In this document: in pieces, positions 1-64,000 of the stretch
Layout: each line of letters starts with the position of its first letter
Position numbering within the stretch: position 1 is the first letter of the stretch
Source: a candidate division WOR-3 bacterium
Lineage (GTDB): Bacteria > Hydrothermota > Tepidihabitantia > Tepidihabitantales > Tepidihabitantaceae
DNA length: 64,000 nt
Assembly: GCA_965649205.1 (NCBI GenBank)
Contig: CBFGJV010000012.1
Coordinates: forward strand, 10,971 to 74,970
Direction of reading: 5' to 3'
Made by a program: the position numbers and the translations under genes
Notes under the pieces: model-generated
Seen by the model: only the letters and a program-made list of their open reading frames with translations
Told to the model about the DNA's origin: nothing
The model's database searches: none

Positions 1-847
1 CCTTGAAGCGGAGGCTTTCGCCGGGCATGAAACGCAATAGTTCGTCCCAATATGCGCCGCAGAATACCTTATTGTGAACAGTCCACAGTACACAGTGGGG
101 TTCACTGCCCACAGGTATGGTAGCCAGCACCTGATTGTTGGCACAGTTGAGCACAGTCAAGTTGTCGCTTCCGGCATTAGCCACATAGAGCCGGTTGTTC
201 AGGGTATTGGCGGACATAGCCCAAGCGTTGACTCCGGAGCTGACGGTTGCCACCAGCCGGTCTGTGGCGCAGTCAATGACATGAATTTTGCCCGGCTGAC
301 CATAGGCGCCTCCGGTAGTGTAAACACGGTCGCTGGTGGGATGGTAGAGAATTTCATTGGGATTCTGGGAAACAGAAATGGTGGAGAGAACCCGATCGTT
401 CTGGGCGTCTATGCTGGTTACGGAAAAACTTCCCCTATTGGAGCAGTAGACTTTGTTGCGTTGGGCATTGTACACCAGTCCGGACGGGTTGCGGGCCACG
501 GTGATAGTGGCGATTACCGAATCGGAAGCAGTGGATATTACAGAGACAGTTCCCGGGTTGTTCAAGTCGTTATTTGCGCAGTAAATTTTTCCGGCTTTGT
601 AGTTCCAGCAGAGGGCGCACGGGTTGGGACCCACGGCAATCCTTTTTCGCACCTGATTGGTACGGGTGTCTATGACAAAGACAGCGTTGCTGCCTTCGCT
701 TGCCACATATAGTTTGCAGTTTACAGAGTCGTAGGCGAGCGCCTGAGGTGCCTTGCCCACGACTATGGTAGTTTCGATATATTGGGCCGAAGATACACTG
801 AGAAAGCTCAGAATCAGGAAAAGAGCCGTCCGGGTAGTATGGTGCAT
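1..847 (-). CDS. Secreted YVTN/YncE-type beta-propeller protein (partial, runs off the left end of the window)
   Basis: Not in the ORF track. Manual translation from ATG 847 gives MHHTTRTALFLILSFLSVSSAQYIETTIVVGKAPQALAYDSVNCKLYVASEGSNAVFVIDTRTNQVRKRIAVGPNPCALCWN, i.e. a signal peptide plus YVTN-like repeats. The + strand ORF 74..712 is its antisense shadow. Confidence 0.85.
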   Translation of the reverse strand, partial: MHHTTRTALFLILSFLSVSSAQYIETTIVVGKAPQALAYDSVNCKLYVASEGSNAVFVIDTRTNQVRKRIAVGPNPCALCWNYKAGKIYCANNDLNNPGTVSVISTASDSVIATITVARNPSGLVYNAQRNKVYCSNRGSFSVTSIDAQNDRVLSTISVSQNPNEILYHPTSDRVYTTGGAYGQPGKIHVIDCATDRLVATVSSGVNAWAMSANTLNNRLYVANAGSDNLTVLNCANNQVLATIPVGSEPHCVLWTVHNKVFCGAYWDELLRFMPGESLRFK

Positions 848-1361
848 CGCATACCTTTCTGGTTCGTTGCCGGCAATCCAATAATAGACCATAAATTGCG
901 GCTGTGTCAAGCAGGGTCTGACGGACAGGGGGAACTGGCAGTGAAAGGTTCAGGTGAGATTAAATGGGTCAGGCAGAAGCTTGGCTCTGGTCATAGGTAG
1001 GCAAGTGTTGCTTTTTCAACCAGTTGGGGGCGTGCCTCTTTCTTCTTCCGCCACAAAGTAGGGGGACTGGGCAGGGGAAGGGGGAACGACTCCCCCAGTG
1101 GTGCAGGGGGTGGGACGGAAAGGGGGTTTAGGTTCTAATGCCGATAGCAATAGTTGGATAATCTCCTGTTTCTGCTGCGGATAGGGAAAGGGATACAGGT
1201 GTTGTGTCAGGTAGCGGCTAAGCTAGCAGCGAGAATCAGGGTAGAAACAGGGTGCAGGCTACAGGTTGAGCTTCTGGCCGCAGGGCTTGTTCAATTTCTT
1301 GTGTGGTTGCGGCTCTGGCAGAAGTGTGTCCGCAGAGGGAAGGGGCGGAATAGCGGGGGAA

Positions 1362-3350
1362 TCAGTTGCCAGTTTTCAGTCTTGTGTTGAGCAGTTGTTC
1401 AAAGCTGGGGTTGACCGGGCCGCCGAGTCGTTTTGCCGTCTCCAGTTCGGCTCCGGCTTCCGGATAGCGGCCGAGATGAAACAGAGCCACGGCGCGGTTG
1501 TGATGGACGAGGGGATTGTCAGGAGCAAGAGCGAGGAGTGTGTCGTACTGAGCCAGTGCTTCCAGATAACGCCCCAGTTTCTGCAAGACGGTGCCCAGTC
1601 CGAAGCGGAACTTGAGCTCGGAGGGTTTCAGTTCTACGCTTCTGGAGTAAGCATTGCGAGCCTCGTCCAGTTGATTGTGTGATTCGTATATCATTCCCAG
1701 ATAGTAATGGGTAAAGGGGTTGTGCGCATCGTATCTGGCAGCCAGGGTAAGGTGTTTTAGCGCCTCTTCTTCCCGGCGTTGCTTCAGCCGTAGTATGCCT
1801 AAGTTGCGATGGGCTTCAGCTAGGTCGGGCTGGAGCTGAATCGCTTCCAGGAAAGAGGCCACCGCTCGTGCGGTGTCGTTCTGTTCCAGATAAGTGGCGC
1901 CCAGGTTGACCAGTGACTGGGCCCGGGTGGTTACCCGGGAACCTTGAAGCGGGTAAAGGGTGGGAATAAGGCTGGCAGCAACAAGGCCTAAGCGCGCCGC
2001 CAGTTTTCTGTAGTGTCGCTGGCGTAACTGCTGCCAGAGTTTTACCAGCAGTGCCCCGGCAAAAGGCGCAAGGGAGACTACTACCGGCAGGCGGTAGCGG
2101 TCGAGAACGAAGAAGGCTATTACCGAGAGAGAGAAGAGAAGGAAGAAGATGGCGAGGGAAAGATGGGCAAGGGAGCGGCGGAAAAATAGAACAAGACCCG
2201 GAAAACCCAGGGCAAAGGCCAGCCCGAACCCGGCCAGAGGGAGCCGAAGCACAAAGGAATAGCGGGCCAGAAAACCCAGGTCATAGGAGTCGGGGACCTC
2301 AAAGTTGTTCAGATAGAGAAGGGTCTTGCGCAGGAGCAGACGCAGGAATGCGGCAGGATGCGATTTTATCCAAGCAAGTGCCTGCCGGAAGTAAAAACGA
2401 GAAGTTTCGCCATAGCTGAGTTTGCGCCCTGCTACCTTGCGGGCATAGTCAGCCATATCCTGTTCCTCAAATTGAGGATGAGCGCGCAACCAGCTGGGTG
2501 CCTCGTATTGGCCGGTACGGTTGTGTTCGCTGTTGCCGATATAGAAGTTTTGACCGGCCTGGGTAGTGGTGAGGATGAATTCCCGGGCAAGCAGAGAATT
2601 GCGGATGGAAACCGGCGCAATGACGCAGATAAGTCCAAGAAGGGACAGAAGTGCCGGGATAAGTGGTGGGTTGAACTGCGGTGTGAGGAATTTTCGCCCA
2701 GAGCCAGGGACTTTCGACCTACGTAGAGCAAGGTGAACTGCGATCAGAAGAGGCGCAAATATCAGCAGATTGGAGCGGGTCAGAGAAGCCAGGCCAAGGG
2801 AAAGTCCGCAGAGAAAGGACCAGAACCGGGTCTGCCAGGTTTGACCGGCTGAGGAGGGGAAGCGCAGGCTCCGCACTAAAGACCAGAGGAACAGAGCGGT
2901 GAGGAAGATGGACAAAGCGGTTTTCTCTATTACAACTTCGTAGAATATGAAAGGGCGGTAGCCGGCAACGAAGAGAGCGGCAAGAAGGGCGGCTGTCGGG
3001 TTGAAGAGAAGTCGCGTCATATCCCAGACAAGAAGGATGATTAGGCAACCCATTAGAATCTGTAGGAGATAGACGGCGGGATAGTTGTGTCCGAACAGTC
3101 TGTAGACGCCGGCGAGAAAATAGGGATATAGAGGGTCCTGGTAGAAAGGTTTAGGAGTGAGGGTGCGATTGGCGATAGCCAGCGCCGCAGCGTCGTAGGC
3201 TTGGCCATCTACCATAGGCTGGGTGAAGAAGGGAGAGTCAGAGCTGTCCCGGAAGTGGGCCAGCCGTAGGCCGAGCCCGAAAGTGAGAATCAGGAGAAGG
3301 GGCAGAAAGTTGCGTATGGAAAAGGTGGGCAGGGATGCAGAAGTTTTCAC
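1362..3350 (-). CDS. ArnT/PMT-like (GT39/GT83-type) membrane glycosyltransferase with C-terminal TPR repeats
   Basis: Multi-TM protein with VDGQAY and FYQDPLYPYFLA motifs, a late DRYRLP motif and C-terminal TPRs (AEAHRNLG, THYYLG, LVHHNRA). Confidence 0.8.
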   Translation of the reverse strand: MKTSASLPTFSIRNFLPLLLILTFGLGLRLAHFRDSSDSPFFTQPMVDGQAYDAAALAIANRTLTPKPFYQDPLYPYFLAGVYRLFGHNYPAVYLLQILMGCLIILLVWDMTRLLFNPTAALLAALFVAGYRPFIFYEVVIEKTALSIFLTALFLWSLVRSLRFPSSAGQTWQTRFWSFLCGLSLGLASLTRSNLLIFAPLLIAVHLALRRSKVPGSGRKFLTPQFNPPLIPALLSLLGLICVIAPVSIRNSLLAREFILTTTQAGQNFYIGNSEHNRTGQYEAPSWLRAHPQFEEQDMADYARKVAGRKLSYGETSRFYFRQALAWIKSHPAAFLRLLLRKTLLYLNNFEVPDSYDLGFLARYSFVLRLPLAGFGLAFALGFPGLVLFFRRSLAHLSLAIFFLLFSLSVIAFFVLDRYRLPVVVSLAPFAGALLVKLWQQLRQRHYRKLAARLGLVAASLIPTLYPLQGSRVTTRAQSLVNLGATYLEQNDTARAVASFLEAIQLQPDLAEAHRNLGILRLKQRREEEALKHLTLAARYDAHNPFTHYYLGMIYESHNQLDEARNAYSRSVELKPSELKFRFGLGTVLQKLGRYLEALAQYDTLLALAPDNPLVHHNRAVALFHLGRYPEAGAELETAKRLGGPVNPSFEQLLNTRLKTGN

Positions 3351-3356
3351 AGTCCA

Positions 3357-3385
3357 AGTCTAAAGGAGGCAACCGCTCTTGTAAA
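3357..3385 (-). promoter_or_regulatory. Sigma70-type promoter, probably leaderless, for the glycosyltransferase
   Basis: TTTACA-N17-TAGACT, then 6 nt to GTG 3350; no Shine-Dalgarno sequence. Confidence 0.55.
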
Positions 3386-3459
3386 CGGTGGAGCGGGCGC
3401 CGGTTTCGAAGGTTGCTTCCGCTTGACACACAGTTCGACTGTGATAGCCTAGAGGCACC

Positions 3460-4872
3460 ATGAGGAAAATAACCGCAATTTGTCTTTTGGCCGTAGTCGT
3501 GTTTTCCGGCTGTGCCGAGAAAAGAAGCAGGGGGCTGAAACCTGAGCGCGCGGAAAACTGGTTGGTTACCTATGTGGATACAGTGAAGATTGGTTATTCT
3601 GTGATGAGGCGGGAGCGGTTGCGGGACGGTTACCGGCTTGAAGGAATGATGAGAATGAATGTGGATATGGGAGGGGTGAAACAGGATGTGCGTTATTCTT
3701 CCGAGATTTTTACCGCGCCGGATTTTTCTCTCCGTTCCTTTGATTTCCGTTTCCAGGCACAGGGTCGCACGCAGAATGTTACCGGGGTGGTGGAGGGCAG
3801 GAATCTGAAACTGGTGGGCAAGGGCGATCAGTCCCGGACCATTCCTCTGCGCGGGCCGGTTTATCCGATGGCGGCGCTGGGTACGCTTGTGGTTCGACGT
3901 AATCCTGCGCCCGATGCCAAGTTCAGTTTTGATGTGTTTGATGTGAGTGTGGTTTCAGTTGTGCCTGTGCAGGTGACAGTGTTGGGCAGGGATACCGTGA
4001 GTCTGAACGGGGAGAAGCAGGAGGCGCTTAAGATGCAGGTGCGGTTGGCTCAGGTGGAAATGACCAGCTGGCTGGACGCAGAAGGATTGCCGCTGGTTGA
4101 GCTTTCGCCGCCACGGATGCGTTCGGTCCGGACTACTGCTGCTCAGGCAATGGCCGAGGAAAAGGGGCGGGGTCGTCTGGACATTTTGCGGATGTTCCGG
4201 GTGCCTGTGGATACCACGGTGGCGGAGCCGGCCCGAGTGAGACGGGCGGTACTGGAGATAACCGGAATAAAGCCTGAGGAGGCGAGCCTTGCGTTTGACT
4301 ACCAGCGGGTAATAGGCAACCAGCCGCTGGTGATAGAGATTAGCACTCCTTCCCTGCCTGCAGAGGTGCGTCTGCCTGTTGGCGGTCAGGAAGATTTCCT
4401 TAAGCCCACACTTTCAGTGCAGTGTGATCATCCGGAAATCAAAGCCAAGGCCAGAGAGGTTGTCGGTCCTACGGACGAGGCAGTGCAGGCGGCGCGTACT
4501 TTGGCATCCTGGGTGTTTGCTGCCCTTAATAAGGTTCCGACCGCCTCTTTTCCGTCTGCTCTGGAGGTGCTGCGGCAGATGGAGGGAGACTGTAACGAAC
4601 ATGCCGTGCTTTATGCGGCTCTGGCACGTGCGCTGGGGATTCCTACGAAGATTACGGTCGGGCTGGTATATATGGAAGGAGCGTTCTACTACCATGCCTG
4701 GAACGAGGTGTTTCTTGGCCGCTGGATTCCAGTGGATGCTACACTGGGAGAGTTTCCGGCTAGTGCCCTGCATCTAAAGCTGGGCGAGGGCGAGCTGAGC
4801 GAGCAAGCCCAGGTGCTGGCCGTAGTCGGACGTATCGGTATCAGGCTTAAGGCCTGGGAAACCAGCCGTTGA
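3460..4872 (+). CDS. Transglutaminase-like domain lipoprotein
   Basis: Lipobox VFSGC; catalytic triad motifs GDCNEHA, YHAWNEV and PVDAT. Confidence 0.88.
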   Translation: MRKITAICLLAVVVFSGCAEKRSRGLKPERAENWLVTYVDTVKIGYSVMRRERLRDGYRLEGMMRMNVDMGGVKQDVRYSSEIFTAPDFSLRSFDFRFQAQGRTQNVTGVVEGRNLKLVGKGDQSRTIPLRGPVYPMAALGTLVVRRNPAPDAKFSFDVFDVSVVSVVPVQVTVLGRDTVSLNGEKQEALKMQVRLAQVEMTSWLDAEGLPLVELSPPRMRSVRTTAAQAMAEEKGRGRLDILRMFRVPVDTTVAEPARVRRAVLEITGIKPEEASLAFDYQRVIGNQPLVIEISTPSLPAEVRLPVGGQEDFLKPTLSVQCDHPEIKAKAREVVGPTDEAVQAARTLASWVFAALNKVPTASFPSALEVLRQMEGDCNEHAVLYAALARALGIPTKITVGLVYMEGAFYYHAWNEVFLGRWIPVDATLGEFPASALHLKLGEGELSEQAQVLAVVGRIGIRLKAWETSR

Positions 4873-4901
4873 CCGCGAGAGCAGTCTGCTCCGGAAATGC
4901 T

Positions 4902-7439
4902 CTATTTTTCCGGTTGCGGCTGCGTTTCTTCTTCCGCGGGTAGTTCGAAGATAAAGTCAGATTCCTTCATCAGTATTTCTATGCGTGCCCGGTTGCGCAG
5001 GTCGGCCAGAAGCTGGGCGGCAAGTTTTTCTTCTGCGGCCTGGCGCAGTTTGTCTTCCAATCTGGGTCTCACTTCCTCCAGAGGTCGCGTGTAGGCTTTC
5101 TTTTTCTCTTCCACTTTGATGAAGGTATAGGTGGTGTCGTTGAGTTTCATAACTGGCGAGACGGCGCCGGTGTCCAGACTGAAGGCAGCATTGATTATTT
5201 TCTGGTCGCGGGACTTGTCGTCTCGCGTGAGCCAGTACAAGTCTCCTGATGACCAGCGGCTGGGCGCGCTGGAGAAACGACGTGCCAGGTCAGCGAAGGT
5301 TACTTTCTGGGCAGAGTCCTTGCGGGTGACTTTGAGCAGGAGTACGCCGTCAGGCAGTTCATAGCGAGCCACCTCTCCGGTATCCAGTTTCACCAGGCGT
5401 TTCACAAAATCAGCTGGCAGGACGCGGTCCAGAGTAAGGTAAGCCCCCAGTTTGGCAGAATCCACTATTGGCTTCCCGGTGCTGTCTGTCTGCAGTTTTT
5501 CACCCAATAGGGTGACGAGTTCTTCGGCAGTGCGGGCCTGGCGCAGCCGGGGAGCATACAGTTTGTCTTCGGCGGAAAGATTGGAGAACCCCAGGCCGAA
5601 CACGGCGTTGCCGCGATAGGGGCCAGCTGCCCGACAACTGGCAGTGAGGTTAGCGACTTCCTTGCCGGCCACTCGCAGGGTGGGTGTTCCGGTGAGGGCC
5701 GGGGCACGGGTCAGGCTGTACACAGCAATGAGCGAGTCGGTGTTGGTGGTCGTGCGAAGCTGTTGTTCGATTTCCGCTGCCTGACCTTGGTCCGTAACGA
5801 ACAGACCGCGTCCGTCAATGAGTGCAGGCAGACGGCCCGCCACAGCCCAGGCGCGTAACTGTTGCGCACGTTCCCGGGTAGGGGCAGCGATTTCCCGGGC
5901 GTGCACCTGCGCCGGTACTTTGTGTTCTTTCAGGGTGGCACGGTATTCAGCCGCAATAGCCGCAGAGTCAACCTGGGCTTTTTCGCTAATCATGAGACTG
6001 CGGTAGCGGTCAATAGCCAGTCTTTCTCGCTGTTCCAGGAGGCGGTGTACTACCCGATTCCAGAGCCATAGCTTTTGCGCTTCGGCCTCGCGCAGGATTA
6101 TCCTTTCCAGCACTAGTTGTTCTAAAATCCGCTGTCTGCCTTCAGGGGTCATGAATTGGCTGCGGAAGAATATAGGTATCTGCTGGATTCTTACCTCCAG
6201 GTCAATCCGGGTGATGGGAATATTATCCACGAAAGCCAGCGTATCTTTTTCCTGGCTGAGGGCGTTGGTGTCCATAACCACATTGGCTTTGCGTTTGAGC
6301 ATCTCTACTGTCTTTTCGTAGAGCTTTTGACCTTCAGCCTGGCGGAGTTGAGCAAGAATCTGGTCTCTGACTTCTGCATAGGGCTTCGTGCTGGCGGGTT
6401 TTCTTTCTGTAATTTTTAGAAGAGCAAACCCTTCTTCTGTTTTCACCGGTTGGCTGAGCTGGCCGGGTTTCAGGGAGAAAGCGGCAACTTCTATCGCTTT
6501 GGGCTGTACTCCGCGGGCAAAGAATCCCATATCACCGCCTTTCTCTTTGTCCGGGGCGATAGAAAACTGGCGGACCAGAGTGTCCCACTTTGCCGGTTCA
6601 GCCAGGAGCACTTTGCGCAGAGAATCAGCTAGTCTGCGGTCGGCTACCACCAGTTGATAGCCGTGTACTTTTTCCGGTGTGGTGTAGCGCGTGGGCTTGT
6701 CTTTCTGGTACTGTGCCCGCAGCCGTTTCTCGGAGGTGTCCAGCCGACCCACGATGTTGCGTTCGTACCATTCCTCGTAGAGGAGGCGGTTTCTTATCTG
6801 GTTCAGCGAGGAGCGGAAGTGTTTGTCTTCAAACACACCGATGGACTTCGCCGCCTGGTATTGCAGGCGGTTGTCAATCATGGAGTTGAGTAATTCCTGT
6901 TTCTTCTCGTACTTTTCGTAGGCGGCCGGATTCTGGCTGATACGTTCATCCAGCTCTATGCGGGTAATGGGGAAGCCGTCCACATATGCTACCCGATCCT
7001 GGTAGTTCTTGCGGAAGCAGCGCTCTATTGCGTCCAGAGCGTCCGCACCAAAGGCGGATTTCATATAACGAGTAGCCACCTGTTCGTAGTTTTTGGCTGC
7101 GTCAAGGAACTTTTCCTGTAGTTCCTGAGACAGAGCCAGGCGATACAGTATTTCAGGCATGCGTTTGTCTTTGGGAAACTGTTCCAGAATGAGACGGTAG
7201 AGCGATTCGGCGGCAGCGTAGTCTTCCTTCTTGTCTAGGAAGAAGTCAGCCAGTTCCAGTTTGACTAAGAACTTGTCAGCAGGACGCGTGCTGACGGCGT
7301 CCAGTCGCTGCAGCAGGTTTTCCGCTGCAGAGTACTGCTGTAGGGCATAGTACCGATAAACACTATCCAGTTTAGTGGTTAGATTCTGGCTGTGCGCCCA
7401 GACAATGGATAACAATACAGAGCATATGAGTTTCTTCAT
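4902..7439 (-). CDS. Periplasmic parvulin-type peptidyl-prolyl isomerase/foldase with N-terminal TPR (PrsA/SurA-like)
   Basis: SD GGAGG before MKKLI (ATG 7439); signal peptide; TPR region; rotamase motifs KGGDMGFF..AAFSLKPGQLSQPV and SSGDLYW..AAFSLDTGAVSPV. Confidence 0.85.
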   Translation of the reverse strand: MKKLICSVLLSIVWAHSQNLTTKLDSVYRYYALQQYSAAENLLQRLDAVSTRPADKFLVKLELADFFLDKKEDYAAAESLYRLILEQFPKDKRMPEILYRLALSQELQEKFLDAAKNYEQVATRYMKSAFGADALDAIERCFRKNYQDRVAYVDGFPITRIELDERISQNPAAYEKYEKKQELLNSMIDNRLQYQAAKSIGVFEDKHFRSSLNQIRNRLLYEEWYERNIVGRLDTSEKRLRAQYQKDKPTRYTTPEKVHGYQLVVADRRLADSLRKVLLAEPAKWDTLVRQFSIAPDKEKGGDMGFFARGVQPKAIEVAAFSLKPGQLSQPVKTEEGFALLKITERKPASTKPYAEVRDQILAQLRQAEGQKLYEKTVEMLKRKANVVMDTNALSQEKDTLAFVDNIPITRIDLEVRIQQIPIFFRSQFMTPEGRQRILEQLVLERIILREAEAQKLWLWNRVVHRLLEQRERLAIDRYRSLMISEKAQVDSAAIAAEYRATLKEHKVPAQVHAREIAAPTRERAQQLRAWAVAGRLPALIDGRGLFVTDQGQAAEIEQQLRTTTNTDSLIAVYSLTRAPALTGTPTLRVAGKEVANLTASCRAAGPYRGNAVFGLGFSNLSAEDKLYAPRLRQARTAEELVTLLGEKLQTDSTGKPIVDSAKLGAYLTLDRVLPADFVKRLVKLDTGEVARYELPDGVLLLKVTRKDSAQKVTFADLARRFSSAPSRWSSGDLYWLTRDDKSRDQKIINAAFSLDTGAVSPVMKLNDTTYTFIKVEEKKKAYTRPLEEVRPRLEDKLRQAAEEKLAAQLLADLRNRARIEILMKESDFIFELPAEEETQPQPEK

Positions 7440-7507
7440 GTTACCTCCTGGTTCCAAGTTTTATAACACCGGGCGTCAATTGCTACCAGCCACCGGTGTT
7501 GTTGTAT

Positions 7508-8248
7508 CTACCGTACGAATTGAAGTCCTATCATCATTACCGCACCTGAAAGGAGCGGAATGACGACATTGTCGTTGACCTCAAACGGCAGCGCCTCCAC
7601 AATTGAGGCGGAGACGGCTCCAAGAATACCAACGCCAAAAGGCAGGTCAAGTTTGGGCAGCAGCGAGATAACCCAGGCTACAACGATGCATGCGGCCAGA
7701 CCGGCCAGACTCCCTTCCAGAGTTTTGCGAAACAGTCTGATGCGGCCGAAGGATAAGCCGACCAGCGCCGCGACCGTGTCTCCTATAGAAAGAAAGGAGA
7801 TGGCGGCGATGAATACGCCGCGTCCTTCTTGCGGTTTGGTCCCTAGTATGCCGGAACCGAAAACTATCATACACACAAGCGAAGCCAGCATCAGATAGCT
7901 GCCGCCGGTAAGAGAGGAGAACTCGCGTTTTCTGAGTAGGGAGCCGAATAGCACGATGAAAATACCACGCAGAGGATTCAAGTGTAGCCGCAGAAAATCC
8001 ACCGCCAGAAAAATAGCGGTAGCAGCTATCATCAGGTATAGGGCGAGACGTTGAGGCAGCGGGTAGTAGAGAATGGGAATGAGAAGCGCAAGCAGATGAG
8101 CAAGCTTGCGCCCTTTTTCCGGGCCTAGAACTCCACACCTCCGGATACTTGCTGGGTACTGCCCAGTTCTCTGCTTCCTGAGGCGTAACCGGCTGAGTAA
8201 CCGTAGTCTAAATACAGCCGCTTGTACCGGGCACCAAGTCCCAGACAA
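7508..8248 (-). CDS. SEC59/DGK1/VTE5-family polyprenol/diacylglycerol kinase (start uncertain)
   Basis: RKLAHL, GDTVAALVG, KTLEGSLAG and VNDNVVIP motifs; multi-TM. Confidence 0.8.
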   Translation of the reverse strand: MSGTWCPVQAAVFRLRLLSRLRLRKQRTGQYPASIRRCGVLGPEKGRKLAHLLALLIPILYYPLPQRLALYLMIAATAIFLAVDFLRLHLNPLRGIFIVLFGSLLRKREFSSLTGGSYLMLASLVCMIVFGSGILGTKPQEGRGVFIAAISFLSIGDTVAALVGLSFGRIRLFRKTLEGSLAGLAACIVVAWVISLLPKLDLPFGVGILGAVSASIVEALPFEVNDNVVIPLLSGAVMMIGLQFVR

Positions 8249-9102
8249 AAATTGCCACGGTGTAAACCCATGCGGCCGTATAGGCTTGTGCGGAAGGCGT
8301 ATTCTATACCCAGGTTATGGTCCAGCTTGCGGCCGTCCAAGTCTGTCTGCACTTCTGCAGCCAGGTGTAGCATATCTCTGCCCAGGTAGAAGGTTTTAGC
8401 GATGCCGGCACAGGGAGCGGGTATGATAGCTTCCCGTTTTCCTGTGCTCCAGAACAGAGGCGAACTGGTGGCGTTGCGTATGCGAAAGCCCAGGTTTAGG
8501 CCTGGTGCAGGCGTAAGCAACAGTCCCGCATCCGCGCCCATGCCGAAGCAGGAGCCCGGACCAAGCGATTGATATATCAGTTTGGTATTGACTCCAAGCG
8601 TGAAAATCGGCGAAAGCTGGCGGCTGTAGTTGAAGTAACCCACCAGTTGATTGGCACTTACAATTTCTTTCACAATCGGACGGTTGTTTTCTCCCGGAGG
8701 TTGGGTGGTGTCGGGTAGGGTAGTGAGTTTGATGCCAGGAATGCCGTTGTGGAGCACACCAATACCAAACGATTGGAGGTCAGCGGAGAAGGTGACGCCC
8801 AGATAGTTGTGCTGAAGCAGTCCGCTGAAGTCTTCGGAATGGAGCAGGAGTACCTGGTTGCCAGGAGTCCTGGCCGTAAGAGCGGGATTGTAGTAGATTG
8901 CCTCCGGGCCCCGGGCCAGGGTTACGGCAGCTCCGCCCAAGCCGATGATACGGGCCGAGGTGCCGAGTTCTTCAAAGTCTCCCGCGTATTTGGTCGCCCA
9001 AGCGTAGCTGAGAATCAGGAACAGAAGCGTCGTGGCCAGCGGCCTACGTCGACTCCAATAGGGGATGAACCGGTTGCTCCGTTTTCTTTCTGCTTTGCTC
9101 AT
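8125..9102 (-). CDS. PorV/UPF0164-family outer-membrane beta-barrel protein
   Basis: KYAGDF..GTSARIIGLGGA and AIYYNPA motifs; C-terminal aromatic residue (VEF); SD gaggag before ATG 9102. Confidence 0.8.
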   Translation of the reverse strand: MSKAERKRSNRFIPYWSRRRPLATTLLFLILSYAWATKYAGDFEELGTSARIIGLGGAAVTLARGPEAIYYNPALTARTPGNQVLLLHSEDFSGLLQHNYLGVTFSADLQSFGIGVLHNGIPGIKLTTLPDTTQPPGENNRPIVKEIVSANQLVGYFNYSRQLSPIFTLGVNTKLIYQSLGPGSCFGMGADAGLLLTPAPGLNLGFRIRNATSSPLFWSTGKREAIIPAPCAGIAKTFYLGRDMLHLAAEVQTDLDGRKLDHNLGIEYAFRTSLYGRMGLHRGNFCLGLGARYKRLYLDYGYSAGYASGSRELGSTQQVSGGVEF

Positions 9103-9115
9103 TCTTATTGTCTCC

Positions 9116-10384
9116 TCACAGCTTACGGATATAACCAACCAGTTCCTTCTTCAGCAGGTACTTGGGCCGGCTGTAGGTCGGTCTGGCTGTGATTATTATC
9201 TTGTAGTCGCCCGGAGGCACATAGTTTCCGGTGTTGTCTCTGCCGTCCCAGACGATTAGCACTTCACCCGGGCGCTGGGCGTGCGGAGGTGTGAGGGTGC
9301 GAACTGGAGTTTCCTGCTCATTGAGGATAGTTACTTCCACATCTGCCACTTCAGTTATGTATAGAGTTATGGTTGTACCCAGGTGCTGAGAGTCCAGTTG
9401 GGGGGGATAGCAACCGATAAAGTAAGCATCCAGTCCTATCCAGTAGTATTGGCCACCGTCAGCTTCGTTGACGAACAGCTGGCCGAAGCGGCGCCAGATG
9501 GTGATGCCGCGGGGGCTGTTGAACTTGCCCGTGCCGCCCTGCGAAGTGAGGTATTTTAGATTAGGATCGAAAAGGTGGATTTCATTGTTCACCTGGTCGG
9601 TGACATATACGTTTCCATGCCGGTCGAAGGCGCAATAAGCGAAGGCAGCTTCGCTACGGCCGATGCGACGCATGTCCTGTTGCCGCCGCAACTGACCGGA
9701 AAGTGAAAATTGACTGATGCGGGTTTGGTCGCGATCAATCACTACAACCGCTTCTACTCCGTAGTCGTTGTAATCTGCTCCGGCGTCTAGGACGGCCAGT
9801 GCGCTAGGTCGTTCGAGTTCCGTCCCCCAGACCGATATGAGCCGGCCATCCGGTTCATATACTACGATTCGGTTGTTATCGGTATCGGCCACGTAGATTC
9901 TGCCGCGGGAGTCGAGGTCAACTCCGCGCGGTCTGGCAAGGGAGGAATCGAGTACAGATACCCACTGCAGCCGACCCTGTGCGTAACGTAGGCGGACTAC
10001 CCGATTATTGTCGGTATCGGCCACATATACGTCGCCCTGCGCGTTACAGCAGATACCGTGCGGATTGCGAAATTGGCCCGTGTCTGAGCCAACAGAACCA
10101 TATACCCCGGGTTTCACCAGTCTCACGTTGTAAAGAATCTGACCAGTACCGGAGTTGACCGCAAACAGGGTAAGAATGTGGTCGTCTTTGCCCGTAGTCG
10201 GGTCGTCTTCTTCTATCATTTTGGCAGCACACATGCCCTGCGGATTTGAAATCGTAAAACGCTGGCCTAGATAAAGATTCAGGTAGAAGCTGGTGATACG
10301 CTGAAATCCCAAAGTATGGCTGAATGGCGGGGCAAGAAGTGTGGTGGGAGTTTGGACGAAGATAAGAGCTAGAAGAAGCTGCAC
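9116..10384 (-). CDS. NHL-repeat beta-propeller protein with C-terminal FlgD Ig-like domain
   Basis: Repeated P-G...YVADTDNNR motifs; C-terminal VWDGRDNTGNYVPPGDY. Confidence 0.85.
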   Translation of the reverse strand: MQLLLALIFVQTPTTLLAPPFSHTLGFQRITSFYLNLYLGQRFTISNPQGMCAAKMIEEDDPTTGKDDHILTLFAVNSGTGQILYNVRLVKPGVYGSVGSDTGQFRNPHGICCNAQGDVYVADTDNNRVVRLRYAQGRLQWVSVLDSSLARPRGVDLDSRGRIYVADTDNNRIVVYEPDGRLISVWGTELERPSALAVLDAGADYNDYGVEAVVVIDRDQTRISQFSLSGQLRRQQDMRRIGRSEAAFAYCAFDRHGNVYVTDQVNNEIHLFDPNLKYLTSQGGTGKFNSPRGITIWRRFGQLFVNEADGGQYYWIGLDAYFIGCYPPQLDSQHLGTTITLYITEVADVEVTILNEQETPVRTLTPPHAQRPGEVLIVWDGRDNTGNYVPPGDYKIIITARPTYSRPKYLLKKELVGYIRKL

Positions 10385-10390
10385 CGCAAG

Positions 10391-10418
10391 ATGTTACCCT
10401 CTACCTGAGTATAGTCAA
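10391..10418 (-). promoter_or_regulatory. Sigma70-type promoter, probably leaderless, for the NHL-PorV-kinase operon
   Basis: TTGACT-N16-TAACAT, then 6 nt to GTG 10384. Confidence 0.5.
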
Positions 10419-10448
10419 GATTGCCTTTTTTGGAACTGGGGCCAGTGC

Positions 10449-10476
10449 TTGACTTGCGGCAAGGTGGTTCTAGAAT
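10449..10476 (+). promoter_or_regulatory. Sigma70-type promoter for trmI
   Basis: TTGACT-N16-TAGAAT, then 9 nt to GTG 10486. Confidence 0.55.
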
Positions 10477-10485
10477 CCGCATGCT

Positions 10486-11298
10486 GTGCTGAAGCCTGGT
10501 GACTTCGTTTGTCTGTATCACTCCGAAAGAATGAGCTATTTGGTGCAGTTGCCCGAGTCGGGCAGGTTTTCTACGCACCGGGGATACATCGATCTGGCGC
10601 AGGTTGTGGGCAAGGAATATGGCGATACGGTTACTACCCAACTACACTGCCGTTTTGTGCTGCTTCGTCCCACCACAGCCGATTTTCTTCTCAAAGTCAG
10701 ACGGGTGACCACTATAGTTTATCCCAAGGATGCAGGAGTGCTTCTTCTGGACACGTGTGTTTTTCCCGGGGCCCGGGTGGTAGAAGTGGGTTCTGGTTCC
10801 GGAGGTCTAACTACGCTTCTGGCTTCGTTTGTACGGCCCGACGGGAGGGTGTATTCCTACGATCGGCGGGAGGATTGCAGCCAGGCAGCGAGAGCCAATG
10901 TACAGCGCTACGGTCTGGCCGAGTGGTGTGAGTTTTTTGTGCGAGATGTGGCTACGGATGGTTTTGAGCAAACAGACGTGGATGCGGTTTTTCTGGATGT
11001 GCCGGAACCCTGGACTCTGCTTTCAGCTTCCTGGCGGGCGTTGAAAGGAGGACATCCGCTTGCGGCCATTGTCCCTACCGCGGAGCAGTTACGTGAGATC
11101 TGCCGGGAGTTGGCCGCAGTCGGGTTTACTAGAGTGAGGGCGCAGGAAATACTCAAGCGTGATATGCAGGTAAGGACAGGTGGCACCCGACCAGTAGACC
11201 GGATGATAGGACACACGGTGTACATAGTGCTGGCGCATAAGGCAAACCGGACGGGGACAGACAGAGTAGACCCACAACATCCTCAGGTTGATGTCTGA
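10486..11298 (+). CDS. trmI: tRNA (adenine58-N1)-methyltransferase
   Basis: IVYPKDA, VEVGSGSGGLT, VFLDVPEPW and RMIGHT motifs of the GCD14/TrmI family. Confidence 0.9.
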   Translation: MLKPGDFVCLYHSERMSYLVQLPESGRFSTHRGYIDLAQVVGKEYGDTVTTQLHCRFVLLRPTTADFLLKVRRVTTIVYPKDAGVLLLDTCVFPGARVVEVGSGSGGLTTLLASFVRPDGRVYSYDRREDCSQAARANVQRYGLAEWCEFFVRDVATDGFEQTDVDAVFLDVPEPWTLLSASWRALKGGHPLAAIVPTAEQLREICRELAAVGFTRVRAQEILKRDMQVRTGGTRPVDRMIGHTVYIVLAHKANRTGTDRVDPQHPQVDV

Positions 11299-12208
11299 AA
11301 AGGGTTGCGCTGTTAGGCCTAGCCTTTATCCTGCTGACAGAGGCGGAGTTCCAGCTTGCTGTGTATTTGCCTTAGGATTTGTTCTGGCGTTGTCCGCCAG
11401 CTGTGCTCCGAAGACAGCTTCTTCTAGACCTGGTCTTCGCGTAGTTTCTTTGGTTCCGAGCGTTACGGAAATTATTTATGCCGTAGGAGCAGAGGAGTAT
11501 CTAAGGGGCAATACTACCTTTTGCGACTTTCCAGAGGCGGCGAAGAATGTATATAAAGTGGGTGACTATTTGCGACCGGACTGGGAAAGGATTGTTGCCC
11601 TGAAGCCGGATTTGGTGTTTCTAACGCTGCCCGCGCAGCAGGAAATCGCCGAGAAGTTGTCTGAGACAGGGATAAAATACTACGTTTCTCAACCTCAGAC
11701 CATAGACGACATTCTGCAGGAGATTGATAGTGTTGCTAAACTTCTTGGTCGGCAAGTACGAGGTCACGCCTTGGTGGAAAGCCTGAAAGCCATTCTGGAT
11801 TCCATACCAGCCTATAGGGATACTCCCCGAGTGTATGTTGAAGTTTCAGACGTTCCTTTGCTTGCTGCTGGCGCGCGTAGTTTCCTGAGTAGCCTTCTGT
11901 TTAGAGCGGGCGGACGCAATATCTATGATTACACAGTTGTGCAAGAGTATCCTCTGGTGGACCCGGAATTTGTCATTAAATCAGCGCCGGATGTAATTCT
12001 TTTGTTGTATCCCGGGGGAAGTGCCTACGAGCTTAGCCAGCGAGTGGGATGGGCGGCTATACCGGCGGTGAGGAACGGGAGGATCTACGAAGGGTTGGAT
12101 TTGAACCTGTTTTCCCGGCCCGGTCCTAGGTTTGCGCAGGCAGTATGGGAACTGGTTCACATACTCCATCCGGAGAGTCGTCCAGAGGAAGCCGGCAGGT
12201 CTTTTTGA
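11288..12208 (+). CDS. btuF: Cobalamin/Fe-siderophore ABC transporter substrate-binding lipoprotein (BtuF-like)
   Basis: RVVSLVPSVTEIIYAVG, ERIVALKPDLV, IPAVRNGRIY and RPGPR motifs; lipobox SASC. Confidence 0.8.
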   Translation: MMSEKGCAVRPSLYPADRGGVPACCVFALGFVLALSASCAPKTASSRPGLRVVSLVPSVTEIIYAVGAEEYLRGNTTFCDFPEAAKNVYKVGDYLRPDWERIVALKPDLVFLTLPAQQEIAEKLSETGIKYYVSQPQTIDDILQEIDSVAKLLGRQVRGHALVESLKAILDSIPAYRDTPRVYVEVSDVPLLAAGARSFLSSLLFRAGGRNIYDYTVVQEYPLVDPEFVIKSAPDVILLLYPGGSAYELSQRVGWAAIPAVRNGRIYEGLDLNLFSRPGPRFAQAVWELVHILHPESRPEEAGRSF

Positions 12209-12236
12209 CGGCCTGCAGGAAGGGAAAATACTCGGG

Positions 12237-13220
12237 ATGATCACTGAACAATTGAGTCGTCGGCCGGTAGGGACCCAGCGGAGAAGGACGAGGCAGCTAA
12301 TGGTGTGGTGCATAATGTTCCTGCTGTTGCTCTGTGTGGGTATCGTATCTTTCTTGACGGGGCCGGGTTACCTGGGTACTCCTGAAGTTCTCAGGCTGCG
12401 AATACTGCGTCTGGTTCTGGGAATACTGGCCGGCGGTGTCCTGTCCTTGACTGGTGCCGCACTTCAGGGTCTGTTGCGGAATCCGCTGGTTGACCCCTTT
12501 ACTCTGGGCGTTTCCAGCGGAGCGGCATTTGGGGTGAGTGTGATGACTGTGCTTGGAGTTGGAACCAGCGTGTTGAAGCCGGTAGCCGGTTTTGCGGGTG
12601 CCATGCTTACCATAGTTGCAGTTTATCTGCTTGCGCAGTCCCAGGGGAGATTGAGTGTTACCGGCTTGGTACTTGCAGGTGTGATAGTCAGCCTTTTTTT
12701 CTCGAGCCTGGTGATGCTGCTGATAGTTCTCAGCCGTCAGACACTGGGACATGCCGTCTATATTCTGATGGGACATTTGGGAGTCGTTTTCACCCGCGGC
12801 TCCCTTCTTCTATTCGCTGTTTCGGCGGTGATAATGGTCTGCGGTTGTGGGCTGTTGCTGACTTATGCTCGCGCGCTGGATATCGTTTCTGCCGGTGAGG
12901 AAGCAGCTCTTAGTCTGGGAGTCGACACCGCCCGGATGACAAGAGCGGTATTTCTGATTTCTTCGCTGCTAGTGGGATTGGTGGTGTCATTTACGGGGGC
13001 AATAAGTTTTGTTGGTCTGGTAGTGCCGCATCTGGTCCGTATGATGTTCGGTCCTCGACATTCTCAGGTCTTGCCGGGTTCCTTCGTTCTTGGCGGCGCT
13101 ATTCTGGTCGGAGCAGATGTGCTTGCCAGAAGTTTGGTGCCAGGAGGTCTTCCGCTTTCTATTGTAACCGCGTTAGTAGGAGTCCCTTTCTTCATTTATC
13201 TGTTGCAAAAAAGGCTGTAG
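12237..13220 (+). CDS. btuC: FecCD/BtuC-family ABC permease
   Basis: QGLLRNPLVDPFTLGVSSGA, ISFVGLVVPH and GVPFFIYLL motifs; start set at ATG 12237. Confidence 0.85.
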   Translation: MITEQLSRRPVGTQRRRTRQLMVWCIMFLLLLCVGIVSFLTGPGYLGTPEVLRLRILRLVLGILAGGVLSLTGAALQGLLRNPLVDPFTLGVSSGAAFGVSVMTVLGVGTSVLKPVAGFAGAMLTIVAVYLLAQSQGRLSVTGLVLAGVIVSLFFSSLVMLLIVLSRQTLGHAVYILMGHLGVVFTRGSLLLFAVSAVIMVCGCGLLLTYARALDIVSAGEEAALSLGVDTARMTRAVFLISSLLVGLVVSFTGAISFVGLVVPHLVRMMFGPRHSQVLPGSFVLGGAILVGADVLARSLVPGGLPLSIVTALVGVPFFIYLLQKRL

Positions 13221-13252
13221 CGGTGGTGGAATTTTAACGGTCGGGCAGAACT

Positions 13253-14077
13253 ATGGAAAAAGGCGAGTCAGGTTATGTTACCGCTTCAGCGGCCGATACA
13301 GTTTTGGAGTTTGAACAGGTAAACTTTGGATACGGACAGGAGTTGGTGTTGGAAGAGTTCAGTCTGGGCGTCAGTCGTCGCGATTTTTTAGGAGTTATTG
13401 GTCCTAACGGAGCGGGCAAGACAACACTTTTGCGCCTGGCGGCAGGTTTGGTGCGACCTGCAAGTGGAACCGTTCGACTCTGTGGCAAGAACCTGGCTGA
13501 ATACAGTCGTCGGGCCGTGGCGCGCAAGGTGGCGGTGGTTTTTCAGGAAAATCACTTTGCCTTTGATTACCGGGTAAAGGATGTGGTTTTGATGGGTAGA
13601 CATCCTCACGTGGGACGTTTTGCTTCTCTGAGGCGTCAGGACTATGAGATAGCTTCAGCAGCGCTTCAGTTTGTAGATGCTGACCACCTTGAAGACAAGA
13701 AGATTAATCAGATTTCTGCCGGTGAGAAGCAGCGCGTAGTATTGGCTAGGGCTTTGGCACAAGAACCGGAAGTCCTCCTCTTGGATGAGGCAACGTCTCA
13801 TCTCGATTTATCCCATCAGTTGCTGCTTCTAGAACTTCTGCAAAAACTTAATCGAGAAGAAGGTCGGACAGTTATATTTCTGGCTCATGACCTGAATCTG
13901 GCGGCTCTGGTCTGCAACAAGATTTTATTACTGGCCGCCGGGCGAAAGATAACTTGTGATACGCCGGAGCGAGTACTGACTGAGGAGATAATAAACCGGG
14001 TTTATGGAGTGAAGCCTGTAGTCATCCGCCATCCGCTTCTAGGTGTACCCCAGGTAATCTTACCGGCTAAGAAGTAA
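13253..14077 (+). CDS. ABC transporter ATP-binding protein (FepC/BtuD-like)
   Basis: Walker A GPNGAGKT, signature ISAGEKQR, Walker B LLLDE, HDLNLA. Confidence 0.9.
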   Translation: MEKGESGYVTASAADTVLEFEQVNFGYGQELVLEEFSLGVSRRDFLGVIGPNGAGKTTLLRLAAGLVRPASGTVRLCGKNLAEYSRRAVARKVAVVFQENHFAFDYRVKDVVLMGRHPHVGRFASLRRQDYEIASAALQFVDADHLEDKKINQISAGEKQRVVLARALAQEPEVLLLDEATSHLDLSHQLLLLELLQKLNREEGRTVIFLAHDLNLAALVCNKILLLAAGRKITCDTPERVLTEEIINRVYGVKPVVIRHPLLGVPQVILPAKK

Positions 14078-14099
14078 TGGACTAGGAAAAAGTTGAAAG

Positions 14100-14408
14100 T
14101 CAGGGGGTCTGGTTTTTGACGGGAGTGGAGTCGGCTTGAATAGTGCCAAAGATGCGACTAGCCAGTTCCTTGGCACTTTCCGGCTGAGCCAGGTAGTGTA
14201 GGTGCTTCTGCAGACTGTCAATCTCGCGGGCGAGCAAGTCTATCTCCTTTTCCATTCTGGTAGTTTGCAAGTGACGGGTTGCTATGGCTATGGCACCATT
14301 GGGGCCGGGCAGAAACAGCAACAACAAGAGTGCGAGGAGAACGAGGGAAATGTAACCGCGGCGTCGCTTTCTCTTAGCATGAGAGACAGGAGGTTTGCTG
14401 TACTTCAT
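14100..14408 (-). CDS. Septum formation initiator family protein (FtsB/DivIC-like)
   Basis: Basic N-terminus, one TM helix and a coiled coil; lies directly downstream of eno, the usual eno-ftsB synteny. Confidence 0.65.
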
Positions 14409-15682
14409 CTGGCTAATGGGGCCAATCCTGCGTAGTCCAGGCGGTCTTCTTCTTCGATGCGGAGCAGGCGGTTGTATTTGGCTATGCGTTCACCGCGACA
14501 AGGTGCGCCGGTTTTTATCTGGCCGGTACTGGCGGCAACAGCTAGGTCGGCTATGAAATGGTCTCCTGTCTCGCCGGAGCGATGTGATACTACGGTACGG
14601 TAACCGCGGTCTGTAGCCAGTTTGATACAGTCAAGCGTTTCGCTTACTGTGCCGACTTGGTTCGGTTTTATGAGTATGGCATTGGCAATGTGCTCGCGTA
14701 TTCCTTGTTCCAGACGTTTTGTGCTGGTGACGAAAATGTCATCTCCTACCAGCTGGATGCGGGACCCTAGCCGTTCTGTCATTTTCCGCCAGCCTTCCCA
14801 GTCGTCCTCCGCTAGTCCGTCTTCGATGGAAATGATCGGATAGCGGTCAATCCATTGCGCATACATATCTATCATTTCGTCCGACGTCAATCGCCGCTTC
14901 TCGGGAATAGTGAGTTCATATGCTCCATTCTTGTAGAAACTGCTGGCCGCAGGGTCTAAGCCTAGGAATATGTGTTTGCCCGGTTCGTATCCAGCTGCCT
15001 CAATGGCTTTCAGAACGAATTTGATAGGTTCTTCGTTGTCGGTGAAGTCAGGGGCGAAACCGCCTTCGTCGCCAGTTGTAGTCTTCTTGTCTGCTGCGGC
15101 AAGAAGCTGTTTCAGGCGGTGATAGGTCTCGGCGGCGGCACGGAGAGCTTCGTGGAAGTTAGGCAGTCCTGCTGGGATGATCATAAATTCCTGAAGGTCG
15201 AGATTATTGGCGGCATGAGCACCGCCGTTGATTATGTTGAGTTGGGGAGTGGGGAGAAGCTTGGTACCGGCTCCCCCCAGATAACGGTATATGGAGAGAC
15301 CAGCTGTGGCAGCAGCGGCTCGGCAGACTGCAAGAGAGGCACCGAGTATTGCATTGGCCCCGAGGTTTTTCTTATTTGAAGTGCCATCCAGTTCACACAA
15401 AGCTCGATCAATACGGTACTGGTCGGTGGCATTCATGCCGACTAGGCGATGCTTGATGGTTGTATTCACGTTTTCGACCGCTTTCAGGACACCTTTGCCG
15501 AGATAACGATGAGGGTCGCCGTCACGCAGTTCCAATGCTTCGAACTTGCCAGTGGAAGCGCCAGAAGGAACCGATGCTCTTCCTAAAGTCCCATCAGAGA
15601 GGATACAGTCAACCTCGAGGGTTGGATTTCCGCGCGAGTCCAATATCTGGCGGGCTTTGAGGTCAGCTATTTTTTGGGCCAT
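14405..15682 (-). CDS. eno: Enolase
   Basis: [32 protein letters not shown] and GQIKTG motifs. Confidence 0.98.
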
Positions 15683-16970
15683 TGTCTTCTCCTTTCCGGG
15701 TGTGGATACTGCAGTATTCTGCGCGTCGTTCCGGATAAAGGGGAAAAGCTGCTACAAGTTCTGCCACCTCTGCTCGAATCAGGCCGAGGGCATTGTCGTC
15801 CGAAGCTGCGGTAATGGCCCGGTCTATCAACTCGGCCACTTTCAGCATTTCTGATTCTTTCATTCCTCTAGTGGTTAAAGCAGGAGTTCCGAGTCTCATA
15901 CCCGAAGCTATGAAAGGTTTTTCTGGATCGAAAGGTATAGTATTGCGGTTCACGGTGATGCCGACCTTACCCAGAACTCGTTCGGCGTCACGCCCGGTGA
16001 TTTTCTTCGGCCGGAGGTCAACTGAGAACAGATGATTGTCCGTGCCACCGGATACTATACGGTAACCACGACTAGCCAGAGCCTCCGCTAGTGTTCGGGC
16101 ATTGGCCAGAGTCTGACGCTGGTATTCACGAAACTCCGGAGTTAACGCTTCTCTAAAAGCTACGGCCTTAGCTGCTATGCAGTGTTCCAGGGGGCCACCT
16201 TGAATGCCGGGGAATACTGTTTTGTCCAGTTCCTCGGCTAACGCTGCTTTGCACATGGCGATGGCTCCCCGTGGTCCCCGCAGGGTCTTGTGGGTAGTAG
16301 TTGTGACTATTTGAGCGTAGGGCACTGGCGAAGGATGCAGCCCGGCTGCTACCGGGCCGGCGATGTGGGCTATATCAGCCAGGTGGGATGCCCCAACTTC
16401 GTCGCATATCTCCTGGAATTTGTCGAAGTGTATGGTGCGTGAATAGGCCGAGGCACCAGAAACAATGATTTTGGGTTTGTGTTCTAAGGCAAGTTTTCTG
16501 ATTGCCGCATAGTCCAATTGTTCGGTCTGGGGGTCGACTGTGTACGCTACGACGCGAAAATAGCGGCCGGAGAAATTTAGGGGGTGTCCATGGGAAAGAT
16601 GACCGCCGTGAGTAAGACTGAGGCCAAGGATAGTATCGCCCGGTTTTGCTAGGGTCAGAAATGCAGCAATGTTGGCCGAAGTTCCGGAATGGGGCTGGAC
16701 ATTGACGTGGTCGCAACCAAAGAGTTGTTTGGCCCGTTCGCGAGCCAGTTCTTCCGCTATGTCAACAAAACGGCAGCCGCCGTAGTAGCGTTTCTTAGGA
16801 TAACCTTCTGCATATTTATTGGTCAGCGGCGACCCCAGGGCCGCCAATACCGCTTCGGAGCAAAAGTTTTCAGAGGCAATCAGTTCCAGATGGTCGTGCT
16901 GGCGTTCGGTTTCCTGGCGAACCGCCTCGAATATTTCCGGGTCGGTGGTAAACAAAACATGTGATGTCAT
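15663..16970 (-). CDS. glyA: Serine hydroxymethyltransferase
   Basis: [15 protein letters not shown] and [12 protein letters not shown] motifs; SD GGAGG before ATG 16970. Confidence 0.97.
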
Positions 16971-17084
16971 CAGTGAGTCCTCCAGACGTCTTGCATAACT
17001 GGCCAAGACTAACGTTCCTGCTGAGAAAGTCAAGCAGAGGTCTGTTGGTTGCGCTAGGTGGACTGGCAAGGCATGGTGCGAGCA

Positions 17085-17112
17085 TTGACGGATGTGACCT
17101 CAATAGTAAACT
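17085..17112 (+). promoter_or_regulatory. Sigma70-type promoter, leaderless, for mazG
   Basis: TTGACG-N16-TAAACT, then 5 nt to ATG 17118. Confidence 0.55.
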
Positions 17113-17117
17113 GGGCC

Positions 17118-17960
17118 ATGTTGGAAGAACTTGTGGCTGTTGTACGTAAGCTGAGGAGCGAGTGTCCTTGGGACCGCAAGCAGACCGTTTCCACAACCCG
17201 GCCCTTATTGCTAAATGAAGCATATGAACTGGACGAAGCTCTGGCCGCAGGAAAGGTTGAGGACATCGTGGAGGAGTTGGGTGATTACCTGTTCATGGGA
17301 ATTTTTCTGGCTGATGTGTTAGCAAAGGAGCAGGGCATAAGGTTGGAGCAAATTATTGAAAGGGTCATAGCGAAGCTTAAAAAGAGACATCCGCATATAT
17401 ATGGTCAAGCAAAGGTAACAGGTGTTGCTCAGGTTTTGCGTAACTGGGAGCTAATAAAGCAGGCAGAAGCAAATCGTGAAGGGAATAAGCGAACATACCT
17501 GGATAGTTTGCCCAAGACATTACCTGCGTTGAAGTATGCGCAGTTGATACAGGAAAGGTGTGCCCGCGTGGGGTTTGATTGGCCAGAACCCAGTCAGGTA
17601 TTGGATAAGGTAATTGAGGAAGTGAACGAAGTAAGAGAAGAACTGAAGCGGGCAAGGACTGCCAGTATCCGTAAGACAAGAAGTTCTGCCGCAAAAATAG
17701 GCAAGAAGCGGTCGGAAAAAAGCGGTGGGAGTAAAGGCGGGCGTGCCGTGGCAGAGGAACTGGGAGATCTGTTTTTTGTGCTGGTGAATCTCTGCCGGCA
17801 CCTCGGCTTGGACGCAGAAACTGTGCTGCGGGATGCAAACAGCAAGTTTGTGCGTCGGTTCCGTTTAATGGAACAGGAGCTGAGTCGTCAGGGTAAGAAA
17901 ACTGGTCAAGCGAGTCTGGAGGAGATGGACGCGGTTTGGAACCGCATCAAACAACGCTAA
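17118..17960 (+). CDS. mazG: Nucleoside triphosphate pyrophosphohydrolase MazG
   Basis: CPWDRKQT, EELGDYL, RHPHIY, VGFDW and EELGDLFF motifs. Confidence 0.95.
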   Translation: MLEELVAVVRKLRSECPWDRKQTVSTTRPLLLNEAYELDEALAAGKVEDIVEELGDYLFMGIFLADVLAKEQGIRLEQIIERVIAKLKKRHPHIYGQAKVTGVAQVLRNWELIKQAEANREGNKRTYLDSLPKTLPALKYAQLIQERCARVGFDWPEPSQVLDKVIEEVNEVREELKRARTASIRKTRSSAAKIGKKRSEKSGGSKGGRAVAEELGDLFFVLVNLCRHLGLDAETVLRDANSKFVRRFRLMEQELSRQGKKTGQASLEEMDAVWNRIKQR

Positions 17961-18165
17961 CTTGGAAATCTGTTGCAGCTACTTCTGGGTAGACGGCAAG
18001 AGCATTAGTTGGACATTCTGAGATCAGCGCTCATGGTTGCGGAGTTTCTCGCAACAGTCCGATGAAAGTTAGGCTATTGACATTTGGGTCCTCTGTGCTA
18101 CACTCGGCTCAGTTTAAGAGCCTGAGAAGGCTCAAGAGGCCATAAATTTCTGAAAGGAGGAGTCA

Positions 18166-20295
18166 GTGAAAGGTCACACTATCATCCTGTGTCTCGTGCT
18201 GACGGCAGGAATGGCGCTGGGTGCGTTATCCGGCAGCTTCTCAGCCGGGCAGCTAGGCACCAGTACGCCCATTGGGCTGACAAATCTCGCTGAGAACGAG
18301 GTCGTGCTCAGTCCAGTAGTTCCGACTGAGGTAGAATGGATGGATAATCCGGACGAAACTCTGAAGTATGACCGTACGCCGGCCAATGCAATTGGTCTGA
18401 CGAACGGAGGTACATTTCGGGCGGCAGTCCGGTTTACTCCCACCTACAGTTGCACCCTGAAGGCAATTTTGTTCTATCAGCGCGATGCATCATCCAACCA
18501 ATATGTATTCGTGTTTGGAGAGGGACTGGATACGGTTCCCGGTCCAATTCTGGACTCAGCTCCCTATACCGGCGCAGGTGGTAATCAATGGAAGAGGGTG
18601 AATCTGGCTGTTCCGCGTGTACTGCCGGCGGGAATAGATTTTTGGGCGTGCGTGCGTGCGACGCATACTGCCGGGACGTATCCTATTGGTTGTGATTCCG
18701 GTCCGATGATAAGGAATCGTTCGGGATTTATTTCGACCGGTACTACCTGGCAGCAGATTGCTGACTTTGGTTTGAACTACAGCTGGAACATTCGCGCAAT
18801 TGTCAGCCGGGCAGTCTCATACACAAATGATATCGGGGTGAGCAACATTCTATCTCCGGGCAAGAGTATTTCTCCAGGTTCTTATCCTTGTGTTGCGCGA
18901 GTGGTGAATTTCGGTACAGCAGCCCAGTCAAACTTCCCGGTTCGATGCAAAATAGATTCTGCAGGCGTTACGGTGTACGACCGTACCTATACCTATACGG
19001 GTTCTCTGGCTCCTGGTGCGCGAGTGGACGTAACCTTCAGTCCAAACTGGAATACAGGGCCGTCGGGTGCACTGTATAGTGTTAAGTTCTTTACCGAGTT
19101 GGCTACAGACGAAAACCGCGCCAACGATACGGCTCAACAGCAGACCAGTATTATGACCGGATTGCCGTTGATGACCCATGATACGGGGTACTGCAAGCTA
19201 TCTGTGACTTGTTTTGGTTCGATAGGATACGATAACCCGCCGAGTGATGCGGGAGTTGGTTTCTGTTATCCCAAGACTGCGGCCAGTGCTTTGTTCTATG
19301 CCAGCTTTGCCGTAGGGACTAGCGATGCGTACGTTGCAGACCGTTACTTCAGCCGGCCGGCAAACAGCCCAGTGAACCAAGACTTGGTTCCGGTGGATAG
19401 TTTGCGTCCAGTGGTTCCGCCGACCGGAGACCAGCACTATCGAGGAAGTTATTCGGACGCAGGACATCCTACTCCGAAAGGTATCAGGATTACCCAGCAC
19501 AGTCATCAGGCGGCTGCGTTCGGATATGACGATTTTGTGGTTCTGGCTTTTGACGTGACTAACACCAGCACGGCACCCGTTACAGGTCTGTATGCCGGGA
19601 TCTTCGCTGATTTTGACATCGGTTCTAATCCAGCGTTGAACACGGCGGCGGCAGATACTGTACGGCGACTTATGTATATGAGGCAGCAGTCCACAGCCAC
19701 TCCGACCGTGGGCGTAAAAATCCTTGCGCCGGCGTCGTTCCGGAATCTATCTTGCGTGGACCATGCCCGATATGTGTACCCGGATTCTGCCATGAGCGAG
19801 GGTATGAAGTGGCGCTTCCTGAACGGGACGATTGTGCAGCGCAGTTCCAACCGGGCGTACGACTGGTCAATTGTTACGTCAGTCGGCCCCTTTGACCTTG
19901 CACCGGGAGCGGGTTATCGCTTTGCGGTTGCCTTTGTTGGCGGTTCCAGCGAGGCAGAAGTCAGGGCTCATGCCGATTCTGCTCAATCGTGGTATGATGC
20001 CAGAGTTGGTGTTGGAGACAAACCAGCCGGAGCTGATGGCCAGCATGTCTTCTCTGTTTCGCCAAATCCTTTCTGTCAGGCTACTCGGATTCGCTATACC
20101 AGTCGTCAGGCAGGAAACATGGAGCTAAGCGTGTACGATGCAGCTGGTGCTCTCGTGGAGCGGGTGACGACTCACATAGAGGCTGGTTCGGGTACCTTTT
20201 CTTGGCGACCTAAGAATCTGTCTCGGGGAGTCTATTTCCTGGATGTGCGTACCCCTGAGGATAAGGCAAGGCTGAAGGTGCTGCTGGTAGAGTAG
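18166..20295 (+). CDS. Secreted protein with a CARDB-like Ig domain and T9SS-type C-terminal sorting domain
   Basis: SD AAAGGAGG; signal peptide; DIGVSNIL..DENRANDT; C-terminus SPNPF..YDAAG..GVYFL..KVLL. Upstream promoter TTGACA-N16-TACACT at 18077-18104. Confidence 0.8.
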   Translation: MKGHTIILCLVLTAGMALGALSGSFSAGQLGTSTPIGLTNLAENEVVLSPVVPTEVEWMDNPDETLKYDRTPANAIGLTNGGTFRAAVRFTPTYSCTLKAILFYQRDASSNQYVFVFGEGLDTVPGPILDSAPYTGAGGNQWKRVNLAVPRVLPAGIDFWACVRATHTAGTYPIGCDSGPMIRNRSGFISTGTTWQQIADFGLNYSWNIRAIVSRAVSYTNDIGVSNILSPGKSISPGSYPCVARVVNFGTAAQSNFPVRCKIDSAGVTVYDRTYTYTGSLAPGARVDVTFSPNWNTGPSGALYSVKFFTELATDENRANDTAQQQTSIMTGLPLMTHDTGYCKLSVTCFGSIGYDNPPSDAGVGFCYPKTAASALFYASFAVGTSDAYVADRYFSRPANSPVNQDLVPVDSLRPVVPPTGDQHYRGSYSDAGHPTPKGIRITQHSHQAAAFGYDDFVVLAFDVTNTSTAPVTGLYAGIFADFDIGSNPALNTAAADTVRRLMYMRQQSTATPTVGVKILAPASFRNLSCVDHARYVYPDSAMSEGMKWRFLNGTIVQRSSNRAYDWSIVTSVGPFDLAPGAGYRFAVAFVGGSSEAEVRAHADSAQSWYDARVGVGDKPAGADGQHVFSVSPNPFCQATRIRYTSRQAGNMELSVYDAAGALVERVTTHIEAGSGTFSWRPKNLSRGVYFLDVRTPEDKARLKVLLVE

Positions 20296-20319
20296 GGAAC
20301 ATCTGCTGTTTGTTTTACA

Positions 20320-20351
20320 GCACAGGGCGCCGGGTACCCGGCGCCCTGTGC
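20320..20351. terminator. Perfect 32-bp palindrome, probably a terminator hairpin
   Basis: GCACAGGGCGCCGGGT|ACCCGGCGCCCTGTGC, about 25 nt after the stop at 20295; no U-tract on the + strand. Confidence 0.6.
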
Positions 20352-20492
20352 GCATATTGCCCAAGATTTCAGTTTAACCGGCTATTAGGAATTGCTTCCT
20401 TTTTCGTTGACAGTAGAAGTTGACGGTTAAGACAACCAGGCTATATTTAGCAACTTGCGAGCAGAAACTTCTTAGCTTTTCATACTCTACTT

Positions 20493-20750
20493 ATGTTGAA
20501 GGCTGAAATCACAATTCGAGGGCCGATAGGCCTGCATGCTCGTCCAGCGGCCGATTTTGTACGTGTAGCTGAAAAATACCGTTCGAAGGTACGATTGGGA
20601 AAGAACGGCGTGTGGGTAAACGGGAGGAGTATTCTGTCTATTCTTACTTTGGCTGCGGAGAGCGGCAGTAAGGTAATCTTGGAGGTGTCAGGCGAGGATG
20701 AGGTTGAGGCGTTTCGCGCTCTAAAGGGGGTACTGGAACGTGAATCGTAG
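20493..20750 (+). CDS. ptsH: PTS phosphocarrier HPr
   Basis: GLHARPAA (His15) and NGRSILSILTL (Ser46 region). Confidence 0.95.
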   Translation: MLKAEITIRGPIGLHARPAADFVRVAEKYRSKVRLGKNGVWVNGRSILSILTLAAESGSKVILEVSGEDEVEAFRALKGVLERES

Positions 20751-22545
20751 GGATTCTGGACGTAGATCTCAGAGCGTGGAGCGTATTCTGCGCGGCATTC
20801 CCGTATCTCGCGGTTTCGCCCAAGGCGTGGTGCATATCTACCGACCTTCTCTTCCTGAACTGGAGGAACAGGTACTTAGTCCGGACAAAATTCCTGTCGA
20901 ACTCGAACGTTTTCGGCAAGCCATAAATTTGGCAAGGCAGGAACTGCGTGAACTGTATGCCAGTGTGAAACGAGATATGGGCCGCGATTTTGCCGATTTC
21001 ATAGAGGTTCAGTTGGCAATGTTGGAGGACGAAGAAGTTTTGAACTCCACGGAGCGCTTCATAAGAGAAAACGGGCGCAATGCTGAGTTCGCCTATGCGG
21101 AGACCCTGCGGCGTCTGACTAAGCCGGTGAGTGACTCGCATATTCCGGTGATTAGGGAAAGAACTTTGGACGTGCTGGACGTAGGCACAAGGGTGTTACG
21201 ACATCTGACTGGTAGCGAAATGTCATCTTTGAGCGGCGTGCGGCCTGGCACTGTGGTGATTGCGCACGACTTACCACCCTCGGAAGCAGCTCTTCTCGAT
21301 CCTACACGAGTAAAGGGTTTGGTGCTGGAAGTTGGAGGGAAGACTTCGCATACGGCGATTATGGCAAAGGCAAAAGAGATTCCGGCAGTGGTTGGTGTGG
21401 AAGGAGCCTGTCGCTTGGCAATTCCCGGGGCGAACGCATTCGTTGATGGTTACCGGGGACTCGCCATTCTTAATCCGACCAAGAAACGATTGAGTGCCTA
21501 CCGTTCTGAGATTGAGCTGTATCGCAAGCATCAGCGGTCTCTATCTGGGCTGAGCGAGCAAGAACCGGTTACCTTGGACGGCAAGATGATAGATCTGTCT
21601 GCGAACATTGAGTTCCTGTCCGAGGCTCGGATTGCGGTGCAGAATGGGGCGAGAGGGGTAGGATTGTTTCGTACCGAGTACATTTATCTTTCCAGACTGA
21701 GACCGGCCACAGAAGAGGAGCAGTTTGAAACTTATGCCGAGGTGGCACGGTTGGTGCGACCCTGGTCAGTCATAGTTCGGACTTTTGATCTCGGAGGAGA
21801 CAAGGTGGTACCAGGCTATGTGGAGACCAATCCCTTCCTGGGTTGGAGAGGGCTGAGACTTTGTCTTGATAACGTTGAGCTGTTTCGACACCAATTGCGG
21901 GCTGCGTTGAGGGCCTCTGCCTTTGGGAGGGTGAAGCTTATGTTCCCTATGGTCTCCACTATTGAGGAGTTGCGCCGGGCTAAGCTTATCTTGGAGCAGG
22001 CAAGAGAAGAGTTGAGGAAAGAAGGCAAGAAGTTTGATGAGCATATGGAGGTCGGAGTTATGGTGGAAACGCCGTCTGCCGCCATTCTTGCCGCGCATCT
22101 GGCCCGGGAGTGTTCTTTTCTGTCTATCGGCTCCAATGACCTCACCCAGTATACTCTGGCTGTTGATCGCAGCAATGAGAGGGTGGCGGAACTATATGAT
22201 CACTTTCATCCCGCTGTTCTAGAGTTGATTCGCCAGACCATAGTAGCCGCTCACAAGCAGGGTATCTGGGTGGGATTGTGTGGAGAGTTTGCGGCAGACC
22301 CCTTGGGGGTTCTTGTTCTCCTCGGACTTGGTATAGACGAACTTTCTGTAGCTCCCGCCCTCATCCCGGAGACAAAGAAGGTCATCCGCTCCATTGATAC
22401 CGGTTCTGCAGCAGAGATAATGGAATCGGCAATGAAATTGGCTACTGCAGTAGAAGTGCGACGATTTCTGCGTCGAGAGATGTACCGGCGGTTTCCTAAG
22501 CTGGCTGAGTTTGCCTTTGAACTGGGAGGAGATAACATAAGATGA
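20740..22545 (+). CDS. ptsI: PTS enzyme I (PEP-protein phosphotransferase)
   Basis: GGKTSHTAI, GVGLFRTE, NPFLGWRG, SIGSNDLTQY and GLCGE motifs. Confidence 0.96.
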   Translation: MNRRDSGRRSQSVERILRGIPVSRGFAQGVVHIYRPSLPELEEQVLSPDKIPVELERFRQAINLARQELRELYASVKRDMGRDFADFIEVQLAMLEDEEVLNSTERFIRENGRNAEFAYAETLRRLTKPVSDSHIPVIRERTLDVLDVGTRVLRHLTGSEMSSLSGVRPGTVVIAHDLPPSEAALLDPTRVKGLVLEVGGKTSHTAIMAKAKEIPAVVGVEGACRLAIPGANAFVDGYRGLAILNPTKKRLSAYRSEIELYRKHQRSLSGLSEQEPVTLDGKMIDLSANIEFLSEARIAVQNGARGVGLFRTEYIYLSRLRPATEEEQFETYAEVARLVRPWSVIVRTFDLGGDKVVPGYVETNPFLGWRGLRLCLDNVELFRHQLRAALRASAFGRVKLMFPMVSTIEELRRAKLILEQAREELRKEGKKFDEHMEVGVMVETPSAAILAAHLARECSFLSIGSNDLTQYTLAVDRSNERVAELYDHFHPAVLELIRQTIVAAHKQGIWVGLCGEFAADPLGVLVLLGLGIDELSVAPALIPETKKVIRSIDTGSAAEIMESAMKLATAVEVRRFLRREMYRRFPKLAEFAFELGGDNIR

Positions 22546-23609
22546 AGGAGGAAGAGCGAATGCCGGGTTGTCTCAGAAAAAAGAAAGAATTGTTCCAGAA
22601 CGGCTATGCGAAAATGCTGGAATTGGTCATGGAGTTACCCAGACAGCTGACTACAGCGGAGAGGATTACCCGCCAGGTGGATTTAGGACCACGCTGTAAC
22701 TCGCACCACGTTATTGTTGCGGGGATGGGGGGCTCGGGGATAGGGGCAGAGCTGGTGAGTGGACTGGTGGCCAATAAGGTGAGGTTTATAGTTGTGCCGT
22801 GTCGGGACTATTCTCTTCCGAATTTCGCTGACAGCAATTCGTTGTGTTTTGTGGTCAGTTATTCCGGTAATACAGAAGAAACACTGAGCGCGTTTGCAGA
22901 CGCCCGTCGCCGGGGATGCAGAATAGTAGCGGTTACCAGTGGTGGTCAGTTGGCTGAGTTGGCGAGCAAGGCTCGGCTACCTGTCATTCTGGTTCCTTCT
23001 GGGTTGCCTCCTCGGGCTGCGTTGGGTTATCTGTTTGCTCCTCTGATAGTTTCGCTACAGAGGCTGGGCCTGTATGAGGAGTTGGGTCAGGAACTGAGTC
23101 GCACAGCCGATTTGCTTTTGCGTCGTCAAAAGTTACTTCACCGCAAGGCAAAGCTCATAGCAAACTGTCTGCGGGGACAGTTTCCTCTTGTTTATTCTAC
23201 TACCAGGCTGCTGGACGGGGTAGCAGAGCGCTGGCGTTGTCAGTTGAATGAGAACGCCAAAGTAATGTGTCATACCAGTTCATTGCCGGAGCATAACCAC
23301 AACGAAATAGTAGGCATGGGAAGGCCTATTTTTCTTGCCCGACATTCGGTTATCATAGCCCTTCTTGATTCCACTACCCACCCACATACCAGACAACGTC
23401 TTAAGCATCTGCTGGATATTGCCCGTGGTACCTTCAAAGACAAGTTTCTTTTGGAAATCACGAACGGTTCTGAACTGTTTCGTGTCCTGTCCCTGGTTAT
23501 GCTCGGTGACCTGGTGAGCGTGGAGTTGGCCCTAAGACTGGGTGTGGATCCTATGCCGGTGGTCAGAATTGATGAACTGAAGCGCAGAATGAGTCTGGCA
23601 AAGAAATAA
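22542..23609 (+). CDS. Bifunctional phosphoglucose/phosphomannose isomerase (archaeal-type SIS)
   Basis: GMGGSGIG, SYSGNTEET, QLNENAK and PEHNHNEI motifs. Confidence 0.9.
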   Translation: MKEEERMPGCLRKKKELFQNGYAKMLELVMELPRQLTTAERITRQVDLGPRCNSHHVIVAGMGGSGIGAELVSGLVANKVRFIVVPCRDYSLPNFADSNSLCFVVSYSGNTEETLSAFADARRRGCRIVAVTSGGQLAELASKARLPVILVPSGLPPRAALGYLFAPLIVSLQRLGLYEELGQELSRTADLLLRRQKLLHRKAKLIANCLRGQFPLVYSTTRLLDGVAERWRCQLNENAKVMCHTSSLPEHNHNEIVGMGRPIFLARHSVIIALLDSTTHPHTRQRLKHLLDIARGTFKDKFLLEITNGSELFRVLSLVMLGDLVSVELALRLGVDPMPVVRIDELKRRMSLAKK

Positions 23610-23631
23610 CCAACAAGGTAGGAACTGGGGC

Positions 23632-24612
23632 ATGAGTAGATTCAAAGCATTGGTGCCAGCAGCAGGAGAGGGAAGAAGGTTGCGACCGCACACCCATGTG
23701 ACGCCCAAAGTTTTGCTGGAGGTGGCAGGTAAACCGATACTGGGCCACATAATGGATAGATTACTTCCTGCCGAGCCAGAGGAAATATGCGTAGTTGTAG
23801 GAGCACAGAGCGAACAGGTAGAGTCATATCTCAGAGAGAACTACAGGGCCAATTTCACTTTTGTACATCAGGATGACCCCAAAGGATTGGGTGATGCCGT
23901 ATTTCGCGCCAGAGAACGATTTAGGAACGAACCAATACTTATCTTGCTGGGGGACACAATAGTAGATCTTGATATCAGCGAGGTGGTGGGAGACACCAAC
24001 ATGGTGGCGGTGAAGGAGGTGGAGAATCCGAGGAGATTTGGTATTGTGGAGGTAGAGGGGAAGGCTGTGAAGAGAGTAGTGGAAAAGCCAGAGCATCCAG
24101 CCAGCAGGCTCGCAATCGTAGGTCTTTATTACTTTTCCAATGCAGAACAGCTTTTTGGTGCTCTCGGGCAGCTTATCAGCAGTGGTCACAGGACCAGAGG
24201 CGAATTTCAACTTACCGATGCTCTTCAGCTTATGCTGGAGTCTGGAGTGAGTATGACTGTAAAACATATAGAACACTGGCTGGACTGCGGCACTCCAGAC
24301 GCATTACTGGCAACCAATCGTTACCTGCTGTCCAAGAATAATTACTGCCGCTCAAGGGAAGGAGTGGTGATAGTGCCGCCGGTGTATGTGCACGACACTG
24401 CAAGGTTGCACAATGCGGTTGTGGGGCCTTATGTTTCAATAGGCGCTAACGCGGAGGTCAGAGATTCTGTAGTCAGCGACTCCATAGTCAATCGCGAAGC
24501 GGTCGTGGAATGTGCTCTTTTGGAGCATTCTATCCTCGGAGAGCAGTCAGTTGTGAAAGGTACTCCCCGCAGGTTGAATCTGGGAGGGTTTTCGGAATTG
24601 GAGATGGGATAG
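23632..24612 (+). CDS. Sugar-1-phosphate nucleotidyltransferase (glucose-1-phosphate thymidylyltransferase-like, long form)
   Basis: PAAGEGRRLRPHT..PK, VEKP, GEFQLTDAL and WLDCGT motifs; C-terminal left-handed beta-helix. Confidence 0.88.
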   Translation: MSRFKALVPAAGEGRRLRPHTHVTPKVLLEVAGKPILGHIMDRLLPAEPEEICVVVGAQSEQVESYLRENYRANFTFVHQDDPKGLGDAVFRARERFRNEPILILLGDTIVDLDISEVVGDTNMVAVKEVENPRRFGIVEVEGKAVKRVVEKPEHPASRLAIVGLYYFSNAEQLFGALGQLISSGHRTRGEFQLTDALQLMLESGVSMTVKHIEHWLDCGTPDALLATNRYLLSKNNYCRSREGVVIVPPVYVHDTARLHNAVVGPYVSIGANAEVRDSVVSDSIVNREAVVECALLEHSILGEQSVVKGTPRRLNLGGFSELEMG

Positions 24613-24658
24613 GGAGAATGGTGCGGAGAGGTGGAATACCACGTGGCTTACAGTCTAG

Positions 24659-26949
<2,291 letters not shown>

Positions 26950-27052
26950 TCATGAGCGAGTCTTTTTCTGGTCCGTAACATAGTAATTGTTTGCTTCGGT
27001 AGTTTGCCCTTTCTCGCGTTGACATAGCGCAGTCAGGGTTGCAGAATGAAAT

Positions 27053-27484
27053 ATGGATTTATTGGAGAGGCTGACAGCCGAAGGGTTGAGTATTCTTGTG
27101 CGCCGGGACGAACAGGATTTATACTCGTCCACCTTAAATGGGGTTAGACCGCTGTTGGAATTGCTTGACTGGTTTCCCGCCGGTCTTGCAGGCGCGGTGG
27201 TTGCCGACCGGCTGGTCGGAACCTGTGCGGCACGCATTCTGGCACATCTCCGTCCCCGTGAGGTTTTAGCTCTCAGGGGCACAGTAGAAGCCGGAAGTAT
27301 CCTCTTTGCCGCTAACATAGAGTTCGGATGCAGAGAGACGATACCTTATGTCAGTAATCGTGATAACAAGGGGCCGTGTCCGTTTGAGGTGCTCAGTTTC
27401 CGCTACGACGACATATATGAGCTGATACAGGCGGTGCGCGAGAAACTGCAGCAAGTTGTCGCAGGGACAGTAGACAAGAAATAA
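27053..27484 (+). CDS. DUF1893 (TM1506-like) domain protein
   Basis: GVRPLL, ADRLVG and NRDNKGPCPFE motifs; leaderless-type promoter TTGACA-N17-CAGAAT 5 nt upstream. Confidence 0.8.
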   Translation: MDLLERLTAEGLSILVRRDEQDLYSSTLNGVRPLLELLDWFPAGLAGAVVADRLVGTCAARILAHLRPREVLALRGTVEAGSILFAANIEFGCRETIPYVSNRDNKGPCPFEVLSFRYDDIYELIQAVREKLQQVVAGTVDKK

Positions 27485-27641
27485 GACAGCTGCTCGAAGG
27501 AACAGAGCAGGCGGCTTGGGTATATTGACAACCGACGGGTGAGGAAGAAAATAATAAAGGAATAGAGAGGGCAAAGTGGCAGGGGCCGGAGAGGGTGTGG
27601 TTTTGAAGGTGGCAGGCGAAGAATGAAAGAAGGAGGTAGTC

Positions 27642-30600
27642 GTGAGCAGAAGGTTTGTGTGGCTGCTTGCTTTGATTCTTGTGTTTGGGCTGGCGGGGGG
27701 CAGTGAGACAAATCAGCCGGCAGCAACAGAGTTTCAGAGTCTGCACAAGGAACTGAGCAGGATTTCTGACTCCAGGGCAGTAACCTTTCTTCCCAATGGA
27801 GACGGATCGTTCCGAGTGGTGCTGCGAGCACTTCCTCCTGTTGGGTCTACTGGTAATCCAGTAGACGGCGGCACATACATAACCGGTCAGACCGGAACGC
27901 TGGAATGCCAGCAAATTCTTGTATTTAGCACATATTACAAGTACTTTCCTGGTTACGATGCGGTCTGCCACTGGCAGGATTATGGCTTGTGGACGTACCA
28001 GTACGCGCGGGGCACCTGTGAGTGGGATCTGAGTCCTCTTCCGGATGATATGGTGATAGACAGCGTGTATTGCCGCAGCTATGCAACCAGTCTCACAAAC
28101 ACAGTTACAAAGGTTGACCTGTATCAGATGGCAAACAGGCCTTCCACTACGAGCAACGCGCAGACTTTGTACAACGACGCCGGAGACGGAGAGATTTTTG
28201 GTACCTATCAGCCGATAACCGATGTACCGGGATGGTATTCTGTGAAGTTTACAGATGCTGGTAGAGACGAGATACAGAGTAGACTTACCAGCGGTGACTG
28301 GTTTGCCATCGGCTATACCGGAGCTGGCAGCGGCAATCCGTGGCAGATACGGTTTATCAATGTGGAAAACTGGCCGGAGCTGGTATTTTTCTTCAGCGGA
28401 TTGGACATTGCGTCTGATGCGGTGCTCTCTCCTACCGGAACCATACGGGTGAACGTGCCGGTTACCCCGCGGGTACGCGTGCAGCATATCAGCGGTACTT
28501 CGGCAGTATGTGACCTGGAGCTGAGGGTGTACAAGGGCGACTCATTGGTACACAGTCAGAAGAAGATAGGCGTGGTGCTGAATAGTGAAGAGACCAGGGA
28601 AGTTGACTTTAATATCGCCTGGACTCCGCAGGATACCGGAGAGCACAGGGTGGTATTCTGGCATACTTTGACGCCTGACGAAGAACCGGGCAATGATACC
28701 GCTGAGCTGGTTTTTCGCGTCAGGCCGGTGGATGTGGGTGCTGCTGGCATAATTGTACCTGCGGACGGGGCAGAGTACGAGTTTGGCGAGCCTATTGTAC
28801 CGAAGGCTCTAGTTTCAAATTACACCGATGATGCAGAGACGAGTGTGCCTGTACGGATGCGCATTTATACTTCTGGTGGACAGGAGGTGTGGAGTGCTTT
28901 GCAGACTGTGGACCTGGATGCGAACGAGACCGAGAAGCCTGTTGAGTTTGGGCTTGTTGAGCCGCAGCTGGCCGCTGGTTACTATGCGGTAACCTGCAGT
29001 ACGGAACTTTTGCCCGACTGGAAACCGGAGAACAACCGTTACCCTCCTTCGGGGACTCATACCTTTGTGGTATTGAACCGTGTTCCGGTGACTACTTCTA
29101 TTGCCCCGAACGAGAAGCAGGCAGGCGAGCCCGGTTTTGTTCTGACTGTGTACGGTTCCAATTTTGTTTACAACTCCGTGGTGCGTTTTGAGGGTTCAGA
29201 TCGGCCTACTACCTATGTGGATGAGAACACACTGCAGGCGCAGATTTCTGCAGACGACATCAAGTTTGGTGGCACTTTCAGTATCACGGTATTCAATCCT
29301 GCACCTGGCGGAGGCACTTCCAATGCGCAAGTTTTGACGGTCTATAACCGGGTGCCTGTGACTACGGGCATTATTCCGGCTGAGAAGGAAGTGGGAGAGT
29401 CTGAGTTTGTGCTGACGGTTAGCGGAGAGTTTTTCGTGCCTGGCGCGGTGGTGCGTTGGAATGGCTCTAATCGGTACACTGAATATGTGAACGGCACGAC
29501 TCTGGAGGCTATTATTCTTGAGTCGGATTTGAGTACTGCCGGACTGTTTTCTGTTGATGTGGTGAATCCTGCGCCTGGTGGTGGCACTTCCAATGTCCAG
29601 ACCTTTACAGTGAAGACCCCTGTGCCCAATCTGACTCAGATAGAGCCGACCGAAGGTACGCAGGGTCAGGCGGGATTGGAGATAGTGTTCACGGGTGGCG
29701 GATTCATCCCGGATGTTACCCAGGTAGGGTTTGGGCCGGGCAACGGGATTACGGTGAATTCGGTTACAGTAACAAGTCCTGAGGAGTTGATAGCTAATAT
29801 AGATATTGCGGCGGATGCCACAGTAGGCAAGTGGGATGTGTCTGTGAGTAATCCTGGGCCGGGTGGTGGGGTTGCGGTGCTAGCGGAGGGGTTTGAGGTG
29901 AAAGAGCCAACGCTTCAGGACTTCAGCCTGCTTGCGCCAGAGGACGGAGCGGTGGATTTGCCTGTGACAGGGCTTGTGTTTCAGTGGGAGGATGCGAATC
30001 CTGGTGATGCGGCGAGCTATGAGGTGTGGCTGGGTCTGCCTGGCGAGCTGGTGAAGGTGAAGGAGGGTCTGACCGAGCCCAGCTGGACCTATGATTTGGC
30101 AGAGCCACTTTTACCCAATACTGCCTATAGCTGGAATGTGAAGGCGGTTCTAGAGTCTGATGGAGAGAAGTGGGCATTGAACGGTCCGTTTGGGTTTACG
30201 ATTGCGGATGTTCCGCCGGCTCCGACCAATCTGAGTCCTGACCAAGAGGAGGATGTAGCAAGGTCTGGAATGCTGACCTGGGATCCGTTCCTGGTATATG
30301 GTGCGCCGGTAGATTCGTATGTGGTGTGGTTGGGTGCGGGCACGCCGGAGCGGTATGGCAATGCGGGCAAGAATACGCAGTATCCGTATTCGGGTCTGGC
30401 GGGGAGCACCACATACAGCTGGTATGTGGCGGCCTGGGGTCCGGGCGGAGTGACGCTTTCAGCCACAGCCCAGTTTACTACGCAGGTGGAGACACCGGCG
30501 TGGGAGAAGGGCTGGGTGGCAGTGAAATCCTTGCCGCAGGAGCCGACCACTACCAAGGCGCCGAAGGCCGGAGCGTGGCTGGTCACGGGTCCGGACAATG

Positions 30601-31790
30601 CTGGCAGCGGCAAGGTAATCTATGCGGCTAAGGGCAATAAGACGAGTGACTTCTACAAGTACTATCCGGAAAAAGACAGCTGGGCGATACTGGGAGCGAT
30701 ACCAGATGTGGAGCCTGCGACAGGGAAGGCCAAGTTGGTGTCCAAGGGCAGCCGGGCAGTGACGGATGGAAAAGACTACCTGTATGTACTCAAGGGGAAT
30801 GGCACGCAGGGGTTCTGGCGTTATCGGGTGGAAGACGGCAAGTGGGACACTTTGACGCGTGTGCCGGTAAAGATAAAGGGTGGCAACGACATGGCGTATG
30901 TGAAGCGTGGTGGCAAGGAGTATTTGTATCTGTTGGCGGGCGGCAAGACAGCGTTCTACCGGTTTGATGTGGAGCGGGGAGAATGGATGATGCTAGACAG
31001 CGCTCCGTACGGAGGGAACAAGAAGAAGTACGGGGCGGGTTCTTTCCTGGTATACGACAAGGGTAGTTATCTGTATGCGCATCAGGCGAATGTGGTGGGC
31101 GACTCGTTCCATTACATGTTCCGGTATGACTTAGCGAAAGACAGCTGGCAGACTACGGCGTTGCGCGGTTTGCCGTTATACGGGACGGAAGCAGGGAAGC
31201 TGAACAAGAAGAAGAAGTCGAAGGACGGAGCTGGTGCGGTGTGGTATGCGGGTCGGATTTATGCGGTGAAAGGCGGTGGGAGCCAGAACTTCTACCGGTA
31301 CAATCCTGTAGGCGACAGCTGGACGGCGTTGGACACGATACCGCGGACAGGAGCGAGCGGGACCAAGGGAGTAGTGAAGGCAGGCGGCGCCTTGGCGAAC
31401 TGGGGAGATGCGTTCTTCCTCTTGAAGGGCAACAACACCTACGAATTCTGGCGGTATGTGCAGCCTGTATTCCAGGTGGCGAGCGCCCAGCCATCAAGGC
31501 GTGACGGAGTGCAGACGCAGGGGCAGAAGCGAGCGGTGGTGTTGAGAGTAGCGCCGAATCCTATAGCGAGTGGCTTTGCGGTGCTGAGGCTGGAGGGGTA
31601 CAGAGGCACGAGAGCGCAGGTGCGGGTGTACGATGCTGTGGGTCGGTGTGTAGTATCTCGTCCTGTGGAGGTTAGGAGCCTGCAGCAGGGTGTGGTGCTA
31701 GACCTGCGGCATTTGTCCAGTGGTGTGTATCTGGTGCGGCTGGATGGAGCAGGTCTTGCCGTGGCGCAGAAGCTGGTGGTGCAGAAATAG
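27642..31790 (+). CDS. Large secreted multidomain protein: CARDB-like, 3x IPT/TIG, FN3-like, Kelch-like propeller, T9SS-type CTD
   Basis: SD GGAGGT; signal peptide; NPAPGGGTSN repeats; KGN.T..F..Y propeller blades; C-terminal APNP..YDAVGR..SGVYLV..KLVV. Confidence 0.85.
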   Translation: MSRRFVWLLALILVFGLAGGSETNQPAATEFQSLHKELSRISDSRAVTFLPNGDGSFRVVLRALPPVGSTGNPVDGGTYITGQTGTLECQQILVFSTYYKYFPGYDAVCHWQDYGLWTYQYARGTCEWDLSPLPDDMVIDSVYCRSYATSLTNTVTKVDLYQMANRPSTTSNAQTLYNDAGDGEIFGTYQPITDVPGWYSVKFTDAGRDEIQSRLTSGDWFAIGYTGAGSGNPWQIRFINVENWPELVFFFSGLDIASDAVLSPTGTIRVNVPVTPRVRVQHISGTSAVCDLELRVYKGDSLVHSQKKIGVVLNSEETREVDFNIAWTPQDTGEHRVVFWHTLTPDEEPGNDTAELVFRVRPVDVGAAGIIVPADGAEYEFGEPIVPKALVSNYTDDAETSVPVRMRIYTSGGQEVWSALQTVDLDANETEKPVEFGLVEPQLAAGYYAVTCSTELLPDWKPENNRYPPSGTHTFVVLNRVPVTTSIAPNEKQAGEPGFVLTVYGSNFVYNSVVRFEGSDRPTTYVDENTLQAQISADDIKFGGTFSITVFNPAPGGGTSNAQVLTVYNRVPVTTGIIPAEKEVGESEFVLTVSGEFFVPGAVVRWNGSNRYTEYVNGTTLEAIILESDLSTAGLFSVDVVNPAPGGGTSNVQTFTVKTPVPNLTQIEPTEGTQGQAGLEIVFTGGGFIPDVTQVGFGPGNGITVNSVTVTSPEELIANIDIAADATVGKWDVSVSNPGPGGGVAVLAEGFEVKEPTLQDFSLLAPEDGAVDLPVTGLVFQWEDANPGDAASYEVWLGLPGELVKVKEGLTEPSWTYDLAEPLLPNTAYSWNVKAVLESDGEKWALNGPFGFTIADVPPAPTNLSPDQEEDVARSGMLTWDPFLVYGAPVDSYVVWLGAGTPERYGNAGKNTQYPYSGLAGSTTYSWYVAAWGPGGVTLSATAQFTTQVETPAWEKGWVAVKSLPQEPTTTKAPKAGAWLVTGPDNAGSGKVIYAAKGNKTSDFYKYYPEKDSWAILGAIPDVEPATGKAKLVSKGSRAVTDGKDYLYVLKGNGTQGFWRYRVEDGKWDTLTRVPVKIKGGNDMAYVKRGGKEYLYLLAGGKTAFYRFDVERGEWMMLDSAPYGGNKKKYGAGSFLVYDKGSYLYAHQANVVGDSFHYMFRYDLAKDSWQTTALRGLPLYGTEAGKLNKKKKSKDGAGAVWYAGRIYAVKGGGSQNFYRYNPVGDSWTALDTIPRTGASGTKGVVKAGGALANWGDAFFLLKGNNTYEFWRYVQPVFQVASAQPSRRDGVQTQGQKRAVVLRVAPNPIASGFAVLRLEGYRGTRAQVRVYDAVGRCVVSRPVEVRSLQQGVVLDLRHLSSGVYLVRLDGAGLAVAQKLVVQK
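29076..29900 (+). repeat. Three tandem IPT/TIG-coding repeats with a 270-bp period
   Basis: Units start at 29076, 29346 and 29616. The first two share aaccg.gt.cc.gtgactac and aatcctgc.cctgg.gg.ggcacttccaatg; the third is more diverged. Confidence 0.75.
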
Positions 31791-31810
31791 GACGGGGGAG
31801 AGTGGAGACT

Positions 31811-31842
31811 CAGGAGCGGGCCTTCGGGCCCGCTCCTGTTTT
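31811..31842 (+). terminator. Rho-independent terminator
   Basis: CAGGAGCGGGCC-TTCG-GGCCCGCTCCTG-TTTT. Confidence 0.85.
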
Positions 31843-31940
31843 GCGGTGACTGGAAAACGCAAGGAAGTTTGTCTTGCGTTAGTTGTTTCAAGGTGTCTTC
31901 CCGGATAGAATGATTCACGAGCAAGTTTGTGGAGGAGTCA

Positions 31941-32948
31941 ATGGCTAGTAATACCGGTTATGAAAGGTGGAGTCGGGAGCAAGCTTGGAACTGGTACAAG
32001 AAGCAGCCCTGGCTGGTAGGCTGTAACTTCATTCCCAGCACCGCAGTGAATCAGCTGGAGATGTGGCAAAAAGAGACCTTTGACCCGCAGAGTATTGAAC
32101 GCGAGTTGGGTTTAGCCGCCTCCATCGGTTTCAATACCGTACGTACCTATCTGCATGACCTGGCCTGGTTGGTTGATCGCCAGGGGTTCTTGCAGCGGGT
32201 AGAGCGTTTTCTGGATATTGCGGCGCAGAAAAAGATAAAGCCCATACTTGTTTTCTTTGACGACTGCTGGGGGACTGAGTTTGCTCCGGGCAAACAACCA
32301 GACCCCATTCCCGGCGTTCACAATTCTGGCTGGGTGCAGAGTCCGGGCAGCAAGGTGGTGACTTCTCCTGCTCAGTGGGGAAGGTTGGAGGAATATGTGG
32401 GCGAGGTGCTGGAGCGTTTCGCTCAGGACGAAAGGGTGCTTATGTGGGATTTGTATAATGAACCCGGGAATAACAACTTGGGAGAGAGGTCGCTGCCGCT
32501 GTTGCGAGATGTATTTGACTGGGCGCGCAGGGCAGCACCCTCTCAGCCTTTGACGGCTGGCTTGTGGTATGACAATTCGGTGCTGAATGAGTTTCAGCTA
32601 AAGGCCTCAGACATAGTTACCTTTCACAACTACAACGATACAGGAGAGCTGGAAAGACAGATAAAAGAGTTGAAAAGACATGGAAGGCCGCTGGTTTGTA
32701 CCGAGTATATGGCTCGCACCAGAAACAGCCGTTTTGAAACGCATCTACCTGTTTTCAAGCGCGAAAGGGTAGGTTGTCTGAACTGGGGGCTGGTAAGAGG
32801 TAAAACGCAGACTATCTTTCCCTGGGGTTCGCCAGCGGGGGCTGCGGGGCCAGCAATATGGTTTCACGATATTTTCTGGCCGGATGGTACACCGTATGCG
32901 GAGGAAGAAGTAAGACTAATTCGCAGCCTGACAGGTTCGGCGTGCTGA
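31941..32948 (+). CDS. Clan GH-A (GH5-like) glycoside hydrolase, often annotated as 1,4-beta-xylanase
   Basis: WDLYNEP acid/base motif, CTEYMAR nucleophile motif and NWGLVRGKTQT; no signal peptide. Confidence 0.85.
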   Translation: MASNTGYERWSREQAWNWYKKQPWLVGCNFIPSTAVNQLEMWQKETFDPQSIERELGLAASIGFNTVRTYLHDLAWLVDRQGFLQRVERFLDIAAQKKIKPILVFFDDCWGTEFAPGKQPDPIPGVHNSGWVQSPGSKVVTSPAQWGRLEEYVGEVLERFAQDERVLMWDLYNEPGNNNLGERSLPLLRDVFDWARRAAPSQPLTAGLWYDNSVLNEFQLKASDIVTFHNYNDTGELERQIKELKRHGRPLVCTEYMARTRNSRFETHLPVFKRERVGCLNWGLVRGKTQTIFPWGSPAGAAGPAIWFHDIFWPDGTPYAEEEVRLIRSLTGSAC

Positions 32949-32983
32949 TTGTGTGGCCCGCGGGTCCCCGGTTGTGTTGTAAG

Positions 32984-33901
32984 TCAGAACTGGTCGCAGG
33001 GAGTCCAGTAGAACCTGGGCCCGAAGACCGAGCGCACGGAAATTCCCGGAGCAAGAGGTTTGGCCATAAGGGTGCCGTAGCTTTTGCGACGGAACTGAAA
33101 TCTCTTTTCTGTATAAATACGCAGAAGGACTGGGTCCCATACGGCTAGGTCTACTATTACCTGGGGGCGACGATGCAGAAGCCGGGCAAGTATGCGCAGA
33201 TAAGCTTTGCGGTTGCGGCAGAGGATTTCGTCTATATAGAGGGTGCCCTGGAAGGCTTCGACCAAGGCATACCCATCCCGACAGGCTACCACAAAACCAG
33301 GGCCAGGTTTCCATATCTTCTTTAGCGCCTTGAGCCAGCCGGGATGGCGTACAGAAAAACCACATTTCCCAGCCGTAAGTTTTGAATGCAGTTTCTCTAC
33401 GCGCCGATAGTCCGGTTTGGAATATCTGGGTTTTATGGCGCGGGGACCACGGGGATAAAGTTTTAGAGCCCGGGGAGCCAGCTCGGTAGTAGGCAGGTCC
33501 TCATATCCGAGTTTCCGGTAAAGCTGCCAGGCAACAAACGAGCGGCTGGTGAAAAGAAAGGAAAATCGGCGACCCTGACCGCGATAAACATCTTCCACAT
33601 GGGCAAACAGCCGGGCCGCAACTCCCTGTCGGGAATAGGCAGGATGAGTAGCAACATGATGGATTCCCAAGGCCTGTTCTGTTTCGCCCGCACGGGTGCG
33701 AACAGGTATGTCCGCTACGCCTACGAAACCTGCGACAGTCCTGCCGTCAACCAGAGCGAACCCGTATGGGTCGCGGAAACGTAAGTCCGCCTTGCGGATT
33801 TCGGCTATACGGTCCGGGTGCGCCGGCCAGCCGAAAGTAGCTTCCATGAGTTGTAGAAATCCATTCGGATTGTTCAGGTCGTCGTACTTGACGATGTGCA
33901 C
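32984..33901 (-). CDS. GNAT-family acetyltransferase (Eis-like)
   Basis: VATHPAYSRQGVA acetyl-CoA motif and LYRKLGY; leaderless-type promoter TTGACC-N16-TACCCT 7 nt upstream. Confidence 0.85.
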   Translation of the reverse strand: MHIVKYDDLNNPNGFLQLMEATFGWPAHPDRIAEIRKADLRFRDPYGFALVDGRTVAGFVGVADIPVRTRAGETEQALGIHHVATHPAYSRQGVAARLFAHVEDVYRGQGRRFSFLFTSRSFVAWQLYRKLGYEDLPTTELAPRALKLYPRGPRAIKPRYSKPDYRRVEKLHSKLTAGKCGFSVRHPGWLKALKKIWKPGPGFVVACRDGYALVEAFQGTLYIDEILCRNRKAYLRILARLLHRRPQVIVDLAVWDPVLLRIYTEKRFQFRRKSYGTLMAKPLAPGISVRSVFGPRFYWTPCDQF

Positions 33902-34106
33902 AGAGACAAGGGTAGCAAAGCCATGAGTACGGTCAAGGGTGGATTACCCGACAGCGTTGACAAGTTTTGTCTGCGACCTAGAATCGCATGCGGAGAGCGG
34001 CATTATCTCGGCCTTTTGCTAGGCGGGGTAATACTGTCCACTGGCACAGAAGAGGTTTGTCCGTCGCTGTGTGCGACCAGCCTGACAGTGGAAAGGAGTA
34101 ATCAAT

Positions 34107-37100
34107 ATGAGAAGGTTGTTTTCCAATAAAGTCGGTGGCATGGTTGTTCTGTTGTACAGTGTGTTCGTATCCGGGGTAGTTATTGCTCAGCAGGGTTCGA
34201 CTGACTGGGCGCAGATAACTGCTCAGGCAGGGTGGCTGGCGCGAGAACGACCGGCCGTAGTCAGTTTTCGCGATTCCCTTTGGATAATGGGAGGTGTTGC
34301 CGGTACTACCCGTTTCAATGATGTATGGTGTTCTGCCGACGGAGTGAACTGGGTTCAGGCTCCGAATGCAGGCTGGTCGGGCAGGTATGGCCATGCCGCG
34401 GTAGTGTACAAAGGCAGGATATGGGTGCTGGGCGGGTTCAGCGGAGCATACCGAAGCGATGTGTGGTCTTCAGTTGATGGTCGAACCTGGATTCAGGATA
34501 CATCGCGGGCCAGCTGGTCGCCCCGCTATCATCATACGGTTGTAGTGTTGCGTGATACACTTTGGCTAATGGGTGGATACGACGGCACCAACTATCTGAA
34601 TGACGTCTGGTACTCTACCAATGGCAAGAACTGGACGCAGGCGACGGCTGCTGCCGGCTGGTCGGCACGGCGCTGGCACGCAACCTTGGCGTACGACAAT
34701 AGACTGTGGGTGCTGGGCGGTTCGGATACCAGCGGAACCTTGGGTGATGTCTGGTATTCCTCCAATGGTTCAGTATGGACGCGAGCCAGTGACGCGGCTT
34801 GGCCCAGACGTTCGCGGCTTGCGGCGGTAGTGTTTGATGGCAAGATGTGGGTACTGGGTGGGTTTGGTGGTATTACCTATCGGAACGATGTCTGGTATTC
34901 TACTGATGGTGCGGGCTGGACTCAGGTGACTAATGCGCCCTGGACAGCCCGGTATTTTCACGGTTCTGCCGTACATGCAGACAGAATGTGGGTGATGGCC
35001 GGTTTTGCCGAAGATACAACGCACAGGAACGACGTGTGGGCTTCGGCCGGGCGGGGACTTACGGTAGTGGTGCCTAACGGCGGAGAAACATGGTCCATAA
35101 ACAGCAATCAGACCATCAGATGGAGGAGCTACGGCTCTGGTATCGCCCGTTATCGGGTGCTCCTTTCCCGTGACGGTGGCTCTAACTATGCGGAAACAGT
35201 GGCTGTGAATATAACGCCACCGGAGACTACCTATCGTTGGAGGGTCACACCTCCGACTTCTGCCGCTTGCCGTATGCGCGTGCAGGCACTTTCAGCCACT
35301 AACGCACTGCTGGTGCAGGACATCAGTGACGCCAATTTTGCAATTGCCTCGCAGCAGCCATCGGTCTTTCGCCTGTCCAGCCCTCCGAACCGGGCCTGGG
35401 CCGGATCCAGACCTACCTTTGTCTGGTATGCCTCCACGGCTCTGGAGTCTTTACGTTATCAGTTGTACATAGACCGGATTCTGCGTAAGGACAGTATCAG
35501 AGATACTGTCTATACCTTGACTGGTGTCGGTTTGTCTGAGACGACTCACACCTGGTATGTGCGGGCGCTTACTTCTTCGGGTAGCTCTCGTTATTCGGCA
35601 GATACTTTCCTGGTCCGGATAGATAGTATGCCTCCCCGTACGTTCAGTCTTCGTTATCCTGAGGATAGCGTCTGGACTACTGGGGAGAGCTTGCTATTTG
35701 CCTGGCAGCCATCCGCAGATGTGCGTTCGGGATTGGCTTTTTACCAGTTGCTGATTGATGGAGAGGTGAATCGGGATAGCATTCCCTGGTCTGATACTGT
35801 CACTACTTGTAGAGGCATATTGTCGGATGGTTACCACAGCTGGGCGATACGAGCGGTGGATAGTGCAGGAAACTTTCGTAATTCCAGCCAGACCCGGACG
35901 GTATTTGTAGATGCCACACCTCCAGATACTTTCAGCCTGGCCGGCCCTGGGGACGATGACACTGTGTATGTGCAGCAACCTGTGCTGAGCTGGCATCCGA
36001 CACGCGACAGTGGTTCCGGGTTGGACCGGTATCAGTTGTGGCTGAACGGTGAGTTGAATCGAGATAGTATCTCGCCGTCTGACACAATGACAGTGCCCTC
36101 TCATCTTTTGCCTTATGGTAGTACGCATTCTTGGACCGTAAAAGCTATAGACCGTACCGGCTGGGTGCGAGAAGCCAACCAGGCTTGGACCCTTCATGTG
36201 GTGCAGGATACGGTTGCTCCTACGGTACCGACGTTGATTGCACCTCTTGATAGTTCTTTCGTCTCTGAGTCTTTGCCCAGATTCTGCTGGCATAGTTCAT
36301 TCGATCGGCTTAGTGGGGTGGACAATTACACCTTGGAGTACGCACCGAATCCGGCTTTTTCTAATTCGGTGAGAGTGGAGGTTTACGATACCATCTATCG
36401 GCTCCCGTACCGCCTGGCTGACACTACTTGGTATTGGCGGGTACAGGCCCTGGACCGGATGGGAAATGTCAGCGACTGGTCGGCGGTATGGCGGTTTGAG
36501 CTGGATACACGTTCCCCTTCTGTCCCTTCTCTTGTTCGACCTACAGGAGGGGTATGGAGCAATGTGCAGCGCACTGTATTTGAGTGGACCGCAGTGACGT
36601 TCGGCTTGCTCTCACCTGTGCGTTATATAGTGCAGATAGACACGACACCGAGCTTTTCCTCTCCGCTGGTGGATACTGCCGCCATCAATCAGGACACAAT
36701 AGCCCTGGCAGAGCGAACGCGTTATTACTGGCGCGTACGGGCATTTGACCTGGCCGGCAATCAGGGGGGTTGGTCCAGCGTGGACAGTTTTGGGTGCGAC
36801 TGGAAGAAGCCTACTACACCAGTTCTGGTTGCACCTGACAGCGGAGCGGCCCGTTCTGATTCTGTTGTGACTTTTGTCTGGCGTTCTGGACAGGACAGTG
36901 TGAGTGGAGTGAGACACTATCTGCTGCAGTATGCCAACGAACCGACATTTGCCAGACCGGTGAGTCGTGACTCTCTGGCGGATACGGTTTTTGTTTGTCC
37001 CGTTTTGGCAGATACTGTTTGGTACTGGCGAGTGCGGACAACTGACAGGGCCGGGAACCACAGTAACTGGTCTGCAGTATGGGTTTTTGAGAAGGACACC

Positions 37101-38000
37101 CGCGTGCCAGCTGTACCCTCTCTACTGGCACCAATTGGTGGCATATGGTTGAGGGATAGCGTGGTGGTGTTCAGATGGAGTGAGGTCAGCTCGGCAAGGG
37201 CTGGAAACGTTATACTTTCGCCAGTGCGTTACATTCTGCAGGTGGATACCAGTCGGTTGTTTTCTGCACCGGTTCTGGTGGATACGCAGCCGGTATCCAC
37301 GGACACGGTAAAGCTGGAGGCTAGCCGTTATTACTGGCGGGTGCGAGCATTTGACTTGGCCGGCAATAAAGGGAACTGGTCCGGTGTGGACAGTTTTGGG
37401 TGCGACTGGACGCCTCCGACGTTGCCGATGCCTTCCTGGCCACCGGATGATACCACTCTGGCAGACACGGTTTTCGGGTTTTTCTGGTATCCTGCGCAGG
37501 ACCGGCCCAGCGGGGTAGCGTATTATCAGTTCCAGCTGTCGCTTGATCCGATATTCGCGGTCCTGGTGCGAGATACGGTGGTTTTGGATACCAGCTACCG
37601 GATACGTCTGGTGGATACAGTATATTACTGGCGGGTGCGAGCTGCTGACCGAGCGGGCAACCGTAGCGTCTGGTCCTCTGTGCGCAAGTTGCGTACGCGG
37701 AGGATACCCGGAGTAAAGGAAGATCTCAGTCTGCCTGTTACTGCGCTGGAGCGCGTGAATCCTACTCTATTTCGCGATAGGCTGGAGGTAGAGTATGCGC
37801 TGGCGCGGGCCTCATTAGTACGACTGGTTCTGCACAATAGTCTTGGCAGGGAGATAGCGGTACTTGCAGCAGGTAGACAGGATGCCGGGACCTACCGGGT
37901 TTCCTGGCGTGGCGGTGCAGCAGTGCCGGCGGGGATTTATTTCGTGCGGCTTGATACTGAGGGCGTAACAGTAAGAAGAAAGGTGACGCGACTGCGGTAA
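34107..38000 (+). CDS. Secreted Kelch-repeat plus multiple FN3/Ig-like domain protein with T9SS-type CTD
   Basis: Six W..R..H....[FY]...[LM]W[VIL].GG...NDVW.S.DG..W repeats; repeated YWRVRA.D.AGN.S.WS modules; C-terminal PAGIYFVRL..KV. Confidence 0.85.
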   Translation: MRRLFSNKVGGMVVLLYSVFVSGVVIAQQGSTDWAQITAQAGWLARERPAVVSFRDSLWIMGGVAGTTRFNDVWCSADGVNWVQAPNAGWSGRYGHAAVVYKGRIWVLGGFSGAYRSDVWSSVDGRTWIQDTSRASWSPRYHHTVVVLRDTLWLMGGYDGTNYLNDVWYSTNGKNWTQATAAAGWSARRWHATLAYDNRLWVLGGSDTSGTLGDVWYSSNGSVWTRASDAAWPRRSRLAAVVFDGKMWVLGGFGGITYRNDVWYSTDGAGWTQVTNAPWTARYFHGSAVHADRMWVMAGFAEDTTHRNDVWASAGRGLTVVVPNGGETWSINSNQTIRWRSYGSGIARYRVLLSRDGGSNYAETVAVNITPPETTYRWRVTPPTSAACRMRVQALSATNALLVQDISDANFAIASQQPSVFRLSSPPNRAWAGSRPTFVWYASTALESLRYQLYIDRILRKDSIRDTVYTLTGVGLSETTHTWYVRALTSSGSSRYSADTFLVRIDSMPPRTFSLRYPEDSVWTTGESLLFAWQPSADVRSGLAFYQLLIDGEVNRDSIPWSDTVTTCRGILSDGYHSWAIRAVDSAGNFRNSSQTRTVFVDATPPDTFSLAGPGDDDTVYVQQPVLSWHPTRDSGSGLDRYQLWLNGELNRDSISPSDTMTVPSHLLPYGSTHSWTVKAIDRTGWVREANQAWTLHVVQDTVAPTVPTLIAPLDSSFVSESLPRFCWHSSFDRLSGVDNYTLEYAPNPAFSNSVRVEVYDTIYRLPYRLADTTWYWRVQALDRMGNVSDWSAVWRFELDTRSPSVPSLVRPTGGVWSNVQRTVFEWTAVTFGLLSPVRYIVQIDTTPSFSSPLVDTAAINQDTIALAERTRYYWRVRAFDLAGNQGGWSSVDSFGCDWKKPTTPVLVAPDSGAARSDSVVTFVWRSGQDSVSGVRHYLLQYANEPTFARPVSRDSLADTVFVCPVLADTVWYWRVRTTDRAGNHSNWSAVWVFEKDTRVPAVPSLLAPIGGIWLRDSVVVFRWSEVSSARAGNVILSPVRYILQVDTSRLFSAPVLVDTQPVSTDTVKLEASRYYWRVRAFDLAGNKGNWSGVDSFGCDWTPPTLPMPSWPPDDTTLADTVFGFFWYPAQDRPSGVAYYQFQLSLDPIFAVLVRDTVVLDTSYRIRLVDTVYYWRVRAADRAGNRSVWSSVRKLRTRRIPGVKEDLSLPVTALERVNPTLFRDRLEVEYALARASLVRLVLHNSLGREIAVLAAGRQDAGTYRVSWRGGAAVPAGIYFVRLDTEGVTVRRKVTRLR

Positions 38001-38036
38001 GACAAGCAGAACTGGTTTAGTTCTGAGCCGCGAGTA

Positions 38037-39467
38037 TCAGGGCCGAGACAGATAACTGCCAAGCAGTTGCTTCAGATTGGTATTGATGCGGCAGCGGGCA
38101 AGAGAGAAGGACTGCAGGACGCGGTCAATCTGAGTTTCGTTCATCCCTCGGAAGCAGCGGGCGTACAGGGAGTGCAGGAAGGCGCCGGTGAAGTTACTCA
38201 GTATGGACTGCTTGACAAAGAAACAAAATTGGTGGCGATCCACACCGGTTTCAGGAAGGCGGGAAAGAATTGTATCGGCGAGGTCTGCGGTCTTTTGCTG
38301 TACCGAGGTCTGCGGTTGATTTGCTACCCAGCAATCGGTACCTAGCTCGCGCTTAGCCGTAAGTATGGGAGCAACAGTTCTGGCGTAGTCCGAATCCGGA
38401 TCCACAGTGGCCAGTCCCATCATTCCCATATCTTTCCAAGTCCAGATGGTCCAGTGCACTTGTGCTTCTTCCAATACGGAAATTTGGTCAGCCAGCGCAC
38501 GCAAGCGATCAGGTACTTCTTCAGGGTTGCCGTCGAAGGCGGCACCAAATTCTCCTACCCAGAGTGGTACGCCATGCTGGCGACAGAAACGGGTGCCTTC
38601 CTGTTCCGCAAAATTGGCAGCAATCGTTTTCTTGTCCCAATAGGAGCCATTGAATTCCCCGGGATAGCGACCGATACCCAGACAAGGCTGGATATAGTTA
38701 TGGCCGGAATAGACCAGGTTCTTCGCAAACGGCGCGTCCATTCCGGAAAAGAGTACAGAGAACTTATCGCCCTCAAGAAATATGATGTGCTCTGCATCTA
38801 TTTTGCGGATCGCGTCTACCGTTCTCCGATAGAGCAGGTTGAGAGCTTCCCAGTTAGGCTTATAGGGAAAGCCGAAGAAGCCCCAAGGTGCGCCGGTTAC
38901 GGGTTCGTTCATTATGTTGTAACCGGCTACTACTGTTTCGGTTCGGTATCGACGAGCGAATTCCTCCCAGAGTGCAATGAAGCGATCTTGAAACTGCTTA
39001 TGCGACCAGAGGAGAGTCAGGCGGCCATAGTTGTCTGAATGCCAGTCTGGGTCTTGCCAACCGGGGACCGCGTGCAGGTCAAGGATGGCGTACAAGTTGT
39101 GTTTGCGGCACCAGGCTAATACCTGATTCAGTCGGTTGAATCCCTTTTCCAGCCAGACGCCAGGGGCCGCATCGTTTTCAAAGTGGCGATAATTCAGCGG
39201 CAGACGTACGACTGTGCACCCCAGTTCTTTCATCAGTCTGATATCTTCTTCGGCAAAGAAGTAATCGAGCAGTCGCTCCCAGAAAAACTCTGCCTTTAGG
39301 GGACCCAGTTCATCAGCCAGAGCGGCTCTAAGCCCGGATTCAAATCCGGGATAACCGTTGATGAAGTTTTCGCTGTTCATCCATCCGCCTACACCAAACC
39401 CGCGCAGGCGAATGCTCTTTCCTTCTGCGTTCACAATTTCTGTACCTCTGACTCTAAGCATGTCCAT
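38037..39467 (-). CDS. GH5 glycoside hydrolase (cytoplasmic)
   Basis: VRLPLNY, ILDLHAVPG, YNIMNEP and LWVGEFG motifs; SD before ATG 39467. Confidence 0.9.
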   Translation of the reverse strand: MDMLRVRGTEIVNAEGKSIRLRGFGVGGWMNSENFINGYPGFESGLRAALADELGPLKAEFFWERLLDYFFAEEDIRLMKELGCTVVRLPLNYRHFENDAAPGVWLEKGFNRLNQVLAWCRKHNLYAILDLHAVPGWQDPDWHSDNYGRLTLLWSHKQFQDRFIALWEEFARRYRTETVVAGYNIMNEPVTGAPWGFFGFPYKPNWEALNLLYRRTVDAIRKIDAEHIIFLEGDKFSVLFSGMDAPFAKNLVYSGHNYIQPCLGIGRYPGEFNGSYWDKKTIAANFAEQEGTRFCRQHGVPLWVGEFGAAFDGNPEEVPDRLRALADQISVLEEAQVHWTIWTWKDMGMMGLATVDPDSDYARTVAPILTAKRELGTDCWVANQPQTSVQQKTADLADTILSRLPETGVDRHQFCFFVKQSILSNFTGAFLHSLYARCFRGMNETQIDRVLQSFSLARCRINTNLKQLLGSYLSRP

Positions 39468-41010
39468 GAACTTCTCCTTGATATTGCTGACTGGTTTCAA
39501 CCAAAAGGGCGAATTCTTCCTTCAATTTCGGGTACAGCGCCTTGTAACGCTGATAATAAGCTTCGTAAGCATTGCGGTCTGGCCCTGGCAAGGTGGTGCC
39601 GGTTTCTTTAACAGTGTTTCTGCAGGCTTCCTGAGCTGTAGCATAGATTCCGGTTCCTATGCCAGCCAGCAGAGCCGCTCCAAAGGCTGCTCCCTGAGTG
39701 ATGTTCACAGTTACCACCTCTGCGGCAAAAACATCTGCCATTACCTGACGCCAGAGAGCAGAGCGGGAGCCGCCACCAGAGATTCGGATTTTACCGCAGG
39801 CCAGATTATGTTCGCATAGTAGCTCCAGGCAGTCACGCAGACTGAAGGTAACTCCTTCTATTACAGAACGGGTCAGGTGGGGCAGGGAATGGCGCAGAGA
39901 CAGACCGAAGAAAACGCCGCGAGCATGCGGATCAGGATGAGGACAGCGTTCCCCGGAAAGGTAGGGGAGAAAGAGCAAACCTTCGCTCCCGGCAGGGACA
40001 GAAGCAGCGGTTTCGGTCATAACTTCGTAGGGGTCCTTGTCTACGTGGGACCAAGATTTTGCTACTTTCCAGATGTTATCCCGCAGCCAGCGCAGGCTGC
40101 CTCCGGCAGAAAGGGTTACGCCCATCAGGTGCCAGCGGTTCGGAGCAGCATGACAATAGGCGTGCATCCTACCAGTCGGGTCCGGGCGGTAGCAGTTAGT
40201 GGCAGCAAATACTACTCCAGAGGTCCCGATGGTCACAGAGACAATGCCTTCGTCGACAATGCCCGTTCCAAGCGACTGGGCAGCTTGGTCCCCCGCTCCG
40301 GCAACAACCGGGGTTTTTGGCGCAAGGCCGGTCAATTCTGCGGCCTGCGAACTGATGTGGCCGACCAGCTCGTGGCATTCGTACACTTTTGGTAGCCACT
40401 CCCAAGGGATGTCAAGCACTTGAAGGATGTGCTCAGACCAGACGCGCCTGCCTGTGTCCAACAGGTTGGTTCCTGAGGCGTCGGCTACGTCAATGGCATA
40501 GTTCCCGGTGAGACGTAACCTGACGTAGTCTTTGGGTAATTGCAGGTGTCGTGCCTGCGCGTACACGTCGGGTTCGTTTTCTCGTACCCAGAGAATCTTG
40601 CCTGCGGTGAAACCGGTTAGGGCCGGTTTGCCGGTAATGTTGATGATGCGGGACAAACCGATCCGGCGGTTGATGTCGTCGCACTGTTTTGCGGTGCGCT
40701 GGTCGTTCCACATTATGCAAGGCCGTAATACGCGGTCGTTTTCGTCCAGGAGAACCAAGCCGTGCATCTGACCGGTTAGGCCGATACCGGCTATATGATT
40801 GGACTTAATACCGGATGCAGACAGCACTCGCCGAATGCTTTTGATGGTTGCCTGCCACCAGTCTTCCGGATTCTGCTCAGCCCAGCCAGGACGAGGTGTT
40901 GCCAGTGGGTACTCGCTTGTGTGTTCTGCGAGTACGGTGCCCTCGGGGTCTATCAGTACCGCCTTGGCACCGGTGGTGCCTATATCTATGCCGAGGAGAA
41001 GCGGTTTCAT
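39454..41010 (-). CDS. xylB: Xylulokinase (FGGY family)
   Basis: GIDIGTTG, GLTGQMHG, WNDQR, GAGDQAA and PYLSGER motifs. Confidence 0.92.
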   Translation of the reverse strand: MKPLLLGIDIGTTGAKAVLIDPEGTVLAEHTSEYPLATPRPGWAEQNPEDWWQATIKSIRRVLSASGIKSNHIAGIGLTGQMHGLVLLDENDRVLRPCIMWNDQRTAKQCDDINRRIGLSRIINITGKPALTGFTAGKILWVRENEPDVYAQARHLQLPKDYVRLRLTGNYAIDVADASGTNLLDTGRRVWSEHILQVLDIPWEWLPKVYECHELVGHISSQAAELTGLAPKTPVVAGAGDQAAQSLGTGIVDEGIVSVTIGTSGVVFAATNCYRPDPTGRMHAYCHAAPNRWHLMGVTLSAGGSLRWLRDNIWKVAKSWSHVDKDPYEVMTETAASVPAGSEGLLFLPYLSGERCPHPDPHARGVFFGLSLRHSLPHLTRSVIEGVTFSLRDCLELLCEHNLACGKIRISGGGSRSALWRQVMADVFAAEVVTVNITQGAAFGAALLAGIGTGIYATAQEACRNTVKETGTTLPGPDRNAYEAYYQRYKALYPKLKEEFALLVETSQQYQGEVHGHA

Positions 41011-42164
41011 GCTTCAGACCTTCCAGGTTTTTGTAGGGGGTGGAGTCTTTCGGGAAATCTGGCTCGCATCCGTACTAGGTATGCTTCCAGCCAGCCACAG
41101 GTCTTGTCAGGGTTATTGGTGGCGTACACGATAGCTTCGTGGTCTAGGCTGTTGATTCTGTCGTTTGCTGCTCGGATAGCGTCCATACTGATTTTCAGGG
41201 CAGTTTCTACCGGCATTCTTTCCGGGTTGATATCTATACCGAACCAGCCGCGATAGCCGTGCATCTTGAGTACATAGAGCAGAGCTTCTGTCTGCTCAGG
41301 GGAGACTACACCTACATTCAGGTCTTGGTCAAAATTGCCCAGAGGCTGGCTGTTCAGGTGCATGTGGTACAGGCGACCTTCTGACAGGGGCCACGAGTAA
41401 GCGTAAGGGAGGTCTTCATAAGCCATTAGAGCGTGACCAACTTCTGGGTTCATTCCGATGAGAGTGTGTCCCTCAGCGAGTATTTTTCTGTTGTCTTCGT
41501 GTTGGAGCAGCTTTTCGACTTGGTGGCAGAGAAGTATGCCTTCAGGCGTGGTACCGTAAATAATACGGCCGCGTGGTTCATAAGGTTTAGGTTCGAAGGC
41601 GATGCGTACGCCCGGCACTGCGTCCATGGCCTCGGCCAGCCCATGCACGAAGCGATCACGCATTGCCAGAAAATCTATGCCAAACGGGTTTTCGTAACCG
41701 TCGATACCCGGCCAAACTACGGCAAAATCGGTATGGAATTCTTGGTTCAGTCTCAGGGTGCGCTTCGTTATTTCAATTGCTTTCTGTCGGGCCTGTGGGA
41801 GCGGACTGGAAAGGGAACCCCAGGCGAAGTCTGGGTCGCGGAACAAGAGGGGCACAATAGTTACCAATTTGAAACCGGTTTCTTTGCAGAACTTCGCCCA
41901 GACGTCAGCATTGTCTTCGTTGATTTCGTTGGGATAGTGGGCTTCAAGACCTCCCAGTCCGTAGTCTTTGAGTTTAGCCGCAATATCTAGCCGCTGTCTT
42001 ATGTCCAGGTCTGGTTGGTACTTTTCGTGAAAGCGACTGTCTGGAGGAGAAAAAAACCAGATGCCAGCGGAGAATCTGAGTTCGAGGTGAAAATTTTGGA
42101 GGTGTTTTACCATTTCTTCTGCTGAGCGCCGTACCATTTGGGAACGCAGGTCAATTACTGGCAT
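41007..42164 (-). CDS. xylA: Xylose isomerase-family TIM barrel (divergent short type)
   Basis: WPGIDG, EPKPYEPR, NPEVGH and HLNSQ..FDQDL metal-binding motifs; directly upstream of xylB. Confidence 0.75.
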   Translation of the reverse strand: MPVIDLRSQMVRRSAEEMVKHLQNFHLELRFSAGIWFFSPPDSRFHEKYQPDLDIRQRLDIAAKLKDYGLGGLEAHYPNEINEDNADVWAKFCKETGFKLVTIVPLLFRDPDFAWGSLSSPLPQARQKAIEITKRTLRLNQEFHTDFAVVWPGIDGYENPFGIDFLAMRDRFVHGLAEAMDAVPGVRIAFEPKPYEPRGRIIYGTTPEGILLCHQVEKLLQHEDNRKILAEGHTLIGMNPEVGHALMAYEDLPYAYSWPLSEGRLYHMHLNSQPLGNFDQDLNVGVVSPEQTEALLYVLKMHGYRGWFGIDINPERMPVETALKISMDAIRAANDRINSLDHEAIVYATNNPDKTCGWLEAYLVRMRARFPERLHPLQKPGRSEA

Positions 42165-42237
42165 AGTTGCTCCTTTGGTTATGGTCCAAGATTACAACGT
42201 TTATGCGGTTGATGTCAATGGTAGCAAGGACGATAAA

Positions 42238-42269
42238 GAAAAGCAGGGCTTTTGCAGCCCTGCTTTTTC
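42238..42269. terminator. Rho-independent terminator (bidirectional-type)
   Basis: AAAAGCAGGGCT-TTTGC-AGCCCTGCTTTTT. Confidence 0.8.
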
Positions 42270-42284
42270 GTTTGAGCCTGCAAA

Positions 42285-43976
42285 TTAGCGTGACACCACC
42301 AAGCGGCAAGTGTGGGACCCCGTGCCGGTGTCCAGTCTCAAAAGATATACGCCAGGGGGGAGATTTGCACAGTTCCATACCAGGTGGTGGGTTCCAGCTG
42401 TGAATTCCTTTTGATTAAGAACGGTTAGCTCCCGGCCAGAGATGTCTAGTACAGACAAACGAGCTGGGCCGGTACGAGGAAGGGAGAAGCTGATTTCGGC
42501 ATGATGGGAAGCAGGAGTGGGCCGGATAAAGAGGTTGAGAGGTTTTCTTGGAGAAATCTGTCCTTCTTCGATGCCGGACATCCCGTATCCGTCGAAGTAC
42601 AAACCAGTGGGTCCGACACCAGCGTACAGTACTGTCGAAAAATTGCCGTTGTCGGTCATCCATCCCGCTTGAGGGGGGAAGTTACCAGTGTGGCGGTGGT
42701 CATTTACTTTTATGGGCTTAGTCCAGTTGGTATCACCGGAAGCCCAAGTAAACATCAGCGAGTCAGATGGGACAAGGGCGAAGCATACTGTAGGATATCC
42801 GGTGCCCCGGTCGCAGGCAATGCTGGGCAGTTTTTCGTTGTTCGGGGTATCCATATGGCCGATGCCGTCGTCTCCTCCATAGGCCCAGCTTTGACCGTCA
42901 TCTGTGCTGTAATAGTAGAATACCCCCGTACCTTTGTTGTTGTACAGAGTCATATCTCTGACGTGTACCAGCCAGACTGTTCCCCTGTTGTGTCTAGCAC
43001 CAATGACGGGGTCGTAGACCGGGACTGTGGGCGTTCCCACTTGATAGGAATTAAGCCAGGTGGTGCCTCGGTTTGTGCTCTGTTTTATTCTGAACGAAAC
43101 GGAATCGGTGGTTGATTGACGCTTGTCGCGACAGACAATATAAACGTTTCCGTTGCGGCCGTAGCAGATGTCGGGTTTGGGAGCAGTTTTGGTGTCGAGT
43201 ATGGTGCCAGAGGTGGATGCCCAAGTTTTACCATAGTCCGTAGAGCGCAACGTGTATATGCTGCTTCCGCCATCTTCAGCCTGATAAGTGAGATACAGGT
43301 AGTACGGATTTTCTATATCCCTAGTGGCTGAGAAATTAGTGATCGTGTCTGTGTCCACTTTGACGGGAAAGACATTGGCTCCGCCGGTGAGACCAAACCG
43401 GCCTACGTAAATATCTCCGTTGCCGGCTGAGCTTTTCACGAAGAAGAAAACAAAATTAGAATCTCCCTCGCCTACTATCAGTTTCAACGAGCTCAGTACG
43501 TAGCCAGGATGTACTAGGCCGTTCCATTTCGCCCAGTTTCGGCCGTTGTTGGTGGAACGGTATATGTGGGCGGTTTCGCCGTTGGACACAGTGAAGGCCG
43601 CGAATAGTATACCACTTGATGTCTGGTCATATGCAATCATACGTTCGCTTGCTGAGGGTGAAGGACTTCTCAGGTTGCCACTGTAGACTACGATGTCCGG
43701 TCCCCAAAGAGGGTATGGTTCTGCAGGTTCACCGCCATCTGTTATTTCCAGGACGCGTGGTGGCTCTCCTAGTGTAGGAAGGGGGGCGGGACCAGGTCGG
43801 TATCCGTCTGGGATGTCGCCGGTATTTTTCCATGTTCTTATAGGCGCATCCTCGGAGGAAAAAACCGTCGTCTTTACCGAGGGGGGAACGTATTTCTGCC
43901 CGGTGGAGTTTAGATCAACTTGAGCCCACACTATCGGACAGAAGCCGGCCAAGATGATTACTAGGGCGGTCTTCAT
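42285..43976 (-). CDS. Secreted BNR/Asp-box (sialidase-fold) protein with T9SS-type CTD
   Basis: Asp boxes STNNGRNW, STDYGKTW, STNRGTTW and STDDGQSW; C-terminal LPPGVYLLRL. Confidence 0.85.
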   Translation of the reverse strand: MKTALVIILAGFCPIVWAQVDLNSTGQKYVPPSVKTTVFSSEDAPIRTWKNTGDIPDGYRPGPAPLPTLGEPPRVLEITDGGEPAEPYPLWGPDIVVYSGNLRSPSPSASERMIAYDQTSSGILFAAFTVSNGETAHIYRSTNNGRNWAKWNGLVHPGYVLSSLKLIVGEGDSNFVFFFVKSSAGNGDIYVGRFGLTGGANVFPVKVDTDTITNFSATRDIENPYYLYLTYQAEDGGSSIYTLRSTDYGKTWASTSGTILDTKTAPKPDICYGRNGNVYIVCRDKRQSTTDSVSFRIKQSTNRGTTWLNSYQVGTPTVPVYDPVIGARHNRGTVWLVHVRDMTLYNNKGTGVFYYYSTDDGQSWAYGGDDGIGHMDTPNNEKLPSIACDRGTGYPTVCFALVPSDSLMFTWASGDTNWTKPIKVNDHRHTGNFPPQAGWMTDNGNFSTVLYAGVGPTGLYFDGYGMSGIEEGQISPRKPLNLFIRPTPASHHAEISFSLPRTGPARLSVLDISGRELTVLNQKEFTAGTHHLVWNCANLPPGVYLLRLDTGTGSHTCRLVVSR

Positions 43977-44148
43977 AGTTATGCTCCTTTCTTTGTTTGC
44001 CTTTAGCTTTTTCTTTGTGCGCCACTAAGGCCCCGAACGGGTCCTAGGGTCGTACTTATTACCGTCATTTTAGGCTGATAACCCTGCAGGTCAATGTTTT
44101 CTTCTGCCAAACTGTTTGACAGACGTCGTTTGCTGAGAAAAAATAATC

Positions 44149-44370
44149 ATGATGGTAAAGACGCACGCTCTGGTTCTGGCTCTGGTGCTTGTGTCGTCTG
44201 TGTGTAAGGATAATCAGCGGGTGCGGTTCTGCCGGCGGAAAGAATCTTATGTAGCTACACTACTATTGCGACCCGAAGATTACCAGCTGCTGGGATTGGT
44301 GGAACAGGAAGACGGGGTTGATCTTCTGTGGCAGTACATAGGTTGTCCCAGTCTGCAATTTCCCGGTTGA
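44149..44370 (+). CDS. Small hypothetical protein
   Basis: ORF with hydrophobic N-terminus, preceded by TTGACA-N17-AAAAAT. Confidence 0.4.
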   Translation: MMVKTHALVLALVLVSSVCKDNQRVRFCRRKESYVATLLLRPEDYQLLGLVEQEDGVDLLWQYIGCPSLQFPG

Positions 44371-44373
44371 GCA

Positions 44374-44613
44374 ATGCCAAGACGGAAACCTCACCAAATT
44401 CTCGATCCGGAACAGGAAAGAGGGGAGAAAATAATACTAGCGATGCAAAAGTTGGAGCACAAACGCCAGCATCCTCGCCCTTTGCTGGCACCCTGGGTGC
44501 TGGCCCTCTTGCTAATCGCTGTCATTATTGTCATTCTGTTCCTCAACCGCGAACGATTTCTTTTGGCCTGGTTGCATCTTACCCGGCCTGATTCAATACC
44601 AGGACTTGAATAG
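44374..44613 (+). CDS. Small single-TM hypothetical protein
   Basis: One hydrophobic helix (PWVLALLLIAVIIVILFL); follows the previous ORF by 3 nt. Confidence 0.55.
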   Translation: MPRRKPHQILDPEQERGEKIILAMQKLEHKRQHPRPLLAPWVLALLLIAVIIVILFLNRERFLLAWLHLTRPDSIPGLE

Positions 44614-44638
44614 CGCCCACAGATTCTAAAGAGAAAAA

Positions 44639-44669
44639 GAAGGAGTAGCCAATACGGCTGCTCCTTCTT
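44639..44669. terminator. Terminator between convergent genes
   Basis: AGAAGGAGTAGCC-AATAC-GGCTGCTCCTTCT with an A-run on the left, giving a U-tract for the hsp20 transcript. Confidence 0.75.
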
Positions 44670-44686
44670 CTGCGCGAAGCCGAGTT

Positions 44687-45133
44687 CTAATTGCTTTCGA
44701 TCGTAATCTCTCGCGACTTTGCCTTTTCGGATTTGGGCATATTCAGTTCCAGAACCCCGTCTTTGTAGGAAGCCTTCACCTTGTCGGCCTGGATGTCGGC
44801 CGGCAGGATCAAGGAGCGCTGGAACTTTCCATACGCCCGTTCAATCCGATGGAAAGTCCTGCCTTTCTCCTCGGCTTCGTGACGCCGCTCACCCGAGATG
44901 GTCAACTGGTCACCAGTTATGGAGACCTTAATATCCTCTTTCTTCATCCCGGGCAGTTCGGCGCGGACGATAATGGCACTGTCCGTTTCCTCTATGTCTA
45001 GAGCCGGAGACCAGAAAGTTTCCAGCCTGTCCGGCGCATAACGACCTACCATAGAGTCAAACAGACGGTCCATTTCATCCCGCAGCGATGCTATTTCCCT
45101 GAAAGGATCCCAGCGAACCAGCTGCTTTGCCAT
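44687..45133 (-). CDS. Hsp20/alpha-crystallin small heat-shock protein
   Basis: WDPFRE, AELPGM, ERAYGKFQRS and ASYKDGVLEL motifs; SD GGAGGTG. Confidence 0.95.
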   Translation of the reverse strand: MAKQLVRWDPFREIASLRDEMDRLFDSMVGRYAPDRLETFWSPALDIEETDSAIIVRAELPGMKKEDIKVSITGDQLTISGERRHEAEEKGRTFHRIERAYGKFQRSLILPADIQADKVKASYKDGVLELNMPKSEKAKSREITIESN

Positions 45134-45222
45134 AGTCCTCACCTCCTTTTTCTCTCATTTCCACCTTGTTAGACTAAATCCGCAGGTCGGGGTTTCAGGC
45201 GCCGGTGGGATCTTTCGTTAGG

Positions 45223-45768
45223 TCAACGCTCAAGAAATAGCTGGGAAAAAGGGCGTCGGAAAACATCTTGGGCCAGGCTTTCTACTTCTTTTTTTGTTCG
45301 TGCGGGAGTGAGGTGCAGTTCAGTCCATACCTCCGGCCGGAGCTCCAACTCCAGCTGGGCGCCAGCCGGCTCTTGCCAAGGGGTGCCTGATTCTTTCTGA
45401 CTTTGTCCTAGGCGTTCGAAAAGGACGACTACCCGGCGTGAACGTCGGATACGCAAGTTGCATTTACCTACCGTGCAACCGCAGCCGACTTGTATTCCAT
45501 CAACAAAACAAGTGTAGGGAGGCCGACTGGGGCAGAATACACAGGCTCGCAGACGAAAGGGAGAGGCTCGCAATTTGCGCGCGGCAAATGTTCCGGCGCG
45601 CAGGCCAAGCACAAGCCAGGGACCGAGATGACCATGGAACCTGGCTGCGTAGCGAAGAGGTGCGGTACTGTCCACAGACGCAAAATAGCGAGCAGACAAG
45701 TAGAAGTCAAGTGCGGACAAGTGCGAAAGAGACTGTTGGGAAAAAGCAGACCCCCCCTCTGTTTCCAT
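45223..45768 (-). CDS. FmdE (formylmethanofuran dehydrogenase subunit E)-family protein
   Basis: FHGHLGP..LGLRAG and CFVDGIQVGCGCTVGK motifs. Confidence 0.85.
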   Translation of the reverse strand: METEGGSAFSQQSLSHLSALDFYLSARYFASVDSTAPLRYAARFHGHLGPWLVLGLRAGTFAARKLRASPFRLRACVFCPSRPPYTCFVDGIQVGCGCTVGKCNLRIRRSRRVVVLFERLGQSQKESGTPWQEPAGAQLELELRPEVWTELHLTPARTKKEVESLAQDVFRRPFSQLFLER

Positions 45769-45801
45769 TGACCAACTGTTATCTTGACTTCATACTAGGT
45801 C

Positions 45802-46710
45802 GTGCATTTTCTGCTACTGAAGATACTGGCAGCGGTAGCAATGGGGCTGGTGCTGAAACAGGCAGAGGTGCGTAGATTCTCACGGCTTGCACTTATCCGG
45901 GTTAATTACGCAGTAGCTGCGTTTCTGGGTTTTGGATGTGCTGTGATTTTTGATCAGACCCAGTTGACTTGGCCAACAGCCATTCTGGGAGGGACAACTG
46001 GCGTTTTGTTTGTGGCCGGCTTGGCTCTATGGATGAAAGCAATCGAGACTGCCGGTCTGGCTCTTTCCGTGGTGGCGATGCGTACGGCTATTGTGATTCC
46101 TGCATTGGCGGCAGTTCTAATTTGGCAGGAGAAGCCCAACTGGTTGGAGTTGGTTGGTGCAGCCATAGCACTGTGTGCCTTGGGGTTGGTGCTCTGGGAT
46201 GTAGCCACAAGCCGGGAAGGCGCAAAGTCTGAGTCGTATGCCACGGCGACGCAAGGCGTTTGCTCAGGTTGCAAGACAGCCACATTGCCAGCTTGGTTTT
46301 GGCTTATCGGTCTCTTTCTGGTTGATGGTCTGGTGATGTCTGCTGCTCAGGTTTTCAGACACCATATGCCGCAGGGGGAGAATTTCCCGTTTCAAGTAGC
46401 TATATTCATATCCGCCTTTGTAGTCACCTCTGTTTTCTACTTTTTGCGTCGTAGACAACTAAGCAGGTCCGAATTGTCCTATGGAGCCCTGCTGGGCATT
46501 GCAAACCTGGGCAATTATCTTTTTTTAGTTCTGGCTTTGGCTTTGCTACCCGGGGTAGTGGTTTATCCGGTGGTTGCCGGAGCGGAAGTAGGTTTGCTTA
46601 CTTTAGCTGGCACCATCGTCTGGCGAGAGAGGATAGGGGTCAGGAGTTGGCTTGGTATTGGCTTGGCGGTGATTGCCCTTGTACTGGTTCAAATTGCTCG
46701 CGACGCTTGA
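45802..46710 (+). CDS. DMT/EamA-family transporter
   Basis: About 10 TM helices in two repeats (WQEK/WRER); leaderless-type promoter TTGACC-N17-CATACT 5 nt upstream. Confidence 0.82.
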   Translation: MHFLLLKILAAVAMGLVLKQAEVRRFSRLALIRVNYAVAAFLGFGCAVIFDQTQLTWPTAILGGTTGVLFVAGLALWMKAIETAGLALSVVAMRTAIVIPALAAVLIWQEKPNWLELVGAAIALCALGLVLWDVATSREGAKSESYATATQGVCSGCKTATLPAWFWLIGLFLVDGLVMSAAQVFRHHMPQGENFPFQVAIFISAFVVTSVFYFLRRRQLSRSELSYGALLGIANLGNYLFLVLALALLPGVVVYPVVAGAEVGLLTLAGTIVWRERIGVRSWLGIGLAVIALVLVQIARDA

Positions 46711-46740
46711 AAACCGTGGTGTGGGGCGAGGCGGACGGGT

Positions 46741-46769
46741 CGCAGGAAATAGCAAGAGAGAGGGTCTAA
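46741..46769 (+). promoter_or_regulatory. Putative ECF-sigma promoter, copy 1
   Basis: CGCAGGA-N16-GTCTAA; the same motif and spacing recur at 47424-47452. Confidence 0.65.
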
Positions 46770-46788
46770 CTAACATGATAGCAAAAAG

Positions 46789-47415
46789 ATGGCTAAGGAC
46801 TTGTCCGCAACGGGCAAGTATCTTGTAACTTTGGGGTTAGTGCAGGTGGCGGAAGAAACCCCGACCTCGCAGACGGTTGAACGGGAACTGGTACTGCGAG
46901 CGCAGAACGGAGACCTGGATGCGTTTGAGAAGCTTGTCGTGAAGTACTATCGCCCACTTTTTTCTTATGTTTACCGAATGTGTACAGACTACAACGAAAC
47001 TGAGGAAATAGTGCAGTCAGCGCTGGTCAAGGCTTGGCAAGGTATCAAGGGATTTCAGGGCAGGTCTAGTTTCAAGACCTGGTTATTCCGCATTGGTACG
47101 AATCTCGCCATAAACAGGGCGACCCGACGCAAGCCGGTATGTGAGATTCCGGAAACGCTTCCGGCGCCAGAATCGGCAGAACCACAGGAGGCGTATCGGA
47201 GTAGACAGCGAGAGGCATTAGTGCGGGCAGCGTTGGAGCGATTGCCTGCGGACCAGCGTTCTGCCTTGGTGCTATGTGTATATGAGGATATGAGTTATGA
47301 GGAGATAGCCCGGTCTCTGGGTAAAACGGTAAGGGCGGTTGACTCGCTTCTTTTCCGGGCTCGGCAGAACTTGCGGAAAATACTAGGCCCGGCAAGAGAC
47401 AAGGGGATATTGTGA
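46789..47415 (+). CDS. ECF RNA polymerase sigma factor
   Basis: GDLDAFEKLV, FKTWLFRIGTN and SYEEIA..VDSLLFRAR motifs. Confidence 0.93.
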   Translation: MAKDLSATGKYLVTLGLVQVAEETPTSQTVERELVLRAQNGDLDAFEKLVVKYYRPLFSYVYRMCTDYNETEEIVQSALVKAWQGIKGFQGRSSFKTWLFRIGTNLAINRATRRKPVCEIPETLPAPESAEPQEAYRSRQREALVRAALERLPADQRSALVLCVYEDMSYEEIARSLGKTVRAVDSLLFRARQNLRKILGPARDKGIL

Positions 47416-47423
47416 GTAGTGAC

Positions 47424-47452
47424 CGCAGGAGAAACAGATCTTGGGAGTCTAA
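47424..47452 (+). promoter_or_regulatory. Putative ECF-sigma promoter, copy 2
   Basis: CGCAGGA-N16-GTCTAA upstream of the anti-sigma gene. Confidence 0.65.
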
Positions 47453-47464
47453 ATATTACGAAAA

Positions 47465-47890
47465 ATGAAGTGCCAGAAAGCGAAAAGATTGCTTTCCCGA
47501 TATCTGGACCAGGAGCTATGCGGCCCAGAGCTTGAACAGGTAGAGAAACATCTGGCCGAGTGCGCCTGGTGCAGAGAAGAACTTTTAGCCCTGAGAGAAT
47601 GCGGGCAAGTACTCATTAGTTCAGCTTTGTCTGTACCAGAACCCCCGGCGTTCCTAATAGATAAGGTAATGTCTGAGCTGAGAGCCGGGACGAGGGGTAG
47701 AGCTATCTCTTTCTGGCAGCGTGCGTTACCCTTGGCGGCAGGGGTGATACTGGTAATAACTGGCGCCTGGCTGGGTGTTTTTCTGGGACGGGAATATGCG
47801 ACTGAGAATAAAGGCGGATCTGTCCATATCTTGACTGTGAGTGAAGGACTTTCGCTGGAAGACATTTACCAGGCCATAGCCGAGGAGTAG
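47465..47890 (+). CDS. Zinc-finger (ZAS, zf-HC2) transmembrane anti-sigma factor
   Basis: MKC...YLD.EL....HLAECAWC motif plus one TM helix. Confidence 0.9.
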   Translation: MKCQKAKRLLSRYLDQELCGPELEQVEKHLAECAWCREELLALRECGQVLISSALSVPEPPAFLIDKVMSELRAGTRGRAISFWQRALPLAAGVILVITGAWLGVFLGREYATENKGGSVHILTVSEGLSLEDIYQAIAEE

Positions 47891-47892
47891 GC

Positions 47893-48444
47893 ATGAAGGG
47901 CAAATGGATGCTGATTTTTCTGGTTGCCTCCGTGACCTTGAATCTGGCGGCTGTGGGGACGTTTGTGTACAACCGAGTAACTCAAGCCAGACGACAACAG
48001 ATTTTTTCCCAAAGAATTAGAGGCGGTGCCAAAGCCAGAGTGACAGCTCTAGTCAGGGAAATGGAGCCAAAGATGGATTCGATTAGGAATGTGTACTGGG
48101 ATGCCAGGAGGCAACTTGGCATTTTGGGGTTTGAAGATAACCCGGCTCCTTATGTGGTGGATTCTCTGCTCAATGTGATTGCCGAATCACATAAAGAGAT
48201 GAACCGTCTGGTATTCCAAACTGCGCAAAGGTTGGAGGCAGAATACCCCGTGGAGAAGCGAGAAAGGATAAGACGTAGATTGATAGAGATGTGGGAAGGA
48301 GGAAGAGAGCGTGGACCGCGCCGCAGACACCTGCGGCCTCGGTTTCCGCCTCCCTGGCGAGAAAGAATGCCTGGACCCAGGCCGCGAGGTAAAGAGGGAT
48401 TTCCACCAGAAGGGAGACGAAGCGTTGTCTTTGAACAAACATAA
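47893..48444 (+). CDS. Periplasmic heavy-metal-sensor/CpxP-like helical protein
   Basis: N-terminal SVTLNLAAVG anchor typical of this family; helical body. Confidence 0.65.
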   Translation: MKGKWMLIFLVASVTLNLAAVGTFVYNRVTQARRQQIFSQRIRGGAKARVTALVREMEPKMDSIRNVYWDARRQLGILGFEDNPAPYVVDSLLNVIAESHKEMNRLVFQTAQRLEAEYPVEKRERIRRRLIEMWEGGRERGPRRRHLRPRFPPPWRERMPGPRPRGKEGFPPEGRRSVVFEQT

Positions 48445-48453
48445 GGAGGACCA

Positions 48454-49383
48454 ATGAAGAAAAACACTCTAGCTCTAGTGCTGGCCGTTTTGGGGCTGTT
48501 TATTGTCGGCTGTACGACTCAGTCGGATGAAGATGCTATCCGAGACCTCATCGGCCGGTCGGCCTATACAGACGACAATGGTATCCGCAGCTACGCGGGC
48601 AGAGATACAAGCGTATCAGAGGGCGGAGATGAGAGTATGGCGGACGGAGAGAGGATACCTTTCGTTCGCTTTGTCCGTTACATTCCACCAGACGGAGTGA
48701 CGCGTACGGTGCAGGTAGACATTCCGGCCTATCCCGGTTATCCGGATACCACTGCTCTCGCCACAGTGCGTTATACAATCAGAGGAGAGTTTCGGACCGT
48801 GTTTGATACCACGACCACACCCATTCTGGTATGGCGCAAGCCTTTTGTGGACGAGGCAGTGCGCAGGGTTTATCTTACCAAGCAGGGCAAACGTTGGCGT
48901 GTGCGGCGACTTTCACCTTTGCGTTTCTACACTACAGGTGCGCCTTATGAGTTGAGCCTTGCTCAGATGGAGCTTCACGCTCGGTCGTGGCCGGAGGCAG
49001 ATACGTACAGGTTGACAACAGCCGACACGCTTCTGGCCAAGACAGAGTTGCCCAGCTTCACTTATGCCGATACCGTTTGGGTGCGGGTGACAGTGACAAG
49101 TAACGGTGATTCTGCCTGGGTATTTCTACACCACGGTCGGCCTCAATGGCCCTATCGAGCGCGCCGGGCTTACTGGAAGCAGTCAACCTATGTTTTTGAG
49201 CGAACATGGTGTATTGGTTCAGAAGGCACAGTTAGAAAGCCAGAGGTGAGGCCGAGTGGACATGATGCCATCGGTTGGGGAACGCTGTGGGCCGATACGT
49301 CTCAGCCCTATGTGGCTGCTGCCTGGGGTTTGCCTTATGTGGTGCGTAGCCCGGGCGAGCCAATTCCTGAAGAAAATGAATAA
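48454..49383 (+). CDS. Hypothetical lipoprotein
   Basis: Lipobox IVGC; SD AAGGAGG. Confidence 0.75.
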   Translation: MKKNTLALVLAVLGLFIVGCTTQSDEDAIRDLIGRSAYTDDNGIRSYAGRDTSVSEGGDESMADGERIPFVRFVRYIPPDGVTRTVQVDIPAYPGYPDTTALATVRYTIRGEFRTVFDTTTTPILVWRKPFVDEAVRRVYLTKQGKRWRVRRLSPLRFYTTGAPYELSLAQMELHARSWPEADTYRLTTADTLLAKTELPSFTYADTVWVRVTVTSNGDSAWVFLHHGRPQWPYRARRAYWKQSTYVFERTWCIGSEGTVRKPEVRPSGHDAIGWGTLWADTSQPYVAAAWGLPYVVRSPGEPIPEENE

Positions 49384-49398
49384 CATAAGGAGGAAGCA

Positions 49399-49956
49399 AT
49401 GAGAAACATTTGGACTGCGTTACTAATCTTTGGGCTGGTTGCGCTGGTTGTAGCTCAACCTGCGGAGCCGGCATTGCCACCTGCTACAGGGCCGGGAGAA
49501 GAAACGCCACGGTCGGCAATAATGAAGCCGCCGCTAGAGCAAGGACCTCACGGTCTTGAGCGGGTAGGGCTGACTCCCGAACAAATGGAAAAGTTGGGCA
49601 AGTTGCAGATAGCATTGATAAAGGAAACAGCACCGTTAGAGGCGGAGTTACGCGTCAAGGAACTGGAACTGGCCGGTCTTTGGCGGGCAGAGAAGTTTGA
49701 TGCCAAAGCTATCATAGCCAAGGTGAAGGAAATTGCGGAAATCAGAACCAAGCTGGAGCTGGCCAGAGTCACTAACCGAATAGAGAGCTTCAAGCTGCTG
49801 ACACCGGAACAGCAGAAGCGAGCGCGAGAAATGTTCCGGCGGGGAGAGGAATGGTGGGGAAAAGGACCAGGACATTACTTTCGAGCCGACCGGCCGCATC
49901 AGCAACAGCGCTGGCGGTTCCGCCGGAGGATGTGTCCGAGACAACAGACTGATTAG
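49399..49956 (+). CDS. Spy/CpxP-family periplasmic chaperone
   Basis: Signal peptide; two LTPEQ (LTxxQ) motifs. Confidence 0.85.
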   Translation: MRNIWTALLIFGLVALVVAQPAEPALPPATGPGEETPRSAIMKPPLEQGPHGLERVGLTPEQMEKLGKLQIALIKETAPLEAELRVKELELAGLWRAEKFDAKAIIAKVKEIAEIRTKLELARVTNRIESFKLLTPEQQKRAREMFRRGEEWWGKGPGHYFRADRPHQQQRWRFRRRMCPRQQTD

Positions 49957-49974
49957 AGGCATCCTGCCTCCTGA

Positions 49975-50007
49975 AGCGCAGGGGCATTCCTGCCCCTGCG
50001 CTTTTTT
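49975..50007 (+). terminator. Rho-independent terminator
   Basis: AGCGCAGGGGCA-TTCC-TGCCCCTGCGCT followed by a T-run. Confidence 0.85.
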
Positions 50008-50055
50008 GCGGTGCAGCAGGCTTTACTGGGAAAGAAGGAGGAATATACTTGGAAG

Positions 50056-53000
50056 ATGCGTTTTATTATTGTGGCTGTTTCAGTGTTGTGCGCAATAGGG
50101 TCGGCAAACGAGGTTGGAGTCTGGCAGAGCAGGTCGGACGGCGGCGTGCTGTTGTTTGAGAATCTGCAGTGGGAACAGACCAATCTTGCCCAGGCTGGAG
50201 ATACTTTTATTTTGCTCAGCCTGGCCGGAGTCGGCTCCACCACGGAGCCAGGTTGGCCGCAACTGCCTGTTTTGCGGAGTGTCATAGAGATTCCCTTTGG
50301 TGCGGAGCTAGAGCTCAGACCTGCTTTTGAAGAGTTGCAGGAGTTTTCGCTCGAACACCGCATATACCCCGTGCAGCCGTCTTTTCCTAAGAGTGGCCCG
50401 GCGCCTGGTTTTGTCATGGAAGAAAAGGCGTATCAAGCCGATCAGACCTATTCTTTGGGATCGAGAGTGGTGGAAATCGGGATAATGCGGGGACACCGGC
50501 TGGCTCTGATTGAAACTTATCCGGTAGCTTACAATCCGGCGACGGGAGTAGTGCAGACAGCAGGTCGGGTCAGGGTAGAGGTGTTTTGGTCTGGTGTGGA
50601 TTGGGCAACTACTCGGGCGCAGCAGGAACGTTATGATTCCAGACCTTATTGGGAACGATTGCAAGGTGTTTGTGTGAATTGGGGTCAGCTGCAGCTTGTA
50701 CCTCCACCTGATTTGCCTGTCGGCTACCTGATTATAGTGCCTGATGCCTGGGCGCCGAATATTGCTCCCTTGGCCGAGTGGCGCAGACGTAAAGGGTTTC
50801 ATGTTTTCTTGCGCAAGCTTTCTGAAGTAGGCGGAGGTACTGCGACGGCGGTGAAAAACTATATCCAGAACGCGTATGACAACTGGCCCATTCCGCCCAG
50901 TTTTGTACTGTTAGTGGGAGATGTTGACCGAATCGGATATTTTACCGGTTCGGGTACGGGCCAGCCGCCAACCGATCTGAACTTTTCCCTTCTGGCAGGC
51001 AACGACTATTTCCCCGACCTTGACTTGAGCCGGGCCTCTGTGGCCAATGCTGCCCAGTTGGATAGCTTAGTGGCCAAAATCATAAGCTATGAGCAGAATA
51101 CCTGGATTGCTGACCGCGACTGGCTGAACCGGGCCTACTTCATTGCGTCTGCGGACGGCGCCTACCATCAGGTGGCGGAACGGACACATCAGTATGTAAT
51201 GGCTAAGTTCCGGTCCAGGGGCGTGGTCTGCGATTCGCTCTGGCTTTACTACCGGCAGGGGACCGACATCAATACCGCAGTGAATTCGGGTCGTGCCTGG
51301 GTAACCTATTCTGGCCACGGCGATGTGAACTGCTGGGCTGACCCGAGCCCGAAATTCACCATCACAGAGGTGCGGGCGTTATCCAATCTTGACAAGGTGC
51401 CGTATGTTCAGACTTATGCCTGCCTTTCCGGCAATTACACCTCGACCAGCTACCCAGAGTGTTTTTCCGAATCCTGGATTCGCGCCGGACGCAGAGGTGG
51501 TATAGCACATATAGCTTCCACCGTAACTTCTTACTGGACAGAGGATGATACGCTGGAGCGACGGGTATTTGACTGTATGCTGGATTCTTCCTTTTTCTGG
51601 GTAATGGGAGGATTCAACAAAGCCAAACTCATCTATTATCGGCAGATGGGCGCAAGCGGCATGACGCGCAGGTATTTTGAGATGTATAACATGATGGGCG
51701 ATGGCGCCATTGATGTCTATTCCTCCCGGCCCGAAAGCTTGTATGTATCGCACCCTTCTGTAGTGCCTCTGGGCAGTTCCCATATGTTCGTTTCTGTCCA
51801 GTCTGCAGCAGGGCCGGTGCGGAATGCCCTGGTGTGCATCACAGCCAGAACGGATACCACCGTTTTCGTTTCGGGTTATACGGATGGGGCTGGTCAGGTT
51901 TTTTTCAACTTGAACCTGCTTATTCCGGATACCCTGTATGTTACGGTGAGCGGCCATAATCTGGCTACATATCGGGGAGTAGCGTTGGCGATTCCTATGA
52001 GCGGCGCTTATGTGGTATGGTGCCGGGCAGAACCAGATGATTCCCTTGGCGGCAATAACGACCGTATCATAAATCCTGGGGAAACTATTAATCTCAAGCT
52101 CTGGTTGAAGAATTGGGGGCAGGCGAGGGCCGAAGGGATAGAGGCCCGCTTGCGGACGACAGACCCGAATCTGGTGCTGTTGGACTCAATTAAGTATTTT
52201 GACGACATTCCTGCTGGCGATTCGGTTTACTCCGGCCCGGACGGTTTTGATTTTGTGGTGGCCAACTCCTGTACGAATGGCTACCGTCTTCTGTTTACAG
52301 TCAACGTCAGAGACTATCGGGATTCCACCTGGCAGAGCCTGCTGGCGCTTCCTGTAGGCGCCCCCGCGTTGATTTACAGCGGATGCGAAACATACGACCG
52401 GCTGCCGGGCGGAAACGGTAATCGTATGCTGGACCCGGGCGAAGAAGCAGATTTGATTATTACTCTGCGCAACGCCGGTAAGGGCAAGGCGTATGAAGTG
52501 AGCGGCATATTACGCTCCGGAGACGCCAGGCTCACGGTGCTGGATTCGTTGTGTTTCTTTGGCACCATACCGGAGGAGACCACCGGCAACAACAACGCTG
52601 ACCGGGTGCGGGTAAGTGCGGCTCTGTCCATACCGCGCCAGACTATGATTACCTGTACACTGCTGGTCAGCTACGGCGACGAAATGCGGGTGTTTCCTCT
52701 CGACCTTCCGGTAGGGTTTCTGCGTCAGATAGATCCGATTCCGGACGGTCCGCGCACGCCGGCGCTATACTATGCCTATGATGCTATTGACACCCTTTAC
52801 GACGAAGCACCGGTGTATGCTTGGCTGGACATCAGAGGCACAGGCACCAGGCTGAGTCTGGCAGATGACCAGACTGTGACTTTGAGTTTGCCAGCCGGTT
52901 TTGGCTACTGGCGTTACTACGGAGTCAGCTACGACCGCATATCCATATGCTCAAATGGCTGGGTGGCTCCGGGTAGCACCAGCTATACGGCTTACTCCAA

Positions 53001-53694
53001 TACTGCCCTGCCGAACGCATCGGCACCACCGATGGTATGTGCCAGCTGGGATGACTATGATCCTCGTTACGGCGGTGGTGTGTGGTGGTACTATGACCAG
53101 CCCAATGGTCGGCTCATCGTGCAGTACGACAGTGTGGAATATGTTGGGAGTGCTAACTGGGATAGGTTTCAGGTTATTATCTACGATACCAGTCAGACTG
53201 CGCCGTCGGGAGATAACGTGGTGGTGGTGCAATACGCCAGCGCCAACAACTACATTTCCAACACCGTAGGACTGCAGGATCCGACCAGAACCATAGCTAT
53301 TCAGTGTCTTTACAACGGTACTCGTCATCAGGCTGCGGCTCCTCTTGTGCCGAGAATGGCTATAAAGTACACTACCGCTTTGCCCACGGGTCTGGCCGAG
53401 CAGAATGCCCATGTCGGAGTTCTGCGTCGTCTGCTTCTGGCCAGTCCCAATCCTTTTCGTACGAGAACAACCATAAGTTTGTCTACGCTGAATGCGGATG
53501 GTTGTGAGCTGAGGATATACGACGCCGGCGGTCGCCTCATCCGAACTTTTGCCAAAAGTAGCAAGAGCGAACTGCTCTGGGATGGGTGCGACGAGAGCGG
53601 GCGCAGGTGTGGTCGGGGAGTGTATATCTGCCGAACAGAGGCAGGGAGTGGGTCTGTTACTTTGAAACTGGTAATGCTGGGCGGCAGGGAATAA
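50056..53694 (+). CDS. Gingipain-family (C25) cysteine peptidase with propeptide, Ig domains and FlgD/T9SS-type CTD
   Basis: Propeptide PGWPQLP; VLLVGD; catalytic YSGHG and YACLSG; C-terminal SPNPF..IYDAGGR..WDG..GVY. Confidence 0.9.
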   Translation: MRFIIVAVSVLCAIGSANEVGVWQSRSDGGVLLFENLQWEQTNLAQAGDTFILLSLAGVGSTTEPGWPQLPVLRSVIEIPFGAELELRPAFEELQEFSLEHRIYPVQPSFPKSGPAPGFVMEEKAYQADQTYSLGSRVVEIGIMRGHRLALIETYPVAYNPATGVVQTAGRVRVEVFWSGVDWATTRAQQERYDSRPYWERLQGVCVNWGQLQLVPPPDLPVGYLIIVPDAWAPNIAPLAEWRRRKGFHVFLRKLSEVGGGTATAVKNYIQNAYDNWPIPPSFVLLVGDVDRIGYFTGSGTGQPPTDLNFSLLAGNDYFPDLDLSRASVANAAQLDSLVAKIISYEQNTWIADRDWLNRAYFIASADGAYHQVAERTHQYVMAKFRSRGVVCDSLWLYYRQGTDINTAVNSGRAWVTYSGHGDVNCWADPSPKFTITEVRALSNLDKVPYVQTYACLSGNYTSTSYPECFSESWIRAGRRGGIAHIASTVTSYWTEDDTLERRVFDCMLDSSFFWVMGGFNKAKLIYYRQMGASGMTRRYFEMYNMMGDGAIDVYSSRPESLYVSHPSVVPLGSSHMFVSVQSAAGPVRNALVCITARTDTTVFVSGYTDGAGQVFFNLNLLIPDTLYVTVSGHNLATYRGVALAIPMSGAYVVWCRAEPDDSLGGNNDRIINPGETINLKLWLKNWGQARAEGIEARLRTTDPNLVLLDSIKYFDDIPAGDSVYSGPDGFDFVVANSCTNGYRLLFTVNVRDYRDSTWQSLLALPVGAPALIYSGCETYDRLPGGNGNRMLDPGEEADLIITLRNAGKGKAYEVSGILRSGDARLTVLDSLCFFGTIPEETTGNNNADRVRVSAALSIPRQTMITCTLLVSYGDEMRVFPLDLPVGFLRQIDPIPDGPRTPALYYAYDAIDTLYDEAPVYAWLDIRGTGTRLSLADDQTVTLSLPAGFGYWRYYGVSYDRISICSNGWVAPGSTSYTAYSNTALPNASAPPMVCASWDDYDPRYGGGVWWYYDQPNGRLIVQYDSVEYVGSANWDRFQVIIYDTSQTAPSGDNVVVVQYASANNYISNTVGLQDPTRTIAIQCLYNGTRHQAAAPLVPRMAIKYTTALPTGLAEQNAHVGVLRRLLLASPNPFRTRTTISLSTLNADGCELRIYDAGGRLIRTFAKSSKSELLWDGCDESGRRCGRGVYICRTEAGSGSVTLKLVMLGGRE

Positions 53695-53743
53695 AGAGTG
53701 AAAAGCGATAGGCAAATTTGAACCATAGGAGAACGGAGGAACT

Positions 53744-54604
53744 ATGAAAGAGATAAAGCATGTAGGCGTAGTCGGCGCCGGCACCATGGGCAATGGTATT
53801 GCCCAGGTATTTGCCATGGCGGGATGGGAAGTGACGATGACAGATGTGGACCAGAAGTTCTTGGACAGAGGGCTGGCCACGGTGAAGAAATTCCTGGATA
53901 AACTGGTGGAGAAGGGCAAGATGACTGCAGAAGCCGAAAACGCCACTCTAGCCCGCATCAAGACCACCCTCAAACTGGAAGACTGTGGGGCGTGTGACCT
54001 GGTGGTGGAAGCGGCTCCGGAGAATGTGGAGTTGAAAAAACAGATATTCTCCACCCTGGATAAGGTGTGCGCGGCAGAGGCGATTCTGGCTACAAATACT
54101 TCTACCATCTCCGTGACAGAGATTGCGGCGGCCACAAAAAGACCGGACAAGGTGGCAGGAATGCATTTCATGAACCCAGTACCGCTGATGCAGCTGGTAG
54201 AAGTGGTACGCGGGCTGGCCAGTTCGGAAGAGACGGTAGCGACTATCGTCGAGCTGTCCAAGAAACTGGGCAAGACGCCGGTGGTGGTGAACGATTCACC
54301 CGGGTTTGTGTCCAACCGTGTGCTGCTGCCGATGATAAACGAGGCGATATACTGTCTGGAAACAGGCGTGGCAGACAAAGAGGCCATAGATGCGGTAATG
54401 AAGCTCGGTATGAATCATCCTCTGGGTCCTTTGGCCCTTGCCGACCTTATTGGTTTGGATGTGTGTCTGGCTATACTGAATGTATTGCATCGGGACCTGG
54501 GAGACCCCAAGTATCGACCCTGTCCTCTGCTGAAGCGGATGGTCGCAGCCGGATACTTGGGACGAAAGACCGGCAAAGGATTCTACGACTACCAGCAGAA
54601 ATAG
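53744..54604 (+). CDS. hbd: 3-hydroxybutyryl-CoA dehydrogenase
   Basis: [32 protein letters not shown] and GRKTGKGFY motifs. Confidence 0.95.
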
Positions 54605-54676
54605 CTGCTAGACAGACCGGTTTGAAACACAACGGGGCGGCTTTGGGCCGCCCCGCTCTGTATCAGGCTATTGTTC

Positions 54677-55150
54677 TTACTTTGGCCGGAAATGCAGGAT
54701 GTCGGTAATGGCGCCCTCCCGCTTGGCCTGAGGTTTCAGGACTGGGGTTACTTTCATACCGATGTATATGCCTTCCGGCTCCACTTCGGATAGAAGATGA
54801 ACCATACTGGTAGTCGCACCGTCCAGTTTAATCAGGCCCACCAGGACCGGTTTCTCTAGCGGCTTGCCATCCAGCCCAATGTACACCTCAGTCCAGGACT
54901 CCAGGGTACCGGAGGGGCCGACTTTTACCCAGTCGGCAGATTCCACCATACACTTCTCGCAATAGAGTTTTGGTGGAACATATACCTCTCCGCACTCCGG
55001 ACAAGGCGAGGCAAGAAACTGCCCCTTCTCTTTTAGAGTTTTGAAGAAGCGGTCACCGGCCGCGCCAGCTGTGTAAAGGCTTTGCACCGGAAGTTCACCA
55101 TACCAGGTGCCGGCTAATCCGGGCCTTGCGATTCTTTCCTTGAGTGGCAT
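54677..55150 (-). CDS. DUF35 Zn-ribbon/OB-fold protein (ChsH2 C-terminal-like)
   Basis: CPEC..VYVPPKLYCEKC and GMKVTPV..REGAITDI motifs. Confidence 0.9.
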   Translation of the reverse strand: MPLKERIARPGLAGTWYGELPVQSLYTAGAAGDRFFKTLKEKGQFLASPCPECGEVYVPPKLYCEKCMVESADWVKVGPSGTLESWTEVYIGLDGKPLEKPVLVGLIKLDGATTSMVHLLSEVEPEGIYIGMKVTPVLKPQAKREGAITDILHFRPK

Positions 55151-55164
55151 TTTTTTCTCCCTTC

Positions 55165-55728
55165 CTAGAGTGGTTTCCAGTAAAGGATATCGGTAATGGC
55201 GCCCTCCCGTTCCTCAGCCGGCTTCCAGACAGCTTTCACCCGCATACCGCGCTTGAAAGTCTTGGGGTCAGCGCCGCCGAGAAGATGCATGATGCCCATG
55301 CCGGGGGAAGCGCCGTCTATTTCGATAACCGCAGGCACCTGCGGCTCCTTGACGCGCTTCACATCCCAAGTCACATAGCAGAGCGAGAAGGTATTGACCG
55401 TGCCGGTATCCTTGAGCTCCACCCAGCCGTCAACCGGCCGGAAGCACCATTCACAGAACATGCGGGGCGGAATCATCACCCGACCGCACTTGTGGCAGTG
55501 AACGCCAACAAGCCTGCCGTTCTTCAATTCTGCCAGATACCGGCCCATAGCTACGCCTCGGTCCCAAGTATAACGGGCATCTGCCACCCAGCGGGTGGTG
55601 CAGACTTTGCCCTCGCGCAACTCTTCATCCGTAAGTCCGGTTCCCTGCGCACCGTAGGGTGGTGCAGCCGGCACCGACCTTGGCGCCGCAGTCTTCTGTT
55701 TCCGTACCCGTGCTTTTGCCTTTGGCAT
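55165..55728 (-). CDS. DUF35 Zn-ribbon/OB-fold protein
   Basis: CHKC..MIPPRMFCEWC and GMRVKAVW..REGAITDI motifs. Confidence 0.9.
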   Translation of the reverse strand: MPKAKARVRKQKTAAPRSVPAAPPYGAQGTGLTDEELREGKVCTTRWVADARYTWDRGVAMGRYLAELKNGRLVGVHCHKCGRVMIPPRMFCEWCFRPVDGWVELKDTGTVNTFSLCYVTWDVKRVKEPQVPAVIEIDGASPGMGIMHLLGGADPKTFKRGMRVKAVWKPAEEREGAITDILYWKPL

Positions 55729-55736
55729 GATTCCTC

Positions 55737-56897
55737 CTAGATTCCGAGCACCACTACCGTGCCTACCTGCATCAGGTCGCCCCAGGCCTGGGCTACGCCT
55801 CTGCGGGCCTTGCGCGCAATCTGACGCTTGCCTGCTTCGCCCCGCAGTTGCCAGAACAGCTCGGCAATCTTCATCAGTCCGGCGGCGGCAATAGGATTGC
55901 CGACACCGAGCAGACCGCCTGAGGGACAGACCGGCAGCTCGCCGTCGCGTGCGGTGACGCCGTCTGCGGTAAGCTGGGGTGCTTCACCTTTACCGCAGAG
56001 CATCAGGCCTTCCATGTGGTGCAGCTCCTTGTAGTCAAACGGGTCATAGGGTTCGGCCACATGAATCTGGTGCCGGGGGTCAGTGATACCGGCCATCTTG
56101 TACGCCATCCGCGCCGCTTCCTCTACGTAGCGCGGGTAGCACAAGTCGCGGTTGGTCCAGTAGGCGGTGTCAAGCGCCCAGCCCACGCCTTCAATCCAGA
56201 CCGGCTTGTCTGTGACCCGGCGGGCAATGGATTCATTAGCCAGAATGACCGCAACCGCACCGTCTGATACCGGGCTTACGTCCAGTCGCTGCACCGGCCA
56301 GGCCAGCACTTCGGAGTTGAGCACATCCTCAATCGTTACGGGTGCGGCAATCTGAGCGCACGGATGGTCGAGTGCGTTGTTCTTGTTCTTGACTGCTACC
56401 CGGGCGATGTCTTCCTTGCGCAGGCCGTAGGTCGTCATGTAGCGGTTCATCTCCAGGGCGAAAATCCAGAGCAGATTTGGCTTGAGCGGCCGCTCAGTGG
56501 TATGGTCGAATATGGTGAGAAACGCACCCTGGGCATGAGGCTGGTAGGTGGACATCTTCTCTTCGCAGACAACCAGGCAGGTATCGCATATTCCGGAAGC
56601 TACATGATACCAGCCTTGAGCAACCGAGAAGACGCCGGTGCCGCCGCCCACGTATGAACGCATATAAGGCTTACCCCAGCAACCGGCACCGTCTGAGAGG
56701 TACTCGCCCTTCATGTGTACGCCGTCAAAGGTGTCGGGTGCCGTGCCCAGAGCAACACAGTCAATCTGGTCCATCTTCATTCCGCAGGAATCAAGCGCCA
56801 TCTTGGTGGCCAGCCAGGACAGCTCCTTGCCGGTCTCCAAAGCCCGGCGCACGAACTTGGTCATTCCCACTCCGACAATAGCTACTCTGTTACCCAT
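55737..56897 (-). CDS. SCP2-thiolase-superfamily protein (Ltp3-like, lacks the catalytic Cys)
   Basis: VAIVGVG, VAVKN..NA, SPVSDGA and PSGGLLGVGNPIAAAG motifs; YVGGGTG occupies the place of the CASG motif. Confidence 0.85.
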   Translation of the reverse strand: MGNRVAIVGVGMTKFVRRALETGKELSWLATKMALDSCGMKMDQIDCVALGTAPDTFDGVHMKGEYLSDGAGCWGKPYMRSYVGGGTGVFSVAQGWYHVASGICDTCLVVCEEKMSTYQPHAQGAFLTIFDHTTERPLKPNLLWIFALEMNRYMTTYGLRKEDIARVAVKNKNNALDHPCAQIAAPVTIEDVLNSEVLAWPVQRLDVSPVSDGAVAVILANESIARRVTDKPVWIEGVGWALDTAYWTNRDLCYPRYVEEAARMAYKMAGITDPRHQIHVAEPYDPFDYKELHHMEGLMLCGKGEAPQLTADGVTARDGELPVCPSGGLLGVGNPIAAAGLMKIAELFWQLRGEAGKRQIARKARRGVAQAWGDLMQVGTVVVLGI

Positions 56898-56906
56898 ATT
56901 TCCTCC

Positions 56907-58055
56907 CTATGCGGCCAGCGTTACGACCGCGGCTGAAGCGGTTGGCACTCCCCGCCATGCCTGCACCAGACAGGTGGAAGCCCTCTTTAGCTGATTGGCG
57001 CCGGCTTCGCCCCGTAACTGCTGCACTGCGCAGTACAGCCGGGCAAGACCGGACGCTTCGTACATATGACCCATACCCAAGGAGCCACCCGAAGGATTCA
57101 CCGGCAGAGTGCCGTCCCGGCCGGTAGCGCCGGTTTCAGTCATATGAGCAATCGTAGCGGCGTCACCCAGCCCTAGCGCAACCAGATGTTGTATTTCCTT
57201 ATAGGTATAGGTGTCGTCCACCTCCAGAAAATCAAAGCTGCGCGGGTTCTGAATGTTAGCCATGCGGCAGGCCAGAAGCGACGCCTGCGTGACATACTCA
57301 GGATAGCACCAGTCACGCGTTTCCAGATTGGGCGAGCCGTTACACCAGCCCACGCCGGTAATCCATACCGGTTTGGCCCGCAAAGCGCGTGCCCGGGACT
57401 CGGTGGCCAGCACAAACACAAACGCTCCATCCACCGGCTGGGCGATATCCAGCTCAGTCAGAGGCCAGGCAACCGGCTGGGCACAGGCAAAGTCATCCAA
57501 GGTCAAAAGCGCAGCCTGACCGGCAATCGGATTGGTCAGGGCATTACGGCGATTCTTGATAGCGACTGCGGCACACTGAGCCGGCGAAACCCCGGTTTCG
57601 GAGCAGAACCGGTTCATTTCCAGGCCGGCGACAAAATGGGTATTGAGCCTCAGCGGTCGGACGGTTATCGGATCCTGCGCGCAGGCGGCGATGCCGTCCG
57701 GTGTGAGCATGTTGGACGCCTTGGAATGAGCTTCGACCACGGCGGTGGAAAACTGACCGGTGCGCAACTGCATAACTGCGGCGGCGATACCGTGCAGGCC
57801 GTCACCGGCAATAGTATGCATCTGCTTCAATGCCGCGCCGAGCTGATCCGGTACATACTCGTCGAAGATACTAGTACCTTCGGCATAGTCTTCCGCGCAG
57901 GTGACGAAGGTGTCAACATCCTTGCGCGGGTCTATTCCTGCGTCGGCATAGGCCTTCACCGCGGCTTCAAACATCATCTCCTTGTAGGAAACATCCGGAG
58001 AGATGCTGCGCAACTGCGTGGCGCCGATGCCGACGACCGCGATGCGTTCTGACAT
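56907..58055 (-). CDS. SCP2-thiolase-superfamily protein (Ltp4-like, lacks the catalytic Cys)
   Basis: IAVVGIG, VAIKN..NA, QPVDGA and VNPSGGSLGMGH motifs; IAGDG occupies the place of the CASG motif. Confidence 0.85.
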   Translation of the reverse strand: MSERIAVVGIGATQLRSISPDVSYKEMMFEAAVKAYADAGIDPRKDVDTFVTCAEDYAEGTSIFDEYVPDQLGAALKQMHTIAGDGLHGIAAAVMQLRTGQFSTAVVEAHSKASNMLTPDGIAACAQDPITVRPLRLNTHFVAGLEMNRFCSETGVSPAQCAAVAIKNRRNALTNPIAGQAALLTLDDFACAQPVAWPLTELDIAQPVDGAFVFVLATESRARALRAKPVWITGVGWCNGSPNLETRDWCYPEYVTQASLLACRMANIQNPRSFDFLEVDDTYTYKEIQHLVALGLGDAATIAHMTETGATGRDGTLPVNPSGGSLGMGHMYEASGLARLYCAVQQLRGEAGANQLKRASTCLVQAWRGVPTASAAVVTLAA

Positions 58056-58130
58056 TAGACCTCCAGATTTATGTTCCTCATCATCCTTGTGTGTTGTGTC
58101 CTGTCGCCGCCGTCCTTCCCGACGTGGCGT

Positions 58131-58159
58131 AAGATACCGGACTGAACACAGGATGTCAA
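58131..58159 (-). promoter_or_regulatory. Sigma70 promoter of the thiolase/DUF35 operon
   Basis: TTGACA-N17-TATCTT on the minus strand. Confidence 0.6.
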
Positions 58160-58187
58160 GAAAGCCCGGCAGCTTGCGAAGATGCCA

Positions 58188-58216
58188 CGGAGCGGCCCGG
58201 CAGCAGGGCCGCTCCG
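58188..58216 (-). terminator. GC-rich hairpin downstream of the 123-aa gene
   Basis: CGGAGCGGCCC-N7-GGGCCGCTCCG, about 25 nt after the stop. Confidence 0.6.
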
Positions 58217-58239
58217 CGTGCGACTCAGGCGTGTCCGCT

Positions 58240-58611
58240 CTACGGCGTCGGCGCGCCGACGTTGAAGACTTGAGTGCGGATAGTTTCCAGCACCGACTGG
58301 GACAGACCGCGAGCTACCCATTTCCCGATCAGGGTAGCGGCTTCGACCGCCAAGGCGTTGCCGGACATATCAATCTGGCACAAGTGCCACATCTCTCGTC
58401 CGAAGTTCAGATAGAACGGATAGGTGATGACGGACACACCTTCCTGATCCAGAACTTGCTTCACCTGAGCTTCCATCGAAGCCAGAGAAACGAAAGTGTA
58501 GTTCACGCGTTCCAGCATCTTGGGTCGTCGTTCGGTCAGTATAGCAGAGATGCGCTCTATATTGTACTTCTTGTCCCATCCTTCTATGCGTCTGGTCGGG
58601 TCGTTTGGCAT
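58240..58611 (-). CDS. Hypothetical protein resembling the rudivirus (SIRV-type) major capsid protein
   Basis: Strong SD AAAGGAGGTG; 123 aa, helical-looking; motifs R...W..KYN, SAIL, V..VL.Q.GV, Y.NFG and SG.AL are colinear with SIRV2 MCP as recalled from memory. Confidence 0.7.
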   Translation of the reverse strand: MPNDPTRRIEGWDKKYNIERISAILTERRPKMLERVNYTFVSLASMEAQVKQVLDQEGVSVITYPFYLNFGREMWHLCQIDMSGNALAVEAATLIGKWVARGLSQSVLETIRTQVFNVGAPTP

Positions 58612-58865
58612 GGTTGTTCACCTCCTTTCTGCAGCGTGACTCGCCGCACCCCGGTTACTGTGCACGGGCGACCGCAGCGAAAAGGCTCCTGCTAGGTTCC
58701 TCCGGCTTGTGCCCGGAAAATGCGGCGGCTGCTGTCGCGAACGGGCAGTTGCTGCCCCTGCCCGCAAAATACTTGCTTCGTACCGGCGCTGCTTCTTCTC
58801 CTGCTTGTCAAAGAGCTGTCTGTTCCTGCACAGGAATATATGCTCTGTGCTGCCGAATTCGTAAA

Positions 58866-58891
58866 CAAAAACCCCGGTTTGAAACCGGGGT
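58866..58891 (-). terminator. Rho-independent terminator of the ECF/small-protein operon
   Basis: Minus strand reads AACCCCGGTTT-C-AAACCGGGGTT followed by TTTGTTT. Confidence 0.8.
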
Positions 58892-58916
58892 TGCGCAGAA
58901 GTGCTACACAATCAAA

Positions 58917-59165
58917 TCAGGGATTCTCTGGGAAGGGAAGTTTAGTGCCGGCCATTCGGCAGTACCTTTTCATCACTCTGTTCAACCGGGCAGCACCCTC
59001 CACTATCGGTGCCAGTATCTCCCGGTATGCGGGATAGCGCTTCAGAAACTTTTCCGGGGCTGGATTCTTTCCTCTCTGCACCAGGTCCAGGAACTCGTCG
59101 GCCAGTCGCTGGGCCTCGGAGTTCAAGCCTTTCTTTGCGTATTTCCAGCCATTGCCTGCTCTCAT
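58917..59165 (-). CDS. Small (82 aa) helical protein, putative ECF partner/anti-sigma
   Basis: SD AAAGGAGG before ATG 59165; LADEFLDLVQRGKNPAPEKFLKRYP motif; immediately downstream of the ECF gene. Confidence 0.65.
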   Translation of the reverse strand: MRAGNGWKYAKKGLNSEAQRLADEFLDLVQRGKNPAPEKFLKRYPAYREILAPIVEGAARLNRVMKRYCRMAGTKLPFPENP

Positions 59166-59202
59166 AAATTCCTCCTTTACCGGTTTTGGGTACCGGGCGA
59201 CA

Positions 59203-59892
59203 CTATTCTGACAGTTGTCGTCCACTGGTTATTCCTTGCTCGGCCAGGTACCCTCGTAACAAAACACAGGCATTCCTCAACTGGTATCGCACTGTGCCTT
59301 CGCTTATGTGCAAAAACCGGGCGATTTCGCAGCGATTCATGCCCCAGTAGAAAAACAGCACCGTTACAGAACGAGGCTTTTCCGGTAGCTGGCAGACGGC
59401 TTGCCAGAGTATTTCTTCGCATCTCTTGCGCTTCAGTATTTCTTTTGGGCCAGTGCAACTGGGCTCGGGGAAAACTGTTTCGATGCTCTCCGATGGAGGA
59501 TGTCGGCTCCGTTGTCGTAACTGCATGCGGCACAAATTGTCTGCTATGGTGAACAGCCAAGTGCGGAATTGCGCCCTGGTAGGGTCGAACTGAGCGAGCT
59601 GGGCGCAAGCCCGGGCCAATGTCTCTTGGGTAAGGTCCTCGGCGTCCGGGCGATTGAAGCCCCGGTGCCTGATCCAGGTATAGACTGGTCCCCGATAACG
59701 AAGCGCCAGCTCGGATAAGCATTCTTCCCTTCCTTCCAGTGCCCCTTGTATCAGCTGTGCATCGGTCATGATGCGCCTCCTGGTTCTTGCCCTGGCCCAG
59801 TAAGTCCAGCTATAGGAGTCCGGGTGTTCTTGTTCCTGGTCTGGGCAAACCGAGCCAGAGCTGATTTCCCGGACCCCCGGGGTGTCGTGCAT
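59203..59892 (-). CDS. ECF RNA polymerase sigma factor (alternative start ATG 59769)
   Basis: DAEDLTQETL, FRTWLFTIADN and EIARFLHISEGTVRYQL motifs; SD-like sequences precede both ATG 59892 and ATG 59769. Confidence 0.88.
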   Translation of the reverse strand: MHDTPGVREISSGSVCPDQEQEHPDSYSWTYWARARTRRRIMTDAQLIQGALEGREECLSELALRYRGPVYTWIRHRGFNRPDAEDLTQETLARACAQLAQFDPTRAQFRTWLFTIADNLCRMQLRQRSRHPPSESIETVFPEPSCTGPKEILKRKRCEEILWQAVCQLPEKPRSVTVLFFYWGMNRCEIARFLHISEGTVRYQLRNACVLLRGYLAEQGITSGRQLSE

Positions 59893-60011
59893 TTATTGCA
59901 CCCTCCATAACCATTATATGCCACGAAAGTCCGAATTCGTAAGAATTCATACAAAAAAGGCCTATTCAGAACTGGTTCCGAGGACAGCTTGGGCTGACTG
60001 TGCCTACTTCC

Positions 60012-60040
60012 TTGACGTATTCTTCTGCTTCTGGTATAAG
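60012..60040 (+). promoter_or_regulatory. Sigma70 promoter of the cas operon
   Basis: TTGACG-N17-TATAAG. Confidence 0.65.
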
Positions 60041-60110
60041 ATTCAAGGTGAGGTCCGAGCCGACGTTCGGAAACAAATCAGTCCCTGCTGGTGAACTTGG
60101 GGAGTAGAAT

Positions 60111-62813
60111 ATGTGCAGTATTAGCACAGACTTTGTGCCTTTTTTTTGGGGCAAAACAGAGAAGGAAAAAAAGGACCGATACCATTCCTTGCTGCTGCAT
60201 ATGTTGGATGTTGCAGCAGTGGCCGGGCGTATATGGGACGAATATTTGACCCCACCTGTTCGCAAACGAGTAGAGCAAGGTCTGGGTCTAGAGGATGCCA
60301 GACCATTTATTATGTTTCTGGCTGGAGCGCACGACATCGGCAAGGCGAACCCAGCGTTCCAGAAGCGAAAGCCGGAATATCACGGGCTGGACGATTCCTG
60401 GTTTTCTCGCAACGATGTGCCCCGTCCGCACGGACACGTGAGTGCTAAGGTTCTAGGGAGATTTCTACCCGTGTCGCTATGGGGTCGGGTTGCGGGTGGT
60501 CATCATGGCGTTTTTCCCCGGGCAGAGGTTCTTCAGAACATAGCTTCTGGTACGCTTGGCGACGACCGATGGAACCAGGCCCGCCAGGCACTCTTGACTC
60601 AGCTTGCTTGCATCGTTGGGCTCCACCTGGACGAGGTTGAGAACACGCAGAGCGAAGTCAGCGACCCAGGACTTGTACCTTTGCTGGCCGGTTTTGTTTC
60701 AGTCGCTGACTGGATAGGTTCGGACGAAAACCTTTTCCCACTCGCAATGGAAGTGGGAAAGTCCAGACAAATAGACCTAGGTGCCTACTGGACAGAAACG
60801 CAGGAATCAGCCCGCAAAGCCCTGGAACAGCTCGGCTGGTTGCCTGCTGTGAAGTTTGCCTGCGAAACCTCTTTCCGCGGCGTATTTCCCGAGTACAAAC
60901 CTAACTCCGTGCAGAGCGTAGTGGCCGAACTGGCACTCAGACAGAAATCACCTTACCTGATGATTGTGGAAGCGCCGACAGGTCTAGGCAAGACCGAAGC
61001 GGCGCTGTATGCTGCAGACCTGGCTATGTGCCGTGGCTTTGCCCGGGGCATGTACGTAGCCATGCCTACGCAGGCCACAGGCAACAAGATGTTCGTCCGG
61101 GTTCACGAGGAATATCTGAGCAAACGCGGCCACCAAGGCAGGCTGAATTTGCAACTGGTACACGGCAATGCTGTCCTGGTTGATCTGTGCAAACCGAAGA
61201 ATGGAAATACCCCCGAACCTCAGCCTCGCAACATAGAAGACGACGCAGAAAATGAATCTGGAGACCTAGAAGCGCAGTCCTGGTTCACGGCCCGAAAACG
61301 GCCACTACTTGCACCGTTTGGCGTAGGCACGATTGACCAGAGCTTGTTGAGCGTGCTGCAAACCCGGCACTGGTTTGTACGAATGACAGGACTGGCAGGC
61401 AAGGTGGTCATCTTTGACGAAGTGCACGCCTATGACACCTATATGACCACCATTCTAGAGCGACTGCTGCACTGGTTGGCCGAACTGGACTGCACTGTGA
61501 TAATGCTCTCTGCCACACTGCCGGATGGTCGGCGCAAAAAGCTGGTCCAGGCGTATTCCGGCCGAGACGACGCTGACTATTGTCCTTATCCGCGCATTAC
61601 ACTGGCCCTGCCCAGACACCACCCTAAGGAACAGGCCGGAATGAAGCCGGTCTGTGTCGAGGTGCCAAAGGAAGGTAGCCGCCGGGTTGCGCTCCGGTTT
61701 CAGAATACTGACCTGGCACTCTTGGCTGGTAGACTGAAGGATGAGCTGCAACACGGCGGTTGCGCCGCAGTAGTATGCAACACCGTTGATCGCTCGATAG
61801 AAACCTATGATTATCTATGCCGGGAGCTGCGGGACACAGAATGTTTTCTCTTTCACGCCCGTACCCTGCAGAAATGGCGCCACGAGCGAGAAGAAGAAGT
61901 GGAACACAAGTTCGGCAAGGGCAAAAAGCAGCCGGACGGAACCTGCGTGAACCCGGACCGGCCATTTCGCAGCGTACTGGTGGCAACCCAGGTTATCGAG
62001 CAAAGCCTGGATTTGGACTTTGACCTGATGTTCTCGGAAATTGCGCCCGTAGACCTCCTACTTCAGCGTGCAGGCCGAATGCACCGCCATCTGCGCGTAA
62101 GACCCCAAGGGTTGGAAACGCCATGCTTCACAGTGCTTTGCGATGCGGAAGTTTCCGGCCCGCCGCCAGACTCGTTTGGCAACGGCATTGAGTATGTGTA
62201 TGACCGTTATATTCTGCTTCGCACCTGGCTGGTGCTGCGCCAACGGCGAGAAATCAACATTCCGGACGAAGTTGAAACCCTCATCGAGGCTGTGTACGGC
62301 CCGAACGCCCTCCCTGCAGAAGACGGCTGGTCCGAAGCGCTCTGTAAGGCCGAAGGCCAAATGAAGGACCGCAATTCCGAGTCAGAAAACTCCGCCAAAT
62401 GGCTGTTGGTGGCTTTCCCCCAAGACCCGTCAGAGCTGGTGGAACAGTTCAACGCGCAACTGACCGAAGACGAAGACCCCGAAGTACACAAAGCTGTCAG
62501 GGCGGCGACAAGAGAAGGCGACCCCTCAGTTACAGCAGTGCTGCTGCCCGCAGGGGAACACCTTTCCAAGTCGCCCAACCGGACCGAGGTTTGCCGGCTT
62601 TTGGGAAATTCGGTGAGCCTTAATCATCGCGGCGTGTTTGGAGTTCTCAGAAATGACAGTCCGGCTACTGAGTGGCAGGAATCAGTCCATCTGCGCCACT
62701 GCCGGCTGGTGCGGCTGGATGAAAACGGCAAAGCCCGGGTCGGCAACTATATCCTGACAGTTGACAAACAACGAGGCATTGTCATAAACAAGGAGGAACA
62801 AACGAATGGCTGA
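60111..62813 (+). CDS. cas3: CRISPR-associated HD nuclease/helicase Cas3 (type I-E)
   Basis: HD domain motifs HMLDV, AHDIGK, GHHG and ADWIGS; helicase motifs APTGLGKT, DEVH, SAT and QRAGR. Confidence 0.96.
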   Translation: MCSISTDFVPFFWGKTEKEKKDRYHSLLLHMLDVAAVAGRIWDEYLTPPVRKRVEQGLGLEDARPFIMFLAGAHDIGKANPAFQKRKPEYHGLDDSWFSRNDVPRPHGHVSAKVLGRFLPVSLWGRVAGGHHGVFPRAEVLQNIASGTLGDDRWNQARQALLTQLACIVGLHLDEVENTQSEVSDPGLVPLLAGFVSVADWIGSDENLFPLAMEVGKSRQIDLGAYWTETQESARKALEQLGWLPAVKFACETSFRGVFPEYKPNSVQSVVAELALRQKSPYLMIVEAPTGLGKTEAALYAADLAMCRGFARGMYVAMPTQATGNKMFVRVHEEYLSKRGHQGRLNLQLVHGNAVLVDLCKPKNGNTPEPQPRNIEDDAENESGDLEAQSWFTARKRPLLAPFGVGTIDQSLLSVLQTRHWFVRMTGLAGKVVIFDEVHAYDTYMTTILERLLHWLAELDCTVIMLSATLPDGRRKKLVQAYSGRDDADYCPYPRITLALPRHHPKEQAGMKPVCVEVPKEGSRRVALRFQNTDLALLAGRLKDELQHGGCAAVVCNTVDRSIETYDYLCRELRDTECFLFHARTLQKWRHEREEEVEHKFGKGKKQPDGTCVNPDRPFRSVLVATQVIEQSLDLDFDLMFSEIAPVDLLLQRAGRMHRHLRVRPQGLETPCFTVLCDAEVSGPPPDSFGNGIEYVYDRYILLRTWLVLRQRREINIPDEVETLIEAVYGPNALPAEDGWSEALCKAEGQMKDRNSESENSAKWLLVAFPQDPSELVEQFNAQLTEDEDPEVHKAVRAATREGDPSVTAVLLPAGEHLSKSPNRTEVCRLLGNSVSLNHRGVFGVLRNDSPATEWQESVHLRHCRLVRLDENGKARVGNYILTVDKQRGIVINKEEQTNG

Positions 62814-64000
62814 ATTCAACCTGATAGACGAGCCCTGGATACCCTGCATTGACCCGGCAGGAAACCGCATCGAATACGGCATCCAGGATACCATGCTCAA
62901 GGCTCACAAACTGCGGGAAATATGGGACGATTCGCCTCTGGTCACAGTCGCAATCCACCGCCTGCTTCTGGCAATTTTATACCGGGCATACCAGGGACCG
63001 ACTGACTGGAAGGAGTTATGGCTGAAAGGTTCTTTTGAGTCGAGTCAAGACTTGGTTGATTACCTTCACAGGCGTCATGACCGTTTCTATCTCTTCCACG
63101 ACAAGCATCCTTTCATGCAGGTGGCAGGTTTAGACCTCAACAAGTATGACAAGGACGGGAATGTCCGGGAGTACGGGACAGACGGGCTCATGCGTTTGGC
63201 GACTGAAGCGCCCGACAAGGGCGGGCGAGTTCTTTTTGAGCATCGGATGGGCACGGTACGTCCGGAATACGAACCAAGTCAAATTGCCCGAATGCTCGTA
63301 ACAGCTCACTCCTATGCGAGCACAGGAGTCGCACGCAGAGGCAGGGTGGGTCCTGACTCAATTACTCCGTCGCGGTGCAAGTTTGCTCCTTGCGTGCAGG
63401 GCCTGGTCATCTGGCTGCAGGGGGAAAACTTGTTTCAGACATTGCTACTCAATTTGGTGCCATACGTGTTCGATAAAGGGGGTCTCCCTGCCTGGGATGA
63501 CGACAAAATCGTTGAGACGGCCAAGAGGTCGTGGGGTCGTGCTGTACGTTTCACCGGTCCTGTCCAGCGATATGCGCCCTTGAGTCGCTTCATTCTTTGC
63601 CTGGACAGAAGGTCAATGTTTTTCACCAACGGGCTGAAGGCCGAGGATGATGATGGTGACCCGATGATGGCATACACGCGAAAGTCAGAGAGAGAAAGCT
63701 ACAAGGCCGTGAGACTCCGAGAAGACCGGGCGGTTTGGCGCGACCTCCATGCTCTCCTCGCCAAGTCAGACCATATCAGTAAGCCTCCGGCTTGCATAAA
63801 CCATTTTGCCAGTTTGCATGATGACGAATTCCTGCCGAGCAATTTCTACCCCCGTGTGAACGTCGTCGGGGTTGTTACCCAGCAGGGCAAATTCCTGCTC
63901 TGGCGGCATGAGCGGCTGCCGATTCCAGCCAAGCTGATTGGCAGTGCTGACCTGATTGAGCGCCTCGGTCAAGCGGTCAAATGGGCCGAGAATGCGGCAA
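62806..64000 (+). CDS. casA: Type I-E Cascade large subunit Cas8e/CasA/Cse1 (partial, runs off the right end of the window)
   Basis: Not in the ORF track. SD AAGGAGG; MAEFNLIDEPWIP, HRLLLAILYRA, RFYLFH..HPFMQV, GENLFQTLLLN, DPMMAY and AVWRDL motifs; overlaps the cas3 stop. Confidence 0.92.
   Translation, partial: MAEFNLIDEPWIPCIDPAGNRIEYGIQDTMLKAHKLREIWDDSPLVTVAIHRLLLAILYRAYQGPTDWKELWLKGSFESSQDLVDYLHRRHDRFYLFHDKHPFMQVAGLDLNKYDKDGNVREYGTDGLMRLATEAPDKGGRVLFEHRMGTVRPEYEPSQIARMLVTAHSYASTGVARRGRVGPDSITPSRCKFAPCVQGLVIWLQGENLFQTLLLNLVPYVFDKGGLPAWDDDKIVETAKRSWGRAVRFTGPVQRYAPLSRFILCLDRRSMFFTNGLKAEDDDGDPMMAYTRKSERESYKAVRLREDRAVWRDLHALLAKSDHISKPPACINHFASLHDDEFLPSNFYPRVNVVGVVTQQGKFLLWRHERLPIPAKLIGSADLIERLGQAVKWAENAA

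Follow-up and report, generated by a model that had tools for sequence, protein, structure and literature searches.

To our knowledge, the viral realm Adnaviria is confined to archaea. Its major capsid proteins (MCPs) include those of SIRV2 (ORF134, PDB 3J9X), SSRV1 (6WQ0), AFV1 (3FBL, 3FBZ and 5W7G) and SFV1 (6D5F), represented in Pfam by PF12193. Among cellular systems, those closest to the locus described here are the PICIs, capsid-forming PICIs and gene transfer agents, the SASPs of spores, and the plasmid ParR/parC iteron arrays. For the viral capsids, PMC5517147 gives 12 bp of DNA per repeat in AFV1, 'as with SIRV', and 12 bp per capsid dimer repeat in both AFV1 and SIRV2. PMC10541130 and PMC13700489 describe adnaviral families (Chiyouviridae, Baiyanviruses and Ahmunviridae) that have a pair of MCP genes with a glycosyltransferase gene close by, and 10.64898/2026.09.15.751708 presents IME1 as an unrelated candidate filamentous lineage of Dehalococcoides.

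The window analysed here is a 64,000-nt stretch of DNA from a candidate division WOR-3 bacterium, in which a capsid-type gene, referred to below as MAIN, is the last gene of a conserved cassette. MAIN resembles the adnaviral MCPs in its colinear sequence and full-length helical fold, and the array of the cassette has a 12-bp period, the same as the capsid repeat; unlike them, it is chromosomal, bacterial, multicopy, sigma-linked and less basic, and has no adjoining virion or replication genes. The cassette shares with PICIs and gene transfer agents a virus-derived chromosomal capsid gene, variable defence cargo and regulators of its own, and differs from them in having no integrase, primase or terminase, a capsid of filamentous type and a phased array. 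SASP genes are likewise multicopy, sigma-controlled and DNA-coating, with a fold unrelated to that of MAIN. ParR dimers polymerise on phased repeats, as we propose for MAIN, whereas the cassette array is degenerate and cassette-specific in sequence and the folds are unrelated. The cassette represents a cellular use of the capsid fold together with a DNA lattice that matches its footprint. We consider it an even call that filamentous A-DNA viruses of Adnaviria type infect bacteria and that, throughout a WOR-3 order, their capsid has become a family of modules that switch themselves on and build an A-DNA filament along a 12-bp genomic lattice, which would be either a new system of immunity or chromatin or a capsid-forming satellite of filamentous type.

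On the strength of profiles and of a predicted model, MAIN belongs to the SIRV2-type major capsid fold family, and we regard the homology, which four kinds of test support, as real. Taken alone, MAIN matches PF12193 at E 0.0017 with 18.9 bits, below the curated cut-off of 25.2; 43 of 79 aligned relatives match it at E <= 0.01, the best at 1.4e-8. Aligned by hhalign, the MAIN family and the SIRV2-type capsid score 96% (E 2e-9, 110 columns), and the top four of eight matches of the MAIN profile in the PDB are SIRV2, SSRV1 and two AFV1 chains (best E 0.00097, next match 0.51). Single-sequence searches found nothing relevant in the PDB with phmmer and nothing under E 0.19 in PHROGs. The original prediction had aligned seven segments of MAIN by eye with segments of the SIRV2 MCP, and all seven SIRV2 segments occur, in the same order, in ORF134 as deposited in a phage collection. 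Identity between the two colinear proteins is about 22%, their global alignment scores 50 where shuffled sequences average 10.8 (sd 5.1; z 7.8; equalled by 0 of 2000 shuffles), and the invariant R8 and W12 of the N-terminal arm of MAIN align to R13 and W17 of SIRV2.

Homology extends over most of the length of MAIN, and the predicted model (pLDDT 94.6) has an N-terminal arm and a C-terminal four-helix bundle. The eight best Foldseek matches of this model are all adnaviral capsid chains (TM 0.70; no E below 0.001). In a wider structure search all six chains with Z of at least 8 were adnaviral, the best of them at Z 14.2 (rmsd 4.8, 121 aligned), to be read against the tool's warning that helical bundles can reach about 13 by chance; this is a full-length match, arm and bundle included, of the kind that the original prediction had named as support. 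The bundle superposes at rmsd 1.6 over 79 residues. It is the gap to the first unrelated chain, at Z 7.6, and the agreement with the sequence evidence that argue for descent. The two proteins differ in charge: MAIN has a pI of 7.9 (14 K/R and 13 D/E), SIRV2 ORF134 one of 10.2 (11 K/R and 2 D/E), and this low net charge is the main result against simple capsid-like wrapping of DNA by MAIN.

Table 1. Features at the MAIN end of the cassette in the window
Feature	Position	Strand	Remarks
3' hairpin of MAIN	58186..58218	minus	13-bp stem, 7-nt loop of NGCTGCC type
MAIN, main capsid-type gene	58240..58611	minus	123 aa, ATG start; SIRV2 fold (predicted); last cassette gene
Shine-Dalgarno sequence	58619..58626	minus	near-perfect, 7 nt ahead of the MAIN ATG; kept in other copies
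Leader hairpin of MAIN	58741..58765	minus	GGCAGC in loop, complementary to the 3'-hairpin loop
boxA-like antitermination motif	58805..58816	minus	start of the MAIN leader
Cassette-specific bipartite promoter motif	58837..58864	minus	TTACGAA ... GCATATA, before MAIN
Intrinsic-terminator-like site	58870..58892	minus	closes the sigma/small-ORF unit, upstream of MAIN
Small conserved ORF	58917..59225	minus	about 80-100 aa; candidate sigma partner (putative role)
ECF-type sigma-70 factor	59203..59892	minus	likely start 59772; PF04542, PF08281; TIGR02937 above cut-off
Second copy of the promoter motif	59914..59942	minus	before the sigma gene
cas3 and cas8e/cse1	60111..64000	plus	type I-E CRISPR-Cas in cassette cargo position, running to the contig end

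The features around MAIN (Table 1) agree with the original prediction of a 123-aa gene with a strong Shine-Dalgarno sequence and a downstream hairpin of its own, separated from the genes upstream by a terminator. The 3' hairpin (-40.2 kcal/mol, z -2.6) has no U-tract; loops of the same type, on differing stems, stand behind other MAIN copies too, in 39 of 81 under a loose loop pattern. Its loop may pair with that of the leader hairpin: GGCAGC is found in 34 of 81 MAIN leaders and the 3' loop motif in 33, with both together in 21. The motif at the start of the leader, which we take to be a boxA-like antitermination signal, is present in 20 of the 81 leaders, although chance would give only about 0.001 per leader. 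Positions 54677-58055 nearby hold two thiolase-like genes and two of the ChsH2-like OB-fold type in an ordinary operon, for which there is a sigma-70-like promoter at 58131-58159.

The description of MAIN as a stand-alone gene, by contrast, did not hold. The supposed upstream operon, an ECF sigma gene and a small ORF, is part of the same conserved cassette, of which the genome has several copies. The usual order is 12-bp array, A, B, C, optional cargo, ECF sigma, small ORF and MAIN, where A, B and C are divergent capsid-like genes, two or three per cassette. Across 89 MAIN loci, some of them overlapping, the families that recur are the capsid-like ORFs, the ECF sigma (50 loci) and the small ORF (22 loci). 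Assignment of A, B and C, and of the viral MCPs described below, to this fold is based on profiles: for A and B the alignment with MAIN is limited to columns 44-119, which form the C-terminal bundle (hhalign 97.5% and 95.6%), and for C it spans columns 32-123 (99.7%), the sigma and small-ORF controls staying below 1%. The sigma factor of the window has regions 2 and 4 only, as in the ECF class, and the small ORF has no match in NCBIfam and resembles unnamed clusters, mostly of Planctomycetota (score 0.95). The cassette is not universal in its parts. In G194 the sigma gene and the small ORF are absent from all nine regions read, and several MAIN copies of other genera stand without an array or a sigma gene in their vicinity. 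In keeping with the original prediction, the scan of neighbouring genes brought up no integrase and no gene for replication or other virion parts, nor does any recur in the 89 loci; the window locus is not a provirus. A search for longer, fused capsid forms among 8000 scored candidates returned one match, which looks like a misjoined ORF and is weak evidence.

The array ahead of the first cassette gene is a degenerate tract of about 20 to 40 units whose consensus differs from cassette to cassette while its period stays constant. Periods of 7 to 18 were tried, and only 12 ever exceeded the threshold: it was the best period in 16 of 25 starts, the other nine having no array. Indels between related arrays are too few to show whether they come in multiples of 12. 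A coding origin was rejected, as 17 of 31 arrays have stops in all six frames and no peptide is shared. In 400 kb of the non-carrier genome G133 there was no array against about 2.4 expected at carrier density, a weak control and suggestive only. The window genome (G000) has 13 such tracts in 2.15 Mb, several of them solo or with a truncated A gene behind. Solo related arrays lie at C1:64821, C5:1021, C8:34501, C20:14521, C6:11841 and C5:49741 and at the end of C10; several retain the cassette promoter and a truncated first gene, and they stand beside host promoters or tRNA genes. At C1:37161-38709 an array is followed by an HTH-like gene and by an ORF of 265 aa in which two stretches look faintly capsid-like (E 0.04).

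MAIN and its paralogs might have become local, array-specific transcription regulators that no longer turn long stretches of DNA to the A form. The low net charge of MAIN would suit such a role, as would the position of arrays next to promoters, host ones included, and a very divergent two-domain capsid-like candidate near an array (C1:37912-38709, E 0.04 only). We think it quite improbable, since MAIN retains the full N-terminal arm with the invariant arginine and tryptophan, and arrays of 20 to 40 units suggest a polymer.

The promoter motif of the window turns up eight times in the genome, where 0.1 would be expected, and each time at a cassette or an array. We compared the region after the array with that before MAIN in 18 complete cassettes, and found a two-box motif with variable spacer that is common within a cassette and different between cassettes. 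In 12 of the 18 (one tie) the array-proximal motif matched its own MAIN promoter best, in three more the own motif was surpassed only by that of a sister cassette in which it is identical, and in three no motif was shared. The repetition of a motif before the first and the last gene in 15 of 18 cassettes points to a sigma feedback loop and, from what is known of ECF biology, the cassette sigma probably reads the private motif. Such a loop is not universal, given the G194 regions and the copies of other genera that are without these parts.

Our preferred reading, to which we give a probability of roughly 40%, is that the cassette is a sigma-switched, virus-derived DNA-coating module whose MAIN dimers nucleate on the 12-bp track and which is used against related viruses. 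MAIN would supply its bulk subunit, and one WOR-3 order would have kept the module and would go on duplicating it. The ECF sigma would read the private motif, amplify itself and switch on MAIN in a burst, while the small ORF would act as a brake. Predicted MAIN dimers would each cover 12 bp, and the phased array would be the nucleation track of a SIRV2-like A-DNA filament that could spread over the adjacent promoter and close the loop. The paralogs A and B, which have the C-terminal bundle only, and the fast-evolving C may start, cap or poison filaments. The most likely use would be a response to related viruses, by coating DNA or spoiling virion assembly; it is supported by the defence-like cargo and by the coincidence, in genus g14, of richness in copies with anti-virus spacers. 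The cassette brings coating of DNA in A form within a cell, and the origin of the capsid, within reach of tests on one small protein and a 400-bp array.

A survey of homologs and of their neighbourhoods found the MAIN family throughout the order to which the window genome belongs, with recurrent cassette neighbours. Scanning 272 genomes of the phylum, we found the family in 65 of the 66 genomes of that order, the exception being 68% complete, and in none of the 206 others. The wider family has 968 representatives at 50% identity, and the closest named relatives of MAIN are WOR-3 hypothetical proteins (154 matches among 156 candidates; top identity 86%). Carrier genomes have from one to at least 16 matches; all genomes of genus g14 but one reach at least 16, and the 14 matches of the single-contig genome G194 are dispersed round the chromosome, some with stops. 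The window genome has five full-length copies (on C12, C13, C17, C21 and C22) and several fragments or divergent copies. A 3' part of a capsid-type gene is 97% identical between C2:1-154 and C21:35319-35459, probably by recent duplication or conversion. MAIN is an order-wide chromosomal gene under purifying selection (dN/dS 0.10), and its three capsid-like paralogs are under purifying selection as well (C 0.31, B 0.28, A 0.22). Together with the conserved gene order and promoters, and a tree in which the chromosomal proteins stand apart from the sampled viral ones (94/97), this selection already contradicts the idea that cassettes are decaying endogenous viral fragments devoid of function; although truncated and stop-bearing copies do exist, we judge it very improbable.

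Order-wide retention, the short branches of MAIN, its strong expression signals and the dispersal of 13 arrays over 2.15 Mb would also be expected of a general chromatin protein of stress or dormancy, a SASP analogue induced by the ECF sigma that coats the whole chromosome from dispersed arrays. We find this unlikely: private promoters, cargo, fast-evolving paralogs, stop-bearing copies and turnover of copy number would be left unexplained, and MAIN has no match to the Pfam SASP alpha/beta family at E <= 1. The picture of a lone SASP-like nucleoid gene, drawn in the original prediction, is too narrow: it leaves out the cassette with its 12-bp array and its private sigma/promoter pair, and also the turnover in copy number.

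The module of our preferred reading carries cargo that is defence-like in both loci read in detail. Another contig of the window genome, C43, has ORFs reading as cas5, cas6, cas1 and cas2 and a 37-repeat array, followed by C, B, A and a 12-bp array. We infer that the window contig joins C43, which would supply the rest of the type I-E locus and the start of the cassette, because of synteny with locus L105 of the same-genus genome G205, whose genes match the B/C and A genes of C43 at 80% and 74%. There the cassette is whole on one contig, and its 6.5 kb of cargo comprises genes for an XRE/SocA-Panacea protein, YdjM, a TPR protein and a DNA methylase, with four stray MAIN 3' ends lying between them. 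A second CRISPR array of the window genome, of a different type and with 14 repeats, lies at C20:1571-2638.

Several of these features suit a capsid-forming satellite or gene-transfer element, in which A, B and C would recognise their own array and MAIN would package cassette and cargo in a filament of flexible length; a helper virus would give end proteins and lysis, and the private sigma/promoter pairs would act like immunity groups. Flanks differ at nearly every MAIN locus, and no capsid-like gene lies upstream of the thiolase ortholog in any of nine other genomes with several kb of flank (two further regions are too short, one of them with a 12-bp array). Synonymous divergence at the G205 locus ranges from 0.36 to saturation in cassette genes, mostly above the 0.30 of the host thiolase, which implies exchange between cassette copies. 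Solo arrays with truncated first genes, the stray 3' ends, the range of one to at least 16 copies and the defence-type cargo point the same way. The satellite nevertheless appears to us possible rather than favoured. Neither integrases with att sites and replication modules, by which phage satellites are recognised, nor transposases or end proteins recur as families in the 89 loci; no terminal repeats or target duplications were noticed at cassettes; the structural protein of the viruses described below has only weak, CARDB-like matches in the 272 genomes; and a pure parasite would not usually be present in as many as 65 of 66 genomes. No excised form of the cassette occurred among the matches listed in the contigs of four DNA runs.

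Relatives of MAIN are also encoded by small virus-like elements. Four short contigs in unrelated bins (L085-L088) carry tandem capsid genes, and when metagenomes were scanned with the second MCP of these contigs, 118 of 267 stretches were confirmed and 77 loci kept (L125-L201). Together these make 81 contigs in 59 groups. Among the 40 longest, five overlap exactly at their ends by 127 nt and several more wrap internally, which gives circles of about 7 to 9.5 kb and a single one of 15 kb. The genomes of Adnaviria are linear dsDNA; terminal redundancy or a replicative form would give the same circular picture, and no inverted termini were seen in these 40. An apparent inverted terminus in L088 was rejected as a direct repeat across a scaffold gap. 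Counted by group, 57 of 59 encode a structural protein that begins CARDB-like, 32 a holin-like protein, 24 an RHH-like protein, 17 a GT2, 8 a Dam-like protein and 4 a peptidase M15; reading five complete genomes by eye, we recognised no gene for replication. The MCPs match PF12193 at E values down to 5e-5 and SIRV2 by hhalign at 92.5% and 80.5%, so that these contigs have, by profile, the SIRV2-type MCP that is the hallmark of Adnaviria. Among 45 viral MCP leaders, 37 have a sigma-70-like promoter and 36 a Shine-Dalgarno sequence. As for 12-bp arrays, none is clear in the sampled virus-like contigs (one borderline among 81), and SIRV2 is also without one.

With Chiyouviridae, Baiyanviruses and Ahmunviridae the circles share tandem MCP1/MCP2 genes, often a glycosyltransferase, methyltransferases and an RHH-like protein. 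They differ in size (7-15 kb), circular assembly, sigma-70 promoters, a holin-like gene, sometimes a peptidase M15, and the lack of a recognisable replication gene, and they are targeted by WOR-3 spacers. Bacterial promoters, peptidase M15 and these spacers do not fit the archaeal host of Adnaviria. The spacer set comprised 146 distinct WOR-3 spacers, and the arrays of G221 and G219 were found by virus-DNA query, so that the rate of matches is not unbiased. One G221 spacer matches a virus at 33 of 35 nt (11 of 11 aa). In the type I-E array of G219, three consecutive spacers match viruses at 29, 25 (10 of 10 aa identical) and 24 of 32 nt, the last not significant alone because shuffled spacers reach 71-75%. 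The best match of each G219 spacer is preceded by AAG, the canonical type I-E PAM. Both genomes are of genus g14, in the same family as the window genome, and the G221 contig is syntenic with contig C4 of the latter, whose own spacers match no virus. Only one (L288) of 64 loci with short DNA matches to the viruses lies inside a CRISPR array.

Small virus-like elements with a MAIN-type coat thus appear to infect WOR-3 bacteria. The viruses are relatives and not a demonstrated donor, because the chromosomal proteins group apart from viral MCP1/MCP2 and SIRV2 in the tree (95 rows, subsampled, 124 columns, midpoint root). The original prediction had offered a co-opted bacterial protein and the trace of a filamentous virus of bacteria as alternatives; both ideas are supported at once. 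IMG/VR scans with four queries and a tblastn search of INPHARED with a viral MCP found no relative, one query with the structural protein revealed no integrated prophage in the phylum, and literature searches, outside subscription papers and supplements, brought up no paper on WOR-3 or bacterial SIRV2-type capsids. The CRISPR evidence from two genomes for bacterial hosts and dozens of small genomes not found in IMG/VR would extend a viral realm to another domain.

Some minor observations concern the same sequences. About 100-130 nt before the first MCP gene, loci L125-L201 have a conserved structured leader with no Rfam match (for example, L153:7015-7127 and L161:8250-8360), a hairpin of varying stem whose loop can pair, pseudoknot-like, with a stretch before the Shine-Dalgarno sequence; it is possibly a riboswitch or a capsid-bound translational operator. 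Rfam families were likewise absent from seven virus contigs. In the unnamed proteins P0204, P0216, P0242, P0247 and P0259 a capsid-type domain at the N terminus is followed by a C-terminal extension, and they resemble minor virion proteins. An IS110-family transposase in two pieces lies inside a complete virus-like circle (L192:3476-4597), and a 1.9-kb contig of a WOR-3 bin (L217, G217:C627), which may be misbinned, is a fragment of such a virus. Finally, heptamer tandem repeats are common to virus contig L153 (15908-15940), many genomes of family f1 and contigs C15, C20 and C29 of the window genome.
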